Shown here: positions 1-64,000 of the stretch, piece after piece | How positions within the stretch are numbered: the first letter of the stretch is position 1 | How the letters are laid out: every line of letters begins with the position of its first letter | Source: Paramoeba atlantica | Lineage: Eukaryota; Protista; Discosea | Assembly: GCA_977017575.1 (NCBI GenBank) | Contig: CDRNVI010000093.1 | Span: 29,571-93,570 of the forward strand | Length of the DNA stretch: 64,000 nucleotides | Direction: 5' to 3' | Notes under the pieces: generated by a model | Told to the model about the DNA's origin: nothing | Databases searched by the model: none | Seen by the model: only the letters and a program-made list of their open reading frames with translations | Made by a program: the position numbers and the translations under genes

Positions 1-1786
1 CGATTTCGCTGGTCATAGCTGTATGTGCATAGCTATCAAGTTTTCGATCCTCACGCACTTGCTCCTGCTTGGTTGACATCCTACGAGATATAATTTGAGG
101 AACGAATGGGGCTGTTTCTGGTGAAAGGAGGGAAACGTCGGACTCTAGTGACAAGGGTGAAAAATTTTCCGTCTCTGCACTAATCCAGTTTGCCTTGCTT
201 TTTTCTTCTTCAGTAGGATGGCGATATTGACATCTTTGCGTACCTGCATAGGCACACTTGCCATTTAGCCAATGGACACACACATCATCTGCTACCTGAG
301 CGTATTTACACTTGCTTCCGTATTTGCATGACCCGAATTGTGTGACGCAAGGATGGATGCCCGACGTTATTGAATCGCATAGTGTATTACTAGTGAAATT
401 CTGTTTACAGGACTGCCTCACGATTTGTTGCTCTTGTATCCAGGATAGCAAGGAAGCTTCTGCATCATGAGCAAACGGACAACTTTCGGACAAGGCGAAG
501 CACTTTCCTTTTAGCCATCTTAAACATATATTGTTTGGAACATCACGAAATGTACATGCATCGCCAAATTTGCAGCCGCCACATTGAGTAATACAAGGAT
601 GAGTCTGTTCATCCTGACCGATGGACCCACTTATTTCATCTATTTCTAAATTAGATAGAGTCCCATTTGCAACAATTTGTTCATGCTCGTAAGCAGGGTT
701 GGGATCTGTGTCCTGTCGAATAAAATCATTTGAAATGGCCGCGTAGTCCACATCATCGGTACTTATTGGATTCAGCGATGACTGCTTATCGAGAGTGTGC
801 AAGAATGAGCACTCACCCATCTGTGTACTTCGACATCTTCCGTTCAGCCAGTGTACACAAACCTCACCGCTGACTTCTCGGTATTTGCACTTGTTCCCAA
901 ACTTACATGCTCCGCATTGTACAACACATGGATGCAGCAATGTAGATGCCGTATTTCCTACCGTACGTGTAGATGGGTTATCGGTTTGATTCTGAATCGA
1001 AGTATCTTGATCACCAGACACAGTAGAACAACTTAAATCGTTGGGTACAGTATCTAGTATGCATGCATTTTCCGCCGTGTGTCGATAAGGACATGTTCTT
1101 CCATTTTCACTTCGGCATTTACCATTTAGCCAGAAAACACAAACGTCCCCTGGGATGCCCCTATATTTGCACTTTTCACCAAATTTACACTCGCCACACT
1201 GTACAATGCATGGATGAGGTGCAAGACATTTGGCCGCATCGGGGGTTGAAATAGAAGGTCCCAATCGTGGTGAATTTTCGTCTGACACAATGTACAAGGC
1301 CCCATAAGCATCGCACCTTGTGGTTACAGCTTCTTCGGGGAAAAGTGATAGCAATTCAGTATTGTGCACAGAGTGGAGATTGCGACACAGTGAACCAAAC
1401 GCACAGCCTCCGTGTAAATAGTTCAAGCATATATTTCCTGGCATTGTGGCGTACTTACATGTATCCCCATATTTACAAACTCCATACTGTACGATACATG
1501 GGTGAACTCGTACAGGTTTCTGCGGAATATTTCCAGATGTAGAAACGACATTGGAAGTGAAAATATGTCTTTCAGCCGCATGATCTACATCGATGTGACT
1601 TTGGGCACTGATCAACCTATCCTGGTTCAGTGTATCGCCCTGTTTTTCTGATTCAGTCGTATTCATAAGGTAATCAGTTGCTGCCTCCAAATTGTAATTA
1701 CATCGCCGCAAAGCTGTCTTTGCCTCCTTCAAAGCATATCCGAGCTCGTTAAGTCGCTTTACCAATGTCTCATGCTTGGAGGGCAT
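1..1786 (-). CDS. UBA-domain protein with five tandem paired zinc-finger (CCCH-type) modules; 3'-partial, runs off the window start
   Basis: Manual translation; absent from the ORF track because there is no stop in the window. The frame is open from 1858 to position 2, with ATGs at 1858, 1834 and 1786 (1786 preferred). The N-terminus LVKRLNELGYALKEAKTALRRCNYNLEAATDYLMN matches the UBA pattern. Five HPCxxQxGxCK(F/Y)GxxC...C-x7-C-x5/7-C-x3-H modules lie at 1373-1504, 1079-1216, 797-934, 467-601 and 218-355. Confidence 0.9.
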   Translation of the reverse strand, partial: MPSKHETLVKRLNELGYALKEAKTALRRCNYNLEAATDYLMNTTESEKQGDTLNQDRLISAQSHIDVDHAAERHIFTSNVVSTSGNIPQKPVRVHPCIVQYGVCKYGDTCKYATMPGNICLNYLHGGCAFGSLCRNLHSVHNTELLSLFPEEAVTTRCDAYGALYIVSDENSPRLGPSISTPDAAKCLAPHPCIVQCGECKFGEKCKYRGIPGDVCVFWLNGKCRSENGRTCPYRHTAENACILDTVPNDLSCSTVSGDQDTSIQNQTDNPSTRTVGNTASTLLHPCVVQCGACKFGNKCKYREVSGEVCVHWLNGRCRSTQMGECSFLHTLDKQSSLNPISTDDVDYAAISNDFIRQDTDPNPAYEHEQIVANGTLSNLEIDEISGSIGQDEQTHPCITQCGGCKFGDACTFRDVPNNICLRWLKGKCFALSESCPFAHDAEASLLSWIQEQQIVRQSCKQNFTSNTLCDSITSGIHPCVTQFGSCKYGSKCKYAQVADDVCVHWLNGKCAYAGTQRCQYRHPTEEEKSKANWISAETENFSPLSLESDVSLLSPETAPFVPQIISRRMSTKQEQVREDRKLDSYAHTAMTSEI

Positions 1787-2069
1787 GTTATTAACACAAG
1801 AAAATAGCTGATAAGAAGGTCCCAAAGGACACATCAAAGAACCAAATATATTGAACATTTACGTGTAAGAGATGAGCACGACGGAAGGTCATGAATCCGT
1901 CTTGTATACAGCGTAGAGAACTACTGTTCCCCCTCCTTAAGAGTGCGCCAATTTCGGACATTGGTCTTTCAAATAGGGGGTTCGATTAAGAAAGTTTTCT
2001 CCATGAACCAAAAAACGAGCCCATAATATTTTTGTTGGCTAATGAACGCTAAAGTTAAATAGGGAGATG

Positions 2070-2199
2070 CCAAAAGTGCAGGTGCGGCGGCTTCCCACAG
2101 GAAAAACGTTATCTCCACCTTTGTATGCGCCTGTACGCTCTCATGCCATAAGGGAGATACCGTTTTTCTTGTGGGAAACTGCGGCACTTGCACTTTTGG
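2070..2199. repeat. Long inverted repeat / fold-back hairpin (47-bp arms, 36-nt loop)
   Basis: The arm at 2070-2116 matches the reverse complement of 2153-2199 at 41/47 positions. Confidence 0.9.
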
Positions 2200-2220
2200 T
2201 AATCCGGGCTGCGGTTTAAA

Positions 2221-2368
2221 ATCCAAATAGGCACTTTAATATCCAAATAGGCACTTTAACATCCAAATAGCACTTTAATACCCAAATAGCACTTTAATAT
2301 CCAAATAGGCACTTTAATATCCAAATAGTCACTTTAATACCCAAATAGCACTTTAATATCCAAATAGG
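2221..2368. repeat. Minisatellite with a 19-20 bp unit A(T/C)CCAAATAG(G/T/-)CACTTTAA(T/C); 7 full copies plus 1 partial
   Basis: Read directly; units are head-to-tail with no spacers. Confidence 0.95.
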
Positions 2369-2669
2369 TTTTTTCACTTCAAAATGACATCATGGAAACT
2401 GTCGCATCCGAATGCTTGAAGCGCCATTCGGAAGAGCTGAAACGTTGGGAAACCACTTGGGAAATTGTTTCTGAATGTAGTTCTATAGAAGGTGATTTTG
2501 AGGCATCGCCGTCCGAAGAAGACGCTCATCAAGTTTACGCGTCTTCGCATATTACGAATCCCTTCCTGCATCTACGAAAGATAGAAAGAAAGGCTTAATG
2601 TCTATTTCAAATGCGGTTCATAAGCAAGACAAATTTTTGAAAAAAATATTTTTCAAAATAAACTCCCAG

Positions 2670-2795
2670 AAAGGGTAGCCGAAGTCTTGGGGCACATTTT
2701 CCACCCCCGTACTCGGGGACGCCCCCCCTGGAATCAACAGGACGGGACCGCCAAGTTCGGATATTTTCTGAAAAAAAATCGAACTTTGCAAAAAA
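2670..2795 (+). repeat. Dispersed repeat copy A (core AAAGGGTAGCCGAAGTCTTGGGGCACATT)
   Basis: The core at 2670-2698 resembles the reverse complement of 30152-30181 (AAAGGCGTAGCCGGAGTCTTGGCGTACATT). Further shared blocks are CCAAGTTC and CTGAAA..CGAA..GCAAAAA. Confidence 0.6.
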
Positions 2796-3008
2796 CATGG
2801 CTTAAAGTTTTTTTAATCGTTTCGCCTTTTGTATTTTGAGAGTTTGGGACCTATATACTAGCTTTCTACGCCGTTGTTTTCACAAGATACCCCTTCCAAA
2901 AAACGCCCCAAAAAAGGTGTCCTGGAAAATCCAGGTAAAACTTAACAGGTTTCAACCCTCTAAATAGGGAGGTAGAGCAATGACAATTAAGTAGGTTGCA
3001 TTAATAAT

Positions 3009-4259
3009 CTACAGATTCTGCATCTCTCTGACACGTTTTCGAAATTCTCTTTTTCGATATTTGAGACTTGTTTTTTCATCTTGCGATTGTTGAGACTCAC
3101 ATCGTCTTGATTTCCTTTTGAGTAAGGCAACGTATTCACTCCAAAACCGAGTTTTGCTACAAAGCGGGCAAGGTGCGGCATGCGCTGGAACAAAATAATC
3201 ATACAAATTTTCTTCGTAAACGTTATTGCTATCCTTTTTTACGGGTCGACAAGCTTGAAACCAGTCAGATAGGCACAAAAGATGCGTCGCAAAAGTACAT
3301 GGATGTACACAGGTCAACATGCAATTGAAAGGAACAATCGTCGAGCAAAAATAACAGCAAATGTTATCCTTCATTTCGGATGCCATAAGGCATTGAGAAA
3401 TGCCTTCCGAGGAGATGCAATGTACGTTGGAAGCTTTCTTCTCGTTATTCTGAGCACTGCGATACAAAAATACTTCTTCCTTAGGTGCCTGCGTTAATCC
3501 TTCTATAAGAGAAAAGAAATCTTCTCCATCACTCTCTAATATTTTACGCGAACAATTCAGATCTCGGTTGTTTAACTGTTCTTCCACCACGAAATCTGGT
3601 GTACCTTGCCTGTCATTACTCAATTCATTCTGCACGAACTCTTCTGAATGACTTTCATCATCGCTAAGAAAATCGAAACCAGTGATGTGCGCTCGCAATT
3701 GTTCAAAAGATCCCTGCGCGATTTTGATCAATTTATTGAGTTCTGGCACTGCATAGTAATTACCCCTCTTGATCCGCACTTTATTGGGAGTGGAGCCACG
3801 CATATGCATCAAAGTAGAATCGTACCTCTCCTTTCCGTGGCCAATAAAAAATATCGTCATCGAAAGCTTGTTCCAGGGTGAAAGTTGCAACAATTCGTGC
3901 AGAATGGCGAGTTTAGCTTTATACGCCCAACGTTGCCCCACATTGCCTTTCATCTCTTGACATTTAGCGCGAAGTAGCCCGCAGGAAAGATGAGGATGCT
4001 GCCAATTCCATTCAAACTGAAGTGCAACATGTTTGTTAGGAAATCCAAATATACAGAGTTCCATGCGCCAAGGCCTTCCAACCTTTTGCGTACGAAAAGC
4101 ACCAGCTGTGATCTCCCCATTATGCTGTCGAAGGCGGCGTTCAGGATTAACGGTATACCCAATATACGTCAAAGTTGACTTTGCGGGATCCGCTGAGGTC
4201 AAAAGATAAACTGCGTGGAACTGAGTATCGAATTGTGACATGGAAGAATAGAAAAGCAC
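3009..4259 (-). CDS. SLX1: Structure-specific endonuclease subunit SLX1 (GIY-YIG plus C-terminal Cys/His finger); probable start at 4241
   Basis: VYLL..TYIGYTVNPERRLRQHNGEI..GA.RT...RPW.M...IFGFPNKHVALQFEWNWQHP is the SLX1 GIY-YIG signature, followed by a C-terminal CxxC..C..H..C..CPxC cluster. Confidence 0.93.
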   Translation of the reverse strand: MLFYSSMSQFDTQFHAVYLLTSADPAKSTLTYIGYTVNPERRLRQHNGEITAGAFRTQKVGRPWRMELCIFGFPNKHVALQFEWNWQHPHLSCGLLRAKCQEMKGNVGQRWAYKAKLAILHELLQLSPWNKLSMTIFFIGHGKERYDSTLMHMRGSTPNKVRIKRGNYYAVPELNKLIKIAQGSFEQLRAHITGFDFLSDDESHSEEFVQNELSNDRQGTPDFVVEEQLNNRDLNCSRKILESDGEDFFSLIEGLTQAPKEEVFLYRSAQNNEKKASNVHCISSEGISQCLMASEMKDNICCYFCSTIVPFNCMLTCVHPCTFATHLLCLSDWFQACRPVKKDSNNVYEENLYDYFVPAHAAPCPLCSKTRFWSEYVALLKRKSRRCESQQSQDEKTSLKYRKREFRKRVREMQNL

Positions 4260-4699
4260 ATCGTTCGGTTGGAATCATTGACAGTCTTAAGCGTTCAAGA
4301 AAATTTTAGCTCTCACACTTCTCTTTTTCCAGCATTGGATGAGAATACAAAAAAAGAGCAAGCATTTTATATTCCGAAAACTACTTGAAGTAGTGAATGC
4401 CTTTTTTACGTGACCTTATTGTAGGCAGAAGTAAAGGAAATAAACAAATTTTGTTTCTGTGTTCCATCCAAACCTGTTACCGTAAAAGGGGGTCAAGTAC
4501 ATCAAAAGAGTAGGTAAAAATAGCGAGCCCACTTTGAAAAATCTAAGGTATTAAAAACACAAGATCCCTAAAGTCTCTTCTTATTTTATCGGTCCGATAC
4601 CTTCCTCTCACTTAAATATTGACATAGAAATATTTGTACGGTTGCTGAATGAGATACATGTAGCTACTTGACATGTCAAACCGCCTATCGGACGCGGTT

Positions 4700-5974
4700 T
4701 TACTTGCTACTGATCAATGACATCATCTTTTGTGCAGCCTCGTCCAAATCGGAAGCCGGATGAATGCTCAGACCGCTTTCTCGCAACAAATTCTTTCCTT
4801 CGTCTGAGTTCGTCCCTGACAGTCGAACGACAAGTGGCACCTTACAACTGGATGCATGACACGCTTCAATCACGCCCCGGGCGATAGTGTCACATTTCAT
4901 TATACCGCCAAAAATGTTTACCAGTACGCCGCGCACTTTTCGGTCCTGTTGAATGATAGACAACGCACTTGCAACTTGTTGAGTGGAGGCACTTCCGCCC
5001 ACATCAAGAAAATTAGCTGGGCTTCCGCCATAAAGGGATATGACGTCCATTGTTGCCATCGCCAGTCCAGCACCATTTACCAAGCAGCCGACGTTGCCAT
5101 CTAAGGCCACGTAATTGAGTTTCCATTTTGCTGCTTCGACTTCTCGAGGATCCTTAGCATCCATATCTTCATGTAGCATGACCTCTGCTTGACGAAAATC
5201 TGCATTATCATCAAAATTTATTTTTGCATCAATACACATGAAAGAGCCATCATTAAGCTGTGCGAATGGGTTAATTTCGACCATAAGAGCATCTTTAGAT
5301 TTTGCAAAATCGTACAGTTTTACAAGTTCTTCGGCAGCACCGGGACCCATGCCAAGTGCAAAGGCAAATTCTTTCGTTGCATCAAGCGATATGCCCTTCA
5401 GGATATTTACTGGCATTTTATGAATCTTTTCCGGGGACGAACGCGCAACTTCCTCTATATCCATTCCCCCTTCTGACGATGCAACGAATACAGGCCCACC
5501 GGAGGGCCGATCTAGCAAAATGGCTAAGTAGTACTCTTTCTTAATTTCAGGCAAGCACTCAGCAATATACAGTTTCCGTACTTGCATACCACTCGCTCCC
5601 GTCTGTTTCGTAACGAGTGTTCCGCCTAGCATTTTTGTGGCTACTTCGATTGCGCTCTCTAAGGTAGTACACATATGCACACCTCCCTCAAATCCACTGG
5701 TAAAAGTGCCCTTTCCACGACCCCCGGCAAGGATTTGAGCTTTCACAACCTTCACCTCCGAAGGAATGTCCTTCCACACTTTTGGAATATCGGCAACTGA
5801 TTCACACATAACTCCCTTCTCAACGTTACAGCCTGCCGACCGCAGTAAGTGCTTTGCACTATACTCGTGAACGCTAAAATGGCGGTGATTTTGAGCAAAG
5901 TGTATAGAGCTACCTGAACACAGCCGCCTCATTCTCCCGGTATGGTAAAAAAGTAGGTTCCGCAAAATTAGCAT
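4700..5974 (-). CDS. sucC: Succinyl-CoA ligase beta subunit, mitochondrial
   Basis: Motifs VVKAQILAGGRGKG, EINP, DAKINFDDNADFRQ, GCLVNGAGLAMATMD, PANFLDVGG and VNIFGGIMKCD, with a presequence-like N-terminus. Confidence 0.97.
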   Translation of the reverse strand: MLILRNLLFYHTGRMRRLCSGSSIHFAQNHRHFSVHEYSAKHLLRSAGCNVEKGVMCESVADIPKVWKDIPSEVKVVKAQILAGGRGKGTFTSGFEGGVHMCTTLESAIEVATKMLGGTLVTKQTGASGMQVRKLYIAECLPEIKKEYYLAILLDRPSGGPVFVASSEGGMDIEEVARSSPEKIHKMPVNILKGISLDATKEFAFALGMGPGAAEELVKLYDFAKSKDALMVEINPFAQLNDGSFMCIDAKINFDDNADFRQAEVMLHEDMDAKDPREVEAAKWKLNYVALDGNVGCLVNGAGLAMATMDVISLYGGSPANFLDVGGSASTQQVASALSIIQQDRKVRGVLVNIFGGIMKCDTIARGVIEACHASSCKVPLVVRLSGTNSDEGKNLLRESGLSIHPASDLDEAAQKMMSLISSK

Positions 5975-6032
5975 TATTAAAATAGAACCTCACACATTAC
6001 TATAAAGTATAATAATAGTATGTACGATATCA

Positions 6033-6215
6033 TCATTTTTGTTCTCGTCCCTTTAGATTTTTATGCGCTAAAGCAGCTCTTCTCGTTTCGGGCGTTTCGT
6101 ATAAATACGGTAAAATAACGAGGTACGAACATACGTGCAGAGGTAGTACCTTCCTCACGAAAATTTCCTGCCTTTTACAATAATTGTACTCATCTTGAGT
6201 CAAGCGGAGTGCCAT
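6033..6215 (-). CDS. Small (60 aa) single-hydrophobic-segment protein, function unknown
   Basis: ATG-initiated and on the cluster strand. It fills the gap between neighbours and has one hydrophobic stretch (VLPLHVCSYLVILPYLY) and a basic tail. Confidence 0.5.
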   Translation of the reverse strand: MALRLTQDEYNYCKRQEIFVRKVLPLHVCSYLVILPYLYETPETRRAALAHKNLKGREQK

Positions 6216-6332
6216 TTAATGCATATCGACATCGCACCATCCCATAAAAAATTCCAAAACGTAAATACCGAAGTAAACGAGATATACAAGGTACATAAAC
6301 AGAATTATGTTGAAATTATGAAAGATCCATCC

Positions 6333-7760
6333 TCATCGCTCCGGCAGGACAAACGACGATTTCACAAGTTTGTCCTCCCCAAAGGATATCCCATGCGCAA
6401 GATCCCGCTCGTGGTCCTTATCCGCACTGTGGCGCAGCGCGTGCATGAGAATCGCTCCCGCTGAGACGACATTCAGGCTCTCCACCAAACAGTGGTCCAT
6501 GGTAACCGAGACATACTGTGGACGAATCCTCTTCCAGTGACTACACATCGCACGTAGCCCGTGGTGCTCCCCACCCAGAACCACCAGAGCTCCGTAGTTC
6601 TCCAGCGGCTGCGGGGACTCGAACGGTTGCCGTCGCTGTTGGTTGTACCAATAAAGCGAACGAGCAAACTCGGTAATGGGCGTCGTCTCGGCTGCGGGAA
6701 GTGTCACGCAGGGAACCAAGCGCTGTGCAATGGCAACGTCTTCGAGGAGTTCAGCGGCTTTGCGCGGATCCTGGGATGGAATTTCAACAAACACGGCGTG
6801 GGGGTGGTAATGAGCTCCTTCTGCGGCTCGTAGCACTTTTTCATTGAGCAGGGAGACACAATCCATAAGGATTACCGTATGAAAGCCAATGGTTACTGCA
6901 TATTTGAGCAACGCCCCAAGGTTTGATGGTATTTGCATACCATGGAGGGCGAGAATGCGACCAGGAGAAGATATGACCTCACGAGAAAATAAGACGTCTC
7001 TGCGCATGCGTTTGGGTGCAGGAAAGTGAGCCGCGAAACTGTCGTTCAGCTTCGCGTGTAACATGCGGTTGATAAGCGGTAGCGGGGAGTGAATTACGTA
7101 AGTGGGTTGGGAATTCTCGCGGCACCACCTGGGAAGATGAATATCCGACGCTGCGAATAGAGCATGCGGGCGAATTCCGTAGTGGGCCCAAACTTTGTAT
7201 ATTCCCTCTTCACCACCAAAGACGCAGTCCTGAATAGGATGTTCTTCAGTGCATCGTTTCCTCATGGACTCGCGAGTAGCCCTACACGCACGATAGATTG
7301 ACAATGCTAGGCCATTGCGCGATTCAAGGTCAGGAGTCCTTCCCTGCTCATTGGGTCTTTCATCGGAGGTCGCTGTTGGAATATCAGCCGCATTGAGATC
7401 TAGAAATACAGTTTGCTTTGGTATAGTTTTGATGCGCTTCTCATCGTCGATTAATGACGGCGTGGATGACGATGAATTCTGGATACTGGGAACAGAGGCA
7501 TCTTTCGATGTGCGAAGGGATCCCGGTACTTTCGGGTGTCCAGAACTGTATGGTTTCTCAGCGTAGTCGGATTTTACTCCTTTGTATCTCCCTTCATTGC
7601 TTTGATCTGTCGCTTTAGTAGATGTGCTGATGGTCGGGTTCGGTTTCGCTTTCTTTCGCAAGAAACGAAGGCATTGCCAAAAATAAACTCTCTCCGATGG
7701 TTTTGTTTGTGCAATGCTTCGTCCAAGAACTGCTCTTTGAAAACAGTTTGTACAACTCAT
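6333..7760 (-). CDS. SpoU/TrmH-family (SPOUT) RNA 2'-O-methyltransferase, probably mitochondrial
   Basis: The three SPOUT motifs are present: LHGMQIPSNLGALLK, LVVLGGEHHGL and VESLNVVSAGAILMH. Confidence 0.85.
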   Translation of the reverse strand: MSCTNCFQRAVLGRSIAQTKPSERVYFWQCLRFLRKKAKPNPTISTSTKATDQSNEGRYKGVKSDYAEKPYSSGHPKVPGSLRTSKDASVPSIQNSSSSTPSLIDDEKRIKTIPKQTVFLDLNAADIPTATSDERPNEQGRTPDLESRNGLALSIYRACRATRESMRKRCTEEHPIQDCVFGGEEGIYKVWAHYGIRPHALFAASDIHLPRWCRENSQPTYVIHSPLPLINRMLHAKLNDSFAAHFPAPKRMRRDVLFSREVISSPGRILALHGMQIPSNLGALLKYAVTIGFHTVILMDCVSLLNEKVLRAAEGAHYHPHAVFVEIPSQDPRKAAELLEDVAIAQRLVPCVTLPAAETTPITEFARSLYWYNQQRRQPFESPQPLENYGALVVLGGEHHGLRAMCSHWKRIRPQYVSVTMDHCLVESLNVVSAGAILMHALRHSADKDHERDLAHGISFGEDKLVKSSFVLPER

Positions 7761-8086
7761 GCCCTACAGCAATGACAACGCGGAGGATAACTAAGAGCGC
7801 ATCAGGGTACTCTGAGTTGGATGTAATATTGATTGTAGTACGCTCTCTCGTTTGTTACTGCAGCACATTTTTGTAATCTAATTTTGAAACAAAGGATATT
7901 TTTTTGAGATTTTCTTATGCAAAGCAATTGTCTTCGCATATAACAATACACTATGATAACATCAATAAGTAAAGTTAATTTGGATGCTTTACTATACTAT
8001 TTCGCTTTATGTTATAGACAGAACTATAAATTCTAAATACGACAGGATTCAATACTTACACTTTCTTTCGTGAAAACATGACTTTC

Positions 8087-8497
8087 TTAGTCTATTTCCT
8101 TCATTTTCGTGTCGGACTTAATAACTTCATCCTTACTACGGTGTTGAGCCTTACGCTCCAAAATACGCCTGCGGTCTTTCGTTAGCTTAAGCTTTATTAT
8201 TTCAACATTAGATGCGTTAATTCCAAGAGGCACTGACGTACCGTTCGCTTTTTCCCGATTAAGCTTGTCCACGTGAATAACCCATTTCAAACGATACACT
8301 TGAGTAATCTTCCCTTCTCGTCCTTTGGATTGTCCTCGCTTTACTTTGACCTCGTCATCACGGCGGACAGGCATTGATCGTACTCCATATTTGGCTCGCA
8401 GCTCCTTGGACAATGGGGCACTCATACGAATACGTCGTTCGTGGCTGGGGGCAGTGAAGTGGGCTTTTCTTTGCTTGCGACGGCTTATGGTGACCAT
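8087..8497 (-). CDS. RPL26: 60S ribosomal protein L26 (uL24)
   Basis: [51 protein letters not shown] and [19 protein letters not shown]. Confidence 0.98.
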
Positions 8498-8725
8498 TGC
8501 TCGTTGAGTATGATATAGCTGGTGTAAAAACTAAAGTGTATCACCTAAAGTAGAACTGTAGCTATAACTGTAGCTATCGACGACTGAGTAGACTTATGAT
8601 TTTTATAGCTGTAAAAAATAATATTGAAGCAATAAAAGTGGTGAAATCGATAACGAACTAGTCCCGAGGATAAATGTTTATAGCGAAAGAGACGCCCACC
8701 CATTAATGCTCGTGAAAACTAAAAG

Positions 8726-10582
8726 CTAGTTTTCTGTAATTTCATTTTCTGACACACCAGAATCAGAAACAAATGGCTCTATAGTAAATTCCATGTACGT
8801 TACGGGATATGAAATATCAAAATTGCTTAGGACCTCGGGATGTAATACGCCGATACATCCAATGTTCTGCATAGAAGAATCTTTCCGCGTGTTAATTACG
8901 ATATCAGCCCCTCGTCCAGGTAAAAAGAAATCTTGATCGTCTGATTTCATAACATTGAGCTTTGGGACTTCCAACTTTTCCATTATGTGTTCAAGTACCC
9001 CACGTAAACAATGAAAAGCACTGCGATCGGCCGTGCAACATAAAGCCGCGACATGTCTTTTGTTCCGGGCTCCCGTGCGAGCGGTCACATCCTTCAAAAC
9101 CACGTCAGTGACCTCAAATAACTGTATTGGAAGTGCATGGTGTAAATTATGTATTAAGAAACGTAATGTTCCTGGAAGTAGAGAAGTCCGACAAATTTGA
9201 TAATCATGCGTTTTAGGATTTGCGATTTGTACCGCCGAGTTGTCCTCTTTGCGGCGCAACATTCGGGATGTCTCATCACGACTGCAGAGACTGGTAGTCA
9301 GAATCTCGCTGTAGCCACAGGTAGCGATTTCGAGACGAAGTAAGTGAGATAGTTTTTCCAGTCTGTTTTGCGTTCCTGAGCTCAAAGTAGGAACAATCGG
9401 ATCCCGTTGCACAAGTTTATCATATCCAAAAGCAATCGCAACGTCTTCCATAATGTCACACTCGTGCAGAATATCCGGTCGCTGTATAGGTACTTGCACT
9501 TCCAGTAGATCGTCATTTGAACTCGGATCGGCTTCGATTTGCATTTTACGAAGCAGTGATGCACAGATTGAAGGAGTGAGCTCTTCGTGAAAAAGGCCTA
9601 TTTGCGTCGCAAGTCTACTTGTGCTGCACGTCATGCTTCTACTTCCAAGGCTAGGGGTAAGCTCAGATTTTCTCCCGTCTTCGTACTTCAGTTCAACTGG
9701 TTCAATGGTAAAGGGATCCTTACAATACATTGAAAAGGAGGCTACCAGCAGTTGAAGTAGATTGTCTGTTTTTTTCTTGTCTACTCCTGTGCACTCAATA
9801 AAGACATCCCGAGTGGAAAGAGAGATTGCGCTGTAAGCCGAATTTATTATGGGGGGGAGGGAAAGCACTTCCGGCACGGAATCTCTGACTATCGGGTAAT
9901 TTGGGAACGGGGAAAGCAGAGATACGTACTTCGATATAAATTTGTCATCCTTGTAATATTCTGCAAGTCCGTTTTCGGCGCAACTCAATGTGGTGCTCTG
10001 CTTCAATGGGACGAACTGGATCACATTTCTCGGCTGTGCATCGTAGAAAAATGGAGGACGTATTTTGGAGAGGTCATGTGTTCCAACTGAGGCTAAACTT
10101 CGTCGACGTGCCAAACTTTGGTGAAGTTTATCCTGAAAGTCTATGAAAGATGCTAAGGAAGTGGTCGTAAAATTAAGCTCTCGCAAAATTGCGCACGATA
10201 TGAACTCCCGAACATGCTTCACAGAACGCATAACGTGGACAGTAACCAAGGAAGAAGGGCGGATTAATCGATGACATGGCGTTGGAATGAGACCTAGAAA
10301 AACTTTTAGTGCAACAGCCATGCCTTCGACACTTAGGAGGTCATGCCGATTCGCGGGACAATCGATCTTAAAAATGATATCGTTATTTTCAGCAGAGAAG
10401 TCGCTCGTGCGAGCAATCTTCTCTCCCATCTCTTTCGCTTTCATTTCTTCTGGGGTAGTTATCTCATCGAGTTCCACACCGAAGCGAAAGCAGATGTCGG
10501 CGAATTCTACGTCAGAAAATGTTTTTCCAAGAAGCTCAAATAGATATGAGCGGATGCAAGTCAGGGTGGGCATAAAAAGCAA
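8726..10582 (-). CDS. FARSB: Phenylalanyl-tRNA synthetase beta subunit (cytosolic); probable start at 10573 (MPTL)
   Basis: MPT..., FGVELDE, IDCPANRHDLLSVEG, RRRSLASVGTHDL, RPDILHECDIMEDVAIAFGY and CRTSLLPG. Confidence 0.97.
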   Translation of the reverse strand: MLFMPTLTCIRSYLFELLGKTFSDVEFADICFRFGVELDEITTPEEMKAKEMGEKIARTSDFSAENNDIIFKIDCPANRHDLLSVEGMAVALKVFLGLIPTPCHRLIRPSSLVTVHVMRSVKHVREFISCAILRELNFTTTSLASFIDFQDKLHQSLARRRSLASVGTHDLSKIRPPFFYDAQPRNVIQFVPLKQSTTLSCAENGLAEYYKDDKFISKYVSLLSPFPNYPIVRDSVPEVLSLPPIINSAYSAISLSTRDVFIECTGVDKKKTDNLLQLLVASFSMYCKDPFTIEPVELKYEDGRKSELTPSLGSRSMTCSTSRLATQIGLFHEELTPSICASLLRKMQIEADPSSNDDLLEVQVPIQRPDILHECDIMEDVAIAFGYDKLVQRDPIVPTLSSGTQNRLEKLSHLLRLEIATCGYSEILTTSLCSRDETSRMLRRKEDNSAVQIANPKTHDYQICRTSLLPGTLRFLIHNLHHALPIQLFEVTDVVLKDVTARTGARNKRHVAALCCTADRSAFHCLRGVLEHIMEKLEVPKLNVMKSDDQDFFLPGRGADIVINTRKDSSMQNIGCIGVLHPEVLSNFDISYPVTYMEFTIEPFVSDSGVSENEITEN

Positions 10583-10758
10583 GTACTTCTATAAGATTTT
10601 TGTGGATATCTGTCATGTATCATATTCAAGATGAAATATGTTTTCTTTTAATTCTGACTAATTAATTCAAGAAATGAGACCAAAATTTATTTGCCAAAAA
10701 CAATATGGTCAAAATGTGGTCTCCTGCTGTAGATCATCACAGTAGGGTGTTAGAGCGT

Positions 10759-11901
10759 CTACGATAATATATTACTACTTTGAAGCAGAAAATTTGATCT
10801 AGCCTGAGCTATGATGTTTGCCGCACAGTTGGGTAGCGTGTCAATAGAATTTCCACAACTATCCCCCAGTTTCACGCGCAGCTCTGGGTAGTGAGCAAAG
10901 AGGTGAAACAAAAGTTTAAACAAATGTGCTTTCACGTGCGAGGCAACAGCTCCGTACCTTTGACTGTACTCTAGGTAACGCCGTACAACATCTTCTACTG
11001 TATCAATCAAGCACACGTCAAGAGGCAATAGTTTTTTATACCTACCGTTGTACAAGATTTGACCAGTGGGTTTTAAAAAAAGTCGGGGATCGTACAACAG
11101 ACCTTCCGCAGACAATATGCCTGCACATCCGGTCGCGCGTAGACAATGTTCCACATCGTCTCCAGTTAAAATATTACCATTCGCCAGCACGGGAACGTAC
11201 GGCAATGCCTCTCGAATGGCTCGAATTTGCTCCCAATCCGCAAGACTTGTCTGTGCTCCTTTCATCTCTCGCGTTCTTCCATGCACGGCCAGCATCCACG
11301 CCCCCGCCTCTACCACCATCCGAGCATACGCGACTGTTTTCTCCACATCCGGGTAAACCCTAATCTTCGCCGTCACCGGAACCCTCAACTCCACCGCAAG
11401 CGTGTGAATGATCCTATGAATCAACGCCCAATCCTCCATTAGAAAACTCCCATAGTGTCCACGTCGTGCAATCCCTTGAGGACACCCTAAATTCAAGTCC
11501 ACCGCATCACAGTGGTTCTCAACATACTGTGCCGCGGACAGTACGGTTGTTGGGGAGTTCCCACAGAACTGAACCACCAGCGGTCGGTCCCCTTCACACG
11601 TCGTAAACTCACGTCGGCGGTAGACCTCACTGTGGGAAAACTGCGCACTGTGGAACATCGGGGTGTAGCACAGCTCGGCGCCGTAGGACCGGCACAGCAT
11701 GCGAAACGCTAATGCGCTCTGGTCCACCATGGGGGCCAGGACGTAGCGGGGGGACCGGAGTGCGTCGCGGTAGAAAGACCAGCGGCTCGGGTAGTGTTGG
11801 CGCGCGAGGGGGGGAAAGGGCTCGTCACGGGTTGCGTAGGGGTTCTCGGCGCAGTAGGGACAATCGTTGGAGATATCGGAGAGGGAAGTGGGGGGTGCCA
11901 T
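10759..11901 (-). CDS. DUS1: tRNA-dihydrouridine synthase 1-like
   Basis: VLAPMVDQSALAFRML, DRPLVVQFCGN, DLNLGCPQGIARRGHYGSFL, VHGRTRE and PVLANGNI. Confidence 0.93.
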   Translation of the reverse strand: MAPPTSLSDISNDCPYCAENPYATRDEPFPPLARQHYPSRWSFYRDALRSPRYVLAPMVDQSALAFRMLCRSYGAELCYTPMFHSAQFSHSEVYRRREFTTCEGDRPLVVQFCGNSPTTVLSAAQYVENHCDAVDLNLGCPQGIARRGHYGSFLMEDWALIHRIIHTLAVELRVPVTAKIRVYPDVEKTVAYARMVVEAGAWMLAVHGRTREMKGAQTSLADWEQIRAIREALPYVPVLANGNILTGDDVEHCLRATGCAGILSAEGLLYDPRLFLKPTGQILYNGRYKKLLPLDVCLIDTVEDVVRRYLEYSQRYGAVASHVKAHLFKLLFHLFAHYPELRVKLGDSCGNSIDTLPNCAANIIAQARSNFLLQSSNILS

Positions 11902-12356
11902 CCGGGGGGGAGTTAAAGAAGTGGGTAAGGGAGGTAGGGTTGTGTTGAAGAGTGCATGTTACGGTAGTGATAAAGACGACGGTGAATATTCATGTGAAGT
12001 TCTATATTTTCGTTTCCGAACGTTTTTCTTTTTTTATCTCGTGCGCATTGCTGGTCATTATTTCTGGTATTTTGGTCTTTTTCAAAAGTTGGCTGGGTCA
12101 GAGATTCAGTAAAGTTATTGTGCTATAGCTTTTTAGAAAGGCATTTTTTATAATACGAATACGAGTAATAAGGGGTGCTATTTTACTAAAAATGCCAAGC
12201 ACTATTCTTATTCGGCATAAGTGGCACTAAAGTTTGTATGGGAAACGCTTTTGTTACGGGGCTCATAGAAGTAACTTTACATGCTTGACTTTTTTAAAAT
12301 AATATGTGACGTTTCCCTTGGACGGCTTTAAAGAGGTTATGCAAAAAGGAACAGCA

Positions 12357-13226
12357 TTATTCTTTGTTGATCATATTCTCAGATGTCTCAGCAAGCTCTA
12401 CAGGTGTCGCAGCGGCACGCAACAGTTCTGCCTCTTCACCCTTGCTTAAATTCAAACCTTCTTGTCTCATTTTCAAAAGTATAATAAGAACCTTTTTTAC
12501 TTCTTGTTGTGCAATTAAGCGGTCAATCAGGCGCAAGTAAGTACCGCGTTTGTCGGGCACATTGTGGAATAAGATGGATCCATCGTTATCGTTGGTTATT
12601 GCAGGTCTTGTGCGACTTGTTCTCATCATTTCATTGTATCGCTTGTATATCGACTGAATGTGGTATCGGTCCAAGTTGAGGTTCCGTATATAGGGACGAA
12701 TAAAGGAGTATTGGCCAAAGAATAGCTTGAAATCTACCACCAAATCTTTTATTACAGGCATGTTCGGCAGTGGTCCAACAACTGTATGTTTCTGGGCATA
12801 AGTAACACAGGCAAGTGAGTTTACACCATTTATATTCATTGCACAACTACCACATACCCCCTCGCAGCATGAAGCTCGAAAGGCTAGGCTTGGGTCTTGG
12901 TGAGCTTTTACCGCGACTAATAGATCGAGTACCATAAAGTCATTTGTCTTCTTGAAAGAATAACTGTCAAGTTTCTGAGTGTTGCACGACGGATCAAAGC
13001 GCGAGATCTGCAACACGCCGTTTGCATTTTCTGACATTGGGTTCAGATTATCACTTTCTTCGACATTCGTAATTTCTGCGCTGGTACTGGACTGATGTCT
13101 CAAGCCGCTCTGATATAACAGAAAGGTGGATCGGTGTCTAGAGGAGGTCACAAGAGAAGATATGCTTGTACTCGCTACAGCTCTCAAAAAGGGTGACATT
13201 ATAAAAATATTATGTAGCGATTCCAA
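12357..13226 (-). CDS. SDH2N: Succinate dehydrogenase iron-sulfur subunit, N-terminal half (split SDH2N); probable start at 13199
   Basis: The [2Fe-2S] motif FRASCCEGVCGSCAMNING..SLAC and PLPNMPVIKDLVVD are present. The C-terminal 4Fe-4S/3Fe-4S Cys motifs are absent, as in euglenozoan split SDH2. Confidence 0.92.
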   Translation of the reverse strand: MESLHNIFIMSPFLRAVASTSISSLVTSSRHRSTFLLYQSGLRHQSSTSAEITNVEESDNLNPMSENANGVLQISRFDPSCNTQKLDSYSFKKTNDFMVLDLLVAVKAHQDPSLAFRASCCEGVCGSCAMNINGVNSLACVTYAQKHTVVGPLPNMPVIKDLVVDFKLFFGQYSFIRPYIRNLNLDRYHIQSIYKRYNEMMRTSRTRPAITNDNDGSILFHNVPDKRGTYLRLIDRLIAQQEVKKVLIILLKMRQEGLNLSKGEEAELLRAAATPVELAETSENMINKE

Positions 13227-13457
13227 AAGGGGTGCGTAATCCCTTTAAAAAACGAATGTGTAGTACCATATTTTTTTAATGAATTAAATTGTAAGCCGCT
13301 GCAATTTTGATTAACAGTATAACAGAGCCTCAAGTTACGTTGTCATATCATAAACTGTATACCAAAACAAAATAGTACTTTCAAAATCGAAAATTAGGCA
13401 ACCCTTTAAGAAAATTCCTTTTGAAGTCATTGTAATATAAAAGGAAATACGAAGCAA

Positions 13458-14840
13458 TTATCGACTTTTCTTTCTACGAGACTTTTTGACGCTTGATTTA
13501 ATCGAGTTCTCTAATTCCTTGGTATTGGAGGTTTCTTTTACATAATCGCCGAACGTATCTAATTTTTTTTTGCGAAGGTGAAGTCTTTCCCCTATTGAAA
13601 GTTTTTTAGTATCTGGGCTAACTGAGCTTTGTGCTTCATTTCGCGCTTTTGTGGAGTTTGATGCTCGCCATTTTTTTGTGTTAAAGTCTTTCGTAGAACC
13701 TCTGCGTAAGCGCTTATTTGTTGTGCCTTCCATGTTTTCGCCGAATTCACTTCCGTCCAGCACTTCCTCCTCGGATGACCTCGTTCGCCGAGACCTACTA
13801 GCGGCACTTGGCTTAGTTTGCTTATTTTGAAAGATCAGTTCATTCGTAGAACTGATACTTGTGGTCCGATGTAATCGATCTTTATTGCGCGGTGTGCTAA
13901 TTAATTCCTCAGCACTTCGAGGGGTCGGTAATGAGTGCATATTAAAGTGCTCATTCGTAATCACCCGCTTAAATTCCGAGGGGGTAAACGATAGCCGTAC
14001 ACCATTCGTAGAGGAGGGTGAAAAGTCAGCATCCAAGGTAGTAGTGTTCAAGTTTGGACGATCTTCGTTTGACGAACAGCTATGAAGGTAAGAGTTTTCC
14101 GAATGATATCCGCTCCTGCCATCATGCGCCCAAGGTGTTTGCTGCTCCAAAGCATCAGAAAAAGGTGTCATGGGTGTAATGGCAACAGAGTGTGCATGCG
14201 TAAAAGTCATTTGACAAGCTCTGTCCTCGGAATTGCTCTCTGCTGATTTAGTAGAAAGCTCAACTACTTCCCGCGGCGATTCAGTCTGCGAACCACAACT
14301 CACAGTTTGTGTGTAATGCGAACTTCTAATCCCCAGATCGTTGTAAGAATCCTTTACGAAGGGAACATCGCAACGATTCTCTGGTGATGGTACCTCGTAT
14401 GTGGTGTAAACTGTTGAGTAGCGGTTTGATAGCGTTTTCGACATAGTAGATCTTGACTCTGAGTCGAGAGCTAAATGCTGCCCTTTTAACTGAGCCACAT
14501 ATAGTTGAGAACACAGCAGGCGCAGACGAGTTAGCTCGGATCGGGATTCACTTAACTGACTAACAGCTGATGCAAGTCTCGCTTGGACTTCCTTGATGTC
14601 TTTTTCTCCTTCGAAACGCCCAGCGGATAAATCAGAATTGTGCGCTGAAATTTTCGGGAAAGTACTCTCACTCGAAATCACGGTCGGGTTAAAGGTAATC
14701 ATCGAATGACAAAGAGTAGCATATCTGAGTTCAAGAATCACATAATATCTATTTCGATTGTTTGTGTTTCGATTAAGTTTCAATAGCTCTAAACAATTTG
14801 TATACATTTTCGTATTTACGTATTGTATACTAGCATCCAT
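13458..14840 (-). CDS. Hypothetical protein: short coiled coil, Ser/Thr-rich disordered body and basic C-terminus; alternative start at 14702
   Basis: 460-aa ORF on the cluster strand; heptad-like IKEVQARLASAVSQLSESRSELTRLRLL and an NLS-like KKSRRKKSR. Confidence 0.75.
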   Translation of the reverse strand: MDASIQYVNTKMYTNCLELLKLNRNTNNRNRYYVILELRYATLCHSMITFNPTVISSESTFPKISAHNSDLSAGRFEGEKDIKEVQARLASAVSQLSESRSELTRLRLLCSQLYVAQLKGQHLALDSESRSTMSKTLSNRYSTVYTTYEVPSPENRCDVPFVKDSYNDLGIRSSHYTQTVSCGSQTESPREVVELSTKSAESNSEDRACQMTFTHAHSVAITPMTPFSDALEQQTPWAHDGRSGYHSENSYLHSCSSNEDRPNLNTTTLDADFSPSSTNGVRLSFTPSEFKRVITNEHFNMHSLPTPRSAEELISTPRNKDRLHRTTSISSTNELIFQNKQTKPSAASRSRRTRSSEEEVLDGSEFGENMEGTTNKRLRRGSTKDFNTKKWRASNSTKARNEAQSSVSPDTKKLSIGERLHLRKKKLDTFGDYVKETSNTKELENSIKSSVKKSRRKKSR

Positions 14841-14854
14841 ACATTATTATATTA

Positions 14855-14944
14855 CTGTGACCCCCCCTTTATACTTCGCCTATTTTGAGCAGTAACGAAG
14901 TATAAAGGGGGGCCTGACCAGCGAAATATAAAGGGGGGTCACAG
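14855..14944. mobile_element. 90-bp TA-flanked miniature inverted-repeat element (micro-MITE) with a duplicated right TIR
   Basis: TA|CTGTGACCCCCCCTTTATACTTCG...CGAAATATAAAGGGGGGTCACAG|TA, plus an internal second TIR copy CGAAGTATAAAGGGGGG at 14896-14912. Confidence 0.75.
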
Positions 14945-14951
14945 TATTTGT

Positions 14952-16667
14952 CTATTTCCGGCTCCTATAGAATATATCTCCATTCAAATATTCTTTTTCT
15001 GCGTGTCGAACCATGAAATCCTCGAACACTTTTTCTATGGACGCAGCTGAGTTCGCGAAAGACTGATAAGCAAACGAACGAGTGCATAGGAACAGAAGAG
15101 GAAACGCTGGATCGGGATAGTTTCTTGTTTCTGAATCACTTCTCCAAGCGTAAGGATGTGGCGTGGGGTGATCTAAATTTTCCGTCTCTTTATCAAACAA
15201 TATCATTGGGATGTTTGGACTGTGTTCGAAGGAAACCTGTGCATCGATTGTATTTGAAATCCCATTCAAATCTTCAATGGGAATGGAACACGAGGGTCGG
15301 AAAACTGGAAGTAAGAAAGGTAAAATCTCTCTTTTAGACCACCTACTTCGCAGCTGAAAAAGTGTTTGTAGCATATGCAAGGCACTACCCTTTGGGAGGT
15401 GGTCAGGATAGCAATATTGCCACGTCAACGGAGATTCCGAATTTGTATTTTGTTCGCATTCCGCAACGCTAGGTTCAAGAGTGCGAACTGCAATGCCTCC
15501 AAGGATTTCATCTAGTGTATCAAACAAAGTGAGCACACCACCGGACTTACAATGTTGTGTCGATTCAGAGGAAGGATCTACTCCGGAACCTTGCGCCACA
15601 CATAAAGCTATATCTGGATGTAAGGAACTCTTCAATGCTTCTAATAGCTTCTCGTCATTGAGAGGGACAGCTCCATCTTGTAAAATCAACGCCGTCTTAT
15701 GCTGGATATAGGATCGCAGGCAAAGATGGAGACCAACCAGAAAGGATGAGCATTTCTTTTCCAGACGTTTTGGTATTATAATGTGCCTTTCATCCACATG
15801 TATTCTACGATACATTCCAAATCTCTCCGCCGCGAATTGCAACACTTTTAGCGGAAAGATTTCATGAAGGGCATCAACGGCGACGTAGAGCGGAACACGG
15901 TCTATTCTCCCGTCGAGTTCTTCGTATGGTGTCTGCATACGTGCCGCCGACAACTGGGCTATCATTGCGTCAATGACTTCATCTAAGACGCGCGGGTGAA
16001 GACGTTGCAATGTGGCGGATGAGAATAGTCGAAGCCCCTCCCTTAGAAGTTCATTCTTAATTTCTTGACTACTTGCGCTTGCTGCTGCATAGTATTTTTC
16101 AGGAGTGTATCCACCCCGTTGTACTTCGGGTCCCTTTGACACTGCCCGGGCAGTTTTGTATGACAAATCTGATGCCAGAGCAGGAAAAGTGCTTTGGTCC
16201 TGAGTAAGCTCGTAATACGCGCAATTTTGAATCATTGAGTAGATTACTGAGAAGTCGGGTCGTATACGTTCGAGTGATGCGGCAAACGAGCTATTTGGGC
16301 TCCACCAAACAGTGAGTGATATATTTTCACCAGAATTGTGCAATACTGGTCCGAGCAACAAGGTTGAGCTGTGCTCCGTCTTTGTAATACGGTATGTTCC
16401 TTCACTAGTGCACGCTACAGCTGGATTAGGCTGAGTACGGCTTTTCGCATCTTTTTCAATGTTTGATGTTTCTTCCACATCCCTTGTAATGCCTCTAAGG
16501 CTCAAATTTACGACATCCTTAAGTACCTCTGGCCTATATTGTGGCACTAGTAAATGCAAAGGAATGTCAAATAGAAAGAGTTCTTCAGAATCAACCGAAT
16601 TACTCTCGGCAGAGTTGTATTCTTGCCTAATTTGGCCACTATTGTTTTGACTCCAATTTACTTGCAT
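14952..16667 (-). CDS. DCC1: Sister chromatid cohesion protein DCC1-like (Ctf18-RFC subunit)
   Basis: The N-terminal AVACTSEGTYRITKTEHSSTLLL and C-terminal YPDHLPKGSALHMLQTLFQLRSRWSKREILPFL recall the conserved DCC1 blocks (AVLCT..TY..SN.LL; LP....RF..LF....W...EI.P). Confidence 0.7.
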   Translation of the reverse strand: MQVNWSQNNSGQIRQEYNSAESNSVDSEELFLFDIPLHLLVPQYRPEVLKDVVNLSLRGITRDVEETSNIEKDAKSRTQPNPAVACTSEGTYRITKTEHSSTLLLGPVLHNSGENISLTVWWSPNSSFAASLERIRPDFSVIYSMIQNCAYYELTQDQSTFPALASDLSYKTARAVSKGPEVQRGGYTPEKYYAAASASSQEIKNELLREGLRLFSSATLQRLHPRVLDEVIDAMIAQLSAARMQTPYEELDGRIDRVPLYVAVDALHEIFPLKVLQFAAERFGMYRRIHVDERHIIIPKRLEKKCSSFLVGLHLCLRSYIQHKTALILQDGAVPLNDEKLLEALKSSLHPDIALCVAQGSGVDPSSESTQHCKSGGVLTLFDTLDEILGGIAVRTLEPSVAECEQNTNSESPLTWQYCYPDHLPKGSALHMLQTLFQLRSRWSKREILPFLLPVFRPSCSIPIEDLNGISNTIDAQVSFEHSPNIPMILFDKETENLDHPTPHPYAWRSDSETRNYPDPAFPLLFLCTRSFAYQSFANSAASIEKVFEDFMVRHAEKEYLNGDIFYRSRK

Positions 16668-17020
16668 TAATTATCCTGCAGGTCGAATTCTACGTGTCTA
16701 CTTGAATTTTATAGCATGAGATTCAAACTACAAAAGAAGTTCTTTTAAAGAAACCTAGGCTGTAAAGACGAGGGAGATACTAAAAGTTGTACCTTTGGTA
16801 AACTAACGGAAAAATGGAACGGTCTCTCTCGGCTTGCAAAGGATTCCAATGTTCCATACATAAAAAAGAAATTAGCGTGCAAAATGTTTCCATTTTTTCG
16901 GCTCGTCAAAGCGGATCACAGAACTCCTTACAGGTAGTTCTCAAAAGTCTAATGAAAAAAAAAATTAAATCAACGAAAACCCCGTTTGCTCTACCCTTTC
17001 TTCTATTCTGATGATATGCT

Positions 17021-20000
17021 TCATGAAGATCCACGTTGTCCCATAGATGAATGTAAACGTGCTACATGATACTTGTATCTAGCAACTGAGCTTCTAGAAA
17101 GTTTGAGCTCGTGCGTTTGATAGAATAACGCCATCCAATAATGAGTCAAAGGAGACGTTTGTTCCATAGTAGTATATACAGTTTCGATTACCCGTTGACT
17201 CGGGTGAGGTAGTTTTGCCGGGGCTCGTATGATGAGTGAAATAAGTGTTTTTAGCACCTCGTTAAGTAAATGCGTTTGAACTTTCGTTTTCGATATCGGG
17301 AACAGTTGCTCTAGGTGACTAGATGTTTCTTCTAACTTGTTGCTTTCAATGAATGTCGTCTTCTGTGTATTTAAGGGAAAAGATAAGACGATTATTCGCT
17401 GCATATGATGCAAGGCAATTTCCCAGGGGGTAACTTTTAGAAGCATTCTCGTGACAAAAATTTGTGTTTTGGGAAGAAATGGTACCTTCTCCTGCCAACA
17501 AAGCTGAAGCATTGTCAGGCAGTTTCTCCATCGTACGCCAATCTCAGAATATCTCTTCGTCGCAACATAGGCGTCGCAAGCAGACGATTCGTTCTCCCTT
17601 TCTATCAGTTCTTTTAACGAATAAGTGATCTTGAAACCGACTACACATGCCCAATTAAGAAGTGAAATGTACTTGGAAGGTCGCTCCTCTAAATTCGAAA
17701 GCCCGACTTCTATGCGCTTATTCTCCAATAGCGCTAAGGATCTCTGGTTCTTTTCGTCTAAAAGGTATCGACCATGTTGGCATAGTGATTTCCGCAAAAT
17801 TACAAACGCGGTTTTCAGACGCCTTAGCTTCCAGCATAACTGAATTCCTAGAATATTTATTTGCAGAATATACTGTGCACGAGCCGCTCTAATTTGCGCT
17901 GCCTGAGCTGTCTCCAATCCCTCATTATGAGATGTAAAGTCCAACTCATTCACTATTTTCAAAACAAATTGCCACATATTATGGCCCTGAGCAAGCGTGA
18001 AGCAAAGTGCTAATGTAGGATCATGCGATATATGCAGTTTATCACGTGGACGTTGACGTACTCTTTCTTTAATTTCGAGCAAAGGGCAACTTGTAGCTTT
18101 TTGTTCATTATAAAAATTATAGAGCCGAACACTTCGTTTCCATTGGCGCGCTTGATGTAGCAGGCATATCGTGGCGCCGATCGTTCTAGGTTGTAATGCA
18201 GCCTTTAATCCTAAATTCTGCCATACCTTTTTCCCATCGTCCAAGATATTGCTACATGCGGTACTCAAGAGGGCCATAGCCTTGTTCCAATTTCCGGGAC
18301 AAAATCGAGCCAGGCAAGAAAAAATAATATCGGCGAAAAGAATCTGAGGTGGAAAGCAGAAAGACTTGTCCTCAGTTCTTGTTGAGAAGACTAATTCAAG
18401 TGCACTCGACCAAGAGTCTGCAAATTCCGTACCAAATGAATGACTATTTGTGCTTTTGACAACGTTTTTTCCTATCGCTGACGGAAACGTCAAAAAACGA
18501 AGTAATCTCTGACAAAATTCGTAGGAGTACAAAGCAAGTGTCTCGCTACAGGCATGTGATTGCCCAGGAGAGGTGTTATTTACAATAGCTTCAACGGGCA
18601 GTGAATATGAAAGGCGCAATGCCCATCCCAACATCCTTATAGCTACATCAGTAGACAACGACGAGTGGTGTAGAGCACGTTTCTGCAGTAATTCTGCTAT
18701 AAAGGCACGGATAAGAAGAAATAAGTAGCCCTGCGATGATATTGAATGGGAGTCTGTCGCTCTACTCTGCGTAGACAGAGCGCGAAGCGCTGCTAAAGAC
18801 GATTTCCAATCCCCCGCGAAACTGGCAAGCCGTGCCAGTGGATTCCATATTGATACCCCGGATCTTTTTAGAAAGTCTGAGTAGTACATATTAGTAGGCA
18901 CGTCAAGAAAATTCTCCTGGTATGTCTTGTTTTGATCCCTACTCAAGGAATGTGTACGGTTGAGTGGCTCCCAACAAAATCGAATAAAAAGCGAGACTGG
19001 AATCTTGTATCTTATGAAATCTATGATTAGAGCCCATGCTTGTTCGTTCGCCATAAGTGCCGGATCCTTCTTGGCTATTAGATGAAGGTTTTCGCTCAAG
19101 TGGCTCAAAATATTCCAAAGTTTTTGACTTACCGGGCGACGCATAGCGAAGTTCAAGTCGTTTAAGGATTGTAATGTCGCGGGCAGGGATGACCCCCCTT
19201 CCAAAATTACGTTGCTGTCGCCTTCATGTGACTGAGTTGCGGTTCTTGAGCTCACGAGGCTTTGAAAAAGAAGTTGATAGTGATGCAAGAGTACTGCTAC
19301 TGGAATCAAAAAATCATCTGAATGCACGACAAACTGGTAAAGATAACTTGGTGCCAGTTTAGCCAATGCACTGATAATAATTTTGCGGAGCGCATCGTCG
19401 TCTCTGAGTTGTGATCCCATTTCAGGTGGAGATGTGTTCTCATTACACATCATGAGTACGTACTGCCAGCGTCCAAACTGCACTGCTGTAACTAATAGCA
19501 TTTCCAAGCAAGACTTTGATATTACTGTGTAGTCCAAAGCTGAAAATTGTTTTTTCTCTCCTGTTTTTCGATTCCTGATCTCATCAGTCTTTGGCGAAAC
19601 TGGAGATTTCGCAGATACTAATTTAGGTGAAGAAAGCAGAGCCTCAAAAAGAACAGTATCCGTGGAGCACATGATAAAGAGGCGAAGGACGGCACTTCGT
19701 AGAGGATCGGATACATATGGCTCACTGCGAACTTGATGCAAAACAATACGACAGCAATCCATCCAACGAGCCTTTTTTACAGCGACATCAAGACACAGCG
19801 TCAACGCCTCTTTCGACAAGCTCGTTTGCCGAATGTTGTGGTAAAACTTCATACATAGATCAGTCTTTGTATGAAGTGATCGGACCATACCATTTGCAAC
19901 AATCGAGAGCACAGGAGCGCATGTCGCTTTATATTGAGCAAACAGGTGGAGCGCGCATATCCACTGCACAGGCCTCTCAAGGCTCAAATTTGCGTATGAG

Positions 20001-23000
20001 TTCTCAGAATTCGATAGTTGTGCGAATGCGTGAAGACTGTGGAACATGCGTTGAAGGGGGCGTACGTGCACTGCCCACGTCGGCGTAGTACGAGCCACTC
20101 CTGCAACACAGACTTCGTAATGAGAAGATTTTCGGAGACTGTCTCTTAGAAAAGTGACGTAAAAGGTACGTGAAACCTCTCGAGAAGGTGTCCCTCGTGC
20201 CAAAGCAAGGGCCATAAGCTTCAGATTAACATACCATGGAGTGTTCGGTGAAGTTAAAGGAAGCAGTAACGTCGAGCTAAGACACTGACGATATCGAGCA
20301 CAGCATAAAGACACTGCATGGTACCATTGGTCAACGCTGGGCTGACAGAGCCCGTAAACTAATCCTGAAACCCGAGTACTTTCTGCAGTATATTTTCGCA
20401 CGAGTCGAAGAACCACTCTTGAGGAATCGGCTAGACCACGGCGAACCATGTACGTGGCCAATGAGTAGACCTCCCTGCGACATTTAAAACGGGCTAAAGT
20501 ACGCAGTGCATGCACAAACAAATTTTGACAACGATCTCTGAGGCAAGAGCAATTCCTGTCATTGTGGGGGCATGAAAAATACAAACTCAATGAATTTTTT
20601 TCGTGTAAATTCTGCAGCTGTGTAACAACTTCCAGCGTTAAACGCCACGACGCTGAAACTGCTCGAAACATTGCGCTCGGTTTTGTTCTTTGAATGCAGT
20701 ACAATGCAGCTGCCCAATGTGTTTCTAGAATACAGCTCGGCACACCACGCATAGAATTTATAATAGTCCTGCTATAGAAGTTCGTAGAGCAAAGTGTGAC
20801 CCCCTCCAATTCTCCCAGGGTTGGCGCATTTATTCCTCTATGATTAGAAAAACGCGTGCACTGTAAAGTAACACTTTCAATCCATCTTTCATCGTAATGA
20901 AACGTTGAATCTAAGGACAACGTTAAAAATAGCAGCAATTCCTCGCGTTTGTTTTCCTGCAGAAGCCTTTTGTGTGTCACTTGAACGTGATCAACGAAAA
21001 GGCACTGGCGAAGGGCGAGAATGAATAGCGTGCGTAGTATAGTCATAACCGAAATACTCGCAAATGGTTCCTTTTCAAGCATACAATGGATTCGAACAAG
21101 GTACGAATGCCTCCAACTCTTTGTCTTCGAATGACTCATTGGGGTGTCAAGTAAATGCCTGTAAATGCGCCGTATCTCCGTAGAAATTGAAATGGGAAGA
21201 TCCATACCTTCCCCCCTTTTCACAACGGAAAACAGATTAGTGGTTCCCTTAGACGCCTTGATTTTGTGCTTCGTCGTATTGGTAATGTACAGTAGCAGCC
21301 GGGAAGTCAGAGCTGGATAGAATTTCATGTTTCGAAACACTATGTTTACCCATTCCACATAGTTACAGGATACTCTAAGGTAATACTCTGATACGGATTG
21401 TAGACGAAGAGACTCTTGGTCAAGGTTTAGAAGTGCTGGAATTCTTTTCCCTGAAAATAACGTTTTCGTTGACTTAAGATTCAATTTATTTTCGTGTTCT
21501 GTAATGAACGCTTCTTTTTCATCCCAGAGCAAATCAGTGAGGCGCAATATAACGTCAACAGGAAGGCGCACGGGTAGTCGAAATCTTATTTCATCATCTA
21601 AAGCTGGATTGATTACCTGCAAAAAGACAGAAAGATGAGTGCAACTTGACTTTAAGCTAGGTCTAAAGTAAGCTGGATGAAGTAACAATCTTGACAGTTC
21701 GTGTCCGTCGCAGTTTCGCGAAAGTTGTACGGCTATGGAATAAGGCAATTCGACTTCATTTATTTTGCGAGCATCTCTGATCAACTGGGAATCAAACCGT
21801 GCAAAGCTTTCTTTTGAATGACAATGAGTGTCTGAGTCATGTTTTGGTGTCCACTGCACGCCGCTTCGCGTACAAATGGCGCGAAACGAATGAAGTGCTC
21901 TCTCCCAATCCATTACAGTCACATCCTTCACTTTTGTGGCTCCTTGAAGCTTATTCCCCAGTATTGAGTTGAGCTGCAAAATAGAACCAATGTCTCCGAA
22001 TGAAAGTTTATCATTTTCGGCATGCAAATTCTTTAAAAGCAAAGGGTTGCAAAAACAATCTCGTAGCGTGTTAACTGCTTTAGCATTCTCTTCGAGTAGA
22101 CCAAAGACTTCTTGTTGCATGATATGAATCGCCAGAATGAGGGATTCTCCCGCAGGCATTCTCATCGCTGAGTATAACAGGTAATTTCCGTATCTGTATA
22201 TATTTCGTTTGCGTTCTGCAACGTGTACGCGATGTACGAACCAAGACAGCGGTGTTAAAAAATAGTCTGTGGTAGCATGCCTCAGAGCCCATGGACGAGA
22301 AACGGCAAGCGCAGCAAATATTTTGTAAGTGGAAGCACTAGAGATCGATGAAACTTCTATGGAATCTTCTGATTCGCGACACAGCCCTCCTGGTGATTCT
22401 CTGGCTCTTGCAAATAGTTTGCGTTCCTTTGGTAGTTTGGGCTTTAATTGATGTTTTTTCAGCGCTGCCGCGTAATGGCTGAGAATTACTTCCCACGGAG
22501 GAACAATCCATCTGGAAATTTTCACGTTATCACTTTGATTCAATCTACGAATACCAGAATCTACATCAGTACCAATAATTTCAATGAAATTTGGCATTTC
22601 CACATGATGAACCAAGACGTCAATAAATTTTCTTCCGCCGGAGCTTAACGATAGATTCCAAGCTACTTCGGTGTGACCACCGAAATTCGAATTTAAAAAA
22701 TTTGTTCCCCTGTCTTCGCCTATCTCGCTATGAAAAGGAACGTTCTTTGAAGCCTGTTGCAACATAAATGCTTGAAGGAAGTCTCCGACATCCCAATTAC
22801 ACTTTATTTGCAAAGAGGGGAAGTATTTTTCGATCAGCAAACGGCCAGTAGGACAGTGACGCAGCAAAGCATGCATTTCAATCCTGCTTCGTTCTTGGAA
22901 TTCAGGAATCGTTACATCATGATGGGAAGTCGGATCTCGGTTATCTGCTCCAAGAGGGTCATCACACAGATATTTTGCGTAAGTTCTTATGTAATAATGA

Positions 23001-26000
23001 GCAGTTGTGCGTGATATAGGAGCGGCACTCAATAACCATGCCCGAAGGTCGTTCTCCTGCATTGGTCGTACATTTGCCGCCTTGTTCAGAGGAAGACGTT
23101 TTCTTTCTGCACGCAACATAATCTTGTTAAAGTTGGGGTACCTTTGGCCAGTAGTCTTTTCTTCGGATGGAACATACAGTGTGTTTTCTAGGTTTGTAGT
23201 CTTGTGATAAAGTCTGTGGCGCAACAACAATTCAATGAGGTGTCCGTGTACCCTTGCCCCCTCAAAATTAAGCCAAACATGAATGGCGGCCGTCCAAAGT
23301 GGTCCGATAGATAGGAATTTTGACAAGGAAAAAGGAAATTCGGGTCGTTTGCCTCCAACTACACATTCGTCCACACCTTTCGCTACCGCACTACACCGTA
23401 TGAGTCGGAACAAAGCAGCGTAGTCTAACCGTTTCAAAAGAATTGTGTCAAAGGTGTTATCCATAAAAAGGCAAACCGGTGCCGCAATGGTGTCCAGAAT
23501 CCCCTTGGATGGAATCTTGGGAACAGTATACAACAAAGCTGAAGCGTATGGAGATAAATGAAAGGGGGCGCTGCTGTAGGGCCATACCGTCCCATTCTGG
23601 CGCCAGCTTTCAACCACGTACACGACAACTTTCCAAGGAGTTGTGAGCTTCTCTCCTAACCAGCGATTTGTACATACATGAGAAGGAAAATCGGATATTA
23701 AGCTCCGGAGTAGCGCTTCAAAAATTGCCAGAGGTACTTTCCGCATCTTATTGCAACGAATCAAACGAAGCGCCTCCATCCATGAAGGTACCTCAATATA
23801 TTTTTGTTTCACGAGCGATTTTGATAAGTGATGCACATGACTTATAGTACTGTCACTTTGTAAAACTGCAAGAGCGAGATTCCATAAGGTGTTTTCTAAA
23901 AGTATGGTAGCCGCATGCAAACGAGCAAGCGTAGGAACGCTCTTCCTCATGCGTGCCATTTTCCACACAATGTTGGAGCACACACTTTTTAATTGTAGTG
24001 ACACAACGCGTTTAGACTTCAGTTGACCCAGACGCCTCAAGCACAAAATACATAATCGCCAAGAGGAAAATGAGTGTCCCGCTCCTACGGATACGTCGTA
24101 TGCATAGCGTAGCGTAATAGCACACTGCTCCCATGAGGCTGCACTGGAGAGAACTGATATAAGCTCCGTTTCAGTTGGGCGAAATTTTTCCTTTGTAGGA
24201 TGTTCGAATTCTTCAAGCTGGCCAGTAGCATCTGCTGAGCTCCTTTTGCAGAAGTCACCAATTGTTCGACGTTCATACAAGGCGTGGCGTCTGTATGCAA
24301 GTATATCACCCAACAGATTAACAGCGCGCCACCAAGAAAGACAATGACTTTTTAGAAGGTAAAGCGCCCAGACTTGAAGGGAACCGTGTGCTGCTGTCTG
24401 CAAGCGTCTCGAATTGGTATACATTTCCCACGATTTCTCCGGTTTTTTATGCAAAGCACGCATTACATAAGATAATGCGAAGTCGGATACAGCGCAATTA
24501 TATTTCTGTGATCGTTCGTATAGCGATAGGATTGAGTCACTGTTTCGTGTACTGCTTTCCTTGCTATGAGCATTGGTGCCCAGATTACTGTGCTTTGGAG
24601 GAGGTAAGTCCATACAGGCACCAAGAGAAGCAATAATAAACGAAACAAGCTTCGGTTTGTATAGGACAGAAACACTATCCTGACTGAAATGGCAGGCAAG
24701 AATTTCTAGCGAAACAAAAGCCTGAATTGCCACTATCCATTCTGTAGCCTGAATTTTGTTTTTGATTACGAATGTAGGTGTAGATCGACTTTGGGCAACT
24801 AGGGGACGCTGCCCGAGTAGCACCTCGTCTTCACCGTAAGCATTTCTTAACACAGTGTAAGAATATTTTTTCACTTCTTTTGAATCAGTTTTTGGAAACA
24901 AGACGGAGAGTGTTCGGCTTGAGAATGCAATTTCACGTTTTGCGGTCCGTTCTCCGTCATAAACATATTCCAAAATGCCTTGTGCTAGCCATTCTAGCTT
25001 TGATGTTGTCAATAGGGTCTGATGTCGCGCTTCCTCCGGCTGTCTTCTTAATAAATCCAATACAAGAACTGACAAATCAGGGTAGAATCGGACAAGGGCT
25101 TTTGCTGAACCTTCCGTTGAAAAAATGCAAAAAGTATCGAAAATTCTAGGAATCATTGACAGGAAAGGACTCAATTGATTGCCTTCCTGACGAACATTCG
25201 CCGATGTATTAGTTTCTTTTCGCGTGGCCAATGTTCTTAACGAATACGATTTTTTATTAGAGCTTAATATATTTTCGATAGAGCAAGAAGGTACGATGTT
25301 CGATTCTTCAAGCCTAGAGGATTCAAAGCTTTTAGGGAACGGTTTAGAAAATTTTAAACATTCCGGCGGAAATAGGGACTTTGTAAAGAGCTTCATCTCA
25401 TGGTGCAACACATTCTCTTCAGCCGGAACGTTCCATTGAGAGTATCTATCTCTTTCTGGCATTTGATCTGTCGAATTTTCTAAATCTTGTGCAGGAGTGG
25501 CGGTTTCAGACTCTGTGGTATTATTTTCGCCCCTACACAGAGTACGTCCGTTACTACATTCATTATGAATGTAGTATGAATCATACGGACTTGGGTGCAA
25601 GGTAGAAGCATTATCTGTTGGACACCTTTGGTCTCTAATTTTTTGTTGAAACAATTCTTTTTCATTACGAATACTCAAGAATAGGCCAGATAAAAAAGCG
25701 CTCTTTTTTCTCATAAGTGCTTGATCAAGTAGTAGTCTGCGAGGATACAGTGATTTACTGGTTGAGAGCGTATTTTCTATCATCGTATTTCCGGAAAATT
25801 TTTGTTGAGAATGCGGCTTTCCAAAGAAATATCGTATCGAAAAATCTTTGTGCGTTTCTTCACAAATCGTAGCTAATTCTTCTAACAAAGGTAGATCCTT
25901 AGATTCGGGCGAAATTATCGTAGACGGCGAATCCGATAGGCTAGGGTCCTGCAATAAATACGATGGTTGCTCCAAAAGTTTCTTTGTATCTTCCTCAACG

Positions 26001-26428
26001 TAGCATTCGTCATGTACATATTCGTTCACAAGAGGGCTTTCGAAGGAAAGCTCAATAAAAGTGTCATAATTTGACTTCATTGAATATCGGGAAGGAAAAC
26101 GAGTAGAGTGTGCTGTACTCTTTTTCATTTGAAGCGAATCAGGCGTCGCATTGAGGTATGCATCTATTTTGGTTCGAGATGTAGGGCTAGAATTTGTCTC
26201 CACGGTGTCATCTAAATTTCTTCGATCATGTGCGGAATAAATTTTTTTTGAATCACCTTGAAAGCTGAAATTCGGAGCGCTCTTATGAAAAAGAAATGCG
26301 GAGGTCTGCCGCAAAAAGTGCATTCTAGAAATGCTCCTATTCATTGCGTCCAAGAAGGAAACCTTACCAAATGATGAATATTTTGGAGTGCACAATTGAT
26401 TTCCATCGTGGAAGGTGTGGTCAAGCAA
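17021..26428 (-). CDS. Giant (about 3100 aa) degenerate PPR-like helical-repeat protein, probably mitochondrial; probable start at 26344 or 26323
   Basis: Uninterrupted 9.4-kb ORF with roughly 20 W-x-x-(A/small)-(L/I/V) helix motifs (WNLALAVL, WMEALRLI, WERALHSF, WAAALYCI, WICALHLF, WSSALELV, WNKAMALL, WEIALHHM and others). The N-terminus MHFLRQTSAFLFHKS is presequence-like. Confidence 0.7.
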   Translation of the reverse strand: MLDHTFHDGNQLCTPKYSSFGKVSFLDAMNRSISRMHFLRQTSAFLFHKSAPNFSFQGDSKKIYSAHDRRNLDDTVETNSSPTSRTKIDAYLNATPDSLQMKKSTAHSTRFPSRYSMKSNYDTFIELSFESPLVNEYVHDECYVEEDTKKLLEQPSYLLQDPSLSDSPSTIISPESKDLPLLEELATICEETHKDFSIRYFFGKPHSQQKFSGNTMIENTLSTSKSLYPRRLLLDQALMRKKSAFLSGLFLSIRNEKELFQQKIRDQRCPTDNASTLHPSPYDSYYIHNECSNGRTLCRGENNTTESETATPAQDLENSTDQMPERDRYSQWNVPAEENVLHHEMKLFTKSLFPPECLKFSKPFPKSFESSRLEESNIVPSCSIENILSSNKKSYSLRTLATRKETNTSANVRQEGNQLSPFLSMIPRIFDTFCIFSTEGSAKALVRFYPDLSVLVLDLLRRQPEEARHQTLLTTSKLEWLAQGILEYVYDGERTAKREIAFSSRTLSVLFPKTDSKEVKKYSYTVLRNAYGEDEVLLGQRPLVAQSRSTPTFVIKNKIQATEWIVAIQAFVSLEILACHFSQDSVSVLYKPKLVSFIIASLGACMDLPPPKHSNLGTNAHSKESSTRNSDSILSLYERSQKYNCAVSDFALSYVMRALHKKPEKSWEMYTNSRRLQTAAHGSLQVWALYLLKSHCLSWWRAVNLLGDILAYRRHALYERRTIGDFCKRSSADATGQLEEFEHPTKEKFRPTETELISVLSSAASWEQCAITLRYAYDVSVGAGHSFSSWRLCILCLRRLGQLKSKRVVSLQLKSVCSNIVWKMARMRKSVPTLARLHAATILLENTLWNLALAVLQSDSTISHVHHLSKSLVKQKYIEVPSWMEALRLIRCNKMRKVPLAIFEALLRSLISDFPSHVCTNRWLGEKLTTPWKVVVYVVESWRQNGTVWPYSSAPFHLSPYASALLYTVPKIPSKGILDTIAAPVCLFMDNTFDTILLKRLDYAALFRLIRCSAVAKGVDECVVGGKRPEFPFSLSKFLSIGPLWTAAIHVWLNFEGARVHGHLIELLLRHRLYHKTTNLENTLYVPSEEKTTGQRYPNFNKIMLRAERKRLPLNKAANVRPMQENDLRAWLLSAAPISRTTAHYYIRTYAKYLCDDPLGADNRDPTSHHDVTIPEFQERSRIEMHALLRHCPTGRLLIEKYFPSLQIKCNWDVGDFLQAFMLQQASKNVPFHSEIGEDRGTNFLNSNFGGHTEVAWNLSLSSGGRKFIDVLVHHVEMPNFIEIIGTDVDSGIRRLNQSDNVKISRWIVPPWEVILSHYAAALKKHQLKPKLPKERKLFARARESPGGLCRESEDSIEVSSISSASTYKIFAALAVSRPWALRHATTDYFLTPLSWFVHRVHVAERKRNIYRYGNYLLYSAMRMPAGESLILAIHIMQQEVFGLLEENAKAVNTLRDCFCNPLLLKNLHAENDKLSFGDIGSILQLNSILGNKLQGATKVKDVTVMDWERALHSFRAICTRSGVQWTPKHDSDTHCHSKESFARFDSQLIRDARKINEVELPYSIAVQLSRNCDGHELSRLLLHPAYFRPSLKSSCTHLSVFLQVINPALDDEIRFRLPVRLPVDVILRLTDLLWDEKEAFITEHENKLNLKSTKTLFSGKRIPALLNLDQESLRLQSVSEYYLRVSCNYVEWVNIVFRNMKFYPALTSRLLLYITNTTKHKIKASKGTTNLFSVVKRGEGMDLPISISTEIRRIYRHLLDTPMSHSKTKSWRHSYLVRIHCMLEKEPFASISVMTILRTLFILALRQCLFVDHVQVTHKRLLQENKREELLLFLTLSLDSTFHYDERWIESVTLQCTRFSNHRGINAPTLGELEGVTLCSTNFYSRTIINSMRGVPSCILETHWAAALYCIQRTKPSAMFRAVSASWRLTLEVVTQLQNLHEKNSLSLYFSCPHNDRNCSCLRDRCQNLFVHALRTLARFKCRREVYSLATYMVRRGLADSSRVVLRLVRKYTAESTRVSGLVYGLCQPSVDQWYHAVSLCCARYRQCLSSTLLLPLTSPNTPWYVNLKLMALALARGTPSREVSRTFYVTFLRDSLRKSSHYEVCVAGVARTTPTWAVHVRPLQRMFHSLHAFAQLSNSENSYANLSLERPVQWICALHLFAQYKATCAPVLSIVANGMVRSLHTKTDLCMKFYHNIRQTSLSKEALTLCLDVAVKKARWMDCCRIVLHQVRSEPYVSDPLRSAVLRLFIMCSTDTVLFEALLSSPKLVSAKSPVSPKTDEIRNRKTGEKKQFSALDYTVISKSCLEMLLVTAVQFGRWQYVLMMCNENTSPPEMGSQLRDDDALRKIIISALAKLAPSYLYQFVVHSDDFLIPVAVLLHHYQLLFQSLVSSRTATQSHEGDSNVILEGGSSLPATLQSLNDLNFAMRRPVSQKLWNILSHLSENLHLIAKKDPALMANEQAWALIIDFIRYKIPVSLFIRFCWEPLNRTHSLSRDQNKTYQENFLDVPTNMYYSDFLKRSGVSIWNPLARLASFAGDWKSSLAALRALSTQSRATDSHSISSQGYLFLLIRAFIAELLQKRALHHSSLSTDVAIRMLGWALRLSYSLPVEAIVNNTSPGQSHACSETLALYSYEFCQRLLRFLTFPSAIGKNVVKSTNSHSFGTEFADSWSSALELVFSTRTEDKSFCFPPQILFADIIFSCLARFCPGNWNKAMALLSTACSNILDDGKKVWQNLGLKAALQPRTIGATICLLHQARQWKRSVRLYNFYNEQKATSCPLLEIKERVRQRPRDKLHISHDPTLALCFTLAQGHNMWQFVLKIVNELDFTSHNEGLETAQAAQIRAARAQYILQINILGIQLCWKLRRLKTAFVILRKSLCQHGRYLLDEKNQRSLALLENKRIEVGLSNLEERPSKYISLLNWACVVGFKITYSLKELIERENESSACDAYVATKRYSEIGVRWRNCLTMLQLCWQEKVPFLPKTQIFVTRMLLKVTPWEIALHHMQRIIVLSFPLNTQKTTFIESNKLEETSSHLEQLFPISKTKVQTHLLNEVLKTLISLIIRAPAKLPHPSQRVIETVYTTMEQTSPLTHYWMALFYQTHELKLSRSSVARYKYHVARLHSSMGQRGSS

Positions 26429-26729
26429 ATGTCAGCTGGTTTCATTACCATACTTTTCAACTGTACGTGAAACTCTGTTTGTATCACCATGAATTTCGGA
26501 GCGAGCTACTGCTGAATAGAATCTCCGGTGTTAAGAATCGACAATCTCCATCTTCGGTGTTAGGAAATCGCAAGGTTTTCTGAAAATCAACATATCGAAG
26601 AAAAACAAATAAGAGTAATGTAAAAGTTTGCAACACAAGCTAGTATACTTCACAACTTACCTTTTTAGATACAGTGTAGCATTGACTAATGAAAGCTTTT
26701 GTGAGGCAGCAAATGACACTGATGTGGTA

Positions 26730-28172
26730 TTATTCAAGCTGAGAAAAAAAGTCGTCATTCTTCTTGGACTGCTTAGAGGTTTTTGCTGTCTCACAAGATA
26801 TACGCACCGCACCAGTAGATCTGTCGTAAGATTCATCTTCTATAGGTTCATGTTTGTGTGTTCCATAAATTTCGTTTGCAGGAAACGTGGTCGAATCTTC
26901 TCCCACTTGATTTCCAGACTCACATACAGTGTCTGCAGAATCAGTGAGCGTGGTTTGGAGAAATCTTGAAACATCTACGAAGTTTATATCCTCGTCACAC
27001 GCCATGACACAGATTTCAGATGAGTAACTCAGCGCGAAGCAGTGAATACCTCCACCCGAGTCTGCTTCATGAATAGTTTCCGTTGAAATCTCCATATATG
27101 GTTGTAACCCTAAGCAACACAGTTTCGCTTCTTCAGTGCCCACAAGGGCCCGACTGCGTTGCAAGCGGGTAGCCTTAGGTGCTACTTCCTTGATTACGTG
27201 AAGACAACTCAGTCCACTACCACAGCACTTTCTTCTGCGCGGTTCATCGACGCTAGTCGTGAGATCAGATACAGACCATGAACACAGACATCCATTTGAC
27301 AACGCACAGTGTACAAGACTGTCTACCCCACCGGCTCCGATGTCCCAATCCATTGCAACAATGTCCGCCTGACGTGATTTGAGCGCCTGGGTGAACCCAA
27401 GTGCTTTCCCTGCGCGTCGCAAATCGAACAGCCCTACGGTTCCATCCCCGGAGCTAGAGGCCATGATATACTGCAGACTCGGTCCTTTCTGCGTTACCAC
27501 GTTTCGCGTATCCCCAAGAAAGAGCAAGTCACTGATGTAGTCTGTGTGTCCATCCTCTTCAAAACGGAGAGAGGGAGATTTTGGGTTCCGTACGTCATAG
27601 GCGCAAATCACCCCGTATGTGTCACCCGCGACGAGCGTCCCACGCAACGCGGTGTTGGAATATACCGTAGAGGTGTTCTTTAAGAAAGGGTAGCTATCTA
27701 TTCCATTTCCGCTATCTATGAGCATTAATCGCTCCACAGGTCCCGCGTGCCATTTGCGTAAGGTTTTCCAGGTCTCGTGCTCATGCTCGAGATCGTAACA
27801 TCGTAGTCGACGATCGGCTCCGGCGGTGTACATTTGTGTCCCATTTTTGTCAAAGCGTATCGATCGAACGGATCGGGTGTGACGTCCAATTTTGTAGTAC
27901 AGCTTCCATTCTTTGTTCACTCTATTGAACATAAGAACCTCGCCGTTTATAAGGCCACAAGCAACCGATTCATGTTGTGGGTGGAATTCTAGGTCCAGAC
28001 AAGGGCACGAGAGGGGAATCCTCGTTAAGTCCTGATCCGCCTTCATTTCGAATGAATTTTTTAAGGGTTCGGTGAACGGATAACCGGTGAGAATAATAAT
28101 AATAATAAAAATAAAAAAAGTATGTGCAATGAAGAAAGAGCTTTTCAGCTCCAGCTCGACACTAGATCCCAA
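26730..28172 (-). CDS. WDR55: WD40-repeat protein, WDR55/JIP5-like; probable start at 28046
   Basis: LEFHP..VACGLINGEV, HTRSVRSIRFD..MYTAGAD, HTDYISDL and SSGDGTVGLFDLR, with an acidic C-terminus ending DDFFSQL. Confidence 0.72.
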   Translation of the reverse strand: MGSSVELELKSSFFIAHTFFIFIIIIILTGYPFTEPLKNSFEMKADQDLTRIPLSCPCLDLEFHPQHESVACGLINGEVLMFNRVNKEWKLYYKIGRHTRSVRSIRFDKNGTQMYTAGADRRLRCYDLEHEHETWKTLRKWHAGPVERLMLIDSGNGIDSYPFLKNTSTVYSNTALRGTLVAGDTYGVICAYDVRNPKSPSLRFEEDGHTDYISDLLFLGDTRNVVTQKGPSLQYIMASSSGDGTVGLFDLRRAGKALGFTQALKSRQADIVAMDWDIGAGGVDSLVHCALSNGCLCSWSVSDLTTSVDEPRRRKCCGSGLSCLHVIKEVAPKATRLQRSRALVGTEEAKLCCLGLQPYMEISTETIHEADSGGGIHCFALSYSSEICVMACDEDINFVDVSRFLQTTLTDSADTVCESGNQVGEDSTTFPANEIYGTHKHEPIEDESYDRSTGAVRISCETAKTSKQSKKNDDFFSQLE

Positions 28173-28841
28173 GCAAAATAGGTATACACGTATCTACACG
28201 GTATCGAAAACCTTGTGCATAACATTTTTCTTGTGAAAACGAACGGGATTGAATATGTTGTAAATAGTGTATTGATCACTGTAACAAGGGCGCTACCTTT
28301 CACATCAGTGAAAAAAAGTGAAAAAAGTATAATTTCCTGCTTGATCTTTCTTATGGTGAAAAACAGAAAGAAACTAGTGAGTAAATCCAGTTCAAGTGAA
28401 TATACATGTATACTGTACAAAAAATGCAGCTATGTAGTTGTACATATTCCAAGCAATCATTGTAGCGCGGTGTAGTTGAATACAAGTTCATAGTGTAGCC
28501 AAAACATTTAGTGAAGAAATATAGAGTGGTGCAAGATGAATTCGTGATGTGACTTTAAAAGTATCCTTAATATTCAAACAGTGTTCGAAAAATAGGAGTC
28601 ACGTAATGAAATTTCAATAAAAATAAATAGACTCGTTTGTTTGTTTAATATATTCTCTATTGTTTGCTTTAATATATTCTAATTAAGTTGAGTCTATTTG
28701 AATGACATAAATCGTTTTATTCAAACATGTGTAAAAAATATCGGTTATGGGTTACCTTCTCTGGGATGATACGTGCACATCAAATTGAAAGCTTTTTGTG
28801 GTACATACATGGGCGTGTTCACTCCACGTTTCTGCAGTAGA

Positions 28842-29744
28842 TTAACAATAGTGTGGTGTGGCGATAACCACCATGGTATCAAACCTTTCTGGCATTTGTT
28901 CCTTTCTGTCTGAAAAACTTGAGACGTTTGATTTTACTCCGCCTTTGTCTTGCGTCGCTCGAGCGCCCTCTTCAGTTCCAGGAGGGCGATTTCGAATTGT
29001 TTTCGGCAGAGTATAACTCGTCATTCGAGCCTCGTTTTTCCGGGTTAGACAGCCAAGGTTAATACGATGACGACGATTGATAATGGCTGTAAATCTCCAA
29101 CATATACGCTTCTTACTTTGCTCTCCATCAGGAAGAGCATCCTGCAGCGCCTCTAGTACTGCGGCATTTCCTTTTTCTGCAATTTCTGCTTCAGTCCTTG
29201 CCGACATCAGGCCATCACTGGTTGTCACTTCTTTGTATTTCTTCTCCAGTTTTTCTTGGATTGTCCGGAAAACACGCTCGGTCCGCGGACTTAATGGGAT
29301 CGATTTGGTTTCTTCATTTTGCAATTGCCCAGAACATTCCTTCGACTGTGCGCCTGATCCTACATTCTCACATGATTCATCAGTACCCTGTGGTAGCGAG
29401 AGAAAAAGCGGGGGTGGTGGTTCCACTTCAAAATAGGGGTCAAGATTTGGAGACGTCAATGTGAAGTGGCAAGTATCACTGAAAAGGCCAGAATTCACTC
29501 CAAGACTTTCCTGGAAACTAATTTCCTCACTTTGGGTGGGTCGATCTCGACGTAAGGGGACGTGGGCGAGTGTAGCATGCACGGAGGCATCACTTTCTCG
29601 AGTAAGATAGGCCGCGATGGTGGCAAAAGGATGGGTACGATTCAGCGGTGGATCGGCGGGTTCGACATCAGTCGGACCAAGACGTGGATCGTCAGGCAAG
29701 GAATCACAAAAGTCACGCGCGCTTTGATTTTCGGAGTGGTTCAT
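28842..29744 (-). CDS. Hypothetical protein (300 aa)
   Basis: ATG-initiated ORF on the cluster strand; no recognisable motif. Confidence 0.65.
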   Translation of the reverse strand: MNHSENQSARDFCDSLPDDPRLGPTDVEPADPPLNRTHPFATIAAYLTRESDASVHATLAHVPLRRDRPTQSEEISFQESLGVNSGLFSDTCHFTLTSPNLDPYFEVEPPPPLFLSLPQGTDESCENVGSGAQSKECSGQLQNEETKSIPLSPRTERVFRTIQEKLEKKYKEVTTSDGLMSARTEAEIAEKGNAAVLEALQDALPDGEQSKKRICWRFTAIINRRHRINLGCLTRKNEARMTSYTLPKTIRNRPPGTEEGARATQDKGGVKSNVSSFSDRKEQMPERFDTMVVIATPHYC

Positions 29745-29877
29745 TTTTGAGGTGTCACTTGACAGCAGCCAAGCATGTGGAGTAAAACTCTACGACCAAA
29801 AGTACTCGTGAAAAGAAAGTGGATTACAAAGTTCCTTCATCCGTTCTCCGAACGCTATATATTTTTCTTTTTTAGTT

Positions 29878-29966
29878 GCTTCGTTAAACGCGGTGGTTGA
29901 TTTCAACTTAGAAGTCACTCATGCTACGGACTTCGCGTTGAAAACTACCTCCGTGTCTAACGAAGC
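29878..29966. repeat. Imperfect 89-bp palindrome; one arm recurs at 39037-39074
   Basis: The left arm GCTTCGTTAAACGCGGTGGTTGATTTCAAC pairs with the right arm at 29931-29966. CTTCGCGTTGAAAACTACCTC (29931-29951) is the exact reverse complement of 39053-39073. Confidence 0.8.
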
Positions 29967-30067
29967 GACTAAAAAGGAAAACTTGGCTTCGAAATCGCAA
30001 GAAACCGAAGGGATTTCTAATCATTTGAGCCAACAACATAGCCTATTTGTGGGCAAAAATGGTGTCC

Positions 30068-30240
30068 TTTTTGCGTACTTTCGCTTTCAGAGCACTAATT
30101 CCGAGAATTGGTCCGAGAATTAGAACTTGGTCACCTCCGGGTGAGAGGGGGAATGTACGCCAAGACTCCGGCTACGCCTTTTTTTCGAAAAAAAATAGTG
30201 CGGTATGCCCCCTCCTCTAGAACCCCCCTGGACACCCCAA
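30068..30240 (-). repeat. Dispersed repeat copy B (related to 2670-2795; motifs also resemble the inner part of the Tc1 TIR)
   Basis: Manual alignment; see copy A. Confidence 0.55.
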
Positions 30241-30383
30241 GGCTCCGAATTTGTTTTGTCAAATTTGGACCACCGGAGCCCCTTTTATAATTTTTCTTTT
30301 ATTATTACTGTGTTCTTCTTTTTTTTTTACTGTTTTTGTTCGTTGTTTTCAATAATCGAGGGCGGTAGTAACCAACGGGTGGA

Positions 30384-30760
30384 ATTGAACGAAGTTTGCA
30401 CACTTTTTCAAAAACAAATTAAAACGATCTTATTATTATTTGCTTCTGTTGCTTGCAAAAGATATAGTTTAGAATCTTTGCTTGTATCCTTGACCTTTTT
30501 ACGTTCTCAGGTACGGGTGAAATCATGGTCAATCACTTTGATGGTGGGTTTTGTTGTGAGTGTCTTGAAATGAACTGTGTCACACGTCTTCCGTTTATTG
30601 AGGTTAAGTGAGGTTAAGCCCTCTGGTACGAGTTTTGTTGGATGTGGCATTGTTTTGTGCGGAAATCGTCTTGTCTGCATCATTTTGATTTTCTTTGGAA
30701 TTCGTTGATATTTGGTCACTTTTAGAATTTTTTTTACAAAGTGTGCAAACTTCGTTCAAT
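30384..30760. mobile_element. Degenerate MITE-like element bounded by 23-bp perfect inverted repeats
   Basis: ATTGAACGAAGTTTGCACACTTT (30384-30406) and its exact reverse complement (30738-30760). No clean TA target-site duplication. Confidence 0.55.
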
Positions 30761-30846
30761 CTGACCAACCAACGCAATAAAGAACAAGTAGAGTCAATTA
30801 AGTAATGGTGAACCTAAGATAAAGCTAGAAAAATATGTTGTTGTTT

Positions 30847-32367
30847 TTAAAGTGTGAAAATGTCGTCACTGTAGTTTCTGTGTAGAGAATCAGTCGACTG
30901 TGGAGTCTCATCATTAGGAAGCGGTGAATACAAACCTCTCGGGTGAGGCCGAAAATTGCGTCCCACGTAGGCATAAAATAAGAAGTTACAAACCTCGTTC
31001 ACGACTGAGGCCATCCAAAGGTTCTGGTAAGCCAAAATGTTCTCCAGAAAACTGACCCCAATGCGTGTGGTATAAATGTAACCTACGATAAGAAGATAAT
31101 GGGTACGAAACTGACGTAGACGATGGAGATTCAAACGTGATTTCTCCTCGTCATCCGTTTCGACAAGTGTGTTAATCGACCAGACTGTAGGAAGAAGCAC
31201 AGCGCAGCAACATACTACATCCAACAAAGGGAGAATATCCCACCAGAAGCCCCAGGCCACGCTTCCTTCACTCGTTTCTTGTATGACAATTGCTGCTATA
31301 TTGATCAGAAGCTGCAAAGGAAGAACAAACATTAGGACGTTTTTATCTCGATCGTTGAGGCATGGCTTCAGAAAACTCCACCCGGTACCGAGCAGCATGA
31401 TAACTGTAAACATTACGAGACCCTTCAAAGTAAGAAAGACATAGTAAAAAACGGTCCAGGCATTGATTAAGTCTGATGCAGCCCGGGTGGCGTAACGCAT
31501 TGAGGTGAAGAAAGCACTGAGCGTCTTTAAGACTATCAGCGCCGTCATAAAACGATGAATTTTGTGTACCCATTGTTTGTGGAGTGAACAGTCTCGGATC
31601 CACAGAACGGTAAGGAGAAGGAACAGCGCCGTAGCCACGTAGTAAACTCGTACGAGAGGCTCGTATCCTATGCCTAGATAGTTACGGCGATCCGTTTTTG
31701 GTTCTGTATTGTACATTGAATATCGAAGCACGAAGTTCGCTCTAGCTCCATCATTCCAATCAGCGCTCGAGTCAGTGCCTTCCTTGTTCGGTTGTTTACA
31801 ATTGTAAAAAAAAAGAGCGTATAGGTTCGGTTCTGAGATGAAAAATCGAACTTTGTAAGTTGTGGCGTCAACAGAGAACTCTGCGGCCCCTATCGGAGCC
31901 AAGTGAGAAAAGGACTTACCTAAAAGCAAGTCAACAGACAGCGCCACATGAGGGGCTCGATGCTGTAACCAGTCTTCTAGGGGCATGGTACGGCGTCGGT
32001 TCGGCTGGTCCACGTGTGGTACCACCAGCGGGTCGTCAATGAAGCACTTCCCGCGTATCGGTTCTTCGAAAGTGCCGTAGTTGCGTTCCATACGAGCATA
32101 TGACGCACTCGGCACGGCGTCTAAAGTAAATCCCACGGGCTCTCTCGTTTCATGAAGGTGTGCATCTTTGAGAGAGAAGCCCTCGATTTCAAGCTCGAAA
32201 ACACCTGAATTAGAATATCCAAAGGTACCAAAATCAATCACTCGCCTTGGGTCATCCGTGATGCGAATCTCTGTGGAAGCGGCCACAGTAGAAAGCCAAG
32301 ACAAGTAGAAGTTGTTGTGTAGCAGCGCACAGCAAAGAATGAGTATTCTTCCAAGTGGAAATAGCAT
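30847..32367 (-). CDS. GPR107/GPR108-like (lung seven-transmembrane receptor family) Golgi membrane protein
   Basis: Signal peptide, luminal domain (DDPRRVIDFGTFGY), then 7 hydrophobic segments with the family blocks LLGTGWSFLKPCLNDRDKNVLMFVLPLQ, DVVCCCAVLLPTVWSI and FRTHYLLIVGYIYTTRI. Confidence 0.9.
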   Translation of the reverse strand: MLFPLGRILILCCALLHNNFYLSWLSTVAASTEIRITDDPRRVIDFGTFGYSNSGVFELEIEGFSLKDAHLHETREPVGFTLDAVPSASYARMERNYGTFEEPIRGKCFIDDPLVVPHVDQPNRRRTMPLEDWLQHRAPHVALSVDLLLGKSFSHLAPIGAAEFSVDATTYKVRFFISEPNLYALFFYNCKQPNKEGTDSSADWNDGARANFVLRYSMYNTEPKTDRRNYLGIGYEPLVRVYYVATALFLLLTVLWIRDCSLHKQWVHKIHRFMTALIVLKTLSAFFTSMRYATRAASDLINAWTVFYYVFLTLKGLVMFTVIMLLGTGWSFLKPCLNDRDKNVLMFVLPLQLLINIAAIVIQETSEGSVAWGFWWDILPLLDVVCCCAVLLPTVWSINTLVETDDEEKSRLNLHRLRQFRTHYLLIVGYIYTTRIGVSFLENILAYQNLWMASVVNEVCNFLFYAYVGRNFRPHPRGLYSPLPNDETPQSTDSLHRNYSDDIFTL

Positions 32368-32470
32368 AAATCAAAATGAATCTCTTGGGGAAATGCCTAT
32401 AAAGATATTTTAAGAAAAAGATTATAAAATGCTGAGTCACAACATATGGTGTATAAAGAGGAGAGTAGTA

Positions 32471-32803
32471 CTCCTCTTCTCATTAATTTCTATAAATACC
32501 ATTCCTAATTTTTCAGAAAAAAAATCTTAGTTTTTCAAAAAAATATGCTTTTGAAAAAAAAAACAGGAAAAGCTAGGATAGAGGGGAGAACACCGCAGAA
32601 AAATTTGACCCTCACTTCCGACAAGGGCCTTGGATCTCACGTTCCGCGATAGCTTATCGCAGAAAAATAGTGTTTTTCCATCAGGCAGGATCATTAATCA
32701 GGACTTTTTGCCTAACCATTCTCATTAATTTCTATAAATAAAAAAACAAATATAAATTTTCTGTTTTGTTATAATTAATATTTATAGAAATTAAAGAGAG
32801 GAG
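32471..32803. mobile_element. 333-bp TA-flanked MITE with Stowaway-like (CTCCTCT...) termini
   Basis: TA|CTCCTCTTCTCATTAATTTCTATAAATA...TATTTATAGAAATTAAAGAGAGGAG|TA, with an extra internal copy of the left TIR at 32719-32740. Confidence 0.7.
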
Positions 32804-32874
32804 TATTCCTATAGTACAAAAAATACTGTGTTATGCAACCCATTTGTATAAAAAACTACTCAGTCATGTCCTCC

Positions 32875-33750
32875 TTATTCAAAGGAGGTCGCGTACCCTA
32901 CAGGATTTATTACCGCTGTTTCGCGTAGGGAATACAGCGTTCTTGCCCTCCGATTCTTCTCCTCTGCGTCATAACACTGAGGAAACACCCGCGAGACATT
33001 GATACATTGATTACAACGGGCGCCCGTAAAAGGCTTAGCACAAAATTCGCAGTGGTCCCCGGTCCACCCATTCTTGCACTCATACACACAATGTCCCTCC
33101 TCCATGCTGTAGAACCCATGGCGGGCAGTGGGGCCCACATCCCCTTGTGGGAGAGCACATGTAAATCGTTCCGCATGTCGCACAATCTTGCCTTCACGGG
33201 AGGTCAAATGGTTCACGAAGGAGAGGTTGCGGCAGTAGGGGAACTCCTGGAGGCGTTCCGTGCACTGATTACATCGAGGACCTGCAAACGGGGCAGGGCA
33301 CCGCTCACAGCACTCTCCTTCCCACATAAACGTACAGCGCCGGCACAGGCATCGTTGGGAGGTGGCATTCCAATAGACCTCCTCTGCACGATCCCCGCAG
33401 GTCACGGCGTGGTTACACGGGGGATGGTGGTCGGTGCCTTGTGCTGCTCTGGAGTGAGCCTCGTACAGATACTTCCCGTCCCCGCAGTAGGGGAACACTC
33501 CGCGGACGCCATCAGAGGATGACGTGGTGAGCTCAGGATTCAAGAGTAAGGCGTGAGGGTACGACCCGTCGCGGTCGTCAATCACACACATGTCACACTG
33601 AGGACCGCCAAAGGGGAAAGGGCATAGGTCGCAGTTGTCTCCAAGGAGCATATTTCGTCCGCAGACTCTGCCCACGTTAACGTTGTTCGGAGTTGTGATG
33701 TACGCGGTGACGGAGGGGAGTAGGAGAAGGAGCGGCACAGCGTGTATCAT
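32875..33750 (-). CDS. Secreted cysteine-rich EGF/laminin-EGF-like repeat protein, paralogue 1
   Basis: Signal peptide MIHAVPLLLLLPSVTA and three C..CP.PF.G..C..C units; no TM segment or obvious GPI signal. Confidence 0.85.
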   Translation of the reverse strand: MIHAVPLLLLLPSVTAYITTPNNVNVGRVCGRNMLLGDNCDLCPFPFGGPQCDMCVIDDRDGSYPHALLLNPELTTSSSDGVRGVFPYCGDGKYLYEAHSRAAQGTDHHPPCNHAVTCGDRAEEVYWNATSQRCLCRRCTFMWEGECCERCPAPFAGPRCNQCTERLQEFPYCRNLSFVNHLTSREGKIVRHAERFTCALPQGDVGPTARHGFYSMEEGHCVYECKNGWTGDHCEFCAKPFTGARCNQCINVSRVFPQCYDAEEKNRRARTLYSLRETAVINPVGYATSFE

Positions 33751-34024
33751 GGCAGGGGTAAATTGTGAAAATAATACTGTGAAAATTGATAGTAAAAAGG
33801 GTAGGAGGATTTAAAGATACAGTCGTAGTACAAGACTCCAGATTCGGTGCACGTCTTTCCTCTTACATTTTTTCACTAACGGCTACTAGTACGTTCCTAG
33901 AACTGAATTCGAGTCTCAAAAACTGTTTTTTAACCTAATCGCACTACTTTGTAGTCTAGTGAAGTAATCTATCATACAGAGACTCCATTCGGGGCTTTTT
34001 CCCTTCCGCCCTTGGTTAAGCTTT

Positions 34025-35251
34025 CTACTCCGTGACATTCGCACCATACCCTACTGGGTGCAACACCGCCGTTCCTCGAAACAAATGCAGCCGCTTCGCA
34101 CGAAAATTTTCCTCATTCGTGGCGTAACACATCGGAAACGAGCGGTCACCCTCTATACACTCATCACAATTCCTCCCCGTAAACGGTTTCGGACAGTACT
34201 CACACCGGTTCCCCGTCCACCCCTGCGTACACTCCGCCGTACACTGCCCCAGCTCCCAATTATAAAACACCCGTCTCGGCTCCCCATTCGCCTCCCACGC
34301 CGTCGCGCCACAATCCAGCCTCCCCCACCTCGAATCCCACACCCGTTTCACCGTCCCCCACACCCCCGTCTCCCTACACCCCGGGTACACCTGACTCGGG
34401 TCCATACACTCGTTACACCTCTCCCCTTTAAACGGGGCCCGGCAGCTCTCACACCGCTCCCCCTCCCCCTCCCACATGTGGGTACACTGCCGGCACACAC
34501 AGCGTTTACTCCCGTAGTCGTACTCCGCCCGCTCCGCCCGTCCCTCACACAGTGTAGTCACATTACAATAAGGAACAAAGGAAGAAACAGAAGATGGAGA
34601 AGAAGATGGAGAAGAAGATGAAGAAGAAGATGAAAAAGAAGAAGAAGAAGAAGACCCAGCCGCCTCCGCTGCCGCAATGGCCTCCGGGGTCGCATACCCC
34701 CAGGGGGCACGACTGGGGACCACCGCGGGGCAGTGCGGGTAGGGGTGGAGCCAGGCTTGCAGGAGGCTGCGGTCCCGGAGACACCGGTTGCAGTGGGGCC
34801 CGCCAAAGGGGAGGGGGCACAGGTCGCACTGGGTCCCGGTCCAGGAGTGGGGGCAGCGGGGGTGGGAGGGGTGGAGGGATTCGGGGGCCAGGGAGGGGGG
34901 GGGAGGGGGGGAAGAGGGGGAGGGGGGGGCATAGGGTGCGGGGGGTGCAGGGATCGGGGATGTGGGGTCGTTGTAGAGGGGGCGGTCGTTCCAGTAGGTT
35001 ACGGGGTCGGGGTAGAGGCTGGAGGAGGGGGTGAGGGTGGTGGGAGGGGTGGTGGTGGTGGGAGGGAGGGGAGAGGGGTGGAGGCCAAGGAGGGTGGCCA
35101 ACCACAGGGTTGTGGTGGTAAGCATGAAGGAGTAGGGGGTAGGGAAGTGGGGTTTAAGTCCGCAAAAGTGGAGAAATAGTTTGCATGACGTTGGTATAAA
35201 AGGATTACTACAAATTTGTGGTAATGCCATTAACTCGTTCGTTTCAATCAA
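34025..35251 (-). CDS. Secreted cysteine-rich EGF-like repeat protein, paralogue 2, with Pro/Thr/Ser low-complexity insertions; probable start at 35125
   Basis: Same unit order as paralogue 1 (CDLCPLPFGGPHCNRC; CESCRAPFKGERCNEC; CEYCPKPFTGRNCDEC) and a shared C-terminus R.TAV..PVGY. Confidence 0.85.
   Translation of the reverse strand: MIETNELMALPQICSNPFIPTSCKLFLHFCGLKPHFPTPYSFMLTTTTLWLATLLGLHPSPLPPTTTTPPTTLTPSSSLYPDPVTYWNDRPLYNDPTSPIPAPPAPYAPPSPSSPPPPPSLAPESLHPSHPRCPHSWTGTQCDLCPLPFGGPHCNRCLRDRSLLQAWLHPYPHCPAVVPSRAPWGYATPEAIAAAEAAGSSSSSSFSSSSSSSSPSSSPSSVSSFVPYCNVTTLCEGRAERAEYDYGSKRCVCRQCTHMWEGEGERCESCRAPFKGERCNECMDPSQVYPGCRETGVWGTVKRVWDSRWGRLDCGATAWEANGEPRRVFYNWELGQCTAECTQGWTGNRCEYCPKPFTGRNCDECIEGDRSFPMCYATNEENFRAKRLHLFRGTAVLHPVGYGANVTE
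34250..35165. other. GC-rich strand-skew island (plus strand C-rich, then a GAA tract, then G-rich)
   Basis: C runs at about 34250-34560, (GAA)n-like at 34575-34655 and dense G runs at 34850-35160. Confidence 0.8.
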
Positions 35252-35527
35252 TCAATGCACGGAAAGAAATTGGACAGAAACTAAAAAACCGGTCCACACC
35301 CCCTGTGGTCGACTGGTTGATTTTCAGAGAGAATCTATAAAAACTACACTCTACTGTAGTATGTCTTAAATACTAGTGTGTGTCCTTCATGCAGTAGATA
35401 TTCTACTGCATGTGCTGCTGAAGGTGTAAGCATGAAATACGCGCTAGCCTAAGCCTGGAATTAAAATATCTTGGCTTTTCGTCATGTACACATACAGCAA
35501 GCGAACCTGGCCAAGATACAAGTTTGT

Positions 35528-36613
35528 TTAGTCCCTGCGATGTAGCGGTGAAAAGCTCCGCCTTCTCGGTATCGCAGGTATGTATGATAATTTCGTTGGC
35601 ATCTCCCGTGCCGTCATCGGGATGGATGTCAGTTCCTCGAAGGAAACTTTGTCTTTCATGCCTACGGCGTGCACGCCTGAGTAGACTGATGTGGAATTTT
35701 GGCGCCACGGACGATCATACAATTTCGTAATTGTGGGTCTCGCATAGGTTCCCAAATTCAGATTTGTTCCCCTCAAGTCTCGAGTCCCACGTATGTCTTT
35801 AGAGACCGATTCCTTTATTGGATTGAAGGATTTTTTCATATTAGATAATGAGAGAGCGTTTATCTTATCTTTTAATTCGTCTTTTACATATCCAGATTCG
35901 GGGACAGGCTTTCGAGCTGTCGAATTAAATCCTTGTTCCACGGAGCGTTGTGGAACTTTCGGAGCTTTTAAGTTTGTTCTGTCTTTTTGCGTGGGTGCGT
36001 AAAATGATTGTGACTGCATTTTCTTCGCTTGCTGAGTGCTGAAAGCTGTGTGGGGATCCATTGAAGAAACTTTGGGTTGGTGTGATCTCTGTGTCAGTGC
36101 ACCAGCGAGAAAGGCATGATTCGCTGCAACGTGGCAGTGAGATTTCTTAGCAGCATAAAAATTATCGGAATGAGGATTCGGAGCCTCATTTATGCCCGAC
36201 GTGTTGCGTGCAGCTTTTTGCCATGTGTTTCCTAATCGAGCCGAACGTATATTTTGTTTAGATGGGAGCAATACGTCATTTGAGAACGAAAGTTTCGGCA
36301 TCGTTACATTTCCATGTTGTACTGTTTCCTTTCGAATCGCTATCGTATTCACAATCGGGGCACCTAAGCTTGTATCCTCATGGTCGGGCTGACGCAACAT
36401 AGATAATACTCGTTTTTCTGTTTCTTGAAGTGTATCCAGGTAGTATTTTTGAAGATTCTGAAGTGCTTCACGAAGTACATTATTCTCTCGAAGTTGATCT
36501 CGATAGCGCCTTCGAATCTCGTCTATGTCATTGCTGTCTGCGACATTTTCTAACTCAGTTGCCTGTTTGTTATTTTGGGCAAGGCTCAAATTTCTCATCG
36601 CGTCACTGAACAT
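35528..36613 (-). CDS. Hypothetical protein with an N-terminal coiled coil
   Basis: 361-aa ORF; IRRRYRDQLRENNVLREALQNLQKYYLDTLQETEKRV is heptad-like. Confidence 0.7.
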   Translation of the reverse strand: MFSDAMRNLSLAQNNKQATELENVADSNDIDEIRRRYRDQLRENNVLREALQNLQKYYLDTLQETEKRVLSMLRQPDHEDTSLGAPIVNTIAIRKETVQHGNVTMPKLSFSNDVLLPSKQNIRSARLGNTWQKAARNTSGINEAPNPHSDNFYAAKKSHCHVAANHAFLAGALTQRSHQPKVSSMDPHTAFSTQQAKKMQSQSFYAPTQKDRTNLKAPKVPQRSVEQGFNSTARKPVPESGYVKDELKDKINALSLSNMKKSFNPIKESVSKDIRGTRDLRGTNLNLGTYARPTITKLYDRPWRQNSTSVYSGVHAVGMKDKVSFEELTSIPMTAREMPTKLSYIPAIPRRRSFSPLHRRD

Positions 36614-37035
36614 TTTCTTGTTCAGTCTATTTTCTATTATAACTATAAATGACCTGTCTTATTTTCTAAAACGAACTTAATCTTGTAAACTTGTGCAATG
36701 TACCATTTACCAAATTTATGACCGTTCCTGTACGGGAAATATAGAAAGAATGTAAAAGAGTGGGGCCGCTTCTTGTAAAGAATTAAATAATTGCATTAAG
36801 TAATTTTTTAAGGCAAGCTTCTGACACTAATTTTATGTACATGTGTTTGAAATCACGCCGGACCAAACTTTATAAAACTGACGACAACGTATCAAAGAAA
36901 ACGAAAAGAAATGGGGCAACTAGTGCAAATGCTTACATTTTTGGTACAGATATTTTACAGATTTTTTATCTAGGCTACCATAATTCCATAATTCCACGAA
37001 CGGTATAAGCTCGCAATCCCTGATCTGTAAACTTT

Positions 37036-38805
37036 TTATGATATACACGCCGTGACCGATGCTCGAGTGTGAAGAAATGTGAGGGAATCTCCTAAGCCTC
37101 CGGAAACAAGCGGCCCAATTTGGCCGGGAGTGAACAAACAGCTGGATTTTACTCCTCCGGGGTTAGATATGTGACCCCGATACAACATTTTGTTAATCAC
37201 TGCAGCCCTATCAAGTTTATTTTCGTCTCGATCATCAGCAGGTCCCCCGATCAGGCATCGAATGGCAAGATTCCATTGGCTTGAACAGCTGTGCACATCA
37301 TCCATGCTTTTGTTAGAAAAGGATAACCATAATCTGTTCTCGTTCGTGAATGCCTGTGTAACGTCATCTCTAGCACCTTTGCCACTGGGAGAAATGCTAT
37401 TTTTCTCTTCGACATTGTTTTTTACCCCATGCAGTTGCGCATCAGATTTTACATCCGAATTTTTCCCTCCCTTCGACAGAGAGAAGGGTTCCGCTTGTTT
37501 GCGTGTATCGTTCTTCATTGTTTCCTCAGCTGCATCGCTAGAAATGATAAATCCGTACTGGTCCTTTTTTGCGCGGGACCGAGCAGCTTTCAGGATTTCT
37601 CCCGCCCAGTTGTGAGCGTCTGTTTGCTTTGAAACGGTACCCAAGATAATTCGGGAGCCCGCATTTATGGTTTTGCCGTACGTGGACGGGAGAGGCTGCA
37701 GGCAAAGCACTGAATCGGGTGAACCGGGCATTCTGGACCCCCAGAGGTACTGCGTATGAGAAATGGGATCCAATATTTTCGCGTACACATCTCCTGGAAG
37801 TGCCTCGGGAAAAAGATTCTGTAGTCGTTGGAGGGATGGAATTCCGTCAAGTTCTGCTATCACGGGCATTTCGGAAAACGACGCCGGCATGTTTTCTCCC
37901 GTATTGGATGATGTAAGCACACTTACCAGCTTCGCCTCTGGATCCTCCACGACTTGGGTATCCACCTTCGTAACAATACACTCCACACTCTTCTGGGGAC
38001 TTTCTCCCGTGTCAGACTCCTCTGTGACAGGAGAAGACACATACGGCGGAACCACTGAGACATCCACCTCTACCCCTCCACCCCAAAATCCAACTCCCGC
38101 CACCTCACCACACGACTCTTGCTCCTCCGCACCTTTCTCTCCCTCTTCCCTGGCCCCATTCATCACCCACATCCCGGGTTGGTTCTGAAACGTCGGGACC
38201 AACCCCCCAACACACCTGTGGAACCGCTCACAGTACCGTTCCAACCTTCGCTGTGCCCACCGAACATCACGTTCGGCAATATGCGCGTCACAAAACAGCA
38301 AGGCGGTGGCACTCCCGCCCCCTTCCCGTCCACACGCCGCGACCTCCTGCCACGATCGCAGCGGGACCACACGGGCTCCCGGGAGATGCGCCACAGCGAT
38401 GGACACAAACCCCCCGGCAACGAGCTGACGAGGGGCGACCACGCTAAGTGCAACCATCCCGTTTAAATGGTGAGCCCCCCAGTGGTTGCGCAGACACGAT
38501 CGAAGCGCCCTGTGCGCGTGTCGGGCCTCGTTGTGCTTTGCGCTGACTAGCATGTAGGTGAGATGGGGGACTAAGGAGGTACCAATTTGAAGTTGTGCAC
38601 GTCCCAAGGCGTCCAGCACGGCGTGGGTGATGTCTACCTCCGCGGAGGATGCGAACCCGTAGCGTCGGGGTAGGGTGCGAGGGAGTTCAATTCCAGCGCG
38701 TAGGGTGTGAGGAGTCACATGAAACATGAAGAAAATGGTGACATAGCTTAAAAAAATGAATTCGTTGCAGTGAATATGTGTAGAGTGGAGAATGAGGTGT
38801 AGCAA
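37036..38805 (-). CDS. FIST-domain protein (FBXO22 C-terminal-like); probable start at 38727
   Basis: FIST-like blocks VSIAVAHLPGARV, VGGLVP, VAGVGFWGGGVEVDVSVV, IAELDGIPSLQRL and C-terminal LFTPGQIGP...LHTRASV. Confidence 0.65.
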   Translation of the reverse strand: MLHLILHSTHIHCNEFIFLSYVTIFFMFHVTPHTLRAGIELPRTLPRRYGFASSAEVDITHAVLDALGRAQLQIGTSLVPHLTYMLVSAKHNEARHAHRALRSCLRNHWGAHHLNGMVALSVVAPRQLVAGGFVSIAVAHLPGARVVPLRSWQEVAACGREGGGSATALLFCDAHIAERDVRWAQRRLERYCERFHRCVGGLVPTFQNQPGMWVMNGAREEGEKGAEEQESCGEVAGVGFWGGGVEVDVSVVPPYVSSPVTEESDTGESPQKSVECIVTKVDTQVVEDPEAKLVSVLTSSNTGENMPASFSEMPVIAELDGIPSLQRLQNLFPEALPGDVYAKILDPISHTQYLWGSRMPGSPDSVLCLQPLPSTYGKTINAGSRIILGTVSKQTDAHNWAGEILKAARSRAKKDQYGFIISSDAAEETMKNDTRKQAEPFSLSKGGKNSDVKSDAQLHGVKNNVEEKNSISPSGKGARDDVTQAFTNENRLWLSFSNKSMDDVHSCSSQWNLAIRCLIGGPADDRDENKLDRAAVINKMLYRGHISNPGGVKSSCLFTPGQIGPLVSGGLGDSLTFLHTRASVTACIS

Positions 38806-39034
38806 CTTTTTTTAAGCGCACCACGACAGTGAGCGCTTACGCGCGTTCAAGCACTTGTAAGAAAGTATGAGCTGTTGCACAGCTGTAAATTGTGGTGGTT
38901 GTATAAGTCCCGCTCTACCTCCGATTATTAAGAAGAAGTCAACAAAAACAGTGAAATTATGAAGGGGGACACGGTAATACAGTACAAGAAAAATAAATTA
39001 TTCTTCATCTTTTCGATAATGTTTTCTTTTTTGT

Positions 39035-39076
39035 GCGCTTCGCTAAAACGCAGAGGTAGTTTTCAACGCGAAGCGC
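39035..39076. repeat. Hairpin GCGCTTCGC...GCGAAGCGC; solo relative of the 29878-29966 palindrome
   Basis: 9-bp perfect terminal stem, and 21-bp identity (reverse complement) to 29931-29951. Confidence 0.75.
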
Positions 39077-39286
39077 GCAGCAGTGGTGCCTTCTAAATTG
39101 AAAACAAACACCTCATTTAACGAAGAACTTAAAAAAGAATTACTAATACCTCTTGTCAAAAGCGTCTATCCTTCCTGGATGACTAGTACTTACTAGCCGG
39201 TAAATAGAGTGCTCCAGACCCCTCATTAAAACAGTTTCTAGTCTTTGTGTGTTAATGTCGGTCAATGAAAAAGCAGAATGCTGGTT

Positions 39287-40468
39287 CTACGTTGCATGTG
39301 ACCACATTTTTTCATTATAGGTATCGTATTCATCATCGACCGAGGCAATCTTGGACAATGTATGACTGAGTACAGGATTGTTTTCCGACGCAAAGTAAGA
39401 GTTTTTTGCACTAGTACGTTCATTATCACCAGTAGCTTCTGTAGCGTTCTGCGAACGATATGGCGTAAGCATGGAGCTATTATCCGATCGATTCCAACGC
39501 ATGACTTTCTGAGCCGTGGCTGTCTGTACATTGTCGTGTAAAGGAATATCAAACCACGCGGCAAACAGATCTCCATCAAAGCCAAAATTTTCGTTGTAGT
39601 TTACTAAGAGTTCTTCGCCTGGTGCTATTTCTTTTGTGGCTTGCGCGATCACAAAGTCACTACTCTGTTCTTGATCACTTTCTGTGAAGTGGGTAGTGAA
39701 CTCTTTCCCGGCAAATCCGATACTCATGTTGCAGGCGTTTTCGCTGTGGTTCATCATGTCTAGTAAAGGAAACATTGCGAAAGCATCTCCACGACTCTCG
39801 CTCGTGTTACTATCTGAACTAGTTCCGCATAGCTCTACGGAACGTTTCCTTCCGTAATTTGTATTCGCGAAAGATGGATGCCCATCCCCCGAACGTGACC
39901 ATATCGGCAGGGCACGGCTACGTATCATTGTGTACATCCACACTAAATAATCGTTAAACACCTCAGGAGGCAGACGACACTGTGCTGCGACGGGAGCTAT
40001 CACATCTTTGTACTCCGCTGTACTCTGCGCTTGGCGTGCAATCGAACGCAGTACTGGAAAATCTTCTCGCACCGATTTCTGTGTCAAGACTCCCCCAGAG
40101 GTTGCAGGAATTGGAAGCACATTGAGGTAGCTCAGACAACGTGAGTCGCGCTGGATGTAAGCCTTCGTCAGCCACACAATCAGTGCGAAAGTGCCCCACT
40201 CCAGGTCTGGCCACCACGCCAAGGTGTGGTCAAAGTCCTCAGGTTCCACACGTAAAGGAAACTCTCCGTCTTGTTCAAAATTCAAGAGACTGAAGGACGA
40301 TGACAGTGGCACAGCTAACGCCACATCTTGAGGCAGCAGGGTTTGAGTAGCAAATAGACCACGTCCTCGAATTCCATTCTTAATACATACGCGATTCCAC
40401 CAGCGTATTCCATGCGTACGAGCCCACACAAGTAGGTGGGTAGCTTCCCTTACAGAGTGCTGCAACAT
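39287..40468 (-). CDS. SET-domain lysine methyltransferase (Rubisco-LSMT/SETD6-like), possibly mitochondrial
   Basis: GIRGRGLFATQ, MFPLLDMMNHS and ATKEIAPGEELLVNY. Confidence 0.88.
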   Translation of the reverse strand: MLQHSVREATHLLVWARTHGIRWWNRVCIKNGIRGRGLFATQTLLPQDVALAVPLSSSFSLLNFEQDGEFPLRVEPEDFDHTLAWWPDLEWGTFALIVWLTKAYIQRDSRCLSYLNVLPIPATSGGVLTQKSVREDFPVLRSIARQAQSTAEYKDVIAPVAAQCRLPPEVFNDYLVWMYTMIRSRALPIWSRSGDGHPSFANTNYGRKRSVELCGTSSDSNTSESRGDAFAMFPLLDMMNHSENACNMSIGFAGKEFTTHFTESDQEQSSDFVIAQATKEIAPGEELLVNYNENFGFDGDLFAAWFDIPLHDNVQTATAQKVMRWNRSDNSSMLTPYRSQNATEATGDNERTSAKNSYFASENNPVLSHTLSKIASVDDEYDTYNEKMWSHAT

Positions 40469-40701
40469 TACTAAAGATTACATGTACATGCGATCGGTTA
40501 ACTACAAAGATTATTTTTCAGGCATAGGATTTCCTTCTTTTGACTCTAAGGAAGCCTGGGTAATATTGATATCAAAAACAAAAAGTAAATTAACAATACG
40601 AGTCCATGTAGGAAGACCTGTTGAGTAAGACTTTCATCGTACCCTTTGGGCGCTTTTAAATCCCCCATTGTCTTGGGAAACCCAGATCACGCGATATTGA
40701 G

Positions 40702-41424
40702 TTAGAAAACTATTGAGTCAGAAAACGGATCCTGTTTTTCACCAAAGTCAATTCGTTGTGGCTCGATGCTTATTTGTTCAAGGAAGCTGTCCGCCCCATA
40801 AATACGAGAAATCCCTTCGGAATCTTTCATCACGTTCTGCACCACGTCGATTTGGAGCAACTTTGGTAGTTCTTTGACGATCAGCTCTTTGAAGTTGTTA
40901 TAGCTCGCGTCTAGTACCCGGAGACTCGTTGGGACAGTATCCACCGTGAGAGTGCCGTGAAAACAGTTTCGAGAGAATGATAACTCTCGCAAAGTATTCG
41001 GAAGCCCGGAGAGAGACAGTGGGCCATGATGGAGATTACTATACATCTCAAGCTTAACTAAGCCGGGAGGAAGGCTATCTAAATCGGTCCGCATCCCTAC
41101 AAGCTCATTATTCCCAATATTAAAGGATCTGACGGATTCTGGAAGTAAATTTAACGCAACAGTCCCTTGCAGGAGTCCGGTAGCGGTTAAACGACTCGAG
41201 CTCCAATCAATGCGCTCTACCTGCAACTGGGCGTCACAGCCTACCCCAGCCCACTCACATGCCATGAAAAATGTGTTCCAGGAGGGTGCCGGGTTCGAAA
41301 CATTTGCGATGACGCGTGAAAGTTGAACCTCCTGGGGAAGAGACATACCCTTTACCTTCCCTAGCCGACGCCGATGAGAATGATCGGAGCACTCACCCGG
41401 AAATGGAATACCGTAGAAGCACAT
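40702..41424 (-). CDS. Short leucine-rich repeat protein with a CEWAGVGC cap; start at 41424 or 41346
   Basis: Repeats LPESVRSFNIGNNEL, LPPGLVKLEMYSNLH, LPNTLRELSFSRNCF and VPTSLRVLDASYNNF. Confidence 0.88.
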   Translation of the reverse strand: MCFYGIPFPGECSDHSHRRRLGKVKGMSLPQEVQLSRVIANVSNPAPSWNTFFMACEWAGVGCDAQLQVERIDWSSSRLTATGLLQGTVALNLLPESVRSFNIGNNELVGMRTDLDSLPPGLVKLEMYSNLHHGPLSLSGLPNTLRELSFSRNCFHGTLTVDTVPTSLRVLDASYNNFKELIVKELPKLLQIDVVQNVMKDSEGISRIYGADSFLEQISIEPQRIDFGEKQDPFSDSIVF

Positions 41425-41440
41425 TTTGTGGAGAAATGTT

Positions 41441-41479
41441 GAAAAGACAAGAAGAAAAGAAGAAAAGACAGAGAAGAAA
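41441..41479 (-). promoter_or_regulatory. Polypyrimidine tract on the sense strand upstream of the LRR gene (putative trans-splicing/polyadenylation signal)
   Basis: The minus strand reads TTTCTTCTCTGTCTTTTCTTCTTTTCTTCTTGTCTTTTC; function is inferred from kinetoplastid biology. Confidence 0.55.
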
Positions 41480-41507
41480 TATGTTGTAAATTCACATATT
41501 ACTAATA

Positions 41508-42477
41508 CAGTGGTTTCAGTTGATCTTGTCCCCCACTCGGAATTTTGAGTTTTTTTTATCCATTTTTGGTCATCTTTGCAGCATTGGAGAGATCTCGTTC
41601 CCCTAGCGAAGAGCTTTGCCGCCTTTTTTTCATAGAGACCCCCTGGTGCCCCCTGGGTCCGAAAAACACTGTTTTTTTAGACGTTTTCTGTGTACACAAC
41701 CTTTTTTTGTCACATTTTCCCGATTTTTTGTACATTTTGAACATGTAAGTACGAGTAATAGTGTTCTAAATTGATAATTTGAAAGCTCTATGTCTAGTAC
41801 CATCCCTATCGCCTAATTTAATATAGTCAACATCTCTACATTATGCAGACCAGACCCTCTAACCCCAAACAGGGGGAGTAGGTACAAGGATGGAATGACA
41901 AAAGAGAAGACAATCCCCCAATATCCCACAAACTGGGGGATATTATACCCATAACTTGGCAAAAGGTGAATTGATAAAATATCGTATTAAACAATTGTCT
42001 TGGCCAGCGAATTCGCCTGATTTAAATCCAATAGAAAATGTTTGGAAACAAATGAACGGCATCATAAAGAAAAAAATTAAGCCCCACAATCATGCTACCC
42101 TCGCCGATGCCATTAAAAAAGCTTTTCAGATTCTAAAACGTCCTCAAGAAAAACGTAAAGTGTGCAACACAAGTGATTCAGTCCCTAATAGACTTCAAAA
42201 AGTGTTTTCCGGATACTAGTTCTTTTCCTTCAGAGTTAACTTTTGGACATAAAATCCGTTTTTTGTTCCAATTTTTGATATGATAAAAAAATGTCATTTT
42301 TTTTTATTTTGGTCAACTTTCGGGTCACCCAGGGGGCACCAGGGGGTCTCTATGAAAAAAAGGCGGCAAAGCTCTTCGCTAGGGGAACGAGGTCTCTCCA
42401 ATGCTGCAAAGATGAGCAAAAATGGATAAAAAAAATCAAAATTCCGAGGGGGGGGGCAAGATCAACTGAAACCACTG
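41508..42477 (+). mobile_element. Internally deleted Tc1/mariner DNA transposon (970 bp): 151-bp TIRs, TA target-site duplication, transposase remnant
   Basis: TA|CAGTGGTTTCAGTTGATCTTG... (41508-41658) and ...CAAGATCAACTGAAACCACTG|TA (42327-42477), with about 5 mismatches between the TIRs. Confidence 0.95.
41956..42219 (+). pseudogene. Tc1-family DDE transposase C-terminal fragment
   Basis: LSWPANSPDLNPIENVWKQM is the Tc1 WPxxSPDLNPIENxW signature; DSVPNRLQKV resembles the terminal SMPxRLxxV block. There is no ATG start or N-terminal domain. Confidence 0.92.
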
Positions 42478-42584
42478 TATTTCCCTAAAAGCCATAAGAA
42501 AGTGAGTATGCAACAGTCAGTTGATTATCCATACAAAGGTGCAAGTGGCTGGCAGCCTTTTCTTTTCTTTGTTGAGTTGAATGA

Positions 42585-43409
42585 CTACATCCGGCGTCTT
42601 GGCAGGTGTGCGTCATAATTGAGTACTAGCTCAAGAGCATCTTGGCCAGACTCAAAATAACGCGGAATCAGCCTTCTGATTTTGAAGTTTTTACTCTCGT
42701 AGAATCTGACAAGCCACATCATAGACGGTTCGTTCACCACATGAAGCCTTGCTTTGTCGCAACCAAAATATTTCGCCAGGAGATGAAATAAGTCCAATGC
42801 TTTGGTTCCAATACCCCTTAAGCGGAACACTGGAGAGACTGCGAGAAACGCAAGATATAATTCTGTCCTTGTATGGAGTGGATTTAGAGGACGCAGGGCT
42901 ACGGCGAAGTGAACGATCGGAGCTGCACTTTCCTCGCATGATGTCCTATCTTCTTTTTGGGGAGAAATAAATCCAAGGAAGTGCACAAAACCAGAAGAGT
43001 GAAGAAAATCATCGCAAACCTTTTGTCTTACTACCTCTACTGTTCCCTGACTTGCGTTACACGTCACAAGGCTGCTGCAAGGATGGTTGCAAACAATTTC
43101 TGAATTGGGGAATTGAAAGCTAGATTTCTTTGGGCGTGAATCATTGCTTTTATACCAATCGTATATGAAATCTGATTCCACTGATTTCCAGAAGTACGAC
43201 GAGTTCAAGTCGCACACCTTACAAGCACACGAAAGGTCATCGCTTAATGAACGTTCGCAATATCCGGTTCTAATAAAATGAAAATCATGGGTACCCGGTG
43301 GAGTACTGCAATTTAAGGTATACGTGCTGAGAGTGTGGACGTTTTCATGTTCATGTTGCAGGAAGCATTTCCATGCTAAATGTTTTCCTTCAATGTCACG
43401 GACGTTCAT
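42585..43409 (-). CDS. GNAT-family N-acetyltransferase (NAT/RimI-like C-terminal domain)
   Basis: LYLAFLAVSPVFRLRGIGTKAL, LHV..., FYESKNFKIRRLIPRYFESGQDALEL. Confidence 0.85.
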   Translation of the reverse strand: MNVRDIEGKHLAWKCFLQHEHENVHTLSTYTLNCSTPPGTHDFHFIRTGYCERSLSDDLSCACKVCDLNSSYFWKSVESDFIYDWYKSNDSRPKKSSFQFPNSEIVCNHPCSSLVTCNASQGTVEVVRQKVCDDFLHSSGFVHFLGFISPQKEDRTSCEESAAPIVHFAVALRPLNPLHTRTELYLAFLAVSPVFRLRGIGTKALDLFHLLAKYFGCDKARLHVVNEPSMMWLVRFYESKNFKIRRLIPRYFESGQDALELVLNYDAHLPRRRM

Positions 43410-43865
43410 CCAAATTTACGATTTGTTGGCCTCCCAGTGCGTCGTTTGTCGAGTACTGCTTTGTGATGCTAAAAAGTTCATACTATAAAAAACATTTACT
43501 CGAAAATCCGTCGAATGCTCACTAAGATTCTCATTGGTCTTACTAGCGATGTACGATACATACGTCAGGTGTACGACATACGGATGTAAGATAAGTAGAT
43601 ACGTACAATTACGTAAGAATGGGCGCAGTATAAGATATGTACGTGTACATATCTGTATGTACATATGTGGTGTCTGCATACCACCCACAAAACTTTAACT
43701 CGTACCGTGTAGAAATAGCAAGTCATTGCTTAAGAATGTACCAAAAGATTCGGCCTAAGCGTAACAAATTGTGTGGTCAGGGTTTTCTTACCGTACGAAG
43801 AAGAATAATTGTCAGAAGAACGATCACATTATTCTAAACGTGAGTGGTTCCCTTCCGTTCTGCTC

Positions 43866-46007
43866 TCATGAAAGCATCCAGGCCGAGGGAAGTCGGCGGC
43901 GCCTCTCTTCCTGCTCCTTGGCCTGTCTTTGGAGTTCTCGAACGGCTTGCTCTTGTTGCGTAAGAGCTATGTCTTGATTACTGGCCTTGTCGCGTCGTAC
44001 GCGCTCAAGTCTCTCACGCCTTACCACGTCTTGCTGAAATGGACTTTCGGGACTCGGAACTTCTTCGACGTATTGCTTTTTTTGTAAGCGAAGCGCATCC
44101 TTCGTAGTTGTTGGTGTTCCCTTGTATTTCTTCTCTACACTTGGTTTCATTGGATGATCTTCACATATGACGTTCTCTCCTGATGTCGAAATGTTCTCAC
44201 CCAATATGCCGCTCTCACTCGTGACACTTTCATCCATTTTTTCGTTTTCAGTTCCGTACGTCGGCTCTACGGATACCAACTCTTTTCTTGCAGGTTTATT
44301 GCCGTCGCTTGATTTGTTCGAGGGATTACTCGCTGCTTTCTTCTGTGTCTTCAAGCTGTCCTTCAATCCAATGAATTTCAGTTTCCGACGTCCGGAGCGT
44401 TTCTTGGCGCTCTTGGATCCTTCAATTATGTGAACTGTTTTGTTTGGTTTCGCGCAGGGTACGTGCAAACGCTTCAGCGATGCAAAAGGAAGCAAATGAC
44501 GCAAAAAAACCATTCGTGGAGATAAGCTCTTTTTGTGAGTGTTCGTGATGTTAAACCTTTCTGTTTGTAATTTACCATGAGTCGCTCCATCTTTCGAAAT
44601 GAAGGGTCTCGGTAAAGAGGCTGTTATCAGTTGATCGAATGATATTTTCATATCTGAGGCTTTGGGAAAAAGTCTGGCGTATTCTTTATACGCGTTTAAA
44701 TCTAAATCGTCATCGTTTATAGACATTAGCCTCCTGATCCAATTTAAACATTCTTTATTTTTAACTGTAATCTCATCACCAACTTTGTTCTCTGGCGTAT
44801 GTTCATTTTTTCTACTTATTTCATCTACTCGCAAAGTAGATTGGAATGTGTCCGAAGCCGCCAGGGAATGCATATCGTTCTTTGACGTCTCAGGAATGAG
44901 GTATCCCAATATTTCTCTCCTGGTGGACAAAGGAATCACAACGGGTACAGCCATTTTCAGGTGCTCCTCCAGCATTTCGTTTTGTCGCACACGAATCAGA
45001 AGATCTAAGCAGAGTTCGGCCTTTTGATGCCTGGCGAATAGGATCAGTAGTCGCTGGATCGTAAGTGGACCACACCGACGTGCCCCTTCGTATCGCACAA
45101 TCTCAAATGCATACAGCACAGTGCGGAGAGAAAAGTGAAACTGATTTGAATTCTCAACTGCCAGGCGAATGAGTTCCCACTTTGCCACATGATTAAGGGT
45201 CAAATTGAACATGACAAAAAACGCATGAAGAGCTGGCACGGAGGCTTTTCGGGTGCTGGACAGCGACTCTAGTCGGTTTAACAGCCTAAGTTGTCGTACA
45301 AACCCCTTCTGTTCATTTGGTCCACCGCGAATACGATCTTTAAAATTTGAAGCACCGGGATTCATGCACAGTACAAAAACATGGCCATCAAAATTCAAAC
45401 CGTGTGTATCCATAAAAGCTAAGATGTCAAGTGCAGCCCGAAGCCTTCCGCTTGCCACACACATCAGTGCCCAGCAACTGTACCCGGCATGTGTCACATT
45501 CTGTTGTTGCTCGACTTTTCGAAAGAACTGCTCGGCTTTGGTGAAATAGAGCGGGTCAAGTAGTACGTGATGTGCGGCCCGCGCGAGTAACTGGTTAAGA
45601 ACAACCTCCTCCATGACGTATTGCTGCTCCGGTGGTTTTTGAATACGATCAAATGTTTTCCATCGCATGATGTCGTCATAGATCAGATCGGGGGTAGGGG
45701 ACCCGGGAGCATTCAGTAAACCCTCGATCGGCATGATGCCATCCGTAGCTGCGCTGTTCAGCATGTCGTGGTAGTTCATCCGTGTGGCAATCACCGTGAC
45801 TGCCTGAGAGGGCGTTGATTTCCAAAAGTCGTCGTGGGAGGGGAGATATTTCGTGTTCTCTACGAATTGGCGATACGCAGGAAGTCCGCGAAGCCACTCA
45901 CGGCGAAACGCACCCGAAGATTCCGTAGCAAAAAGTTTTTGAGAGGGCAAGGAGTACGGAATTTTCGGCAGATTTCCCGTCGGGAGCGCACGTACTGAGT
46001 TCTGCAT
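43866..46007 (-). CDS. Hypothetical, probably mitochondrial protein with PPR-like helices and a charged C-terminus
   Basis: 713-aa ORF; YSCWALMCVASGRLRAALDILAFMDTHGLNFDGHVF resembles a PPR unit. Confidence 0.6.
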   Translation of the reverse strand: MQNSVRALPTGNLPKIPYSLPSQKLFATESSGAFRREWLRGLPAYRQFVENTKYLPSHDDFWKSTPSQAVTVIATRMNYHDMLNSAATDGIMPIEGLLNAPGSPTPDLIYDDIMRWKTFDRIQKPPEQQYVMEEVVLNQLLARAAHHVLLDPLYFTKAEQFFRKVEQQQNVTHAGYSCWALMCVASGRLRAALDILAFMDTHGLNFDGHVFVLCMNPGASNFKDRIRGGPNEQKGFVRQLRLLNRLESLSSTRKASVPALHAFFVMFNLTLNHVAKWELIRLAVENSNQFHFSLRTVLYAFEIVRYEGARRCGPLTIQRLLILFARHQKAELCLDLLIRVRQNEMLEEHLKMAVPVVIPLSTRREILGYLIPETSKNDMHSLAASDTFQSTLRVDEISRKNEHTPENKVGDEITVKNKECLNWIRRLMSINDDDLDLNAYKEYARLFPKASDMKISFDQLITASLPRPFISKDGATHGKLQTERFNITNTHKKSLSPRMVFLRHLLPFASLKRLHVPCAKPNKTVHIIEGSKSAKKRSGRRKLKFIGLKDSLKTQKKAASNPSNKSSDGNKPARKELVSVEPTYGTENEKMDESVTSESGILGENISTSGENVICEDHPMKPSVEKKYKGTPTTTKDALRLQKKQYVEEVPSPESPFQQDVVRRERLERVRRDKASNQDIALTQQEQAVRELQRQAKEQEERRRRLPSAWMLS

Positions 46008-46338
46008 TTCGGCGCAGGATTGAAAGAATCCGAATTATGGGATTTTGGAGTCGATTAATATGAGTCGAGCCGAATCATAAAAAAATGAATGAATGAATGA
46101 TGACTAGATGAGCATAAAGGCAAGAAAGGTCGATTTCTATCTGATTTTTCGCTTGAAAGTGTGTCAAAATATAAATGTAGTATCAATGTTCCATTTGCAC
46201 TATCATGAATCAGAATAGATAGCAAAAACATTAATTCGGGTACTTGAACTTTCTGTTTCTTTGACGTTTTGACCACAAATTGTAGCTGTCTTTAAAATCG
46301 AAAGCGGTACTTTATGAATGCGGAATGGCGCCATGCCC

Positions 46339-48675
46339 CTATTGATTCTGTACAGCAACTCTCTTTAAGTGATCCGTAAATGTTTGTAACGTGACGTCGT
46401 CTGTCCACATCAACTCCTCCGAGCCTTTTCCATACAAAACATTATTGGGCAGCTGAGCGCCTTGATTCTTTGTGGTACGCGAGCGCGAAGGATTAATCCG
46501 GTTCATCAGAATGCGACTTGAGGGATCGAACTTACTGCACTCGTATAAAACAGGTGCCGGTTGTCTTCCCCGCAAAAGTTCTTGTACATGCTTTCGGGGT
46601 CGATCTAGGAAAGCCCGGAAATGCGCGTAATCCGGATTCTTTTCGTATCCTGCCTTAATCCATTCTTGAATGGTCACACCGTACTGAATAACAATCTCAA
46701 AAAAGGTGTCCAGAACTAGGATGTTCTCGTCTTGTATGGCGGATTCGTCCAAGGGAACAGGAGACTCTGGGCCTGTCATAGTATAACTCACAAGTGTGGG
46801 GTGAATCATCAAAATAGCGTCACGTAGTTGTGTACGAAATAACTGTATACGGTAATTTGCTGTTTCGTCCGGTGAGCTGTTAAAGAACTGTAGGAACGGG
46901 GAACGCCTTAGGTGGTACATAAAAATGGGAAAGAAACTCAGACGAGGTCCCAGCCGTAATGAGCGCGGATCGTCCTTGTTAAAAGTTGCGAAACGATGTA
47001 CGAATCGAATCAGGTGGCGATCCAGCCACCGTAACACATCAAACATAGAGCTGGATTCCGTCTTGTGTGCACACAGGCGAGCGACGAGTACCGCCGCCGC
47101 TTCTTGATCAAAAGTCTGTCCGAGCGCATTGAAATCAGTTCCGTGATGAATGCGGTGAGGAAGTGTCGAGACTCTTATGCGTGTTTCCCCGTTCACGCAA
47201 ACGTATTTTGTCACGAATTGAACAAATCGGTAATCCTTCAGTGGTTCAGAGGAAGTCGTGTTCGTACCATTGGAATTATGTGCTTCGAAATAAACGGCCA
47301 GAGTTGTATCTTCCGCCATGGTGCTGGATAGCCATTGAGCAGTGCCGCCCATACCCATTTCCGTATCTGCAATGCTGGAACTTTTCTTCACGCCTCCTAT
47401 ACAAGGTCCAATTGCCCCCATTACCTTCCAATTCGGTGTAGTTTGCACCTCAAAACTCACATTGAAAAACATCTTAGGTCTATTCGTCGTGTCGTCCTTA
47501 AGGAAATACTGCTCCAAACTCTTCGCGAAGTGCGGCTTTTGCCACCCATCCACCATGAGGAGAGTACCTCCAGTACATTGAATGCAAGTTTTCATCTCCG
47601 CAAGTCCTGTTTGGTCCAGACACGCACTAAAAACGTCGAGAACATAACTATGGCTGACCATTCGTCTCATCAACGAGGCGTAGAAGCTGATGGATGATGG
47701 CCAATGTTTCGCTGCCGCAGTCTGGTCCCGTATATCTGCATGTCCTCGAATCAAGTTTGTTTTGGCCACATCAACAGCTCGACCCGGGCCTTCGGTGCAT
47801 ATACCGGACACGAAAGTAAGCACACGTGCTGGGGTCTTGGGATAAAAACACTGCAGCAACGATGTAGCGGCAGATATGGCAGCTCCAGTGCAGCGCAACG
47901 CACGATGGCCCTTCTCCACTGGCCACAGATCCGGCTGCAATTCCTCAAACAGCACATCCAACGCCTCTCTTGCCTCTGCCACAGGGCTCAGATACACCTG
48001 ACTCTGCGGGTCAACCCCCAGCGTTCGACGAATATCCTCGCAACTCACCTCGACGGTACCGCGATAGGTACAACACCGCTGAAACGCCCCACTACGCCTT
48101 GTCTGGTGAATCTGTACCGTTGTGCCATACGTAATCAACCCAACGTACGCACCATACGGCAGACTCCCTAACACCTTTACTAAATGTCGTTTCAACGCCT
48201 CCAACTCCCCCACCGTCGGCACGCAGATATCCACGACCATAACAAACACAAGCGAAAGCCCCGAGGAGCTTTCGATTTCCCCAGGACTCGAAACGAGTGC
48301 ATAATCTACCGTAGTACACCCCGGACTCATTGCGGGGATCGTTGTTGTTGTCGTCGTCGTACCTCCTGTACCCGTCGCGTGACTCTCCCTCGCATCGCTG
48401 GGTCTGCGTACCGGGAGCCCTGTGCGGGCCCCACAGAACACACACGTCCAGGACTGGGTCCGGGGGTCCACGGCGCAGTAGGGGTTAAGCACGGCGCTAC
48501 AGACTTGGCAGCGCGCGGGGGTCTCGGGGAGCACTGTCGGGGAGGGGAGGGCTTGTAGCGGAGCGAGGAGACACCCGAGGGGGAGTACCATGCGTGTGCT
48601 CTCGAGCCGATCCAGGGGGCAGGACTCAAAGGACCACCGGGTGGAGAGGGGGGAGGCGGTGGGGGAGGGGTTCAT
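46339..48675 (-). CDS. SEC23: COPII coat protein SEC23
   Basis: Zinc finger CxxC..LNPYC..W.C.FC, LRCTGAAISAA, FVSGICTEGPG, FDQEAAAVLVAR, VLRWLDRHLIR and FMYHLRRSPFL..FNSSPDET. Confidence 0.97.
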   Translation of the reverse strand: MNPSPTASPLSTRWSFESCPLDRLESTRMVLPLGCLLAPLQALPSPTVLPETPARCQVCSAVLNPYCAVDPRTQSWTCVFCGARTGLPVRRPSDARESHATGTGGTTTTTTTIPAMSPGCTTVDYALVSSPGEIESSSGLSLVFVMVVDICVPTVGELEALKRHLVKVLGSLPYGAYVGLITYGTTVQIHQTRRSGAFQRCCTYRGTVEVSCEDIRRTLGVDPQSQVYLSPVAEAREALDVLFEELQPDLWPVEKGHRALRCTGAAISAATSLLQCFYPKTPARVLTFVSGICTEGPGRAVDVAKTNLIRGHADIRDQTAAAKHWPSSISFYASLMRRMVSHSYVLDVFSACLDQTGLAEMKTCIQCTGGTLLMVDGWQKPHFAKSLEQYFLKDDTTNRPKMFFNVSFEVQTTPNWKVMGAIGPCIGGVKKSSSIADTEMGMGGTAQWLSSTMAEDTTLAVYFEAHNSNGTNTTSSEPLKDYRFVQFVTKYVCVNGETRIRVSTLPHRIHHGTDFNALGQTFDQEAAAVLVARLCAHKTESSSMFDVLRWLDRHLIRFVHRFATFNKDDPRSLRLGPRLSFFPIFMYHLRRSPFLQFFNSSPDETANYRIQLFRTQLRDAILMIHPTLVSYTMTGPESPVPLDESAIQDENILVLDTFFEIVIQYGVTIQEWIKAGYEKNPDYAHFRAFLDRPRKHVQELLRGRQPAPVLYECSKFDPSSRILMNRINPSRSRTTKNQGAQLPNNVLYGKGSEELMWTDDVTLQTFTDHLKRVAVQNQ

Positions 48676-49214
48676 GGAGAGGTGAAGAGGGAAAGGGGGT
48701 GAAACAGGTTTTCTTTAGGGAAAGTTTTCTTGGTGGGGGTTAGAAGAGGAAGGGGGTAAAAAAAAAGGGGGGGGGGGGATAAAGGGAGTTTGGGGAAGGA
48801 AGCAGGGAAATGCGTTTTGAGTTAATCAAGGAAATGTAGAATATAAACTGGTGAGAGAATAATTTTTTTTGTTATGAATATTCTTGAATGCAGACTGTAG
48901 GACTGTTCGTCTTTTAGAAGGGCCCAAAAAATCATACATCGTAGTACACATACGGCGGAACTAAAAGTAAACAAAGTAGAAAAATCAACCTTTTTCTACA
49001 TTTTGCCATATTCTCCATTTTTCAAAGTCCATTAAATTAGTACATATATAATTGAAAGGAATATTATATTTGTCTCGAATATGTGTGGAGTATTCTGAAT
49101 AAATATTCTACCTTAACGTTATTGATTCCTCTGTTGACTTGTTTACTAATGTCGGCTCATTATATTATTGTGATTACCGATAGAAGTACAGTTTTCCGTA
49201 CACTTCGCTATAGC

Positions 49215-50327
49215 TCATGTTGGAAGAGTCAATCCATGCTTGTTGCAGTATTTTACCTGCTCCTCTTTTGGCAAACATGCGAAAAGCTTCTTGGCAGCCC
49301 TTTGCCAGTATCCCACCCCCAATTTTCTCGGGACCCCCATACCAGTTGATTTACACGTGGCGTTTTTTTCGTTCCACAGCTTTTCAGACAATGCTTTCAC
49401 CTCCTCGGGGTGTTCCAGGGCGTATCGATATTTTGGTATTTTGCGCCACGGGCTTGAAGGGGAACATCTACGAAACCGTGGTATTACTTTCTCTTTTTCA
49501 ACGGGGAGCTTCATTTCTTCAAGAAATTTGGAATTTGCTAAAACGAAATCACGAACATGGGGTACAAGAACTCCTTTCTTTAGCCTACATATGGATGGAT
49601 CGTACTTAAAAAGTCCGTTCAATGCGCCATATCGAATTTTTTTGGCAAGCTCCGTGTAGCGCTGCTTGACGACTTCACTCTCCGCCTTCCACGCAGCACT
49701 TAAGGCCTTTCCAACAAGGGAAAACCAGACAGTAATTTTCACTGCTTTGCGGTCATAGGGAATTTTAGCATTTATCTCATCTCGGTTCATAGCTCTGTAC
49801 AGACTAGGAGCAACCATGCTGCGCCAGGTCTTCATAGTTAGTCTCCTGTTCTTCCTTCTGCGCCTTTTGAACGCCTCTTTAGCTTTCTCGTTGAAATCTC
49901 GAGCCATTTGTTGGTACTCTTCCGCGAGTGGTTCCGGAAGATTATCAAAATCCTTCGTCAGCTGGGCACGGTGCTCCTTGTACGTAATGTCAGGATCTTT
50001 CCAAGGCCAGCGCTCGAAGATAAATAGGTGGAGCGCGCAGCGTGTTGGTCTGAACAGGTGTCCTTTCTTGTTCCTTCTGGGTTCCATCGTAGATTCTTCT
50101 TGTGCTTTTAGTCCTTTTGATTCTTTCTTCGAGGGTTCGTGCTCTGGGGCCGGGGTTGATCTCTGAATGCCAACTTGCGAAAACCCGCGTGTTGAGGTGC
50201 GCATGCCGATGGAAGGCCTTCGAAGTCCAGTCTTGAGCGATGCAGAGAAAAAACGCAATCCTCTTCGCATGAAAAAATCAACACAATAATAAGAAAAACG
50301 GGTCAAAATGTAAAATGAGATTTTCAA
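49215..50327 (-). CDS. Multi-HMG-box protein with a mitochondrial presequence (kDNA-associated, KAP6/TFAM-like candidate); probable start at 50270
   Basis: MRRGLRFFSASLKTGLRR presequence. HMG-like boxes LFIFERW...LTKDFDNLPEPLAEEYQQMA and LYRAMNR...LSAAWKAESEVVKQRYTELA, plus a partial third box LFACLPKEEQVKY. Confidence 0.65.
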   Translation of the reverse strand: MKISFYILTRFSYYCVDFFMRRGLRFFSASLKTGLRRPSIGMRTSTRGFSQVGIQRSTPAPEHEPSKKESKGLKAQEESTMEPRRNKKGHLFRPTRCALHLFIFERWPWKDPDITYKEHRAQLTKDFDNLPEPLAEEYQQMARDFNEKAKEAFKRRRRKNRRLTMKTWRSMVAPSLYRAMNRDEINAKIPYDRKAVKITVWFSLVGKALSAAWKAESEVVKQRYTELAKKIRYGALNGLFKYDPSICRLKKGVLVPHVRDFVLANSKFLEEMKLPVEKEKVIPRFRRCSPSSPWRKIPKYRYALEHPEEVKALSEKLWNEKNATCKSTGMGVPRKLGVGYWQRAAKKLFACLPKEEQVKYCNKHGLTLPT

Positions 50328-50529
50328 CTTGACTTTGTATCTTCGGATCGAACGAATCCTTGTGATTTTTGAAAATGTTGTTCGTTGCGGGTTCTATTAC
50401 GTCAAAGAAAGGTTCTGGCAAGAATATTTAGTTGAACTGGCAAGAAAATTTGTCTAGCAAGCCATACAAGCTCTGTATAAAAAAAAGTTATGCTGATAGT
50501 TTTACGATTACTACCAAAAAGGAGCAGAG

Positions 50530-51981
50530 TTATTGTTCCTTTGTATGCTTCAATATGGCACGAATCATGCTTGACTTTTTCTGTTGACAAGACTTTGGTA
50601 TGCGATGCTTTCTGGCATATTCTTTTAGTTCTTCTACCCAGTAATGGTTCATTAGTTCAAATTCTGAAATACCTCTTCCGATAGGCCGACGCAGGGCAGT
50701 AATCTGTGCTCTCGTCATCTGAGTGGGACAACGTGATAGACGGTCTTTCTGTTGCGTGGAAGAAAGGTGAGGCTTTGAGATTTGGTTATTGGAGTTCTTA
50801 GTTATTTTCCCATTCTCTATTTTCCCTGTTTTATCGTGCCCAGATTCGGTGTATTTAGTTTTTTCTTTGGGCCGTTCGCTTTCTAGCAAAACTTTACCGT
50901 AATTATTTTCATGGGGAGATGGAAGATTCTTTGTTTTCGTTTTTTCACTTTTCGAAACCTTGATTTTTGGGGGTATTTTCGAAGTGGGATCTTCTTCGTT
51001 TGGTACTTCATTTGGTATACTCTTAGTCGCATCTGTGAGCAGGTCCCTTGGAATTTCAACCACGAAGGACACATTTTTCTCTGTGCAAGAAGGTATAGGT
51101 GACTTCGTTTCTCTATTCACGTCTTTGATATTCGGAGTACTTTTCTTAGTCGGTTGTTTTGACGACTTACACTTCGTTGGTGCTGGTCTTTTCGTTTTGG
51201 CACTAATAGTGCGTGGTGACTCTTTTGAGTTGTGCAGGTCATCCTCAGTATGTAGCAATGGCAAAAGATCTGTGTTTCCTGAAAGCGGAAATACTAGCTG
51301 AACTAAAATATTTATCGCATCTTCCCCTAGACCTGCACATGCCTCATCGAGCTCTCGGCCCTTTTCAACTCCAACGGCACTGAGCAATACGGGAAGAATA
51401 GGTTGCGGCAAACCACAAAGCCAGGAATGCAAACCTTCCAACAGAAACTGTGTGAACAGGCAAGAAATTTTCCGCTCCGTAAGACGTAGTGCTCGCGTCA
51501 AGTAGTCTGCTGCAGTCTCCGTGCCGTATTCTGACGTTTCAACCACCTTCTGATCAAGGCCCATAAACAAATTATTTCCTTTCCAAAAGTCCGTCCGTAG
51601 GGTGAATAAAAATTCGGAGGATGTGTAACAAGCGACAGGATCGATATTTGTTTTTGGGTCCTGCTGGAGAGGCGGAAGTACGACTCGACTAATGAGTTCC
51701 TGATAGGCTTCGAACGCACAGTCCAGAACCTGTTCCGAAATCATGTGAAAAAGAAAATTTTTCTTGTCTTCTTTGCTTTCCGGGAAGGCGTTCTCCGATT
51801 TGCTGAGTTCTCTACATTGAGCTAAAATAAAATGTGGAATATCTACTATCTTCGGAGAAATGCACCGGAGAAAGTGAAGAAGACGGTCTTTCGGATTGTT
51901 AAATAAAAACGGCGTTTTTCCCTTCTCCACTGTTTGGGGATGGCCCGTTTTCTGTTGAACTCTAGAGCTCGCAGCAATCAT
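50530..51981 (-). CDS. Hypothetical protein with a Lys-rich linker and C-terminal SAP/HeH-like helix pair
   Basis: 483-aa ORF; the C-terminal VEELKEYARKHRIPKSCQQKKSSMIRAILKH resembles SAP/Rho-N folds. Confidence 0.65.
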   Translation of the reverse strand: MIAASSRVQQKTGHPQTVEKGKTPFLFNNPKDRLLHFLRCISPKIVDIPHFILAQCRELSKSENAFPESKEDKKNFLFHMISEQVLDCAFEAYQELISRVVLPPLQQDPKTNIDPVACYTSSEFLFTLRTDFWKGNNLFMGLDQKVVETSEYGTETAADYLTRALRLTERKISCLFTQFLLEGLHSWLCGLPQPILPVLLSAVGVEKGRELDEACAGLGEDAINILVQLVFPLSGNTDLLPLLHTEDDLHNSKESPRTISAKTKRPAPTKCKSSKQPTKKSTPNIKDVNRETKSPIPSCTEKNVSFVVEIPRDLLTDATKSIPNEVPNEEDPTSKIPPKIKVSKSEKTKTKNLPSPHENNYGKVLLESERPKEKTKYTESGHDKTGKIENGKITKNSNNQISKPHLSSTQQKDRLSRCPTQMTRAQITALRRPIGRGISEFELMNHYWVEELKEYARKHRIPKSCQQKKSSMIRAILKHTKEQ

Positions 51982-52120
51982 AAAAAGAAAATTAAAGCAT
52001 GCAAAAAAGTGTCGCAGAACCTCGCAATGCTAGGAATAATGCGTACATTTATGCTACCTTCATTGTTTAAAATTGTACATGTATCTTTCATCCTTTTTAA
52101 CTCGAAATACTAACACTTTT

Positions 52121-53251
52121 TCAAACCATTCGAGCCGCACGGGCAACCTTTCGCTGCAAGTAACAAAGGCTCCTGTCCATTTTGTATAGCATTCGTTGCA
52201 CGCCATCCACCACATACATTTTTCCTTCTTTTTCGTATGGCCTGTTCTCTGTCCATCTCTCGGAAGCCAGGGAACTTGCCTGTATTTCACTATCGCTGTC
52301 CGTTCCGTACTCCCCGGAGTCACACGCTTCCATCTCCTCCAACAGCACCGAAGGTTTAAACAACGGGTAGTACATCATTTCATCCCCCTGTACATTCGAA
52401 ACGTATTCGCGATTCTCTTCCCCCCGTCCCTCTCTCCCCTGCAACACTTCTCCCCTACAACACTTCTCCCCCTTCTTATCCCCATTCCTTTCCGTCGACA
52501 CGCTTCTATGATCCGAAATCGGAATCCCCCATCCCCCTCGACGTGTTCTTTTCATGGATTTTCCTCTTCTCGATTTAATATCTCCTTCGAGACACGAAAT
52601 GATGTTCTCCTCTCTTCGTTCCCTCTCCCTTCGCCTCCCCCAACATTTAAATCTGTTTGCTATTAATGCATTGGGGAGTTCAATACTCTCTACTTGAGTT
52701 TCTGAAATCCTTTCACATTTATGATGATTCATATTATTACAATTGTGCGTATTATTGTTTTCGATTGTATTATTGTTTTCTATTTTATTCTTGTTTTCTA
52801 GTGTATTATGGTTTTCTATTGTATTAAAATTCTCTATTGTATTGTTGTTTTCTAGTGTATTATGGTTTTCTATTGTATTAAAATTCTCTATTGTATGGTT
52901 GTTTTCTAGTGTATTATGGTTTTCTATTGTATTAAAATTTTCTATTGCATTATTGTTTTCTAGTGTACCCTCCAGCCCGGGGGTTTCGGAATACATCCGC
53001 TGTGCACATGGAGGGTGGAACAGTGCTGAGGTTTGTGTCACACACGAGAGTATCTTTTCCGGGGTTGCGAGTTTCGTCTCCGTGTCTACGGGGAGGTGCT
53101 GAGTTGCTTTTTTCGGGGATGGGGGGAGGCAAACGGTGTGGGGGTGGGACGAGAGGAACCGGATGATGGAGGAAAGGCGTGTGGTGTGGTAGGTGTAGTG
53201 GTCGAGGAGTTGGGTCCATTTTTGGTGCGGGCTGGTAAGGGGGGTGGTCAT
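52121..53251 (-). CDS. Hypothetical low-complexity protein with a tandem ENxNT(I/L) hexapeptide repeat
   Basis: 376-aa ORF on the cluster strand. Confidence 0.6.
   Translation of the reverse strand: MTTPLTSPHQKWTQLLDHYTYHTTRLSSIIRFLSSHPHTVCLPPSPKKATQHLPVDTETKLATPEKILSCVTQTSALFHPPCAQRMYSETPGLEGTLENNNAIENFNTIENHNTLENNHTIENFNTIENHNTLENNNTIENFNTIENHNTLENKNKIENNNTIENNNTHNCNNMNHHKCERISETQVESIELPNALIANRFKCWGRRRERERREENIISCLEGDIKSRRGKSMKRTRRGGWGIPISDHRSVSTERNGDKKGEKCCRGEVLQGREGRGEENREYVSNVQGDEMMYYPLFKPSVLLEEMEACDSGEYGTDSDSEIQASSLASERWTENRPYEKEGKMYVVDGVQRMLYKMDRSLCYLQRKVARAARMV
52748..52966 (-). repeat. Coding 18-bp tandem repeat (about 12 units) with a 54-bp higher-order period
   Basis: Encodes LENNNAIENFNTIENHNTLENNHTIENFNTIENHNTLENNNTIENFNTIENHNTLENKNKIENNNTIENNNT. 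Confidence 0.9.
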
Positions 53252-53420
53252 GATGGTATGTGTGAGGGTTAAGAAATATTTCTAGGGGGTAAGGAGTGTT
53301 TCTAGGAGATGTATTTTTTTGTCAAAAAAGGGTAATCGTAAAACGATGACATGCTTCACATTTCCTTTTACAACTTGGGAGACTTTTCTTGGTCAGAAAT
53401 ATACAGAAAATGCTCATATC

Positions 53421-56330
53421 TCAACTTGAAGTAACCACGTATTCGGTAGAAATAGTTTTCCCCTCCTGATTCATCTTCTCGAAAAAGGTGTCATCTTTGC
53501 CCCAGCTTTCTGCATCACAGGAGCGAAACTCCTTAAGACGATTTCGAACGTCCGATTCCGAAACCCTAGATCTTGTCTCGTAACGCTCGATAAGACTTTT
53601 TTCCTTTGTTCGGATGTGTTCCTCAATTTCAGCGGGATAAAATCTTTCCAGAAGATTAGAAAGCGAATACTCCACATGGGCTAACTTACACCAGTAGCAA
53701 ACAGCGTCACGTAGAGCCATGAGAGAGGGCTCGTGCAGGGGAGACATTTCGAATGAATGTGCTTTCTCGGGAACCGAATTTCCAGAAACTTGTGTTTCGT
53801 TGCTTGTGAGGCCTTGCAGCTCCACATTTCTGCTTGATACGGGAAGAAAGCCCACTTCAGGAAGCGTTAATTCAAAATTTGAATTTCCCGCACTCAGATG
53901 TAAAGCTCCAGAGTCACAGAATTCTGCCGTAGGGTACGAAATATTCGCGACAATGTGAATATTCGACTTTTTATCACTTGGCGCGAAGTTCGGAGTCATA
54001 GGCACGGGAAGTGGACATGTAATGAGCACAGCCCCAGGAACAATATGAGGCGTTGTTAAAAGGTGAAGCGGTTTATTAAATTCGGAACCCGTCGCTTGGC
54101 TTCTATTTTTTAATATGGCTGCGGATTCACATGCATCCCAACCCTTGTGAAACTGTTTGACGTGACGCAAAACAGGATTCGAGAGGTGGCCAAGATAAAG
54201 AAGGAGTAGGACATCTTGAATACAAGCGAGCCGGATATGTCGGAATGAAAAGAAGGAATGACGTGCAAAATGTGTGTCGCTTTCGACTTTGTCAGTATGT
54301 GAACGTCCTCCACAATTTTTCTCCGACAGATCCCAGTATGATGATAGGTAGCGATTGCATGACATGCTGGACGTCGCAAAATAAGCATCGTATTCGATCG
54401 GTTGCTCTACAGTGTGTTCAGATGCTAGTTGCAAACCTGGAACTGAAATTTTGTATTTTTCGAGGAGAGTAATTCCAGAATTTAAAGTATCCTTTTTGCA
54501 GCGTAAGGTACATGTCCAGGAAGGTGGCATAGCTCGAACGGAATCTCCTTCTTCAACAATCTTGATTGATTTCGATCGAGCGGCCGTGTCATTGCAACCG
54601 AAGAATTGTAGGAAGCTCTCACTGATGGAAGGACTCGTAAACTCGGATCTGTTTTCGGACTCATTCGTTTTCTGTACTTCACGTGTATACAGGTACTTTA
54701 TTTGCATTACTCCCAAAAAGGCTCCATCTGTGTCAGTTTCAGTGGGTAAAACATAGTATGCTCCCGGTAACTCTGCTGACATTTTCAGATAAGGTTCCAG
54801 AAGGTTCAGAGCCGTGTAGGAACATTCGTGTAACAAATCTGCAGTCGATACTTCGCAACTGAAACCTGCAAGTGGCATGCCGTTCAACCTTTCTTTGGCT
54901 CGTTCAGTAACGTCGATCAGAACGGACTCATTTTCCTCCCTCAAGAGAGAGCATGTTTGATAATAAATATGAACCACGGCAGATCCATAAACTCGACTTA
55001 AATGTTTAATCAGTGATTCAACGGCAGCAAGCAAAGCTTCCTTCAAGTTTTCAGAAAATGTTTTCAGTTCTGATGAGAACGGGTATTTAATTCCCTCATA
55101 ACTGTTAAAGTTTTCTTGGTAGTCTTTCCTACTCGAATTGTTGGTTCTATTAGAATTCTCTAGCCGAAAATCAAGTTTCCACCTGGGCCTATGTGCGAAG
55201 TTCATTGTGGGCGGAGAAAAGATTGCGATTACACGCTGAGTTTCACGAAATACGCTTCTGTCCCAATCTTCACTATTCTCATGTTCGGATAAGGAACGAA
55301 GTGAATAGTTCACATATCCGTTCTGCCGCATGAACGATTCGACGCGTCGAGCGTTCAACGGATCCTTTGAGGGAGTGCACAAACACACATGTGTTCCCGT
55401 AGTTAACATATCCATATGCCCTGTCTCTATTCTCTCTGTTGAAATCGTAGACGGCATGGATCCCTTCGAAAACCGACCCGGTGCACATAAAGACAGATCA
55501 AACACCAACTCGACGTTTGAAAAATGCAACAAAGAGGTGAGCAACACTGAGCCAATGTTTACCATGTGTAATACCCCTGAGGCAACCATACGCTGCAGCC
55601 AGCGCAACTTTGTTGCGGATTCTAAAACGGGTGAGGCCGGAGTGAGAGCAAACACCGCGCTGTCCGATTGAGCCCCTCGTACGGGCTGAAAATCTGCACA
55701 TTTTTGTAGTTGTGCGAACAGTGCCGCACGAACAAACTTCGGATACGAACTTGAAACAGCAAAAAACACAACCCCCTGTCTTTGTAAAAGAGCGTCCATG
55801 GCCGTAATTTCATACGCAGGAAGCATTCCTCTGCGATGAAGACTTTCCCCAATGGTATTAGGACCGGAGAGAACTTCAGGCTCGACGTGAGACGTGATAT
55901 CATTTTCGTCCGCGTGGTAGTTTTGCGCCGCCTGCAACAGAGATTGGGTTTTTTGACTCGATGAAAGGTTTACAGCTTCGGACAGAGGACTGGCTATACA
56001 CTCACTTAGTACCTCGACGGCGTCCTCCGCACTAACGTCCAGCTTCCCATCCTCGGTGTCCATATAGGCGCTGTCGGGGTCCTCACGGGAAATTGTCAGT
56101 TCGAGGCTCTCGTGTTGGGGTTTCACCAACATGTTTCGAATCCATGATTTCGTGTCGTTTCTTTGGAAAGGTGTTTCGGTGTTAGAAAAGGAAGGCTTTT
56201 TGGATGAAGGGTTAATCCTTGGGAGCTTGCCGTGGGGATAATCTTTCCGCAGTCGCTGCCTTAATTCGATTTTAATGGATTGAGGCAAAGTACCTATGTT
56301 AATACGATGAAAACGGTTCCGTCGAAACAT
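53421..56330 (-). CDS. Large probably mitochondrial protein, possibly a degenerate TruD/PUS7-like fold
   Basis: 969-aa ORF with an MFRRNRFHR presequence. There are weak ordered resemblances to PUS7 blocks (RGAQSDSAV; QNGYVNY; HIYYQT; LPGAYY). The CDS is solid; the family call is tentative. Confidence 0.55.
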   Translation of the reverse strand: MFRRNRFHRINIGTLPQSIKIELRQRLRKDYPHGKLPRINPSSKKPSFSNTETPFQRNDTKSWIRNMLVKPQHESLELTISREDPDSAYMDTEDGKLDVSAEDAVEVLSECIASPLSEAVNLSSSQKTQSLLQAAQNYHADENDITSHVEPEVLSGPNTIGESLHRRGMLPAYEITAMDALLQRQGVVFFAVSSSYPKFVRAALFAQLQKCADFQPVRGAQSDSAVFALTPASPVLESATKLRWLQRMVASGVLHMVNIGSVLLTSLLHFSNVELVFDLSLCAPGRFSKGSMPSTISTERIETGHMDMLTTGTHVCLCTPSKDPLNARRVESFMRQNGYVNYSLRSLSEHENSEDWDRSVFRETQRVIAIFSPPTMNFAHRPRWKLDFRLENSNRTNNSSRKDYQENFNSYEGIKYPFSSELKTFSENLKEALLAAVESLIKHLSRVYGSAVVHIYYQTCSLLREENESVLIDVTERAKERLNGMPLAGFSCEVSTADLLHECSYTALNLLEPYLKMSAELPGAYYVLPTETDTDGAFLGVMQIKYLYTREVQKTNESENRSEFTSPSISESFLQFFGCNDTAARSKSIKIVEEGDSVRAMPPSWTCTLRCKKDTLNSGITLLEKYKISVPGLQLASEHTVEQPIEYDAYFATSSMSCNRYLSSYWDLSEKNCGGRSHTDKVESDTHFARHSFFSFRHIRLACIQDVLLLLYLGHLSNPVLRHVKQFHKGWDACESAAILKNRSQATGSEFNKPLHLLTTPHIVPGAVLITCPLPVPMTPNFAPSDKKSNIHIVANISYPTAEFCDSGALHLSAGNSNFELTLPEVGFLPVSSRNVELQGLTSNETQVSGNSVPEKAHSFEMSPLHEPSLMALRDAVCYWCKLAHVEYSLSNLLERFYPAEIEEHIRTKEKSLIERYETRSRVSESDVRNRLKEFRSCDAESWGKDDTFFEKMNQEGKTISTEYVVTSS

Positions 56331-56708
56331 GAAGGCAATCTTTGCGCTTGCGTAATTAATAGTGTGGTGAAAAGAAAGGATACTGACCAGCGCTCAGTGA
56401 TACGTCATTGAAGAACAGCAACCAAAGATCGATAATCAAGATGAAGTATCAATAGCAAGCAGTATGCATCCTAAGGAGACTCGATAAGGCATTATCTTGA
56501 AAGACTCGTGTACTCATCACACATGAATCTAATAGACCTTTTCAAAAGCACTAAAGCTCTAGAAGGAAAAATGTGGCGTCAAAATATATTACACTGTGCA
56601 GTATTGTACTACAAAATATAATGTATGTTTTCTTTGCAAATAATTGGGGGGAGTATAGAGTAGTATAGAGTCTAGCTTTTTTATCTATATTTCCAACTTT
56701 CCCACTTA

Positions 56709-56759
56709 CTAACCCTTCACCCTTGCTAACCCTTCACCCTTCTTACTCCCCTTAACCCT
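56709..56759. repeat. Telomere-like degenerate repeat cluster (16-bp direct repeat CTAACCCTTCACCCTT x2 plus TTAACCCT)
   Basis: Direct copies at 56709-56724 and 56726-56741; the minus strand has three GGGTTA. Confidence 0.6.
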
Positions 56760-56760
56760 C

Positions 56761-57039
56761 TCATGGTTCCCCTCCCTCACTCCCTACCTCACTGAACAAT
56801 AACTCCCTACCCCAGACCATTCCACATGCGCCCCTATGGTCCCAGACCTCCGCTCCCTCCACGTTAGCAGTATCAGATACTTTAGGTTGCTGTACGAGGG
56901 TGGGAGACGTGAAGGTCGCAAAACGAAAAGACGCCGTCACGCCGAGGGGGAAGAGCGCGGAGAGAGACACTTTTTTCGATGTACGTACGTATTTTTTAGT
57001 GCATGTCGAAGGCAAGATTGATAACATAGAAAGAGACAT
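56761..57039 (-). CDS. Possible small ORF (92 aa)
   Basis: ATG-initiated, on the cluster strand, in an otherwise empty 750-bp gap; no recognisable motif. Confidence 0.3.
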   Translation of the reverse strand: MSLSMLSILPSTCTKKYVRTSKKVSLSALFPLGVTASFRFATFTSPTLVQQPKVSDTANVEGAEVWDHRGACGMVWGRELLFSEVGSEGGEP

Positions 57040-57084
57040 CTAAAAACGATCCGCTTTAAGTCGTAGATAATCTATATCTCTTCA

Positions 57085-58068
57085 TTAGTCCAAGTAGTCG
57101 TTGTACAAAACAACCCTTTTCAAGTTTTTATCGAATACTAAAAGTCCTCCATCAGTTTGTAGTCCGGATACACGAAGAGAATTTTTTTGATGATTCTTCT
57201 CGTCTATAAAGCCCCCCTGTGAGTTCTTTTCTCGCCTACGAGACACAGTAATGGACAGGTCCATGCGCTTTTCATAGTCTTTCAACAACCCCTCGCCACT
57301 CATAAAGTGTGGGTGAATGTCATCTCCATTGTAAATCAAAGCTTCTGAACCCTTTTCGTTATTCTCCAAGGAATGTCTTATTTGAGAAATAAACCGACGA
57401 AGTATTTCGCGGGACACTTTACTAATATACTCGGGGTGTGTTCTTTTGGCATTCTTTCCAGTTATACAACCCACATTGTCGGCGCCATCAAGCAATGAGG
57501 TTGCCAGTCGACCTCCATCGTTTATTTGCGGCGCACTGCTGATGTTTACACCGATGCCTATTAGGTAATATTCCTTGTAAAATTCTATCAAGGTCCCTGC
57601 TACTTTTCTGTCCCCTAACAATACGTCATTCGGCCACTTCAAAGAAATTTTTTTACCTCTGTTTTCTTTTCTTGATTCAAATTTCATTTTGCTCAAAGTA
57701 TCATGAAGACATATGCCAACCAGTGCCCATAACAAAGTGCCATCACGTAGAACTACACTTCCATTCACGCTAGAAGCCCGAACGCCTATCGTTGCGAATA
57801 AATTACCAGGGAACGAATGCCAGACACGTCCAGAGCTACCACGTCCCATTACCTGTGTGTCAGCGGTGCACAATAACGGGCAGATGTGAGTGGAACGCTG
57901 TCGATGGCAAACCGTAGTCCCAGGAGAAGGAAACTTGTTTTCTTCCGTAATAAGACGGCGAATCTCGTCCATCGTGGACCGCACCTCTGAAAAATGGTAA
58001 TGAGATATGAACGACTTTGGCAAAGTGAAGCGACATTTCGAATACGGTTGTATGACACGCGGAATCAT
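57085..58068 (-). CDS. BPL: Biotin--protein ligase (BPL/BirA catalytic domain only)
   Basis: TQVMGRGSSGRVWHSFPGNLFAT and LKWPNDVLLGDRKVAGTLIE..IGIGVN. Confidence 0.92.
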   Translation of the reverse strand: MIPRVIQPYSKCRFTLPKSFISHYHFSEVRSTMDEIRRLITEENKFPSPGTTVCHRQRSTHICPLLCTADTQVMGRGSSGRVWHSFPGNLFATIGVRASSVNGSVVLRDGTLLWALVGICLHDTLSKMKFESRKENRGKKISLKWPNDVLLGDRKVAGTLIEFYKEYYLIGIGVNISSAPQINDGGRLATSLLDGADNVGCITGKNAKRTHPEYISKVSREILRRFISQIRHSLENNEKGSEALIYNGDDIHPHFMSGEGLLKDYEKRMDLSITVSRRREKNSQGGFIDEKNHQKNSLRVSGLQTDGGLLVFDKNLKRVVLYNDYLD

Positions 58069-58466
58069 GCTGGATCTTCAGAAACAGCACCGGACCAACG
58101 ACACAAGTTTGATTACATTGTAGCCTTGATGCTCTCGTTACATTGTGTTTTCTAATGATAAAATGAAAACAGTGCATCAATGCTAACGTAGTTCATTCTA
58201 TTCTATATGTTGGGAAATATATTCCGATGTCCATGGGGGTAAAAAACGCATTCGTACTTGAGCCAATAGCGCGTCAGATAGAAAAATATTCGTAAAACCA
58301 GATGATCATATATCAGATGAAATGTTGCCACACTACATGCGCGTATTGCCAAAAGCTTTGAAAACCAATACATATCAAATGTTATCCATACAAATCAGCC
58401 TCCGTTTCCTTTTCCACGTATCCCCCCTCAACTCCCCCTCCACATTTCACTCTCTCCCTAATCCCC

Positions 58467-60347
58467 CTATCGCCCCCCTCGTCCCTTCAGCGTCTTCACC
58501 CCGGGAAGACCCTTTGCCATCCCCGCCATCCCCTGCTGGGACAGATTCGTGCGTGCCCCTCCACCCCCACCTCGCGCCCCCGGGGACCCTGCCCCAGCCT
58601 CACTCTCTTGGTTTTTAATTGTCTCGTCGATGCTTAAAATCACACACGCCGCCTCGGTGGCACTGTGCAGTGCGTTAATCTTTACAATCTCGGGTTCCCA
58701 CACAAATGTCTCATACGTGTTTACAATATCCCCATTGCTAACATCCACCCCATACCACTTTCCTTCCTTTTGATCCGTATGGTGTCGGTGCCTTAGTTTA
58801 TTTAAAATCATCGCGGCATCATGTCCGGCATTTTCCGCAATCGTATGGGGAATGACCTCCATGGCTTTCGCGAAGCTGTGCACCGCGAGCTGCTGCTTTC
58901 CCTGGATTTCAAATCGAGCATAGTCCCGGAGCTCCTTGGCAATTTCCATATCGATGGCTCCCCCGCCTGCGACAATGGCTTTGTGCTGCAACGCGCGCTT
59001 GACAATCATAATGGCATCGTGCAGGGAACGTTCGGCTTCTTCAATAAATTGTGGCGCACCGCCACGAAGCACAAGGGTGGCGGTTTTTGCCCCATCACAG
59101 CCGGTAAACAGGTTGTAGCGCTCATCCCCGACTTGCTTTTCCTCGAACGCACCACAGGAGCCTAAATGCTCCGGGAGAAGGTCATGGGTGGAGGATTGGA
59201 TTTTGGCATTGGTAGCCACCGCGACTCGGGTCATGTCCTCCGCGCTCACCCGCCCAGCACAAAAGATCCCACGATCCGCAAAGTACTGCGTGGCTAAATC
59301 CCCGATCGGGAGCTTGGAGAGCACAATGTGTGCCCCGCTGTTTACGCAGTTCTCCAGCTTTTCATAGATAATCCGCCACTCCGCATCCACAATCGCTTGG
59401 TACTCCGAGGGGCCCTTAATCCGAACCTCCGCATTATCCTTCTCTGCCTTCAACTCCAGCTCCACATTTAACAACAACACCGTGGGCTTCTCAAACTGTT
59501 TCGGTTGTTGTTCAAACCCCGCATAACTAAACGTCTTTTTAAACGCTACCCCGTTCACCAGAAACGAATCCCGCACCCCTCCACCATGGACTTGTTTGAT
59601 GCCAATCCGATTGATATCTTTGCTCTCCCCTAAACAACACACCGCATTCACGGCCATCTCCGCAAAATAAAACCGCTGGGCGGAGATCAATTTCGAGTTC
59701 AACGCCGTCGCGGCACATTTCACCAACAGTTCATGCAATTTACGATCCTGAGTGATCCCTTTCTTCTCCTCACTTTCCTTCTTATCCGTTTTCTCTTCTG
59801 TTTCCTCTTCTTCACCCATCGCCCCAAACGGCACCGCCCGCGTGCGCACCACCTCCACCGCTTTCTCACACGCCGCGCGGTACGCCGCGACGATCACCCG
59901 GGGGTGGAACCCGTCCTCGAGCAGCAGCCTGGCCTCGCGCAGGAGCTCCCCCGCGAGCACCGCGGTGGTGGTGGTGCCGTCCCCGACCTCCGCGTCCTGC
60001 GCCTGCGCCATCTCCACCAGGCACCGCGCCGCGGGGTGGACCACCTCGAGGCCCGACAGCACCGTCGCCCCGTCGTTGCTGATCACGCAGGGGCCCGAGC
60101 CCGCGCGGAGGAGCTTGTCCATCCCGCACGGCCCCAGGGTGGAGCGCACAAGATCCACGACCGCGAGACAGGCGTGGATGTTGGAGAGGAGCTGGGGCCT
60201 GCCTTGGGAGCAGTCCGTGCCCTCGCGGAGGAGGAGGACTTGGGGTTGCATGGGGGGGAAAAAGAGGTAAAGGAAAAAGAGGAGTGTAGGGCAATGGTTT
60301 TTGGTTTTTCTTCGCAAGAAAGGGTTTCGTACAAACAGTAAAAACAT
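58467..60347 (-). CDS. CCT7: T-complex protein 1 subunit eta; probable start at 60251 (MQPQVLLLREGTD)
   Basis: STLGPCGMDKL, ISNDGAT, QDAEVGDGTTT, KKTFSYAGFEQQPK, ELELKAEKDNAEVRI and GDERYNLFTGC (eta-type). Confidence 0.97.
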   Translation of the reverse strand: MFLLFVRNPFLRRKTKNHCPTLLFFLYLFFPPMQPQVLLLREGTDCSQGRPQLLSNIHACLAVVDLVRSTLGPCGMDKLLRAGSGPCVISNDGATVLSGLEVVHPAARCLVEMAQAQDAEVGDGTTTTAVLAGELLREARLLLEDGFHPRVIVAAYRAACEKAVEVVRTRAVPFGAMGEEEETEEKTDKKESEEKKGITQDRKLHELLVKCAATALNSKLISAQRFYFAEMAVNAVCCLGESKDINRIGIKQVHGGGVRDSFLVNGVAFKKTFSYAGFEQQPKQFEKPTVLLLNVELELKAEKDNAEVRIKGPSEYQAIVDAEWRIIYEKLENCVNSGAHIVLSKLPIGDLATQYFADRGIFCAGRVSAEDMTRVAVATNAKIQSSTHDLLPEHLGSCGAFEEKQVGDERYNLFTGCDGAKTATLVLRGGAPQFIEEAERSLHDAIMIVKRALQHKAIVAGGGAIDMEIAKELRDYARFEIQGKQQLAVHSFAKAMEVIPHTIAENAGHDAAMILNKLRHRHHTDQKEGKWYGVDVSNGDIVNTYETFVWEPEIVKINALHSATEAACVILSIDETIKNQESEAGAGSPGARGGGGGARTNLSQQGMAGMAKGLPGVKTLKGRGGR

Positions 60348-60451
60348 CCCCCCCCCCTCATCCTTTCGAAACGAAGCACTCCAAAGGCTACACCTTTCTT
60401 ATTATTTTTACGCTTACAAAGACCACAACCCCCCCTATTCTCCCCTTTTTC

Positions 60452-62020
60452 TCATCCCGCCCTACCCCTATAGTCCAAACGCTGCAGATCCGCGGCTAGC
60501 CCCACCAGAAACCTCTCCAGGACCTCATTCCGGGCCTCGGTGAAACTCCCAGCTGTGGCTGTGGCAATCACCGCGTTCGTTACCCGGTTGTACGCGCGTA
60601 CACAAAACCGTCGCCGCATCGGCACACAGTGACTCTCCACGAACCGGGCCGCATCTAACCCATGGGTTTGGTAGCGTACCCCGCGGCCGATGTCCTTGTT
60701 GTGCTCGAAATAGGATTCCGGGCGCTCCGAGGAGGTCGGGAAGCGACGCAGGGCGGAGGTGAAGAATCCACTCCCCTCGGTCCCGACCGAACCAGCAGAC
60801 GGGGTCGGAACGCTGCATATCGTGTCGAGGTAACTCCGGGGAGGGGGGAGGGGTTGTTTTTGGTACGGCACAGACTCGGTATGGGACATCCACCCCGAGG
60901 GGAGGGGTGGGTCATTCGGATTCCCGGCATACTCACTCCCTTGATAAATTCCCGAGCCGGGATCTTGTAACGCCGCGTCCAACGCCTCTGGAGTCATTGT
61001 GTACATCCGTTGGAGCCCATCCGTGAGGAGACTCGGGGTGGTGGACGTGGTGGAAGGTTCCCCCCTTTTTTCAGCAACCGGGGAGTACGTATTCGAAGAA
61101 GACCACTCTCCCCCCTCTTCTCCCCCCGCCCCTCCCCCCTCCGGCTCTATTTGCACCTCCCACACCGGATCAATCCCACACACCGACATCACCGACAACG
61201 CCACCGACCCTGTCGCATGGGGATACCGTTTCACTACCCGGTGTAGCGCCTCCAACCCCGCCCGTCCCCATGACACAGCAACGGGAGAGGACGCGATCTC
61301 CTCATCGAGAGCAGAAGGAGGAGAAGAGCAAAGCGGAGAAGAAGAGCCACCCCCACCCCCTCCCTCCCCGGGAATCCTAAACCACCTCCTCACCACCTCC
61401 TCCACCTTCCCCCTCCCCCTCTCCATCCTCACCGCCGCCATCAAATGCGCCAACCGCCGCGGCAACGGCGAGGAGGCAAAACGGTCCCCCGGGAGGCACA
61501 GCGAGGTGGAGAAACCATCCGGGGCGTGTAGGCTCCCCGCGAAGAGCCGGGGGGAGGCCCTCCCCCCCTCCTCCCCCCCCTCCCCAGGCCCCCACCCCAG
61601 CTCCAGCAACCCCACCTCCTCCCCCACCATACGCAGGTAGTACGGATGCAGAAACGGAGCCCCGCACCCACGGAGGAACTCCGGGGAGAGGAAAAACGGG
61701 GAGGAGGAGGAGATATCCGGGCCTCCTGTTGTTGTTGTGGGGGTTGTTGTTGTTGTTGTTGTTGCTGGGGGTGGACCCCCCCCTCCCCCCTCCCTGGCCA
61801 CCGGTCCACCCCCCCCACCCCCCTGCCCCCCCACCACCCCCGCCACCAGGGCGTCGTGCACCACGCGCTGGATCAGGCTGTCCCCGAGGGGGTGGAGCGA
61901 GGGGGGGCGCAGCGGGTCGAGGAGCCCCCAGTCCGTCCAGTGGCCCTCCGGGATGCGGAGATGGGCGAAGAGGGGACGGAAGGGGGAGGGGGGGGAGAGA
62001 CGAAGGGTTGGTTTTCGCAT
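60452..62020 (-). CDS. Degenerate RNase III-domain plus C-terminal dsRBD-like protein (mL44/KREPB-like candidate) with Gly/Thr/Pro insertions
   Basis: LHPLGDSLIQRVVHDAL resembles the RNase III LGD signature; LMAAVRMERGRGKVEEVVRRWF resembles the second RNase III helix; the C-terminal RFCVRAYN...ATATAGSFTEARNEVL is dsRBD-like. Confidence 0.55.
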   Translation of the reverse strand: MRKPTLRLSPPSPFRPLFAHLRIPEGHWTDWGLLDPLRPPSLHPLGDSLIQRVVHDALVAGVVGGQGGGGGGPVAREGGGGGPPPATTTTTTTPTTTTGGPDISSSSPFFLSPEFLRGCGAPFLHPYYLRMVGEEVGLLELGWGPGEGGEEGGRASPRLFAGSLHAPDGFSTSLCLPGDRFASSPLPRRLAHLMAAVRMERGRGKVEEVVRRWFRIPGEGGGGGGSSSPLCSSPPSALDEEIASSPVAVSWGRAGLEALHRVVKRYPHATGSVALSVMSVCGIDPVWEVQIEPEGGGAGGEEGGEWSSSNTYSPVAEKRGEPSTTSTTPSLLTDGLQRMYTMTPEALDAALQDPGSGIYQGSEYAGNPNDPPLPSGWMSHTESVPYQKQPLPPPRSYLDTICSVPTPSAGSVGTEGSGFFTSALRRFPTSSERPESYFEHNKDIGRGVRYQTHGLDAARFVESHCVPMRRRFCVRAYNRVTNAVIATATAGSFTEARNEVLERFLVGLAADLQRLDYRGRAG

Positions 62021-62185
62021 GGGGTGGGTGTGGGGGGGGTGTGTGTGTGTTGGTTTTGGGCAAGAGGTTGGGTTTTTAGGGAAGAGGGGAGGGAGGGGGA
62101 GGGGTGAGGAACGGTGAGGTGGAGAGACAAAGGGGGGTAGGGGAGGTTGTCTGGGTCATGTGTGAAGAGGGGTTCTGGTGGTGGG
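60950..62185. other. GC-rich strand-skew island (plus strand C-rich about 61060-61640, G-rich about 61960-62180)
   Basis: Homopolymer runs read directly. Confidence 0.8.
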
Positions 62186-62847
62186 GTTGTGTAAAAGAAC
62201 GGAATGAGTTGGGCTAAAATATTTGAGTATCATGGTATGTGGTAATCATGATAAGGATATAGTCCTGTCTTGTGTTACTTGTAGCTTCAATATACTTTAT
62301 TCGCGCGAAGAAATCTTTTAATAGCTTCAAAAACAAATTACAAATTAAGCGAACGTGCAGATCTTTTGTACGTCGAATATAATGTTTTTGCTTTGTCATA
62401 CCCTGACGCATATTGTAGTGTAGGATTAGTTTCTTCTTAGCCCACTCAATGTACTACTGCGTTCATTCAATATCAAGACATTTATTTTTTGTTCGGATTT
62501 CAAATTTGGGACCTTAATTGTAGTAGTGTAGAAAGTCGTATTATCTAAGACTCAAACTTAGTACGTAAATATGCAACATTGAAAACATGACAAAATTTGA
62601 AGGTAATATCATTGACACAAACAAATCAATATAATCAAGGTCGGGTGTAACTATTAGATAAAATCAAAAATATCTTTTTCTGAAAAATGCAGACACTTAT
62701 AATGAGAAAAAATAATATGAATATAATTCGCAACCTGGAATTAAAGAATCATGAAATTAAAAATAGAACTCTATAAGAAATACTGTTGTCTCGCTCGATG
62801 CGCTCGATTTCCTTTAGCTTTACCGCAACAAAATGCGTAAATCTCCT

Positions 62848-64000
62848 TTAATAACGGTAGTGTGGAGGCTTGTATGGGCCATTCACAGATACATCGATAT
62901 ACTTCGCTTGCGAAGGGAGCAGCTCCGTCAATTTTACGCCCAACATTCCCAGATGCGCACGCGCAACCTTCTCATCAAGCTCCTTGGGCAGAAAGTAGAC
63001 CTCTGTCTGCGCGCCTCGAGGATACTTTTTGGACTCGCGATTGGTCCATAATTCAATCTGAGCGAGTACTTGATTGCTGAAGGAAGTGGACATAACGAAG
63101 GAGGGATGGCCCATGGCGCAGCCCAGGTTCACCAACCGCCCCTCCGCAAGCAGAATGATGCGTCGGCCGTTGCGTAGGGTGAATTGGTCAACTTGGGGCT
63201 TAATCTCCACTCGATCAGCATTTTCCTTCAGCCAGTTGACCTGGAGTTCATTGTCGAAATGACCAATGTTGCACACAATGGTGTTATCCCGCATGCGTCC
63301 AAAGTGTTCACCTCGAATAATGTCTGCATTTCCCGTGCACGTGACAAAAATATGGGTTTGCTCAACGCAATTCTCTACTGTGTTCACCTCGTACCCTTCC
63401 ATACTGGCCTGCAGGGCATTGATAGGGTCAATCTCCGTCACTACGACACGGGCTCCGAAGTTACGAAGGGCTGCCGCGCATCCCTTACCCACGTCTCCAT
63501 ACCCACATACAAGCGCTGTCTTCCCTGCTACCATCACGTCAGTCGCGCGCTTAATACCGTCTAAAAGACTCTCACGACAGCCATAGAGGTTGTCGAATTT
63601 TGACTTCGTTACGCTGTCATTGACATTGATCGAAGGAATGGAGAGGGTACCAGCCTTGGCACGACGGAACAAGTTTTTTACCCCGGTCGTGGTCTCTTCG
63701 GATATGCCATAGATGTTCCGCGCAAGCTCGGGGTGCTGGTCCAACACCATGTTTGTGAGGTCTCCCCCATCGTCGAGAATCATGTTGGGGGCTCCATCGC
63801 CCCCAGTGAAGCCCTTCAGTGTCTGTTCAATGCACCACAGGTATTCTTCCTCTGTCTCTCCCTTCCAGGCAAAAACCGCGACCCCGGTCTTCGCCACCGC
63901 CGCAGCAGCGTGGTCCTGGGTACTAAAAATGTTGCAGGAAGCCCACCGGACCTCGGCGCCCAATTGGGTTAGCGTCTCTATCAGCACTGCGGTCTGGATG
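62848..64000 (-). CDS. AHCY: S-adenosylhomocysteine hydrolase; 5'-partial, continues beyond the window end
   Basis: [91 protein letters not shown] and C-terminal YKPPHYRY. Confidence 0.98.

What the first reader, a model, noticed from the sequence alone, without database searches (positions are those of the whole stretch)
41506..42479. Well-preserved Tc1/mariner (class II) transposon relic in an apparent kinetoplastid genome
Seen: TA-CAGTGG...CCACTG-TA ends, 151-bp TIRs with about 5 mismatches, and an internal WPANSPDLNPIENVW transposase fragment on the strand opposite all genes. Known: this motif and TA duplication define Tc1-type DDE elements, while the T. brucei, T. cruzi and L. major genomes are described as carrying retroelements (ingi/L1Tc, SLACS/CZAR, VIPER) rather than DNA transposons. 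Inference: the near-identical TIRs suggest fairly recent activity. If the genome is an amoeba endosymbiont such as Perkinsela, horizontal acquisition from the host or its environment is plausible.
Basis: partly seen in the sequence, partly recalled or inferred. Interest (0 to 1): 0.78.

Follow-up and report, generated by a model that had tools for sequence, protein, structure and literature searches.

The report
Deleted Tc1-like transposon in Perkinsela-like kinetoplastid
This 970-letter stretch is a gutted copy of a cut-and-paste jumping gene whose complete copies sit elsewhere in the same genome, that of a trypanosome relative tied to the amoeba Paramoeba atlantica; trypanosome relatives (kinetoplastids) were thought to have almost no such elements.

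Summary
Window 41508-42477 is a 970-bp element with 151-bp inverted ends (96% alike), flanked by TA on both sides. It keeps only a C-terminal transposase remnant, on the strand opposite all genes.

It is not an isolated relic. It is an internally deleted, non-autonomous copy of a family whose full-length members are about 1,740 bp and encode a 382-aa transposase. The deletion removed residues ~31-286. The family's end sequence occurs 105 times in this 45.7-Mb genome, against 0 for a control. 27 of 33 copies have TA on both sides. One 756-bp copy is present on one haplotype and cleanly absent, with a single TA, on the other, so the family moved recently.

The genome holds at least eight related subfamilies, six sampled with complete reading frames. 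They form one deep clade with DD32E spacing of the catalytic residues (typical relatives have DD34E). Nothing elsewhere is more than ~27% identical.

The host is a prokinetoplastid. Its HSP90 is 99% identical to a Paramoeba atlantica holobiont transcript and 80% to Perkinsela.

Recent transfer from the amoeba host is not supported. Searchable literature reports only Merlin relics as kinetoplastid DNA transposons. This scan already noted Tc1-type elements on other DNA of this genome (s1-403581, s1-403658, s1-403800).

The parts
41506..41507 (.). Left TA target-site duplication
   Evidence: Read directly. 27 of 33 family copies have TA on both sides. The empty allele of another copy has a single TA.
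41508..42477 (+). The whole non-autonomous element, 970 bp. It matches the full-length reference at positions 1-425 and 1194-1740.
   Evidence: blastn against the 1,740-bp copy in L031 gives 97.4% over 1-425 and 94.2% over 1194-1740. In a tree of copies it sits with the full-length ones, at path length 0.026 from L031.
41508..41658 (+). Left terminal inverted repeat, 151 nt
   Evidence: The end 21-mer is identical to that of the full-length copies.
41843..41932 (+). Remnant of transposase codons 1-30, with an in-frame stop (GEY has become GE*)
   Evidence: tblastn with the family A transposase, the sequence itself and the reference ORF.
41933..41946 (+). 14-bp filler at the deletion junction. 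Reference positions 426-1193 are missing, which removes residues ~31-286 including catalytic D184 and D283.
   Evidence: Gap between the two blastn segments. Catalytic positions come from alignment A1.
41947..42216 (+). Remnant of transposase residues 287-382, 90.6% identical. It keeps the SPDLNPIEN motif with the third catalytic residue, E316.
42327..42477 (-). Right terminal inverted repeat, 151 nt
42478..42479 (.). Right TA target-site duplication
40702..41424 (-). Flanking host gene downstream in the gene array: a small LRR protein. Its upstream pyrimidine-rich tract (41435-41480, - strand) lies outside the element and is intact.
42585..43409 (-). Flanking host gene upstream in the gene array: a GNAT acetyltransferase. 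Its stop codon is 105 nt from the element's right-hand TA (42478-42479).

Best explanation
Window 41508-42477 is a non-autonomous, internally deleted copy of a Tc1/IS630-type cut-and-paste DNA transposon.

The family lives in the nuclear genome of a Perkinsela-like prokinetoplastid linked to the Paramoeba atlantica holobiont. A full-length element is about 1,740 bp. It has 151-bp inverted ends and a 382-aa transposase with two N-terminal helix-turn-helix domains and an RNase H-like catalytic domain (D184, D283, E316; spacing DD32E).

The window copy lost 768 bp, covering residues ~31-286 and two of the three catalytic residues. The loss probably came from abortive gap repair. A 14-bp filler marks the junction.

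The copy landed at a TA in the 1,160-bp spacer between two genes of a one-directional gene array, antisense to the array and just upstream of the next gene's pyrimidine tract.

It cannot make transposase. Both ends are intact, so transposase from a full-length copy could still move it in trans.

Shown here: the anatomy, family membership, the deletion, TA duplication, recent mobility of the family, the transposase fold and the host lineage. Inferred: the gap-repair origin, current mobility of this particular copy, and any effect on processing of the neighbouring genes' RNA.
For: - Ends and TA.
- Deletion map against the full-length copy.
- Complete 382-aa reading frames at C12, C2 and C211. 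Only the C12 copy keeps every invariant residue. C2 has D283G and C211 has L312S.
- Domains: Pfam DDE_3 with HTH_23 and HTH_Tnp_Tc3_2.
- Catalytic residues: SB100X (5cr4) aligns D/D/E at E 2e-6. D184, D283 and E316 are conserved in 25 sequences.
- Fold: AlphaFold2 mean pLDDT 83.7. Foldseek finds Mos1 at E 1e-10, the Sleeping Beauty catalytic domain at TM 0.73 and SETMAR at TM 0.77.
- Copy number: the 21-nt end sequence has 105 hits against 0 for the control. Size classes are about 1,724-1,743, 728-790, 966-970, 1,185 and 225 bp.
- Mobility: C66:159848-160603 is filled, while the C44 allele (98.7-99.6% identical flanks) is empty and reads CAGCCCCTCA-TA-TGTTTGAGGA.
- Not an assembly error: the same insertion lies on a second contig, C53, 99.94% identical over 7 kb.
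- Host: together with PMC5601477 and PMC7859406.
Against: - No transcript or protein evidence for the transposase was found. The top protein-database hits come only from ENA assemblies, none from the MMETSP/EukProt transcriptome.
- The window copy is present on both haplotype contigs and has ~1.5% private divergence, so it may be immobile now.
- Only one family A copy keeps all invariant residues, and its activity is untested.
- Assigning the contigs to the endosymbiont nucleus, rather than to a co-cultured kinetoplastid, rests on sequence similarity only.
Confidence: 0.9

Rival explanations
1. The element, or its family, reached the endosymbiont recently by horizontal transfer from the host amoeba or the environment.
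For: - The endosymbiont ingests host cytoplasm (PMC5601477), so DNA could reach it.
- Tc1-like elements spread horizontally in many lineages (established knowledge).
- A Tc1-like gene is reported in Bodo saltans virus (PMC11544213).
Against: - Ten sampled transposases from eight subfamilies of this genome (30-78% identical) form one clade with SH-aLRT 100 on a 0.84 branch, apart from 94 outside sequences. This pattern fits old residence and diversification in place.
- The best outside matches are 24-27% identical in 5.8 billion proteins.
- In JGI metagenomes the best are 22-25% identical, and IMG/VR has none.
- The host amoeba's nuclear genome could not be searched.
Confidence: 0.08
2. Assembly artefact or contaminant: foreign DNA wrongly joined into a kinetoplastid contig.
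For: The source culture is a mixture of organisms (PMC4870792).
Against: - The identical insertion with identical flanks lies on two contigs.
- The family is on more than 50 contigs, which also carry the spliced-leader motif.
- TA duplications are precise.
- A filled/empty allele pair exists.
Confidence: 0.01
3. The copy has been co-opted. Each inverted end carries an inward-facing pyrimidine tract followed by AG (TTTTTTTTATCCATTTTTGCTCATCTTTGCAG). On the transcribed strand this could act as a trans-splicing and polyadenylation signal for the neighbouring GNAT and LRR genes.
For: - The motif is seen in the sequence.
- In kinetoplastids, pyrimidine tracts direct both processing steps (established knowledge).
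- The copy is kept on both haplotype contigs.
Against: - There is no RNA evidence.
- The LRR gene keeps its own pyrimidine tract outside the element.
- Fixation in the spacer can be neutral.
Confidence: 0.1

Closest known systems
Tc1 / Sleeping Beauty (Tc1 family, DD34E, of the IS630-Tc1-mariner superfamily)
   Same: - TA target duplication and ends that begin CAGTG.
- Long inverted ends.
- Two N-terminal HTH domains with Pfam HTH_Tnp_Tc3_2 and DDE_3.
- The WPxxSPDLNPIEN motif and a C-terminus ending in G..GY.
- The catalytic domain superposes on SB100X at TM 0.73.
   Different: - 32 rather than 34 residues lie between the second D and the E, a 2-residue deletion shared by seven of the eight aligned subfamilies of this genome's clade. 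Subfamily F has 29.
- There is an extra segment between the first and second D.
- Identity to outside Tc1-like proteins is at most 27%.
- No internal direct-repeat binding sites were found in the inverted ends.
Bacterial IS630 family (NCBIfam NF033545)
   Same: The full-length profile match covers positions 2-296 of 299, and the DDE spacing falls within the IS630 range.
   Different: - The score of 89.6 bits is below the curated cut-off of 100.
- The setting is a eukaryotic nucleus.
- The 151-bp inverted ends are far longer than typical IS630 ends (the comparison is from established knowledge).
Merlin sequences of Perkinsela sp. and Bodo saltans (Lopes et al. 2021, PMC8101967)
   Same: DNA-transposon-derived sequence in early-branching kinetoplastids. 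[quoted passage not shown]
   Different: - Merlin is a different superfamily (DDE_Tnp_IS1595).
- It has few, divergent copies. The Perkinsela copies have no inverted ends or target duplications, and it was judged inactive.
- Here there are dozens of copies with intact ends, TA duplications, complete reading frames and an insertion polymorphism.
Non-autonomous deletion derivatives and MITEs of Tc1/mariner elements
   Same: Internal deletion with both ends kept, a filler at the junction, and many short copies alongside a few full-length ones.
   Different: The window copy's breakpoints (425/1194) are seen only at this locus. The common 728-790-bp class has right-hand breakpoints at about 1364-1498.

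Membership tests
IS630-Tc1-mariner superfamily | TA target-site duplication | tested here: met
   TA flanks the window copy on both sides. 27 of 33 copies have TA on both sides. The empty allele has a single TA.
IS630-Tc1-mariner superfamily | Terminal inverted repeats | tested here: met
   151-nt ends, 96% alike in the window copy and 97% in the full-length copy.
IS630-Tc1-mariner superfamily | Transposase with an RNase H-like DDE/D catalytic domain and N-terminal paired-like HTH domains | tested here: met
   Met for the family's full-length copy: Pfam, SB100X alignment, invariant D184/D283 and E316 conserved in 24 of 25 sequences, AlphaFold2 model with Foldseek hits to Mos1, SB and SETMAR. 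The window copy keeps only residues 1-30 and 287-382.
IS630-Tc1-mariner superfamily | Cut-and-paste mobility | tested here: inconclusive
   A filled/empty allele pair shows a clean insertion. Excision and enzyme activity were not tested, and no excision footprint was looked for.
Tc1 family in the strict sense (DD34E) | 34 residues between the second D and the E | tested here: not met
   D283 to E316 gives 32 residues. The 17 outside relatives in A1 have 34, and subfamily F has 29.
mariner (DD34D) | Third catalytic residue is D; Pfam Transposase_1 | tested here: not met
   The third residue is E316. Pfam reports DDE_3, not Transposase_1.
pogo / Tigger (DDxD; DDE_1 with a CENP-B-type N-terminus) | Pfam DDE_1 domain and a third catalytic D | tested here: not met
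   No DDE_1 hit, and the third residue is E.
Bacterial IS630 (NF033545 equivalog) | Score at or above the curated cut-off of 100 bits | tested here: not met
   89.6, 73.6 and 83.8 bits for three subfamilies.
Kinetoplastea, Prokinetoplastina (host assignment) | Spliced-leader sequence, one-directional intron-poor gene arrays, and closest relatives among prokinetoplastids | tested here: met
   - The CAGTTTCTGTAC-type motif has 204 dispersed hits against 0 for the control, like the SL fragments reported across the Perkinsela genome (PMC5601477).
- All 23 long ORFs in the window are on one strand.
- The best named hit for succinyl-CoA ligase beta is PhM-4, Papus ankaliazontas, at 62%.
- HSP90 is 80% identical to Perkinsela and 99% to EP00008_Paramoeba_atlantica_P001689.

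The most novel reading that the evidence does not exclude
The Perkinsela-like kinetoplastid of Paramoeba atlantica carries a lineage-specific, currently active radiation of Tc1/IS630-type transposons, a 'DD32E' clade. These would be the first mobile class II elements documented in Kinetoplastea. They may be expressed through a trans-splice acceptor (a pyrimidine tract followed by AG) built into each inverted end, which would fit a cut-and-paste transposon to a genome without gene-specific promoters.
Probability: 0.3. Interest if true: 0.75.

Novelty: new member of a known kind. Interest (0 to 1): 0.58.

Why it matters
Kinetoplastid genomes are usually described as carrying only retroelements. 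A 2025 survey of 57 trypanosomatid genomes found no DNA transposons (PMC12278014). The only earlier report for the wider group is of inactive Merlin remnants (PMC8101967).

A diverse set of Tc1-like elements with complete reading frames and an insertion polymorphism, in an early-branching kinetoplastid, would change that picture in several ways:
- It suggests that class II elements were lost in the trypanosomatid line, not that they were absent from the whole group.
- It raises the question of how a transposase gets expressed where transcription runs through whole gene arrays and mRNAs are made by trans-splicing.
- It bears on why this endosymbiont-type genome (45.7 Mb assembled, with haplotype duplicates) is so much larger than the 9.5-Mb Perkinsela genome.
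- It could provide a native transposon tool for kinetoplastids.

The window element itself is an ordinary deletion derivative. The interest lies in the family and its host.

Tried and rejected
- The listing of cluster members gave no accession numbers for the transposase clusters.
- An Rfam scan of the window found nothing.
- The phrase search 'tc1 mariner' gave a false zero because papers write the name with a slash. It was redone with separate words.
Orientation bias therefore remains untested.
- No internal direct-repeat structure was found inside the inverted ends.
- The 262-aa ORF in the 2.3-kb insert of the C51 copy has no Pfam match.
- 'DD32E' is not used as a family name in the searchable papers.
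- The exhaustive protein search (search of protein representatives) was not run. The word search, metagenome scan and viral scan already bounded outside relatives, and that library carries no names.
- Rejected readings: mariner, pogo, bacterial IS630, assembly artefact, lone relic.

Full report
**1. The observation**

The sequence at 41506-42479 reads TA|CAGTGGTTTCAG...CTGAAACCACTG|TA. The element proper is 41508-42477, 970 bp.

The repeat finder reports inverted arms of 155 nt, 92% complementary without gaps. With gaps allowed, the two 151-nt ends are 96% alike.

An 87-aa ORF on the + strand (41956-42219) carries WPANSPDLNPIENVW. It hits Pfam DDE_3 above the curated cut-off.

All 23 ORFs of at least 350 aa in the window are on the - strand, so the remnant is antisense to the gene array.

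**2. What the element is**

The left end, used as a query against the window's own assembly (G000: 45.7 Mb, 248 contigs; the window is C93:29571-93570), found dozens of copies at 94-100% identity. The end 21-mer has 105 matches with up to 2 mismatches, against 0 for the reversed control.

Pairing the ends gives these size classes:
- about 1,724-1,743 bp
- a dominant 728-790-bp class
- 966-970 bp
- 1,185 bp
- a 225-bp copy made of little more than the ends
- 2.8-kb and 3.4-kb copies that carry nested inserts

The 1.74-kb copies encode a 382-aa protein.

Against the C12 full-length copy, the window copy matches positions 1-425 (97.4%) and positions 1194-1740 (94.2%), with a 14-bp filler between them. 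The missing 768 bp cover transposase residues ~31-286. The N-terminal remnant also has an in-frame stop.

So the window copy is a non-autonomous deletion derivative. In a tree of the shared end regions it groups with the full-length copies. It lies at path length 0.026 from the C12 copy and has a private branch of 0.015.

**3. The transposase**

- Domains: Pfam finds DDE_3, HTH_23/28/29 and, more weakly, HTH_Tnp_Tc3_2.
- Catalytic residues: phmmer against PDB sequences finds the Sleeping Beauty SB100X catalytic domain at E 2e-6, with the three catalytic positions aligned.
- Conservation: in a 25-sequence alignment, D184 and D283 are invariant and E316 is conserved in 24 of 25 sequences.
- Spacing: the distance from D283 to E316 is 32 residues. 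The outside relatives have 34. Seven of the eight aligned subfamilies of this genome share the 2-residue deletion, and subfamily F has 29.
- Fold: the AlphaFold2 model has mean pLDDT 83.7. Foldseek finds full-length Mos1 at E 1e-10, the SB catalytic domain at TM 0.73, SETMAR at TM 0.77 and the Mos1 catalytic domain at TM 0.78.
- IS630 comparison: NCBIfam's IS630 model matches end to end, but at 89.6 bits it is below its 100-bit cut-off.

The protein belongs to the Tc1/IS630 branch of the superfamily. It is not mariner (the third residue is E), not pogo (no DDE_1 domain), and not Tc1 in the strict DD34E sense.

**4. Mobility**

27 of 33 extracted copies have TA on both sides. Five of the rest differ by one base from TA on one side, and one by two bases.

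The assembly holds two or more near-identical versions of most loci, which look like haplotype contigs. The window locus recurs on C53 at 99.94% identity over 7 kb, insertion included. This rules out a mis-join.

For the 756-bp copy at C66:159848-160603, the matching locus on C44 has flanks 98.7-99.6% identical but lacks exactly the element. It reads ...CAGCCCCTCA-TA-TGTTTGAGGA... with a single TA. This is a clean presence/absence polymorphism, so the family inserted after the two haplotypes diverged.

Among the three family A copies with complete reading frames, only C12 keeps every invariant residue. C2, its allele, has D283G. C211 has L312S.

**5. A wider population**

A protein search of the genome gave 1,018 first-look candidates. 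Of these 108 were scored, giving 112 matches, at 98-100%, 74%, 58%, 47-49% and 31-38% identity, many without internal stops.

Representatives of six further subfamilies have complete reading frames. Four of them were checked for ends. They have 84-165-nt inverted ends, and three of them (subfamilies B, D and E) start with TA|CA at both ends; subfamily C's ends were not resolved. The three scanned against Pfam show the same domain layout.

In a maximum-likelihood tree, the ten sampled proteins of this genome form one clade with SH-aLRT 100 on a branch of 0.84. They are separate from 94 outside Tc1/IS630-like proteins.

Outside the genome:
- In about 5.8 billion proteins, the best matches are 24-27% identical. 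The 48-100% hits are ENA gene calls that match this genome's own subfamilies.
- A scan of JGI metagenomes with clade-specific motifs found three loci at 22-25%.
- IMG/VR had none.

This pattern fits long residence and diversification in this lineage. It does not fit a recent arrival.

**6. The host**

- The kinetoplastid spliced-leader core, as the variant CAGTTTCTGTACCTTGTTGGT, occurs 204 times, dispersed over most large contigs, against 0 for the control. [quoted passage not shown]
- HSP90 lies in tandem arrays with a 2,587-bp period.
- The window's succinyl-CoA ligase beta is 62% identical to the EukProt sequence of clone PhM-4. It is also 62% identical to a gene call on what appears, from its matching length, to be a Perkinsela sp. 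CCAP 1560/4 contig. It is 53% identical to the T. brucei protein. PhM-4 is Papus ankaliazontas, a free-living prokinetoplastid (PMC7859406).
- The HSP90 protein is 99% identical to EukProt EP00008_Paramoeba_atlantica_P001689 (MMETSP0151) and 80% to Perkinsela sp. CCAP 1560/4. Paramoeba transcriptomes mix host and endosymbiont RNA (PMC4870792).

The genome is therefore most likely that of the Perkinsela-like endosymbiont of P. atlantica or a very close relative. At 45.7 Mb, with haplotype duplicates, it is several times the 9.5 Mb of the published Perkinsela genome.

**7. Local context and likely behaviour**

The element fills 974 of the 1,160 bp between the GNAT gene (42585-43409, - strand) and the small LRR gene (40702-41424, - strand). 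It leaves the LRR gene's upstream pyrimidine tract untouched.

The copy cannot make transposase. Its ends are intact, and the end 21-mer is identical to that of the full-length copies. Movement in trans is therefore plausible but not shown.

Each inverted end holds an inward-facing pyrimidine tract followed by AG. I raise, as inference only, that this could serve as a trans-splice acceptor. In sense-oriented full-length copies it would serve the transposase. Here it would create a cryptic RNA-processing site.

**8. Literature**

- Lopes et al. [quoted passage not shown] The Perkinsela copies lack inverted ends and target duplications (PMC8101967).
- A 2025 survey of 57 trypanosomatid genomes found no DNA transposons (PMC12278014).
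- The Perkinsela genome paper mentions only retroelements.
- No paper in the searchable library links Tc1 or mariner elements natively to kinetoplastids.
- That the foreign mariner Mos1 can transpose in Leishmania is from my own knowledge, not from a paper read here.

**9. Earlier notes of this scan**

Another agent (s1-403581) reported Tc1, pogo, Harbinger and Merlin elements in this genome and named the same host. Two first-reader notes (s1-403658, s1-403800) flag Tc1/mariner copies elsewhere. I reached the host and the family independently and tested the Tc1 part only.

**10. Limits**

- The amoeba's own nuclear genome and other kinetoplastid assemblies could not be searched.
- There is no expression evidence.
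- The exhaustive protein search was not used.

**Verdict**

This is a real, ordinary-in-mechanism, non-autonomous Tc1-like transposon. Its interest lies in the family it belongs to: a deep, lineage-specific and recently mobile set of DD32E elements, in a group of organisms thought to lack active DNA transposons.

Noticed in passing
L068:1317-2390 (G000:C26:466358-467431); the same insert is in L069 (C59): A 1,074-bp element is nested inside a Tc1-like copy. It has perfect 20-nt inverted ends, CAGGGTTCGCAGAAACTATA, and an 8-bp target duplication, TTTTGTTT. Its end sequence has 97 genome-wide matches against 0 for the control. Sizes are about 950, about 1,074 and 1.8-3.8 kb. This looks like a separate, very uniform DNA-transposon family, hAT-like judging by the 8-bp duplication and CAGGG ends.
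   Followed up: partly
L070:683-3062 (G000:C51) and L071 (C60): A 2.3-kb insert lies in another Tc1-like copy. Its inverted ends start AAACCGGGGGTCAG, and it has a 262-aa ORF with no Pfam match.
   Followed up: partly
G000:C93:6410-7426 (same contig, upstream of the window; L078:899-2020): A complete 373-aa transposase of a different subfamily (34% identical) lies in an element of about 1.56 kb with 106-nt inverted ends and TA|CAGGGGTG termini.
   Followed up: partly
window 38000-38900: A GC-rich patch (GC 0.57-0.64) sits inside the 589-aa ORF at 37036-38805. Its GC skew flips from -0.45 to +0.27. It resembles the 'GC islands with skew flip' noted elsewhere in this genome (s1-381636, s1-399893).
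   Followed up: no
whole genome G000: The spliced-leader-like motif CAGTTTCTGTACCTTGTTGGT is dispersed over most large contigs, with 204 hits, and not confined to one tandem array.
   Followed up: no
G000:C12:348-14803, C48:751-12619, C88:130590-147632, C90:145000-169423: HSP90 genes lie in tandem arrays with a 2,587-bp period on four contigs, which suggests two array loci with two haplotypes each.
   Followed up: no
G000:C149 (205094, 326185, 429643, 512306) and C143, C161, C170, C172, C177: 18S rRNA genes of about 2.1 kb lie singly, roughly 80-120 kb apart on C149, not in a tight rDNA array.
   Followed up: no
L023:2261-2710 (G000:C211): A 149-aa ORF ending ...KKGYHIGY looks like a deletion derivative of yet another Tc1-like subfamily. 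It lies next to the full-length family A copy.
   Followed up: no
L054 (G000:C51:125959-126720) versus L058 (C60:117620-118585): Copies at the same insertion site on two haplotypes differ in length, 762 against 966 bp, because of an internal duplication in one of them.
   Followed up: partly
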